Shown here in pieces: positions 1-34,772 of a stretch of DNA of 34,772 nucleotides. The translations under genes were made by a program, and so were the position numbers. Source of the stretch: Nemertoderma westbladi (lineage: Eukaryota > Animalia > Xenacoelomorpha). The stretch's first letter is position 1, and every line of letters begins with the position of its first letter. The stretch is from assembly GCA_032718475.1 (NCBI GenBank), contig JAUCBJ010001415.1, positions 1 to 34,772 of the forward strand, in the 5' to 3' direction. The notes beneath the pieces were generated by a model. It searched no databases. It saw only the letters and a list, made by a program, of their open reading frames with translations, and was not told the origin of the DNA.

Positions 1-137
1 CAGTAGGTTGGTATTTTTCGCTATGGGGAGGATTATCATATTGTTGTATTACATTATATTTTTAAAACTATTACATCCACTCTTCTTTTAATACTCAAAC
101 AATAAACAATGGGAATATACAGCTCCACCTAACGGCT

Positions 138-338
138 CTATACGGCACTGTTGGGCCTGGGGCGGTTTATGCTTGTGTGATGTTGTAGATGTAGTTCCTG
201 CGATAGCGGGTCCTTCGATGGATGTGTGTTTCTTTTGTATACCATCCAGGACAGTATGGATATTAGACTCATAGTCAACACACTGGACATTATCATATCC
301 TTGATTGGATCTAGAATAGCTTTATCCTTCACAAACAC
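138..338 (-). CDS. CATSPERB: CATSPERB-like gene, last coding exon (TM helix + short tail)
   Basis: Acceptor acccaacAG|GTG (phase 0). Encodes VFVKD..., hydrophobic MIMSSVLTMSLISILSWMVY, then KRNTHP and a stop at 138-140. Consistent with the CATSPERB FQIYVD...TM...HP C-terminus. Confidence 0.8.
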   Translation of the reverse strand: MFVKDKAILDPIKDMIMSSVLTMSLISILSWMVYKRNTHPSKDPLSQELHLQHHTSINRPRPNSAV

Positions 339-390
339 CTGTTGGGTGTAGAATAATAACTATTAGTCTACGGATATCTTATTCATCGTT

Positions 391-1757
391 CACATTACAA
401 TGAGGAATGAGCTCGTTGTAATGTGGGTGAATTCTCGTTGTAATGTGGGTGAATTCTCGCTGTAATGTGGGTGAATTCTCGTTGTAATGTGGGTGAATTC
501 TCGCTGTAATGTGGGTGAATTCTCGTTGTAATGTGGGTGAATTCTCGCTGTAATGTGGGTGAATTCTCGTTGTAATGTGGGTGAATTCTCGTTGTAATGT
601 GGGTGAATTCTCGCTGTAATGTGGGTGAATTCTCGTTGTAATGTAGGTGAATTCTCGTTGTAATGTGGGTGAATTCTCGTTGTAATGTGGGTGAATTCTC
701 GTTGTAATGTGGGTGAATTCTCGCTGTAATGTCAGCATTACAGCGAGAATTTACACATATTGCAACGATAATTACACACATTACAACGATAATTTACACA
801 CATTACAACGAGAATTTACACTTACACACAATGCAACGAAAATTTATACGCATTACAGCGAGAATTTACATATATTGCAACGATAATTTACACACATTAC
901 AACGAGAATTTACACACATTACAACGAGAATTTACACACAATGCAACGAGAATTTACACGCATAACAGCGCGAATTTACACATATTGCAACGATAATTTA
1001 CACACATTACAACGAGAATTTACACACAATGCAACGAGAATTTACATTTACACACAATTCAACGATAATTTACACGTATTACAGCGAGAATTTACACATA
1101 TTGCAACGATAATTTACACACATTACAACGAGAATTTACACACATTACAACGAGAATTTACCCACAATGCAACGAGAATTTACACGCATAACAGCGCGAA
1201 TTTACACATATTGCAACGATAATTACACACATTGCAACGAGAATTTACACACATTACAGCGAGAATTTACATTTACACACAATTCAACGATAATTTACAC
1301 GTATTACAGCGAGAATTTACACATATTGCAACGATAATTTACACACATTACAACGAGAATTTACACACATTACAACGAGAATTTACCCACAATGCAACGA
1401 AAATTTACACACATTGCAACGAGAATTTACACACATTACAGCGAGAATTTACACACAATGCAACGAGAATTTCACACATTACAGCGAGAATTTACACATA
1501 TTGCAACGATAATTTACACACATTACAACGATAATTTACACATATTATGATAATTAAATGTAACGACATACTTTGATCTAAAATGTACCGTACCTGTAAT
1601 TTTTCTTTAAGTTAATTTACACATATTATATATTGCAACGATAATTTCACACATTATACAACGAGAATTTACACACATTACAGCGAGAATTTACACACAT
1701 TACAACGAGAATTTACACACAATGCAACGAGAATTTACACACATTATACAACGAGAA
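391..1757. repeat. 22-bp minisatellite in two opposed blocks
   Basis: About 14 copies of tcgttgtaatgtgggtgaattc (411-731), then the reverse-oriented acattacaacgagaatttacac family (736-1540, 1620-1757). Confidence 0.95.
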
Positions 1758-2895
1758 TGCATTTACTTACTATAAATTGAGTAGTAATGTTTGTACACCC
1801 TGGTGCAAGATGGTCTAATATAGTCACCCGAAAATGAAATAAACCAGATTCCTTGAACTTAATTTTAACATCGGTTGAATTGTAGATTACATCAATTGTG
1901 TTCACGTCGTGTTGCTGAAATATTAAATAACATATGTCATAATTAAAAAAGTTTTGTATTTCCAGTTATTACTATGAGTTATTAGTTATTACTATTACTG
2001 CTATCATTTTACTATGAGTTATTACTATTAGTTACCGGTATTGCTATTATTATGCTTTATTATGCTATTAGTTATTAGTAGTATTCAAAAATGTTAATAC
2101 GATGAAGAGAAAATCAGCTGCCTAATAGACACAGTAGATTGCGGACAATGTCAGGGCCGATTAATTCTCGTATATTAAGTGATTCTTTTTGGGACGCTGG
2201 AGGCTGGATCCATTCAACTACGTCATGGAAACTGCTCTGACTGCTGTCACAGGATGTGATTGCAATCAATTTGATTTCCTCTTTGGCTAAATGTTCCAGT
2301 ATTATATTGTACCGGTCCCTGTAGGAGTGGAGTGCACTACTAGCTGTCAGTACCTGCTAGCAATGGTTGCAGCAATAGGAATACCTTTGTCGAAGGGCAT
2401 CAATCCAATATCGCGGATGATAATGTCTTAACGAAATATCTTAAATTAAATGAATCCCTTCGATACATTACAGTAAGTTAAATCATCAACACAATATTGT
2501 GGGCGTCTTTGTTGGCGCAACGCAATTTATCTTTCACTTCTCATTCTAGGATACCTATGTTTCATAAAATGTAAATATAAAACAATTCCTTGAAATATTT
2601 GGAAGTCCACTACAGTAAAATAAATCTTGCTTCTTGTTTTTAAATTTAAAATGTTTTTATTAAAGCCACAGTCCGTCCCGGTAAAATTACTTCGTTTAAA
2701 TCGTTTACCCATGGAGGTGGTAGTGGGTGTACCTTTTATATAAAAAAAACATGAATTTTATATATCTTTCAAACATAAATGTCCGAGATTTAAATCAAAC
2801 AACCGCTCTTTAAAACACATAGTATACCTCAGTTTAGCTCAACTGGTTGTCATCATCGCTAAATAAATGTTTCCAACCTCTGAGTTCATCCCTAC

Positions 2896-3193
2896 CTGGA
2901 TATCCTTGTTGAATGTCTCCAATTTAACCCAAGAAATACTTGATGGCTCAGAAGATGAGCCATCCTCAGAATTAGCTCCATTGGCGACGAAATAACTCCC
3001 ATTACTACTGCTATCGTCTTCTCCTTCTCCCTTACTTCTGTGTCTTCCATTTAATTCCTCTATTATTACGGCATATCTGTCGGCCTGGATCTGCGTTTTT
3101 TCCCAATGTTCTCTGGCCTTCCTTTTGTCTCTCTTATACAGTGTTAGACTGAATGATACATATGGTGTATTGGTTGTCTCATCGTAAAATAAC
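2896..3193 (-). CDS. CATSPERB: CATSPERB-like gene, coding exon 3 (298 nt)
   Basis: Acceptor cttgtttAG|G completes the phase-2 codon (AT+G); donor ATCCAG|GTAGGG is phase 0; 298 = 1 + 99 codons. YAVIIEELNGRH resembles the CATSPERB Y.V...EVN.RH motif. Confidence 0.8.
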
Positions 3194-3487
3194 CTAAACA
3201 AGATGTCGCATATTTGATGGATTGAGCACTGCGTAGGTGTTTGTTTAAAATAGTCTCGTATAAATGTGTCTGGAGTCGACCACTTTGGAATTTGCCAATT
3301 TTACCACCTTCCAATCATGGAGTAATTAATACAATATTTAATTTATTTGTTTAACAATTATTTAATTTATTTTTTTTGTTTAAATGGAATGTAGCATGAT
3401 GTGTGCGTGAGTGTGGGGGGGGGGGGGGGGGGGGGGGGTGGGTAGAAAACATGAACAATCAACGTTTTTACTACTACCGGTACTTAC

Positions 3488-4989
3488 ATGTATGACTTGT
3501 TGATACAATCTGAGAGTTCTTGCACCATAGATACAGACTCCATGGCCGTACACCCACAATCTTCTTTTCGGTTAGCGTTGTAGCATTGTTTCCAATTACC
3601 TGTCTCCTTGGACACGTTGTAGTAGCTGCGAAACATCTCCTTAGAGGGGTCCGCGTTGTACACATTGTCCGACATGGGAATTCCGCTCCCAAGCATCGAC
3701 GGGGGTCTATAGTTCGCGGATAAGTTGTGGATTAAGTTTATGTCTCGCGAACTCAACACCTCACCTTTCATGTAGGTTTGTAGAGTAATTTTTATCGGGT
3801 AGTTTATCCCTATAGAATACAAGCACTCTGAGGTTTCTAATTGAGGTCCGAATGTGTGTAGATCCCATTCCAATACGTCACGGTTGTAGTCCCCATTGTC
3901 TTTCTTCCTTGATATCTGATATTCTCCCGTGACTATCTTACCCTCAAACTCATTCCCCGTAAAACTTAGAGCTTTGTGTTGCTTTTGATTTACCTTTATT
4001 ATCACGTTCGAATACATATTCGTGATGATCTCAGTAAGATCTCTTTGGAAGCGCTCGTCTGTAACTTCGTATTTGTCCCCGCCGTCGTGTGACAATACGG
4101 CCGATCCATCTTCGAAATATATGTAGATGTCCCCAGTATGTGGATGCGTAAACATCCCAACAGGGTTCGCGGTCGGACTCACTTCACTTTCCGGGAACAC
4201 CAAATGATTACCGCCGCGAGATGTGATTACCTTTGTTTTCTTTCCCCTCACATTGATATAGGTCCCTTCAAATGGGTTATATATGTAATCTCCGTCTTCT
4301 TTAAAAGTTTCCCATTTCTTTTTACCCTGGTCGTTGTAGACCGCACTCTTACCTCCATTACCTTTGATAACAATTCTCTCGTAAATCGATTTCTCGAAAG
4401 AGAAGCATTCATGCACCCTATCGAATGAAGCTTTCTCGAAGTCAACGCCATCTATTGTTACTGCATGGAACTGTATTTTGTAATTCCTATTGTGGGAATA
4501 ATCCCGGCAGATGTCGCTGGATTCTATCACTCCTTTTCCTGATAAAATCATTATGTTACAATTTCCGATATGCATATCCTGCACTGTAAAATCTTTGTCA
4601 CAAGTTGTGCCGTTACATAACGCCTGCGTGATTTCCCGCCACCCGTCGCCATGCCTCTCTGTCACATCGTCTTTCACTATGTGTATGGCTATAAAATACC
4701 GCTGCTTCGCTGTAGATAACGTCACCAAAATATCGGGAATGCAGGGACATTGTCTCAACTTGAGGATTTCTAAGTCTTGTTCATTTTGGCCCGTAGATTC
4801 GCCTAAAGGCCACTCCAACAACGGTGACTGCGGTGTGTCTATCAGCGTACCGAAGGCTGTTTTTCCACCTACCGTAACTCGCACCCTGTATTGGCCACGA
4901 AATCCCCCCTTTAAAGGTTCTGGCCTCAGCGGTATTTGATCTTCAGTCTTGCAGTATGATTCCGCTTTTGTCAGTTCCAATTCATTTAT
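3488..4989 (-). CDS. CATSPERB: CATSPERB-like gene, large coding exon 2 (1502 nt)
   Basis: Acceptor gtttacAG|ATAAATGAA, donor TACAT|GTAAGT (phase 2), open frame of 500 codons. The segment NYRPPSMLGSGIPMSDNVYNADPSK...SKETGNWKQCYNANRKEDCGCT...SDCINK matches my recollection of the CATSPERB C-terminal ectodomain (NYRPPSxLG..IP.TDN.Y.ADPSK...SKKTG.FKQC.N...REEC.CT...SDC.EK). Confidence 0.88.
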
Positions 4990-5328
4990 CTGTAAACATC
5001 AATAATATTTTACTTTATGCTTGCAGTATGGGTGATGGGGGGGGGGGGGGGGGGGGGGGGGTACATACAAAAACCATGTAGCTGATAGTTAACTAAATTG
5101 CTGTTCTATTTATAAAATTTATGATGTAAACGTTAGTAGTTTTTAACAAACTGTTTGCAACAGTTTTTACAATAGTATGCCTAGTTAAATACTAATGTTC
5201 AATGTTACTACATCAATAACCATATGTGGGTTCAATCAGATTTCAGTATTTAAGATAATGTTTATATTATTAATTTTATTTTTTACTTTACATCATTGCT
5301 CAGTATGTCCCTAAGCACTAAATTTACT

Positions 5329-6731
5329 ATATAATATGTCCACATTGTCCAGTATAATACGTCCGTCCACATTGTCCAGTATAATATGTCCGTCCACATT
5401 GTCCAGTATAATATGTCCGTCCACATTGTCCAGTATAATATGTCCGTCCACATTGTCCAGTATAATATGTCCGTCCACATTGTCCAGTATAATATGTCCG
5501 TCCACATTGTCCAGTATAATATGTCCGTCCACATTGTCCAGTATAATATGTCCGTCCACATTGTCCAGTATAATATGTCCGTCCACATTGTCCAGTATAA
5601 TATGTCCGTCCACATTGTCCAGTATAATATGTCCGTCCACATTGTCCAGTATAATATGTCCGTCCACATTGTCCAGTATAATATGTCCGTCCACATTGTC
5701 CAGTATAATATGTCCGTCCACATTGTCCAGTATAATATGTCCGTCCACATTGTCCAGTATAATATGTCCGTCCACATTGTCCAGTATAATATGTCCGTCC
5801 ACATTGTCCAGTATAATATGTCCGTCCACATTGTCCAGTATAATATGTCCGTCCACATTGTCCAGTATAATATGTCCGTCCACATTGTCCAGTATAATAT
5901 GTCCGTCCACATTGTCCAGTATAATATGTCCGTCCACATTGTCCAGTATAATATGTCCGTCCACATTGTCCAGTATAATATGTCCGTCCACATTGTCCAG
6001 TATAATATGTCCGTCCACATTGTCCAGTATAATATGTCCGTCCACATTGTCCAGTATAATATGTCCGTCCACATTGTCCAGTATAATATGTCCGTCCACA
6101 TTGTCCAGTATAATATGTCCGTCCACATTGTCCAGTATAATATGTCCGTCCACATTGTCCAGTATAATATGTCCGTCCACATTGTCCAGTATAATATGTC
6201 CGTCCACATTGTCCAGTATAATATGTCCGTCCACATTGTCCAGTATAATATGTCCGTCCACATTGTCCAGTATAATATGTCCGTCCACATTGTCCAGTAT
6301 AATATGTCCGTCCACATTGTCCAGTATAATATGTCCGTCCACATTGTCCAGTATAATATGTCCGTCCACATTGTCCAGTATAATATGTCCGTCCACATTG
6401 TCCAGTATAATATGTCCGTCCACATTGTCCAGTATAATATGTCCGTCCACATTGTCCAGTATAATATGTCCGTCCACATTGTCCAGTATAATATGTCCGT
6501 CCACATTGTCCAGTATAATATGTCCGTCCACATTGTCCAGTATAATATGTCCGTCCACATTGTCCAGTATAATATGTCCGTCCACATTGTCCAGTATAAT
6601 ATGTCCGTCCACATTGTCCAGTATAATATGTCCGTCCACATTGTCCAGTATAATATGTCCGTCCACATTGTCCAGTATAATATGTCCGTCCACATTGTCC
6701 AGTATAATATGTCCGTCCACATTGTCCAGTA
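5329..6731. repeat. 27-bp near-perfect tandem array, about 52 copies
   Basis: Unit gtccacattgtccagtataatatgtcc. Confidence 0.98.
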
Positions 6732-6805
6732 TGTGCTCGCGTAAACATTATATTCACATGACGTCATTCGAATACACACTATGACTATTTCACTATTCTA
6801 AAAAA

Positions 6806-6878
6806 CTAAATTGGTAAGACTCGAACCAGCGGCCTTCACTTCATAATCCGACGCGTTTTCCACTACACTAATTTTGGC
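6806..6878 (-). pseudogene. tRNA-derived sequence (SINE head or tRNA pseudogene)
   Basis: Minus strand has A box TAGTGTAGTGG, a pairing D stem GTGT/ACGC, B box GGTTCGAGTC at tRNA spacing and a following T run; the acceptor, anticodon and T stems do not pair. Confidence 0.55.
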
Positions 6879-7074
6879 ACGAGATAAAAATGTTTATAAT
6901 TAACATTATGCATGCTTTACTCTTACAAGGTTGTTGTAGAAAGTTTAAATTAACTGCATAGTTACAAATAATTCCCCACAAATAATTGAAATTAGATTCA
7001 CCATATTGTTCAAAATTAGCACTCTAAAGCTATTACGGCCCTCGTTTTGTTTTTTCACCATCACTCGAGTACTA

Positions 7075-7084
7075 CTGTGTTTTA

Positions 7085-7116
<32 letters not shown>

Positions 7117-9171
7117 TAATTTTTTATACTAGCTAGTTTTTGTTACTTTTTTTTATCTTCTAGAACATATTATCTATTCATTCAATATAACAAATTTGTT
7201 CTGGAATAAAAAAACAAAAAATCTAGCTAATTTGTTAATTTTTTATTGTATGTTATCCTTATATCACATATTTAATAAAAATCACTAGCTACAATGCAAA
7301 TTTGTACAGTAGTTGTTAGTAATTGTTATTAACACTAATAAAAAAAAACACCACAAAAAAACAATTTTTTTTAAATGTTCTAGAACAAAAATTATTTGTT
7401 CTAGAACAATACTTTAACAAAAATGAACAGATGATATGTTCTAAAACATTTTTAAACATAAGTAACAAAAACTACTTTGATAACCGGAACATAAAAAAAA
7501 TCCTAATTAATTGATTTTGTTCTAGAAAAACAATTATTTGTTCTAGAACAAAATTAATAAAAAAAATGAATAGACAATATGTTGTAGAACATTTTTTTAA
7601 AAAAGCAACAAAAACTAGTTATTTGAAAAACTACTACTACTACTACTATGATCGGCATGCTGCATTGCAGCTGCATTATTAAGAATGCTGTGCCGGTTTG
7701 TCGACAAAATTGCGCCGCCACAACTCCCTATCACCCATGACATTTGCTAGATCATCCGCATCTTCAAGGCCAGTGTCCTTTAAGATGCGTCTCAAGAAAG
7801 TCATGGGCTGTCCACCTTGCTTATTCACTCCATGAGGCTGCCAAGTACAAGATTATGCACTGGCTGGTCCTCACGGCGAAAGCAATGTCCTGCAAAGCGG
7901 AGGCGATTTTGTTCTAGTGTCAAGCTTGGGGGAACCAATGAGACACCTCCAATGTTATATAGTGTCTGGTTGGAGATGTGTGCATTGTACTTGACACAAT
8001 GAACCCGGCGTAGCATTCTTGTGAATGTGCCATCCAGAGATTTGGTGTCCTCAGCAGTTAGAGCTCAGCATGGACTCCCATAGAGGAGGTCCTCACCTGA
8101 CTTCCGGATCCATGATCCCAGGTAACAGAAGTCATCCACATGCTCAAGCATACCATCTTTTGAGCTTAGGCTCATCCGGTCAGATATTTGGATCCGGGCT
8201 ACTAATGCCCAAATAATCTTGCTTTTTTATGAAATGTCTAGAACAGCGATTATTTGTTCTAGAACAAAATTTTTAAATTAAATTAATAGACAATGTGTTT
8301 GAACATTTTTAAAATAAAGGGTAACAAAAACTAGCTAGTTTAAAAAATTTGGTAGGGGTGTGCCAAAAACACAAGTACAAGAATAGACTATATTATGTTC
8401 TAGAACATTTTGCAACAAATAACAAAAACTAGCTAGGAAAACAAGAAAAAATAATTACAGTAATTTAAAATATCCTAGAACAACAATAATTTGTTCTAAA
8501 AAAATGTAAAAAAATGAATAGACAAAATGTTTTAGAACATTTAAAAAGTAACCAAAACTAGCTAATAATGTAATATCAAAAATTTGGAAGGGGGTGTGTC
8601 CAAAACACACAAGTACCAAATTGGTCAGGGGACATGACATGACATAGAGAAGTAGTCCCGAAATAATTATTGACAAAAAATTAGCTAGAATAAAAATTGG
8701 GGTGTGGGTTTTTTTATAAATTTTGTTCTAGAACAGATAATTGTTGTTCTGGAACAAAATTAATTAATTTGGTTTTTTGTTGTTATCAAAGCTAGTTTTA
8801 GTTTTCTTACTTTTTTAAAAATGTTCTAGAACATATCATCTATTCATTTTGTAAAAAGTAATGTTCTAGAACAATTATTTTTTGTTCTATAACATTAAAA
8901 AAATTGTTTTTTGTGGTGCTTTTTTTATTAGTGTTAATAACAATTACTAACAACTACTAATTTTCATTGTAGCTAGTGATTTTTATTAAATATGTGATAC
9001 AAATAATATAAAAAGTTAAAAAAATTAAAAAATTTTGCTAGTTTTTTTAGAACAAAATTTTTATATTAAATGAATAGATAATATGCTCTAGAACATTTTT
9101 GAAAAAAAGTAACAAAAACTAGCTAGTATAAAAAATTTGAGGGGGTGGGGTGGGGTGTGCCCAAAACACAG
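7075..9171. mobile_element. Foldback/MITE-like element with about 480-bp inverted arms, TA-flanked, hosting an RTE fragment
   Basis: About 7075-7565 is the imperfect reverse complement of about 8709-9171; ends TA|CTGTGTTTT...AAAACACAG|TA; internal modules built on the palindrome TGTTCTAGAACA. Confidence 0.8.
7631..8190 (-). mobile_element. RTE family A 3' fragment with a 120-bp internal deletion
   Basis: Near-identical reverse complement of about 30063-30736, with a (CTA)n tail at 7631-7648; the junction gaggacct|cctctatggg skips 120 bp of the long copy. Confidence 0.92.
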
Positions 9172-9273
9172 TAATAATAATAATAATAATATTTATAAAG
9201 CGCCTTTCTAAGCCCTATTTCAAGGCGCTGTAGTACCCTACGTGAGTTTATCGGATTGTATTTCTCATCTCAC

Positions 9274-9510
9274 CTGAACACTAATAGTGGTATCCCCACT
9301 TGTGCCACCGAAATGGCATTTTAGTTCCACTGAGATATTATCTCCACAATCCTTGAGATTTCCCACGAACACTCTCCAGCTCCCATTAGGGTCTGTTATA
9401 ATTGAGTTTTTCCCAACGTCTTCCAGTCTTCCTCCAAACACAATGTTCGCGGTTTCAGTACCATCGATCCTCACATACAACATAGTTGTAATCGCAACAA
9501 TTAATATCAT
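9274..9510 (-). CDS. CATSPERB: CATSPERB-like gene, coding exon 1 (signal peptide, 79 codons)
   Basis: ATG at 9510 opens hydrophobic MILIVAITTMLYVRIDG (signal-peptide-like). The exon ends GTTCAG|GTGAGA (phase 0), matching the phase-0 acceptor at 4989. An acceptor ttctgtaacAG|gaaga-ATG lies 5 nt upstream, implying an unseen 5' exon. Assignment to the gene is by phase and position, not homology. Confidence 0.7.
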
Positions 9511-9888
9511 TCTTCCTGTTACAGAACTATATGATGTTTTGAATACATACTATAATATACTCAGTCATATAAATATAGTATAGTAATTATTAGCTACTCT
9601 TAGTAACCGAAGTAACACATCATCTTCTAGAATATAATATTTCTTAACTCCTGTATATTTTATTACTTCTAGAATACTGATATATTTTGAATATATCAGA
9701 ATAGTAGGGGACCTGAGAAGTAAGTTAGTAGTGTCAAGTAAAAGGGGCTGAACTGCTGCTTAAAATGCTTTATTGGGGGTGGGCAGGATACAACTATACA
9801 TCATGAAATGGAATATAGTCGTAGAGATTGCATACAATTTGACAATTTGAGATAGTTTATGAGTTAATGTGGACCTGCAAGATCGTTT

Positions 9889-10409
9889 CTTACTGTGGGG
9901 TGAGCCACGAAGTGAGTGAAGCCTTAGCATATGGGTATAATTAACGAGTTGGCTGTCGTCTTCGTCGTAAATTTTTGATCGCTAATTAAACCAAACTTGG
10001 TACGTATTTAGTCCGCAAAAAGTTTAGAAAGAATTACCGGTAGTTTCAGACTTTTGATAAAATCCGAAATAAGTCGGTCAATCATTTATGAAATTAGACC
10101 AAACTTGGTAAACATGTGGTCTCTCATAGGTTTTGAAAGATGTTAATCGATGAAAGATGACACAGTCTGTCAGTCGATACCGGTAGTTTTAAGACTTTTA
10201 TTTTCATTTCCTTGGGAAAAATTGACTAAACACTAGGGAAGAGTGCCGTGCCGTAAATGCGCCTATATTTTTGAAATTGTTGAAATTTGAGAATGAGACC
10301 TGTAACCAAAACACTCCGTTTTCATGATTCAGATTGGTAGTAAACCATTCTAGGAGGAGACAGTTCATACGTTAGTAGACGCGGGCCTTTGCGCGATTTC
10401 GCGCTTGTT
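9889..10409 (+). mobile_element. Interspersed repeat, Helentron/HINE-like candidate (copy 1)
   Basis: Shares the head gtgggg.gagccacgaa...ttagcata.gggta and core ccaaacttggta with 31890-32060; the core module is duplicated; ends in a GCGCG-attt-CGCGC hairpin followed by TTGTT. The class is an inference. Confidence 0.5.
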
Positions 10410-11472
10410 AACCATATAAATAGCTAATAGCAGCAATAATTGTGAATAGCCGTTTACTTAAGAGAGGGTGGTGAAATAGTATATTACTGTATTATCTTAA
10501 GTTTCTGGCGGCGTATTTAATCCCCACAGGACTGGTTATATGATTAATGACGCAAATGGACTCAAGTACGGTTGCATCCCATGCAATCCAACTGTAACTT
10601 GAGCAATCAATACCCTTATATTTAGTGCCATCTATGCATCTCCTTGTCATCTTTAAACAGGGTTTCAAGCCCTTAAACCACTCTTTTATTATCTTTCTCA
10701 ATTTCTTCCATGGTAATGTCCGCACCACTACCCTTGCCTGGGGTGGCCAAATAACACCTGCCACCGATCCTATTCCCACATTGGCCGTGTGTTATTTGTT
10801 CGCTCTTGGCAACTAGCCAATCAACTCCCTTCTTGAGTTGCGGACGCACTGCATAACTTATTGATAATAATGCCAATACAGCTTCCAACTATAACGTTGT
10901 ATTGGTTTTGTATAAAAAGTTTAATTGTGCCCTTATAGTTGCTCTTTATTAATAATGCGCTTGAATTATTCTTATTATTAAGGTGATGAAAGAGTGCAAG
11001 TTACTGTGCTGCAATCTTTTTGGGCCTTTTATTTTTTATTTTATTGTTAACATCAGGCAATTCTTTGCAAAAAATAAACATCAACACAATTTTAACAATC
11101 ACGAACAACCAATCAATAGTCTTAAATAAATATTTCCCATTGTGGTGTACCAAACGGATTTATTATTTACACTTTAAGCCTTTAATACATTTATATACAA
11201 AGGCTTAAATTTATTTATATTATTTAAGTAAATAATAATGTGTTTCTAGTTAAATTCTTTAAAATCTGGTATTTATAAATGTTGTACATTATATAATTTG
11301 TAAAATGTTTATTTTTTATGTAGATAAAAAGGCAATATAACATAGTATAGAAATGTTTGTATCATACAAGTCTATTTGAGTGTGTACGTGTACGTATTTC
11401 CAGAAAATGCAAAGTATATCTACAACAAAATGAATCTATATAGAATTAGACCTCACATAGAAGCATAAAAAC

Positions 11473-12776
11473 TCAGGTACTCTCACCAGATGGTGAAACC
11501 GAGTTTTTCTCAATCCTAGCTGGCGTACTGCAAGGTGACACATTGGCGCCATTACTATTCGTAATAGGGATTGTGCGCGACAAAATTTTTGGGCTAGAAG
11601 CAATTGACTAAGGGGTAAGAAGGTGCCCTGAATCGAGTGGCGGGGTGTGGTTTTTGTAAAAACACGAGGAAACGGTCGAAATGGCGGGATTAAATAAGCG
11701 CGGGAGGCCAATTTCGAATATCGGCTGCGGCTATGATTGGCTGCTACATATTTGACGTCATTACGCGGTGATCTGATAATTTCTTATATTGGTTTCTATG
11801 GAGAGAGATTTTCCATCGATTCAAATACACATTTAATCTCAATCATTTCACACGTGGCTTATATTAATTGAAAGCGGAGAGTCTTGCACGTCCTTTGACA
11901 CCACAATTAATTACATTCATAAAGTGGAAGATTGATAAAATGCTGTGAAAAAACTAGATTGCCTGACCGGTATGTAAGAACTTGTGTAAGAACTGTAGGG
12001 TTTACCGGTGACCGGTACACATTTTTAATATTCAAGTAGCTGCCAATTATTACTGTATTATAGTACCGGCTCACCGGTATTACAAGTTTGAATGTTATTT
12101 TAAATATAATCTACCGTAATCAATATAGATTGGAATGCAGAACCGGTATTGCTGCTGGAAATACAGCTGAATACATATATTTACAATGTTCCTCACCATG
12201 AATTTAATTAATTGTAGTGTCAAAAAACGCGCAAGACTCTCCGCTTTCAATTGATATAAGCCACGTGTGAAATTATTGAGATTTAATGTGTATTCGATTC
12301 GATCGAAAATCAGAAAATCTCTCTCCATACAAACCAAGATTAAAAATTTTCAGACCACTGCTTAATGACGTCAAATATGTAGCATCCAATCACAGCCGAT
12401 TTTCAAAATTGGCTTCCCGCGCTTACTTAAACCCGCCATTTCGACCGTTTCCTCGTGTTTTTACAAAAAACACACCCCGCCACTCGATTCAGGGCACCTT
12501 CTTACCCATTATTCGATTGTTTCTAGCCCAACAATTTTTTCGCGCACCAACCCTATTTTACTGGACTACGGACAGGTAATACCAGATCGAGATTTACTTT
12601 TCTGGCAACCAACACATGGAAAGCGTAGTCGTTGACGACCGGCCATAACATATAGATCAACTTGAAAAGGATACTGAACTTGGAAGAAACGAAATTGCGA
12701 CAACTATGGAGAATCGGGAAGCCTGGAAGGGTCTCATTTCCACTGTCCGAGTTCGCTCGACCTAGTAGTAGTAGTA
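11473..12776 (+). mobile_element. RTE family B fragment, internally deleted and split by a DNA element
   Basis: 11474-11565 reads QVLSPDGETEFFSILAGVLQGDTLAPLLFV and resumes at 12555 as ILLDY. It then jumps to RDLLFWQPTHGKRSR*RPAITY/DQLEKDTELGRNEIATTMENREAWKGLISTVRVRST* with a (TAG)4 tail. Confidence 0.85.
11566..12554. mobile_element. Non-autonomous DNA transposon with about 355-bp inverted repeats and AT TSD (ISL2EU/PIF-Harbinger-related candidate)
   Basis: Arms at about 11566-11920 and 12198-12554 are imperfect reverse complements; termini AGGG...CCCT; AT on both sides. Removing the element and one AT restores the host RT frame. Confidence 0.8.
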
Positions 12777-12821
12777 CATATCTTGTGTAATAGAAGTGAT
12801 TTGTTGATGTTGAGGGATACC

Positions 12822-13251
12822 TACTACTACTGTTGGCATGCTGCATTGCAGCTGCATGGTATATATTACGTATATATTAAGAATGCTGTGCCGGCTTGTC
12901 GACAAAATCGCGCCGCCACAACTCCCTATCACCCATGACATCTGCTAGATCATCCGCATCTTCAAGGCCAGTGTCCTTTAAGATGCGTCTCAAGAAAGTC
13001 ATGGGCTGTCCACCATGCTTATTCACTCCATGAGGCCGCCATAGCACAAGATTATGCACGCTGGCCTCACGGCGTCATGTCAAGTTAGGGGAGACTAATG
13101 AGACACCTCCACAATGTTGAATGTTATATATATATAGAGTCTGGTTGGAGATGTGTTCATTGAACTTGACACAATGAACCCGATGCAGCATTCTTGTGAA
13201 AGTGCCATCCAGAGATTTGGTAGTCCTCTGCAGTTAGAGCCCAGAATGGAC
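12822..13251 (-). mobile_element. RTE family A 3' fragment, more degraded
   Basis: Reverse complement of about 30295-30735 with indels; (CTA)n tail at 12822; ORF 12877-13059 reproduces the RTE C-terminus. Confidence 0.9.
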
Positions 13252-13390
13252 ACACATATAAGAGTTTATAAAAGTTTTTATAAGATTATATGGGTCCTTA
13301 ACACAGTACCCAGGACCAAGGGCGTCCATATCCCAGAACGAAGGGGGTCCTGGTTACAGGACCAGGTTGATGCCCTTATTAAGAAGAATG

Positions 13391-13543
13391 GAGGGATACC
13401 TACATATGAAGGGGGGGGGGGGGATACCGACATATTTAGGGAGGGATACCTACATATCTAGGGAGGGTTACCGACATATTTAGGGAGGGATACCTACATA
13501 TCTAGGGAGGGATACCGACATATTTAGGGAGGGATACCTACAT
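13391..13543. repeat. 22-bp tandem repeat with alternating variants
   Basis: gggagggatacctacatatcta alternating with gggagggataccgacatattta. Confidence 0.9.
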
Positions 13544-13629
13544 TATGTAGGACTATAATCGTTACAATAATATCTGACATAATGAGGTCGAATAGTCTTT
13601 CGTCCCGGACTTTTACAATGAGGACATTT

Positions 13630-13800
13630 CATCCCGATGGAGTAAACCTCCTGGCATGCACGGTACACTCATGGCGGATTGTTAGGCCAATAATTTTATT
13701 TCCCCGGCTTCTTAAGGACATTGGACTAGAGAACGTTGTTGAGCTCATAAGAAAGTACTGTCTGTCAGAGAGATACGGGGTGTGGCTTTGACGCTTTGTT
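13630..13800 (+). mobile_element. Old RTE 3' remnant
   Basis: HPDGVN...RLLKDIGLENVVEL resembles QPHGVN...RILKDTGLEDADDL of family A; heavily degraded. Confidence 0.45.
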
Positions 13801-14164
13801 TCCGTTTCTGTCTACCGTATATGTAAAAGATATTATTTGCGGCCATTGTTCATTTTTATCTTATAATATGTCTATCATGTTTAATCATTTAAACAGCTAA
13901 TTAAAAGGCACTGCATTGCGGCTCATTATTACCTGTATTGGTAGTAAGTAGGCTCATTATGTTATAAAGTAATATCCCTTTTAATAATTGATTGATAATA
14001 AATAAATTGATTCGTCTTAATAATAATCTATTAATATATATCCTTTGTGGGTCGTGTATCGATTCTTCTGTTTATAATCACTGGTGACACACTATTTTAT
14101 TCAATTAACTTTGTGGCGACTGATTACTAACACTTAACCGCTGTAATGCCCAGTTACCCTGGTG

Positions 14165-14287
14165 ATGACTACATCTAATGGTAATATTAAGCGGCGGATT
14201 AGTAGCACACCTGGGAGTGGTGAGAATGGGGTCGAAGAGACCCCACCCCCAGAACCCCTCAGTGAATTTGATCTTGCCAACATTGAA
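14165..14287 (+). CDS. SNAP25: SNAP-25-family gene, probable first coding exon (41 codons)
   Basis: ATG at 14165; MTTSNGNIKRRISSTPGSGENGVEETPPPEPLSEFDLANIE ends GAA|GTAAGT (phase 0, compatible with the next exon). Upstream are a TACTAAC branch-point match (14125-14131) and AG at 14152-14153. The peptide is not recognisably conserved, so this is an inference. Confidence 0.6.
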
Positions 14288-14321
14288 GTAAGTCAATAAA
14301 TCGTTCGTCATCGCGTTATGA

Positions 14322-14436
14322 GCCACGTGACATTTGGTTCCACGTGACATTTGGTTCCACGTGACATTTGGTTCCACGTGACATTTGGTTCCACGTGACA
14401 TTTGGTTCCACGTGACATTTGGTTCCACGTGACATT
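14322..14436. repeat. 17-bp tandem repeat, about 6.7 copies, each with CACGTGAC
   Basis: Unit ccacgtgacatttggtt. Confidence 0.95.
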
Positions 14437-15305
14437 GCATGTGGTCGGTTACCTAATTAATTAATCGTTTTTTTTGCCTTTTGGGACACTAATGTACTGT
14501 ACACTGTCCCTCCCAGTTGGTTGAGTTCCAACCCAATGATTATTTACTCAGCTTAGTGCAATAGATATAGTTTACGGGAATACTGTAAATTTGCCGATTT
14601 ATAAATTCCAATAATTATTTTTATGAATCGAGTGTTTAAACACAGCCTGGGGACTAAAATTACTTGGGGGCTGCTGGTTTCCACTGTTTCTATATATTAT
14701 AAAACCTCTCCCCTCTCTCCACCACCCGCCCCAAAGTTGTTTCCCAGAGGGTAAATTCGTAAATTTGCACTCTTATTGTCCGTCAAATTATTAATAATTA
14801 ATTTGACTCAAGGCTGTAATAGTCCAAACGTTTCCTGTATCATCAATATCGAACCAGACTACCTGGTGGGTTATTATTATTAACCCATGATAACCAACAT
14901 ATTGTTGCGTTCTGTCCATAGTCCTAGTGGAATTACCTACTACACATACAACCTACCTGCGAACGCATGAGTACTTCCTAGGTAGGCTACAACTCCACTT
15001 ACTATACCGCACTCCATCCTAATTAGTTTGACAAGGTTTTTTATGTTTTAATATGAATATCAAGTCAACAACATGATTCTCATCGATCGCCTTTCTCGGA
15101 AAATCATGTTTATATTTTTGGTAATAAATAATTTATCACCATCTACTGTTGTTATATTCTACAAAATATCGTCCATAACATTTGTATTTTGTTGGCTTCA
15201 TCATATTTTTTTCCTCCCGTTACTTTCAATGTCTTTATGGAGTAAGGGACAGTTTATGGGTCAGTAAGGGTCGGTTGTGATGATTGAAGATTCACAATAA
15301 TAGCT

Positions 15306-15450
15306 CAATGTTATGAGCCCGTTGTTACTGGGATCATTGGTGGGTGGGTCTGGACTTACAATCATAGATCAATGTTATGAGCCCTTTGTTACTGAGATCA
15401 TTGGTGGTTGGGTCTAGACTGGACTTAAAATCATAGGTCAATGTTATGAC
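15306..15450. repeat. About 64-bp tandem duplication (about 2.2 copies)
   Basis: tcaatgttatgagccc...ggacttacaatcatag repeated. Confidence 0.85.
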
Positions 15451-15643
15451 CCAATTATGTATCAAAATCCAAATTATTTGGGAAGAGTCCGGCAGGGGCG
15501 CCGTAATAAGAGTGATGTTCCTTCCCTCTGGCTCTAATAAGGTGTGACTTAACTAAATTGTTTCAAGTCATTTCCTATATTTCAATCAACTATTTTTTGT
15601 ATTAACTTTGTATACACCGTAGAAGTATCATTATATCTGTTTA

Positions 15644-17534
15644 CCACTCACTCACTCCTTCTCCACTCACTCCACCACTCACTCACTCCTTCTCCACTCA
15701 CTCCACCACTCACTCACTCCTTCTCCACTCACTCACTCACTCCTCTCCACTCACTCCACCACTCACTCACTCACTTCTCCACTCACTCCACCACTCACTC
15801 ACTCCTTCTCCACTCACTCCACCACTCACTCACTCCTTCTCCACTCACTCCACCACCCACTCACTCCTTCTCCACTCACTCCACCACTCACTCACTCCTT
15901 CTCCACTCACTCACTCACTCCTCTCTCCACTCACTCCACCACTCACTCACTCCTTCTCCACTCACTCCACCACTCACTCACTCCTTCTCCACTCACTCCA
16001 CCACTCACTCACTCCTCCTCCACTCACTCCACCACCCACTCACTCCTCCTCCACTCACTCCACCACTCACTCACTCCTTCTCCACTCACTCCACCACTCA
16101 CTCACTCCTCTCTCCACTCACTCCACCACTCACTCACTCCTCTCTCCACTCACTCCACCACTCACTCACTCACTCCTCCACTCACTCACTCACTCCTTCT
16201 CCACTCACTCCACCACTCACTCACTCCTCTCTCCACTCACTCCACCACTCACTCACTCCTTCTCCACTCACTCCACCACTCACTCACTCCTCTCCACTCA
16301 CTCCACCACCCACTCACTCCTACTCCACTCACTCCACCACTCACTCACTCCTTCTCCACTCACTCCACCACTCACTCACTCCTTCTCCACTCACTCCACC
16401 ACTCACTCACTCCTTCTCCACTCACTCCACCACTCACTCACTCCTTCTCCACTCACTCCACCACTCACTCACTCCTCTCTCCACTCACTCCACCACTCAC
16501 TCACTCCTTCTCCACTCACTCCACCACTCACTCACTCCTTCTCCACTCACTCCACCACTCACTCACTCCTTCTCCACTCACTCCACCACCCACTCACTCC
16601 TTCTCCACTCACTCCACCACTCACTCACTCCTTCTCCACTCACTCCACCACTCACTCACTCACTCCTTCTCCACTCACTCACTCCACCACTCACTCACTC
16701 CACCACTCACTCCTTCTCCACTCACTCCACCACTCACTCACTCCTTCTCCACTCACTCCACCACTCACTCACTCCTTCTCCACTCACTCCACCACCCACT
16801 CACTCCTTCTCCACTCACTCCACCACTCACTCACTCCTTCTCCACTCACTCCACCACTCACTCACTCCTTCTCCACTCACTCCACCACTCACTCACTCCT
16901 TCTCCACTCACTCCACCACTCACTCACTCCTTCTCCACTCACTCCACCACTCACTCACTCCTTCTCCACTCACTCACTCACTCCTTCTCCACTCACTCCA
17001 CCACTCACTCACTCCTTCTCCACTCACTCCACCACTCACTCACTCCTTCTCCACTCACTCCACCACCCACTCACTCCTTCTCCACCACTCACTCACTCCT
17101 TCTCCACTCACTCCACCACTCACTCACTCACTCCTTCTCCACTCACTCACTCCACCACTCACTCACTCCTTCTCCACTCACTCCACCACTCACTCCTTCT
17201 CCACTCAATCCACCACTCACTCACTCCTTCTCCACTCACTCCACCACTCACTCACTCCTTCTCCACTCACTCCACCACTCACTCACTCACTCACTCACTC
17301 CTTCTCCACTCACTCCACCACTCACTCACTCCTTCTCCACTCACTCCACCACTCACTCACTCACTCTCTCCACTCACTCCACTCACTCACTCCTTCTCCA
17401 CTCAATCCACTCACTCACTCACTCCTCCTCCACTCACTCCACCACTCACTCACTCCTCTCTCCACTCACTCCACCACTCACTCACTCCACCACTCACTCA
17501 CTCCACCACTCACTCCTTCTCCACTCACCCACTC
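15644..17534. repeat. 31-bp CACT-rich satellite, about 60 copies
   Basis: Unit ccactcactcactccttctccactcactcca with slippage variants. Confidence 0.97.
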
Positions 17535-17664
17535 TTTGACTTTCTGCTAAAGTAACCGGATTCTTTGTAATTTAACTTTATAGTTAAGAGTCTTTCATTT
17601 GCTGTATTTGGTTTACTTTATTTACACTAACAATTTTCAACGTAACACTTTTTTTCTGTTGCAG

Positions 17665-17706
17665 TCTTTGGAATCTACCCGACGCATGCTTAATCTCTGC
17701 GACGAG
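17665..17706 (+). CDS. SNAP25: SNAP-25-family exon (42 nt) SLESTRRMLNLCDE
   Basis: Polypyrimidine tract + gcAG acceptor; GAG|GTAAGT donor. The peptide matches SNAP-25 SLESTRRMLQLVEE (Qb SNARE motif). Confidence 0.93.
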
Positions 17707-17735
17707 GTAAGTCGATATCGTCAACTGTAACGTTA

Positions 17736-17993
17736 TGGGCTCCCCCATAACGGTATTCCCCCCCCCCCCCATAACGGTATGGGGCCCCCCCGTTACGGTA
17801 TGGGCTCCCCCGTAACGGTATGGGGTCCCCCGTAACGGTATGGGGTCCCCCGTAACGGTATGGGGTCCCCCGTAACGGTATGGGGTCCCCCGTAACGGTA
17901 TGGGGTCCCCCGTAACGTATGGGGTCCCCCGTAACGGTATGGGGTCCCCCCATAACGGTATGGGCTCCCCCACGTAACGGTATGGGCTCCCCC
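17736..17993. repeat. 20-bp GC-rich tandem repeat, about 12 copies
   Basis: Unit ccccgtaacggtatggggtc. Confidence 0.95.
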
Positions 17994-19279
17994 TTAATTA
18001 GTTATATTAGACTGTTGAAGCGCCCCCTCATATTGTCGGGAATTATCCAACGACCCTGTTCGGATAGTGCTGTGAATGTGTAGTGAATCGGAAAATGTAT
18101 TGATAACTAACATGAATGCTAGACCAGTTTGCGGGTCTCTGTTCTCACTTGGGGTACATTTAATTCCCCTAAACGGCTAAATGTCACATTTATTTTATAT
18201 TGTCAAAGTTCTTTATCTCCAAACTAATCTCCAGTTTTGCAGGACTTTCTCTCAGTATATCGCACACATATACCTTAGCTAAGCGACTTATTTTGATTAA
18301 AATGAAGTCAACATATATCCTTGGTAGTGTGGCATTTTTTACAAATCTTTTGTCTGCCTGGCGGTAATCAGTTTTCTCGTGATGCAAAACAAAACAAAGT
18401 CAATGCAGTAACTGCGACAGCGACGTTGTTGTTCAATTCCCCCAATATTTCGACGGCCACTTCAAATTGGCATTTGAGCGCTGGTCCAGGCGTAAAAGCT
18501 TGTATTTTCTGGCTGAATATTTCTATTGTGTTACTGTGGTTCCTAATGCTAATCCAATGGTTGGGGCCTGACAAGGTGTGGCACTTGGTAGTAACGAGAT
18601 TAAGTTTTGGTTTGTTTGTGGCGCCCCAGCTCTGTTCTCTTTCACTCACATTGATTGTTCATTTTAGTTAAATTCAATGAACTTACTCGAGTTCATCCAT
18701 CCCTCGATCCATGTTTCCTTTTTAGGTAATTGCCTTGCACCGTATGGCTATACTCTCCAGAAATCAGGATCTAAGATCCCCGATAATTCCCCCCTCAGCG
18801 GGGTTCTATTTTTTCTAGCAGTTCGAGTACGTAGTACTTCGTAATCTAATTACTGACATCACATCACTGACTGACTGCGGTCACAGTCCTTCATAAAGGT
18901 CATATAAATAAATAGAGTGACAAATTGAGGTGAGTTGCTTAAGCAAAAGTATGGAAATAGGTTGAAAATAATATTTAGAATAAAATAAATAATAAATGAA
19001 AAGAAATGAAAAGAAAAGAAAACTCCATTAATTATAATTACTTTAAGCTGTACGTACTTTACGTTTATTTGGGAAGGAACTCAAAAATACAATTTAATAT
19101 TAGAAGAAAAACCCAAATTATTGCTCCGACTGACTGTAGTTTGTTTGTTAGTGCTTAATGCTTACGATGCAAAATATGATACAGTTTGCGTGCTTAATAA
19201 ATAATACGCACGGTCCGTTTATCACGCTCCTTTTCTACTGTTAATAAGTCGTAAGTAATTTCTTAAAATATATAATTAA

Positions 19280-19900
19280 ATGATTGGGCTTGCTTCTACC
19301 CAAAGGAACCACTCAAAGTCCTCCAAGCTGTCCGGAGTCTGTGGGGACTTTATATTAACACAAGATTATGACATTATCAAAGGAACTCTGGCCTAATTAG
19401 TCAGACATTGACGATATATAAAATAAATTCCAATATCCTTAATCACCTCATGTCTGCACTATTATTATAGTGGCACACATTGAAGCAACTCATTAAGAAG
19501 TTATAGTGAACATAGGTTGCGTAGTGTACCCACTGGAGTACCAGTTTACTGCGCAGCGCATGAAATAACTCGTGATTGATTGACAGTTATCGACTGTGTT
19601 TACCACGTTTGTTACATGCTGCCCATCCCCCCAAGTAGATAAGACATACTTTATCTATCATATTGTATTCTATGCTTAAAGGTCACTTTTTTCCTTGAGG
19701 AAATTCTTCTCCTTTATAAATAAACCTATCATGGGTTGTTCTATCTAAAGTCTTTCTTATCGCAATAATCGAAGCAATCTCGTATTTCCATAAAGCCGTT
19801 GCATCCCAATCATCCCTCGGTGATCTTCTTATCTCTCGGACTGCTCACATATTGGACGTGTATCTAGCGGCTTCCACGCTTTGGTATTCCACTTCCCGTG
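19280..19900 (+). mobile_element. Highly degraded L2/CR1-group LINE 3' remnant
   Basis: Colinear fragments LKVLQAVRS, TQDYDIIKGTLA, EILLLYK*TYHGL and AASTLWY echo the L2 ORF2 end (L..LQ.VQN, K.DHITP.L, KILLL.YK.LHGL, AAP.LWN.LP); read by eye only. Confidence 0.4.
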
Positions 19901-21258
19901 CGCGCGGGCAATCTCTATTGCGACTGTATAATTAATCCGTACTACTGGGTTACCGGCGTGCAGGTGGCCATGTGTGCATACGTAAACGCATTCATGCAAC
20001 GATTAAAACACCGTAGATCATCGGTGGGAAAGGGGGGGGGGGGGGGGGGTTGTTGGTCACTACAGGGCTCGCCAGGCGAGGGGGCTGTTGTTCAACAAAT
20101 ATCAATCAATAAAAACTGACGTCGAACATGGATCAATGGATCCATGGATCCATGGATCCATGGATCTACATGGGATATTTGTGTTCTTTTTTTCCAATAT
20201 TTATATTTCCAGATTTTTATATATCTTTTTCAAAAAAATTGTATTTATGAAATATAAAGAAATATTCTGCGATTTTTAGCGACAATCATATTTATAATAT
20301 CGATATTCTATAAGATTTACAGATGATAGCCAGCCTTATATTCCCAACTCGAGGCTTTCTTATGGCACAAATAATGAACATCTAACATTCACTAATAAAG
20401 TGGAACTGTTAATGATCGCTTACTGAGTAGTACGGCTTTCTTCTTACCATTACACTGTATTAGGATTAGGTGCTAACTAGGAGTTGAAGATTTATGTATC
20501 CTTTGATCTTCTAGTATTTATTGGCAGAGATCCATCACCTTACGAGTCAGACTGTAGCTGTCAAGCAGAACACCCCCCCCCCCCCCCCCCACCCCCCCCG
20601 GGCGTGACCGAATGAGTTTATTGCCAATTATCTTCTATGACTAGCCAGGGGAATATTTTACCCTGACGCAATATTCAGCGCAATAGCAGCAACTAGGCGT
20701 CTAAAATCAATACAAATAATCCACATTCAGATTATAGGTATGGCTGTGACAATAAGGTAGCTGTATTTAATTATCACGTAGACAGTAAGAATCGGTTTGT
20801 TCGATTTTATGTCATTATTGCCACTAATGTAATTAAAGGCAAGCATTCATTGTTATAATTCGCTAACCACAATGGAAAGTATTAATCTCTTACGATTAAC
20901 ATTAATATCCATCCATATTGATTATAATTTGTGCTTTTCCGAAATTCAATTATTCTGTCCTTGTGTGTTGAGTTTTGCACGAGTTTGAAGTTTTTTTATG
21001 AATGTTGGCGTGTTAAAAAACCATCGAGTGCAAAACTCCGTACACGAGGGCGGAATATTTTAATTATCATTATCATTAAAATGTTGTATACAAATTAATT
21101 GTCATATGATATATAATTTTTTACGTATTATATATGCAGTGTATGTAGTGTATGTATTGTATAGTGTATTTAGTGTATGCAAATTCTTATAATTAATTAT
21201 GAATTCTCATATTATTTAGATTAACATAATAAGACAATATATCATTTTCATGAGGTTG

Positions 21259-21322
21259 CACAGGTATGAGGCTGTATCCAGCGTATCTTACACAGGTATG
21301 AGGCTGTATCCAGCGTATCTTA
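21259..21322. repeat. Exact 32-bp tandem duplication
   Basis: cacaggtatgaggctgtatccagcgtatctta x2. Confidence 0.9.
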
Positions 21323-21388
21323 CTACAAAAATCCATATCGTTAAGTGGAATTGATTTAGGGAAACGCAATGAAAGTCACAGTAGGCCC

Positions 21389-23801
21389 TATAAAAGTAAC
21401 AGCAAGCGCGATAATCTTTAGTATAAAAGTAACAGCAAGCGCGATAATCTTTAGTATAAAAGTAACAGCAAGCGCGATAATCTTTAGTATAAAAGTAACA
21501 GCAAGCGCGATAATCTTTAGTATAAAAGTAACAGCAAGCGCGATAATCTTTAGTATAAAAGTAACAGCCAGCGCGATAATCTTTAGTATAAAAAAAAGTA
21601 ACAGCAAGTGCGATAATCTTTAGTATAAAAGTAACAGCCAGCGCGATAATCTTTAGTATAAAAGTAACAGCCAGCGCGATAATCTTTAGTATAAAAGTAA
21701 CAGCAAGTGCGATAATCTTTAGTATAAAAGTAACAGCCAGCGCGATAATCTTTAGTATAAAAGTAACAGCCAGCGCGATAATCTTTAGTATAAAAGTAAC
21801 AGCAAGTGCGATAATCTTTAGTATAAAAGTAACAGCCAGCGCGATAATCTTTAGTATAAAAGTAACAGCCAGCGCGATAATCTTTAGTATAAAAGTAACA
21901 GCAAGTGCGATAATCTTTAGTATAAAAGTAACAGCAAGTGCGATAATCTTTAGTATAAAAGTAACAGCCAGCGCGATAATCTTTAGTATAAAAGTAACAG
22001 CAAGTGCGATAATCCTTAGTATAAAAGTAACAGCCAGCGCGATAATCTTTAGTATAAAAGTAACAGCAAGTGCGATAATCTTTAGTATAAAAGTAACAGC
22101 AAGTGCGATAATCTTTAGTATAAAAGTAACAGCAAGCGCGATAATCTTTAGTATAAAAGTAACAGCAAGTGCGATAATCTTTAGTATAAAAGTAACAGCA
22201 AGCGCGACTTATCTTTAGTATAAAAGTAACAGCAAGTGCGATAATCTTTAGTATAAAAGTAACAGCAAGCGCGATAATCTTTAGTATAAAAGTAACAGCA
22301 AGCGCGATAATCTTTAGTATAAAAGTAACAGCAAGTGCGATGATCTTTAGTATAAAAGTAACAGCCAGCGCGATAATCTTTAGTATAAAAGTAACAGCAA
22401 GTGCGATAATCTTTAGTATAAAAGTAACAGCAAGCGCGATAATCTTTAGTATAAAAGTAACAGCAAGTGCGATAATCTTTAGTATAAAAGTAACAGCAAG
22501 TGCGATAATCTTTAGTATAAAAGTAACAGCAAGCGCGATAATCTTTAGTATAAAAGTAACAGCAAGCGCGATAATCTTTAGTATAAAAGTAACAGCAAGT
22601 GCGATAATCTTTAGTATAAAAGTAACAGCAAGCGCGATAATCTTTAGTATAAAAGTAACAGCAAGCGCGATAATCTTTAGTATAAAAGTAACAGCAAGTG
22701 CGATAATCTTTAGTATAAAAGTAACAGCAAGCGCGATAATCTTTAGTATAAAAGTAACAGCAAGTGCGATAATCTTTAGTATAAAAGTAACAGCAAGCGC
22801 GATAATCTTTAGTATAAAAGTAACAGCAAGTGCGATAATCTTTAGTATAAAAGTAACAGCAAGCGCGATAATCTTTAGTATAAAAGTAACAGCAAGTGCG
22901 ATAATCTTTAGTATAAAAGTAACAGCAAGCGCGATAATCTTTAGTATAAAAGTAACAGCAAGTGCGATAATCTTTAGTATAAAAGTAACAGCAAGCGCGA
23001 TAATCTTTAGTATAAAAGTAACAGCAAGTGCGATAATCTTTAGTATAAAAGTAACAGCAAGTGCGATAATCTTTAGTATAAAAGTAACAGCAAGCGCGAT
23101 AATCTTTAGTATAAAAGTAACAGCAAGTGCGATAATCTTTAGTATAAAAGTAACAGCAAGCGCGACTTATCTTTAGTATAAAAGTAACAGCAAGTGCGAT
23201 AATCTTTAGTATAAAAGTAACAGCAAGCGCGATAATCTTTAGTATAAAAGTAACAGCAAGTGCGATAATCTTTAGTATAAAAGTAACAGCAAGCGCGATA
23301 ATCTTTAGTATAAAAGTAACAGCAAGTGCGATAATCTTTAGTATAAAAGTAACAGCAAGTGCGATAATCTTTAGTATAAAAGTAAAAGCAAGCGCGATAA
23401 TCTTTAGTATAAAAGTAACAGCAAGTGCGATAATCTTTAGTATAAAAGTAACAGCAAGCGCGATAATCTTTAGTATAAAAGTAACAGCAAGTGCGATAAT
23501 CTTTAGTATAAAAGTAACAGCAAGTGCGATAATCTTTAGTATAAAAGTAACAGCAAGCGCGATAATCTTTAGTATAAAAGTAACAGCAAGTGCGATAATC
23601 TTTAGTATAAAAGTAACAGCAAGCGCGATAATCTTTAGTATAATAGTAACAGCAAGTGCGATAATCTTTAGTATAAAAGTAACAGCAAGTGCGATAATCT
23701 TTAGTATAAAAGTAACAGCAAGTGCGATAGTCTTTAGTATAAAAGTAACAGCAAGTGCGATAATCTTTAGTATAAAAGTAACAGCAAGTGCGATAATCTT
23801 T
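21389..23801. repeat. 33-bp satellite, about 73 copies
   Basis: Unit tataaaagtaacagcaag(c/t)gcgataatctttag. Confidence 0.98.
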
Positions 23802-24034
23802 AACTTCATATTAATATATTAAAGTACGTAAATACAATGAAATAATATGCATAAGTTCTAAACGTTTCTATTTTTACACAAAATCATCACCAGTAATACA
23901 AAATTTGGTCCAAATGTTGCTAACTGCAAGGTTTGAATTTATAAAATTAGCGCCCAAAATTAATAATAATAATAATTAATATATTTTACAGTATTTATGC
24001 GATTTATACAGTAGCTCTGAACCGTTGTTTATAT

Positions 24035-26603
24035 CAGAGACAGAATACGATACGATACGAAAACCGATTTTTTATAAATTGCAATTATACTGTTTGGTTG
24101 AAATATCGGCAACTATAACATCCTTATCTCGGTCATCAGTAACAGATCTCATTACCCCACCCCTAAGGACATGATGATTCCCCCGGTGACCTGGGCACGT
24201 AAGTTTCTTTATGATTCCCCTGGTGACCTGGGCACGTAAGTTTCTTTATGATTCCCCCGGTGACCTGGGAACGTAAGTTTCTTTATGATTCCCCCGGTGA
24301 CCTGGGCACGTAAGTTTCTTTATGATTCCCCCGGTGACCTGGACACGTAAGTTTCTTTATGATTCCCCCGGTGACCTGGGCACGTAAGTTTCTTTATGAT
24401 TCCCCCGGTGACCTGGGCACGTAAGTTTCTTTATGATTCCCCCGGTGACCTGGGCACGTAAGTTTCTTTATGATTCCCCCGGTGACCTGGGCACGTAAGT
24501 TTCTTTATGATTCCCCCGGTGACCTGGACACGTAAGTTTCTTTATGATTCCCCCGGTGACCTGGGAACGTAAGTTTCTTTATGATTCCCCCGGTGACCTG
24601 GGCACGTAAGTTTCTTTATGATTCCCCTGGTGACCTGGGCACGTAAGTTTCTTTATGATTCCCCTGGTGACCTGGGCACGTAAGTTTCTTTATGATTCCC
24701 CCGGTGACCTGGGCACGTAAGTTTCTTTATGATTCCCCCGGTGACCTGGGCACGTAAGTTTCATTATGATTCCCCCGGTGACCTGGACACGTAAGTTTCA
24801 TTATGATTCCCCCGGTGACCTGGACGCGTAAGTTTCTTTATGATTCCCCCGGTGACCTGGACACGTAAGTTTCTTTATGATTCCCCCGGTGACCTGGGCA
24901 CGTAAGTTTCATTATGATTCCCCCGGTGACCTGGGCACGTAAGTTTCATTATGATTCCCCCGGTGACCTGGACACGTAAGTTTCTTTATGATTCCCCCGG
25001 TGACCTGGGCACGTAAGTTTCTTTATGATTCCCCCGGTGACCTGGGCGCGTAAGTTTCATTATGATTCCCCCGGTGACCTGGACACGTAAGTTTCTTTAT
25101 GATTCCCCCGGTGACCTGGGCACGTAAGTTTCTTTATGATTCCCCCGGTGACCTGGGCACGTAAGTTTCTTTATGATTCCCCCGGTGACCTGGGCAAGTA
25201 AGTTTCATTATGATTCCCCCGGTGACCTGGACACGTAAGTTTCTTTATGATTCCCCCGGTGACCTGGGCACGTAAGTTTCATTATGATTCCCCCGGTGAC
25301 CTGGACACGAAAGTTTCTTTATGATTCCCCCGGTGACCTGGGCACGTAAGTTTCTTTATGATTCCCCCGGTGACCTGGGCACGTAAGTTTCTTTATGATT
25401 CCCCCGGTGACCTGGGAACGTAAGTTTCTTTATGATTCCCCCGGTGACCTGGGCACGTAAGTTTCTTTATGATTCCCCCGGTGACCTGGGCACGTAAGTT
25501 TCTGATTCCCCCGGTGACCTGGGCACTTAAGTTTCTTTATGATTCCCCCGGTGACCTGGGCACGTAAGTTTCTTTATGAATCCCCCGGTGACCTGGGCAC
25601 GTAAGTTTCATTATGATTCCCCCGGTGACCTGGGCACGTAACTTTCCTTATGATTCCCCCGGTGACCTGGGCAGTGGGCACGTAAGTTTCTTTATGATTC
25701 CCCCGGTGACCTGGGCACGTAAGTTTCTTTATGATTTTCGTATTTCGTGTCGCAGTATTTTATTCGTATCGAATTTCGTATCGTATTATAAAAATTGACT
25801 TCGTATCTTATAATACGAAAGAATATTTTTCGTATTTCGTATCGGATTTTCGTATCTTATTATTTTGTAAATATTAATATTTTTAACAGTCAAACAGAGA
25901 CACACCATTTATTTCTTTACATGTGAATAAATGAGTTTGCAGCTTACAGTTTTATTACCCATGTCAATAAAATTGTAACAAAGGAGGATCGTTAATCGTA
26001 GAATAATGATAAAATATAATATAATTACAGTTTAAATAAACTTGAGGAGAACTCTAATTGCGCCTACTGTACATGTACAAGGCCTTGACGTTATGATAAG
26101 TCTTTCTAGTGAGAGAATAAAAAAATAATACATTTATTTTGAAATAAAACATAGTTTTATTCTAGTATTAGTTTGACTTGGAAATTGAAGTATTGCATTT
26201 TTTTCAATATTGGTAATAATGCACAGTCAACAGTCCATAAATATCGGCAGTAGGTATAGGTAAAGCTACAGTATGCTTAAAGTCAAAGTGGCATGGTAAT
26301 ATGGAAACGCCTACTATTGGGCCGTGTTGCATAACGTCCTTATGGATGTTGTAGCCAGTAGTCACACTATTGCTGTAACAGCAAGCATATTGGAGCATTG
26401 AAATTAAAAATATTTGCCTATATTAGATATTTATATGATTTTCTAAGTGTAATACAAAATCCCCTTATTTTATCAACTCTTAGATAAAATACGATACGAA
26501 AAAATACGAAATTTTTTTCGTATTTCGTATCGTATCTTGTATTTTTCGTATCGTATCGTATTTCCTCAAAATTGCATTCGTGTCGTATCGAATCCTGTCC
26601 CTG
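24035..26603. mobile_element. Non-autonomous hAT-type transposon with 8-bp TSD
   Basis: TIRs CAGAGACAGAATACGATACGATACGAA and revcomp CAGGGACAGGATTCGATACGACACGAA; exact TSD GTTTATAT at 24027-24034 and 26604-26611; many TACGA/TCGTA subterminal motifs; no transposase ORF. Confidence 0.88.
24174..25736. repeat. 37-bp satellite, about 42 copies, inside the hAT element
   Basis: Unit atgattcccccggtgacctgggcacgtaagtttcttt. Confidence 0.98.
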
Positions 26604-27011
26604 GTTTATATATTTTTGGCGCCAATTTTTATAAATTCAAACTTTGCATTTAGAAACATTTAGGCCAAGCAAAATGGTGTATTAATGATGATGATTTTGT
26701 GTAAAAATCGAAACGTTTATCTAATATAGATATTTAGCTATTTATTGTTTTTACTTTATCATATTTTTAATATGACGTTAGAAATTCATATCTGTGATTA
26801 TATTAGATCGAATTTTATTGAAATCCAGTAGTCCAGTATATTTAACTGGAATATGAAGTTGAAGTTATTGTTATCTTTAATTATTACTAGTTATACTGCC
26901 TGGCTTTATCATAACAAGAATACCCCAGCCTTTCTCTGACTAACAGACGCATAGTTTGTATTTCGCAGTTTAGATTTTTTTCCTTGTTTACGTTATCTAT
27001 TTTTGTTCTAG

Positions 27012-27060
27012 AGCAAAGATGCAGCGATTCGTACATTGGTCAATCTTGACGAGCAGGGAG
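27012..27060 (+). CDS. SNAP25: SNAP-25-family exon (49 nt) SKDAAIRTLVNLDEQG
   Basis: ttttgttctAG acceptor; GGAG|GTAAGT donor (phase 1). The peptide matches SNAP-25 SKDAGIRTLVMLDEQG, including the zero-layer Q. No following exon was recognised in the window. Confidence 0.93.
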
Positions 27061-27565
27061 GTAAGTTGTTAGATAGTTAATAACCATTAAGTAAGATATT
27101 ATTTACAACTCCTAACATTAACGTAGAGGTAGAAGGTGTGTTCAAACTAATATAATTATCGTACTTATGGTTTGTGATGTGCAAATGGACTTGTATTTTT
27201 TGAAGCGTCTTTAGATCGATTTGTTAACCCTTTTCCCGCTTTCAATTTATTTTATCTTTTCATTTATATAACAATTTTATCGTCGCCAGCCTATGTCTGG
27301 AAGGCGAAATAGTCTCCAAACGTAAATTTGAAAATTGTTGGCCTCCACCTAGGAGAATGTTAAAGGACTGCCGAAACCCTTTCGAATTAGTTTCGAATTT
27401 CGAGCCTAAAATCATAGATTTGGTAGAAAAGTGGTGGAGGAAATGTGTTTTAAAAATGAAAAATGTCATTCTGATATAATTGCCTTTAAAGTTTGGACCT
27501 TCCCGCGCAAAAACTGTCTGTTAATATGTAAGAATGTCTGCCAATATATATCTAGCAACAAGAAA

Positions 27566-27900
27566 GTCTAGGTATAGGGTTTTTCCTGGTCGCAAAATGC
27601 ATTTCGAGTGTCAGTTTTAACATTTGGTGACTTCCAAATTGATTTTTTGGCTGTCAGGCTGTTGGTTATATTTTGACGGATAGACAGACAGAAACGACAA
27701 GGCCAAATTTGAATAAAAACATCAGAAATGAAGTCACCGACCTAGAAAACCCATATTTTTTAGACAGATTCACAGATAATGTGTTTTATTGACGGACAGA
27801 CATACTGACGGACAGACCGACAGTAAAACAGACAGACAGCCATATCTCGAGAAGTAAGACTACCCAAAATACTACCCAAAGTATACCGGTATTTGTTTAC
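27566..27900. mobile_element. Degraded interspersed element with (GACA/GACG)n tracts and an imperfect inverted repeat
   Basis: About 27566-27620 vs 27714-27765 are loosely inverted; GACA-type microsatellites at about 27675 and 27790-27840, as seen in HINE-type elements. Confidence 0.35.
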
Positions 27901-29054
27901 AAGCTTTTATTAAAGCGTGTATCCACCCTCTATCATTTTGGATTCGTTGATATCGCTGGAAAGGTGGCCTAGCAAGAATTCCAAATCTATATATACAATT
28001 TCGTTGAAAAGTCTCCATCTTACGTATTGTGGATGAGTGTTCGAAAATTTTGGAACCCTATCAATATCATTAATAAACAAATTAAAATCCTGTGTTCAAT
28101 AATATTTTGTCATTTGGACATATCGAGCAGAGGAAAAAAACATGTTGGTAAATTCTATCTCTTTTCAAACACCTGTGCAACTTAACATCCCAGTAGGACC
28201 GAAATCGAAACTTATTGTTAACTTTAGTTTTTTTAACTATTAGTAACTCGGTAAATAGAAGAGAATATGGCAGACAGCTGTATACCGCGTACCAGTACAG
28301 TCCGAGTCCATGTTGTCTACAAATCTTAATGAGATTGCACGAAATTTGAAACAAAGATAGGTGATTAATGGGTGAGCCAGAATTTTTATTTTTGCTTTCA
28401 TTCTTTAGTTACAAGCGTTTAACAAAAGTGTCTCAGGCGAAATTGCACCAATTACACCGCAGTTATTCTTCTACCTTATAGCTGTCTGTTGGTACCAATG
28501 GAAAGCTGGCCATGCAAGGATTCCAAATATGTAACTTTTTTTTTTCTAATTTGTAACATATAATATAATAATCTTAAATTATAAATTAAAAAGATGTGCA
28601 TCAAAAATAACAAAGTTAATTCCGCCACCACACAAATATCATCGGACCTACCACCAAAGCACCAGAAGGATATGTTGGAGCTCAGAGGCAAGGGATCAGT
28701 ACCGATCAGGAAGGTCAGACCCCCGCAGACCGGCACCGTCCCCAAATCCGAGCGCCCTCCATGGCCGCTTACCACCACGCAGGCACAGGGAGCTCGAGCG
28801 CAGAAGCGCGAACTGTATGTTAATATCTAACACAATTGGAATTTCGTTGAAAAATAGCTGAGATATGAGCGTTCAAATGTTAAATTAGTTTTGCATCTGC
28901 GGTCTGTTTAATTCTATTGGATAGATACACCATATTCTGGTACATTCTGGTTTATATATGGATAACTACATACTAGTTAGTATTATTATAGAGGAATTGC
29001 ATTGTTGCTCAGCTATTTATGGGGTAAATATAATGTTCAAGAATGATGTAATAA

Positions 29055-30736
29055 GACTGGCGAATGGCTGACAACCCAACCTTCGTTCCTGATAACTTTA
29101 TAGAAGTAAAAGTGTCTGAGTCTGTACTCCCAGATATTCCCATTGGCGATATCTCCTTTGCAGAAGTGAAGGCTGCTGCAAAGAGCATTAAGACCAATCG
29201 CGCCAGTGGAGTAGATGGTGTTCCCCCTGAGGTCTTTAAAATACCTGAGTGTTTAAAGCTCATCTATCCCATCATAGTAGACATGTACCGAACAACGAGA
29301 GTCCCACAAGAAATGAAAACAAATGAGTTGGTGCCAGTTCCCTAGAAGGGCAACCTAACACTCTATGGTTCTTTTCGGGGAATCTCATTGATCTCGATTG
29401 CTGCAAAGCTATACAATAGAATTCTATTAAATCGCATCAGGGATCCCATTGAGAGACTGCTCCGTGGAAATCAGAATGGGTTCCGTATAGGTCGTCTGAC
29501 CATGGAGCCCATTTTGGCACTTAGAAGGATAATTGAAGAGTTATCAAAAAAGAAAGACAGGCATATGGCTGTTATCTTTGTTGACTTCTTCAAAGCCTTT
29601 GACTCAGTCTCTCGCTCACGTATGTTCAGCATACTTTCATTATATGGGATTCCTGATAAAATTATTGCAGCAATCAGATCAGTATACGATGGTTCGACAA
29701 CATTTGTGTCTACTGTTGACGGTGACACAGAACCATTTGAAGTGTTATGGGGCGTCCTCCAGGGAGACACACTTGCACCATTCTTGTTCATAATTGGTGT
29801 TGACTATGTTCTACGCATGTCCTTAGATCATCATAATGATAATGGGGTGATGATAACTCCACCTACTGGCTCCAGAAGTCGAGGAAATCCTGCCAAGTAC
29901 CTAACTGATCTAGACTTTGCTGATGACTTAGGAGTACTCTCAGAATCACTAGAGGGAGCCCAACGGCTCCTCAGCTCATTAGAACATGCTGCTTCTAGTG
30001 TTGGTCTTTTTATTAACTCCAGAAAGACCAAAATTTTGACAGTTAACTTTGAAAGTCCTCAGCAAATCTCTGATCGGATGAGCATAAGCTCAAAAGATGG
30101 TATGCTTGAGCATGTGGATGACTTCTGTTACCTGGGATCATGGATCCGGAAGTCAGGTGAGGACCTTCGAATACGTAAGGGAAAGGCATGGGCAGCCTTG
30201 AATAGGCTTTCCAGGATTTGGAAGTCACCGAGAATTAATCGGAAACTTAAGGTCCGGTTATTTAGAGCAGCAGTAGTTCCAGTACTCCTCTATGGGAGTC
30301 CATGCTGGGCTCTAACTGCTGAGGACACCAAATCTCTGGATGGCACATTCACAAGAATGCTACGCCGGGTTCATTGTGTCAAGTACAATGCACACATCTC
30401 CAACCAGACACTATATAACATTGGAGGTGTCTCATTGGTTACCCCAAGCTTGACACTAGAACAAAATCGCCTCCGCTTTGCAGGACATTGCTTTCGCCGT
30501 GAGGACCAGCCAGTGCATAATCTTGTACTTTGGCAGCCTCATGGAGTGAATAAGCATGGTGGACAGCCCATGACTTTCTTGAGATGCATCTTAAAGGACA
30601 CTGGCCTTGAAGATGCGGATGATCTAGCAAATGTCATGGGTGATAGGGAGTTGTGGCGGTGCAATTTTGTCGATAAGCCGGCACAGCATTCTTAAAAATG
30701 CAGCTGCAATGCAGCATGCCGATCCTAGTAGTAGTA
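29055..30736 (+). mobile_element. 5'-truncated RTE-type non-LTR retrotransposon (family A); RT domain with an in-frame stop
   Basis: ORFs 29064-29345 and 29388-30695 are one frame split by TAG (VPVP*KGNL). RT motifs FVDFFKAFDSV, GVLQGDTLAPFLF and LDFADDL; RTE-like C-terminus RLRFAGHCFR...LVLWQP; about 30-nt 3' UTR and (TAG)n tail; no endonuclease domain. Confidence 0.93.
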
Positions 30737-31500
30737 TCATCAACATGAGTCCTGATCTGATTTTCGGGACAATCTTGCACTCCGGCATGGGACCCCCTTT
30801 CCTACCGCGGAAGGTTTAAGGATTGTGCGGGTTTATTTACACTGCACACTACACACACACTGGGTTGAAAATCGGATTTTGAAATTTTGGATTTTGAAAA
30901 TCGTATTTGGACACATAATGGTCTCTGCATCGTCTGGTCGTGGTGTCTGGCTTACAGTCCCTGCTGAATCGCTCCGATTTTAAAACGCATCACTTTATAA
31001 TTCCTTATTATTATTGACTTGAAGTAAATAGTTATTCAATTAGGAAATGTTGGTTTGTTAAAAAATTATGAACGAATCTCAATTTCAGAATAAATATTCG
31101 TATATCATTGAATGATAAAATATACTTTATTTCCCTTAAGAATAATTGATATACGAAATGAATAATTAATGTTCGCAATTGACTGCAGCGTGTTGTACAG
31201 GGGATGGGAGGTTGGCGGAGTATTTCCCATCAAGTGGCCTGTATTCACTCGCAATTAATGTAAACTAAAAAGTGTATTTCTCTGAAAATAATTTTCCTAT
31301 TCCCCACATACAACTTCTATAACCATAGCAAACTATTATATTAGATGCGCATGGATGGCCTCCTTGCGCACTTAAACGGTCGTGTTGTGATGTGAGAAGC
31401 TTTTAATTGCCGTTTCAACTCTGTTCGGTGGCACGGTAGGATTTCTAATTTATTGGTCATTATCTTAATTTAGTGGTGCAGTTTTGTTAGGGTAAGAGGT

Positions 31501-31572
31501 GGGGTTCGTGGCACACTGCTGATGAGGAGAACCACGAATCCCAGGGTTCAGTGTTTAAATCTCCGAAACCCT
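31501..31572 (+). ncRNA. Hammerhead ribozyme candidate with rearranged (non-circularly permuted) topology
   Basis: CTGATGA 31519-31525; stem II GGAGA 31526-30 / TCTCC 31560-64; GAAA 31565-68; stem III ACCCT 31568-72 / AGGGT 31543-47; GTT triplet 31546-48; stem I CAGTGT 31549-54 / ACACTG 31513-18; extra helix GGGGTTCGTGG 31501-11 / CCACGAATCCC 31532-42. Confidence 0.75.
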
Positions 31573-31885
31573 TTTATTTTTATAAAATTTATTACTTATA
31601 CTTACCTTTTTCGGCGGACAAAATGTCCTATATTTTTCGTAATTTATGGGATAGCCTATTTCGTGCAATACTTACCGGAACCTGTAGTTACTGTATGGTT
31701 TGGTGCAATTTTTCTTGTGGTAGTTGGGTTGGGTTATGTAGCACTAAAATCGATTTGGTATTTTGTTTTTTGATGGGCCTAGTGCCTGAGTACTAACAGT
31801 GGCCCAAGTGGCCCTAAATGCTAGGTAGTATCTGAGGAATAGACCCCATGTCCATTTTATTGTTTTAATATTAATTGCCGTTGGC

Positions 31886-32090
31886 CTTTTATGTGGGGCG
31901 AGCCACGAAAGTAAGCGAGCTTAGCATACGGGTACCACTAACTCAATCGTTGTGTCTGTCGTTCTGTTGTGTTCAATTTTAAACGTTAATAACTCAGCCA
32001 AATGTTAATGAAATCTATCCAAACTTGGTACACATGTTAGTCTGGCAAAAGTTTAGAAATTATCCACGTTGAATTTCCGCGTGGCCTTCG
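31886..32090 (+). mobile_element. Interspersed repeat, Helentron/HINE-like candidate (copy 2)
   Basis: Direct similarity to 9893-10030; 3' boundary uncertain. Confidence 0.5.
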
Positions 32091-32777
32091 AGAAGCTAAG
32101 ATAATAGCAGTTAATTAGGTAATTAAGTTGATTACGGTAAAAACTGCATTTTCAACCTGCCTCTTAAAGGATATTAATTATGTTCTAGTATAAGATTTAA
32201 ATAATTATACTTAACAATTATACAGCTGTATTCTCCCTACCCCAATACAGTCCATTATAGTTTTTAATTAGTTCAAGTGATTTGCTTTAAGTAATGTGTT
32301 TTTAATTGATCTAAACGTAATTAACTTATTAAAATGCCCCGTCTCCAGCTAGCTATAGCTCCCTCCTTCGTTGGCATGCCTAGCCTACCTTGGAAGGGGA
32401 ACCAGTCCAACCAGACCTCACCTCTACTCAAAGGCGAGGCAGCATTGTAATGAGTCCGACTAATAAGCCAGCTTGTTATAGTGTTTAGCTTACAAAATGA
32501 TTGGCCGAGGACTGTAATAATCATGATTCTTCAGATAAGTTATTGATTTCTTTGTTGGTTAATTAAATTAATTAAATAATATGCTATCTTTAATATTTTT
32601 GCTAGAAATTTGTGCTGTTTGTATATTTGTGAATCGCTTCCAGTTGTATTTTGGGTTATATTAAAAATAAATATAATATATTACTTTAAAAAAAAATTTT
32701 TTATGTTAATACCTCTACCTTTCGTCAATCCTGTATGCGCATTTGGGTTGGGGTGGTGCAGATTAAGAGGAAGGTTC

Positions 32778-32808
<31 letters not shown>

Positions 32809-34772
32809 TTTTCCCTCTCTTTGATTTACTGGTGTTTGGTTAAATCTCTTAGATACCGAGTTTGTGATACAGTAGAATCGCTCACTATTAATCTGTATCT
32901 CATAACTGAACCTCGTGCTGCACGAAGGCCCCACGACGTGTCAATATACGTATTTACGGTATCTGAATCATTGTGTTGTGATGAAATCCTCTGATAACAA
33001 ACAAAGATGTTAAATACGATTATTCGAATAACTGCGGTAAATAGCACCTAATAACTCTGAATCGCAATAATGTTAAAGGCAATATCTCTGAGTCGTCCAA
33101 CCGCGGTCCCTGGATATCCCAACAATGCTGCATACTGTGTTGTATATCCTGTGGCCCAATCTTATTGCAACTAAAACTTCGATTGGCAGGTGACAGGATC
33201 GCGATTGACTGTTACGTACAGGAGGCATCGTGAGTGGTACGGAACTGTGTGGATCGTTATAGAGTAACGGCGGTATTGTGTATGATTACTGCGGGATTAG
33301 CCCCGTGTGAGGCAGGCACCTGCGTGCCGGGATCCGTGGTTTCAGCTTGCCAACCCCCCCCCCCCCCCCCCCCCCCCCCCCTTTTATTCTATCGCCGGTC
33401 ACGGTTGCCTGATCTGGGGATATAAGTCCCCCCACTACAATCATCACAGCCAAATTGAATTATAGAAACAAATTAGAATAATTTCGGTAGTTGCATTTTC
33501 AATGGTTCAATATGAATTCGATTGGTTGGTTATGCAAATTTATAAGATACCCACATTGTAATATGTACTATGTTTGTACCAAATTGCTTTCACGCTTTTT
33601 CTGGGTCTAGCTGTGACGTGACTTGGTTGGCGTTTGTTTCGCTAAACCTGGCTAACATCGGTAAACAGTCTCCAGGGGCGCTGCACGTGACTCATTTTCT
33701 TAAATATTGTTATCCTGGCACGACGGACTTTCATACCATCTCAATTTCTTTTAAGACATCTCTTCATCCTATCGGGTATTGCTATATGTCCCTTCCGTAC
33801 CAACTTCTATTTCACTTGCGTTCAATGTGCGCCACCATCTGAAGTGCTGATAAGTTGCCATTTTGTAACATAATTATTGGTACAGCTCTCGTATCAATCC
33901 TCGCGTTAATACGGATATACTGCGGTTACTGTAGCCATAGCAACAAGCTAGTTATATGGAGGGACCACTTCCACAACTAATTCCTTATCCTAGCAGCAGG
34001 GGAAGTAACATTCATTCACTAAAAGGGGTTGATTACTACGGTTGTGGCACTTATATTACCATGAAATGCATTAGGATTGCATCAATTCCTGGTGGTACCC
34101 CTTAGAAAGTGCGCCACGGTATTCCGACCTCAGATGGCGACTTATTTCGGGAGGCTGGAAGTTAAACAGATCGTTCCTTTCTGGTCCGCAGAGATGCATA
34201 CTATGACGTTGGGAACCCACTTTTATCGTGCGGTTCATTAAGCTAGTTGGGAGGAGAAGCTTGTCTATTTGTTTTTATTGGATATTGAAACACTTTAATG
34301 CTCCTTTAGTTATCTGCACTGGAATTGACAGAAAGTGGTCCTATTCATTTTATTACTCAAGTAACCTTTGGATCTCTGTTACCAGTTACCACTAATTAAT
34401 AATCGTCCTACCCTTATGTAAAATAAATTATATATATTCAATATACGTTTTGTATCAATTAACACACAGAATGTCACACCAAACTGTAATTTGATCATTC
34501 ATTTGAAGATAATTAAAAATGTTACTTTAGGTAATTCACTTAATGACACTCATATTACTTGGTGTGAAATGTACTTATAATGAGAAGAATAAGTTAAATG
34601 TGATGGTTGCATCAACCACCTTATTCTGTATCATATTATTATAAGATGAAACCTGACCGGGACTTGGGATCCCAATGGTGAAGTTTTTATGACAAGTCCG
34701 ACGTTAAAAGCACCGCAGTATCATTACATTTACACGCAAGCAAAGCAATCAGCAATATGTAGGAAATTCAAT

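Follow-up and report, generated by a model that had tools for sequence, protein, structure and literature searches.

The window, by which we mean the whole stretch of 34,772 nucleotides analyzed here, contains two CATSPERB-like coding stretches, a series of minisatellite arrays, copies of an RTE-type LINE, and a short repeated insert that carries a candidate hammerhead ribozyme. Both CATSPERB-like stretches lie on the minus strand. The first, at positions 3484-4998, forms one uninterrupted frame of roughly 500 codons, which is unusually long (Pfam CATSPERB_C, E 1.7e-30), while the second, at 1744-1965, matches the same family with an E value of 6.8e-4. A search for relatives of the 3484-4998 frame found none and returned only an Atlas lead at 0.76. 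Most long frames in the window are accounted for by minisatellite arrays at 412-1758, 5338-6732, 15643-17534, 17766-17997, 21389-23802, and 24174-25736, with periods of 22, 27, 31, 20, 33, and 37, respectively.

The reverse transcriptase nearest to the insert belongs to an unrelated RTE-type LINE copy at 29055-30736 (+), which ends approximately 680 bp upstream of it. This copy has very high depth in all four of the public DNA runs described below, a 3' end with GTA repeats near position 30736, and a reverse transcriptase frame at 29388-30695 (+; Pfam RVT_1, E 8.5e-23) with an in-frame stop just upstream. Related pieces are found on the minus strand at 7638-8190 and 12807-13265. Positions 7638-8088 are 97.8% identical to the 29055-30736 copy, and relatives elsewhere are 43-57% identical. 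A GC-rich block of about 297 bp (28531-28828), located inside another repeat, is skipped or replaced in many contigs from all four runs and is probably a separate short insertion.

The insert occupies positions 31415-31870 (+) and is 456 bp in length. It is bounded by an exact 12-bp direct repeat (31403-31414 and 31871-31882, +) that we read as a target-site duplication. The 12-mer occurs in the window only these two times, and a repeat of 12 bp or longer between the two border zones arose in only 3 of 2000 shuffles. The insert is T-rich (37.5% T, 39% GC) and is treated as non-coding, as neither of the two frames (each about 100 codons long) that run through the ribozyme has a Pfam match. It carries neither a poly(A) tail nor the GTA-repeat end of the RTE copies, and its folding energy is like that of shuffled sequences (z -0.35). 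Only one unit is present, with no tandem or pseudo-terminal repeat arrangement at the locus, and no second ribozyme was found within the insert. A different high-copy repeat (31892-32340), which is 74-85% alike to positions 9894-10138, starts 10 bp after the right target duplication.

The insert is multi-copy. Contigs from four public DNA runs (X1-X4, representing three samples) were aligned to positions 28500-33500, and a step in depth coincides with the insert in all four. The flank at approximately 30840-31340 is single-copy, with depths of 15, about 45, 25, and 8 in X1 to X4, respectively. In X1, which may be the source of the assembly, a contig covering 31463-31765 has a depth of 367 relative to 15 in the flank, or about 24-fold. 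In X2-X4, the depth at 31599 summed over contigs, which is not equivalent to copy number, ranges from several hundred to about 1000 times that of the flank. The high-depth X1 contig differs from the window by five substitutions (31599, 31614, and 31616-31618), all outside the ribozyme, and by six gaps, five of which have no position among the variants listed. Among those variants there is no substitution within 31501-31572.

In X2, X3, and X4, which represent two samples, the single-copy contig stops matching the window at 31402, the base preceding the left repeat, and continues past this point for 64, 50, and 64 letters, respectively. Provided that the joint is placed leftmost and that the contig terminates shortly inside the repeat that begins at 31892, this stop is what would be expected of an empty site, and we infer that two other samples appear to lack the insert at this position. 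Four X4 contigs extend to the left of 31412 with other sequence, and therefore the window copy appears to be truncated at its left end. A short open frame (31408-31473, +) crosses this end and has its stop codon at 31471-31473, 28 nucleotides before the ribozyme. As a weak lead, this frame could represent the last codons of the reading frame of the parent element.

The candidate ribozyme is located at 31501-31572 (+). In the scheme of Eckert, Friedrich, Weinberg, and Weinberg (2023), a hammerhead is made up of three blocks (C, S, and G), for which six orders are named, types I-III being the circular ones (PMC10085705). Type CSG is defined by the 5' to 3' order of block C (CUGAnGA), block S (the cut site), and block G (GAAA) (PMC10085705), and a pair-by-pair check shows that 31501-31572 has a complete core and four helices in this order. 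The element begins with the 5' strand of helix P (31501-31511), which forms ten Watson-Crick pairs and one G.U pair with 31532-31542 and connects stems I and II at their far ends. At the top of this helix, C31512 lies opposite A31531. Block C (31513-31530) follows and consists of the 5' strand of stem I (31513-31518), CUGAUGA (31519-31525), and the 5' strand of stem II (31526-31530). The 3' strand of helix P then continues with no spacer into block S (31543-31554), which includes the 5' strand of stem III (31543-31547), U17 (U31548), and the 3' strand of stem I (31549-31554). A five-nucleotide linker, UUAAA (31555-31559), leads from stem I to stem II, and block G (31560-31572) is composed of the 3' strand of stem II (31560-31564), GAAA (31565-31568), and the 3' strand of stem III (31568-31572). 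All of these strands are read on the plus strand.

All pairs of stem I (6 of 6), stem II (5 of 5), and stem III (5 of 5) are Watson-Crick. The core pairs are G31526-C31564 (10.1-11.1) and A31568-U31547 (15.1-16.1), and the NUH triplet is GUU (31546-31548). A sequence-only reading of this DNA had listed the same core nucleotides, the three fully paired stems, and the extra 11-bp helix, and had stated that nearly all of the 72 nucleotides are paired or part of the core. The pair check agrees on each point and gives a count of 65 of 72. That reading had also noted that the cut strand lies inside loop II and had proposed that helix P serves as the contact between stems I and II. Both features match type-CSG hammerheads as described in the sections of PMC10085705 consulted, as does the place of the cut predicted after U31548, between 31548 and 31549, by analogy with the cut sites shown for the type-CSG RNAs CSG-1 and CSG-2. 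In contrast, its mention of rearranged hammerheads from Xenopus repeats finds no counterpart in those sections, where the sources are metatranscriptomes, soil metagenomes, and one bacterium. The arrangement was considered as a new topology and rejected as such, since the C-S-G order has already been named and validated (PMC10085705, in the same sections).

A C-S-G descriptor in which the three core stems are scored and helix P is left out of the requirements finds a single match in the window, which is 31501-31572. The earlier reading had proposed a search with this strand order. With the same descriptor, 1000 dinucleotide shuffles searched on both strands gave 19 matches at the loosest setting (at least four pairs in stem I, two in stem II, and three in stem III) and none when at least four pairs were required in each stem. 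Its expectation that standard descriptors would miss the element also held. Rfam reports no hammerhead either in the whole window, where the best matches have E values of 0.05 and are located away from 31501-31572, or in positions 31380-31900, where all matches have E values of 2.2 or worse. Similarly, the published type-CSG descriptor as we re-implemented it limits the loop between stems II and III to 10 nucleotides and has no match in the window at a limit of 10 or 11, but finds 31501-31572 at a limit of 12, the loop being 12 nucleotides long. The 10-nucleotide limit is a search setting rather than a structural criterion for type CSG. Canonical hammerheads of types I-III have all of the core nucleotides and the three core stems in common with 31501-31572. 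However, their strand orders are circular permutations around a nested three-way junction, whereas here stems I and II cross P and III and thus form pseudoknots. We conclude that 31501-31572 almost certainly has the type-CSG hammerhead fold.

Type CSG is known from two unique sequences (five in total) of soil-metagenome DNA with no known host organism, according to the consulted sections of PMC10085705. Both representatives, CSG-1 and CSG-2, cleave at the predicted site in vitro during transcription, and the published rates are 0.004 and 0.026 per minute (PMC10085705). The authors call the covariation modest and consider biological relevance to be less well supported for this type (PMC10085705). 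In the window sequence, 13 of 23 comparable pairs are changed on both sides relative to CSG-1 (four in stem I, two in stem II, three in stem III, and four in helix P) and none is broken. Relative to CSG-2, the figure is again 13 of 23 (four, three, three, and three, respectively), also with none broken. These changes were read by eye and are compatible with either homology or convergence. The stem lengths of 6, 5, and 5 bp are the same in all three RNAs, and the five-nucleotide linker of CSG-2 is identical to UUAAA at 31555-31559. In contrast, helix P is 11 bp here and only 7-8 bp in CSG-1 and CSG-2, the spacer between P and stem III is absent here and two nucleotides in the published RNAs, and the cut-site triplet is GUU rather than GUC. 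At the top of helix P, the 24th position compared, C31512 and A31531 stand where CSG-1 and CSG-2 have a U.G pair. The settings also differ, because the window copy lies in a repeated, duplication-flanked insert of an animal genome and its cleavage is predicted, whereas CSG-1 and CSG-2 are soil-metagenome sequences. On the analogy with these two RNAs, the ribozyme copy at 31501-31572 very probably cleaves itself, with the predicted cut after U31548.

In the literature searched, the term 'type-CSG' is used only by Eckert et al. (PMC10085705). Among the titles and abstracts covered, a scope that stops short of subscription journals, we found no report that places type CSG in the genome of any animal or in Naiads, a group of Penelope-like elements considered below. 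Scans for the type-CSG motif gave 0, 0, and 38 loci in three scans of viral contigs, 12 in metagenome contigs, and 10 in prokaryote genomes. None of these 60 loci has a stem I of at least four pairs together with stems II and III. The scans also missed the published soil sequences and are thus uninformative on absence. Two matches to phage records, of 31 bases in an AT-rich stretch, were judged to be due to chance.

According to Craig et al. (2021), Naiads have no canonical hammerheads and in this respect differ notably from other Penelope-like elements (PMC8557442, in the parts consulted). In those elements, hammerheads sit in pseudo-terminal repeats, where they presumably serve to cut tandem precursor RNA (PMC8557442). 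Eight Naiad families are nonetheless marked 'half core', with core halves 35-50 nucleotides apart (PMC8557442), and the gap of 39 nucleotides between the core halves at 31501-31572 falls within this range. We examined the Naiad consensus records in the supplement of PMC8557442 by a text search, which misses motifs split by a line end, and read pairings by eye; 60 of 81 places with the GAAA-block motif were covered, in a range spanning the Naiad records, and at least 53 rows make up the list of Naiads. Eight consecutive nematode records have 3' tails in which a complete C-S-G fold, helix P included, can be read: the record before Naiad_Parc, Naiad_Parc, Naiad-1_Nbra, Naiad-2_Nbra, Naiad-3_Nbra, Naiad_Hcon, Naiad_Hpol, and, identified by its position, Naiad_Asuum.

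In these nematode Naiad folds, as read by eye in the part of the supplement covered, stem I has 5-6 bp, stem II 4-5, stem III 6-12, and helix P 9-18, with a linker of 2-5 nucleotides between stems I and II and a spacer of 0 to about 15 nucleotides between P and stem III. The stem sequences are unrelated to one another, and the folds lie in T-rich 3' untranslated sequence. Naiad_Parc, from the free-living Pristionchus, is the closest match in geometry and has that of the window copy, with a P of 11 bp, C opposite A at its top, stems I and II of 6 and 5 bp, no spacer to stem III, a five-nucleotide linker ending in AAA, and two 20-nucleotide loops. Naiad_Hpol carries a GUU triplet, as at 31546-31548. 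All eight C-S-G folds found are from nematodes. Among the 'half core' families, all three nematode ones have the fold, and it was not seen by eye for the other five in the records covered. In several non-nematode Naiads (supplement of PMC8557442, near parts 8, 10-12, and 24), GAAA precedes CUGAUGA. The C-S-G fold is not named in the parts of PMC8557442 consulted. Our comparison of the insert with Naiads rests on fold and geometry, core sequence aside, and in these respects the window element is a hammerhead with the fold that nematode Naiads carry in their 3' tails. Truncation at the 5' end is typical of Naiads (PMC8557442), and the insert likewise appears to be truncated at its left end. However, no Naiad reading frame was found with the insert copy, and there is no tandem pseudo-repeat at the locus.

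We consider it probable that the insert is of Penelope-like origin, given that the only named elements in which we have read the C-S-G fold are Naiads. An origin from Naiads specifically is a more tentative proposal that we hold at somewhat below even chances. A Penelope-type reverse transcriptase with GIY-YIG was sought by comparing 74 and 14 frames of the window with Pfam, and none was found; as noted above, the insert appears to be left-truncated. Direct assignment to Naiads is also weakened by the probable identity of the host. Loss of CatSper is reported for nematodes (PMC5553355, in the part consulted), and the CATSPERB-like exons of this genome therefore make a nematode host improbable, whereas all eight Naiad folds of this order read here are from nematodes.

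The insert might instead be a short element that carries a real type-CSG hammerhead but is mobilized by a LINE (either RTE or a LINE with a restriction-like endonuclease) rather than being Penelope-like. All elements that move by target priming can show 5' truncation and target duplications of varying length, features that fit this explanation too, an abundant RTE-type family is active in the genome, and a host outside the nematodes would be less surprising. We nevertheless regard LINE mobilization as unlikely. The insert ends in neither a poly(A) tail nor the GTA repeat of the RTE, the insert and the RTE copies have no common sequence in the window, and the named elements with a readable C-S-G fold, by eye and in the records covered, are Naiads only. 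The RTE copy at 29055-30736 was itself rejected as the carrier of the ribozyme, because copies of it stop near position 30736 and are followed by single-copy DNA before the insert.

The insert can also be compared with animal non-LTR retrozymes, for which our sources are Cervera and de la Pena (2020; PMC7229834) and Li et al. (2026; bioRxiv 10.64898/2026.07.22.740005), each consulted in part. Retrozymes are short (150-450 bp), low-GC, non-coding, multi-copy elements with one hammerhead, are flanked by target duplications of more than 4 bp, and commonly occur as solo monomers (PMC7229834; bioRxiv 10.64898/2026.07.22.740005). They are cut to monomers and circles and appear to be derived from Penelope-like repeats (PMC7229834; bioRxiv 10.64898/2026.07.22.740005). 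The insert resembles them as a short non-coding multi-copy unit (456 bp, 39% GC, at least 24-fold depth) with a 12-bp duplication. However, retrozymes as defined in these sources have type I hammerheads, whereas the insert carries type CSG. Retrozymes also form tandem arrays and their circles are highly self-paired, while the insert is a single unit and, with its z-score of -0.35, is not. On balance, a type-CSG hammerhead with a predicted cut after U31548, residing in a repeated insert that is the tail of a Penelope-like element (of Naiad type or a non-autonomous derivative), seems to us a fairly likely description of the locus.

The fold suggests how such an RNA might assemble. ViennaRNA models no pseudoknots, and therefore stems I and II, which amount to about -6 kcal/mol each as isolated duplexes, are outside its fold model. 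The nested helices that it does find are P and III, which are adjacent hairpins with a 20-nucleotide loop each. Helix P has a pair probability of 1.0 in all four of the contexts folded. Stem III has probabilities of 0.86, 0.84, 0.46, and 0.43, and its decrease to about 0.45 in the longer contexts is due to competition from other pairings. In longer folds, the flanks 31489-31500 and 31570-31580 can pair with each other, and the resulting outer helix is in competition with the terminal part of stem III. One base is missing at 31494, within this flank, in high-depth contigs of the family. The outer helix could be a switch or noise.

Thus, two neighboring hairpins may form first, with the loop of P holding the CUGAUGA block and the loop of III holding the cut site and GAAA. 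The two loops would then kiss via stems I and II to create an ordinary hammerhead core. Helix P and the UUAAA linker would hold stems I and II together at their far ends and substitute for the contact between loops 1 and 2. Since each of the kissing helices would span only about half a turn, no true knot should be needed. In hammerhead chemistry, nucleotide 17 uses its 2'-OH to attack its own phosphate, with G12 as base and G8 as acid, and the products carry a 2',3'-cyclic phosphate and a 5'-OH. A U at position 17, as in this copy, is a less favored cut site than C.

The active form might alternatively be intermolecular. If P stacks on III so that their loops point apart, hairpin P of one RNA would kiss hairpin III of another, either in a dimer or between neighboring units of a tandem transcript, an arrangement that fits either class of element. 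The absence of a spacer between P and stem III is in keeping with such stacking, as is the observation that the short linkers of type CSG join points that are far apart in the crystal structure (PMC10085705). The slow rates published for type CSG (PMC10085705) and the activity of amphibian retrozyme hammerheads as dimers (PMC7229834 / bioRxiv 10.64898/2026.07.22.740005, in the parts consulted) point in the same direction. However, in the nematode Naiad folds read by eye, the spacer varies from 0 to about 15 nucleotides while the linker that connects stem I with stem II stays at 2-5, which suits a compact single molecule. Moreover, an 11-bp P should be about long enough to run back along the stack of stems II and III, zero-nucleotide crossovers between side-by-side helices would be ordinary, and CSG-1 and CSG-2 cleave during transcription (PMC10085705). 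We judge an intermolecular active form to be rather unlikely and tentatively favor kissing hairpins within a single molecule. Finally, a match that arose by chance, or a relic that has lost the ability to cut, as might be suspected from the 19 loose matches in 1000 shuffles and from the 60 of 60 public-collection loci that proved to be chance matches without helices, is very improbable, given that no match of this quality arose in the shuffles even with the 11-bp P left uncounted, that every core position is intact, that the architecture is that of two validated RNAs with all pairs kept (by eye), and that the ribozyme is free of substitutions in the high-depth X1 contig among the variants listed.

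If the ribozyme is the tail hammerhead of a Penelope-like element, then successive tail cuts in copies arranged wholly or partly in tandem would free RNA of unit length, which could be closed into circles, as in animal retrozymes. The predicted cut lies within the insert, with 134 nucleotides before it and 322 after it. Because the insert spans the cut site, the template RNA must have been either uncut or re-joined. For one Penelope-like element, cleavage is not needed for in vitro insertion and uncut RNA is the main template (PMC11167929, in the part consulted), a result that speaks against the reading given here. The insert may have been copied from uncut or re-joined RNA by target-primed reverse transcription, with copying truncated at the left end and the 12-bp duplication left behind.

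The C-S-G wiring itself was already known. What is new, within the literature searched, is that it occurs in a likely mobile element of an animal and, as it appears, in the Naiads of nematodes as well. We propose, at strength close to but short of even, that type CSG is the working ribozyme of a Penelope-like lineage. Under this proposal it is the so far unrecognized hammerhead of nematode Naiads and is also carried by a young family that is still on the move in an animal that has CatSper and belongs to a different phylum, whether by common ancestry or by horizontal transfer, and the soil sequences of type CSG would be fragments of such elements from soil animals. One fold appears to answer both the lack of a host for type CSG (PMC10085705) and the description of Naiads as being without canonical hammerheads (PMC8557442), as far as the consulted parts of these papers extend. 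The nematode Naiad tails and the window copy would give type CSG its first known biological home, and together they would raise the class from two to about 11 distinct sequences with four covarying helices.

These elements would also mean that a class of eukaryotic ribozymes escapes both Rfam and the descriptors now in use. At 72 nucleotides, the RNA lends itself to cheap direct tests and would offer a compact kissing-hairpin hammerhead for structural work and RNA engineering. If our proposal is true, retroelements draw on a single catalytic core in several forms that differ in their wiring, which would constitute a natural series for studying the origins of RNA permutation.
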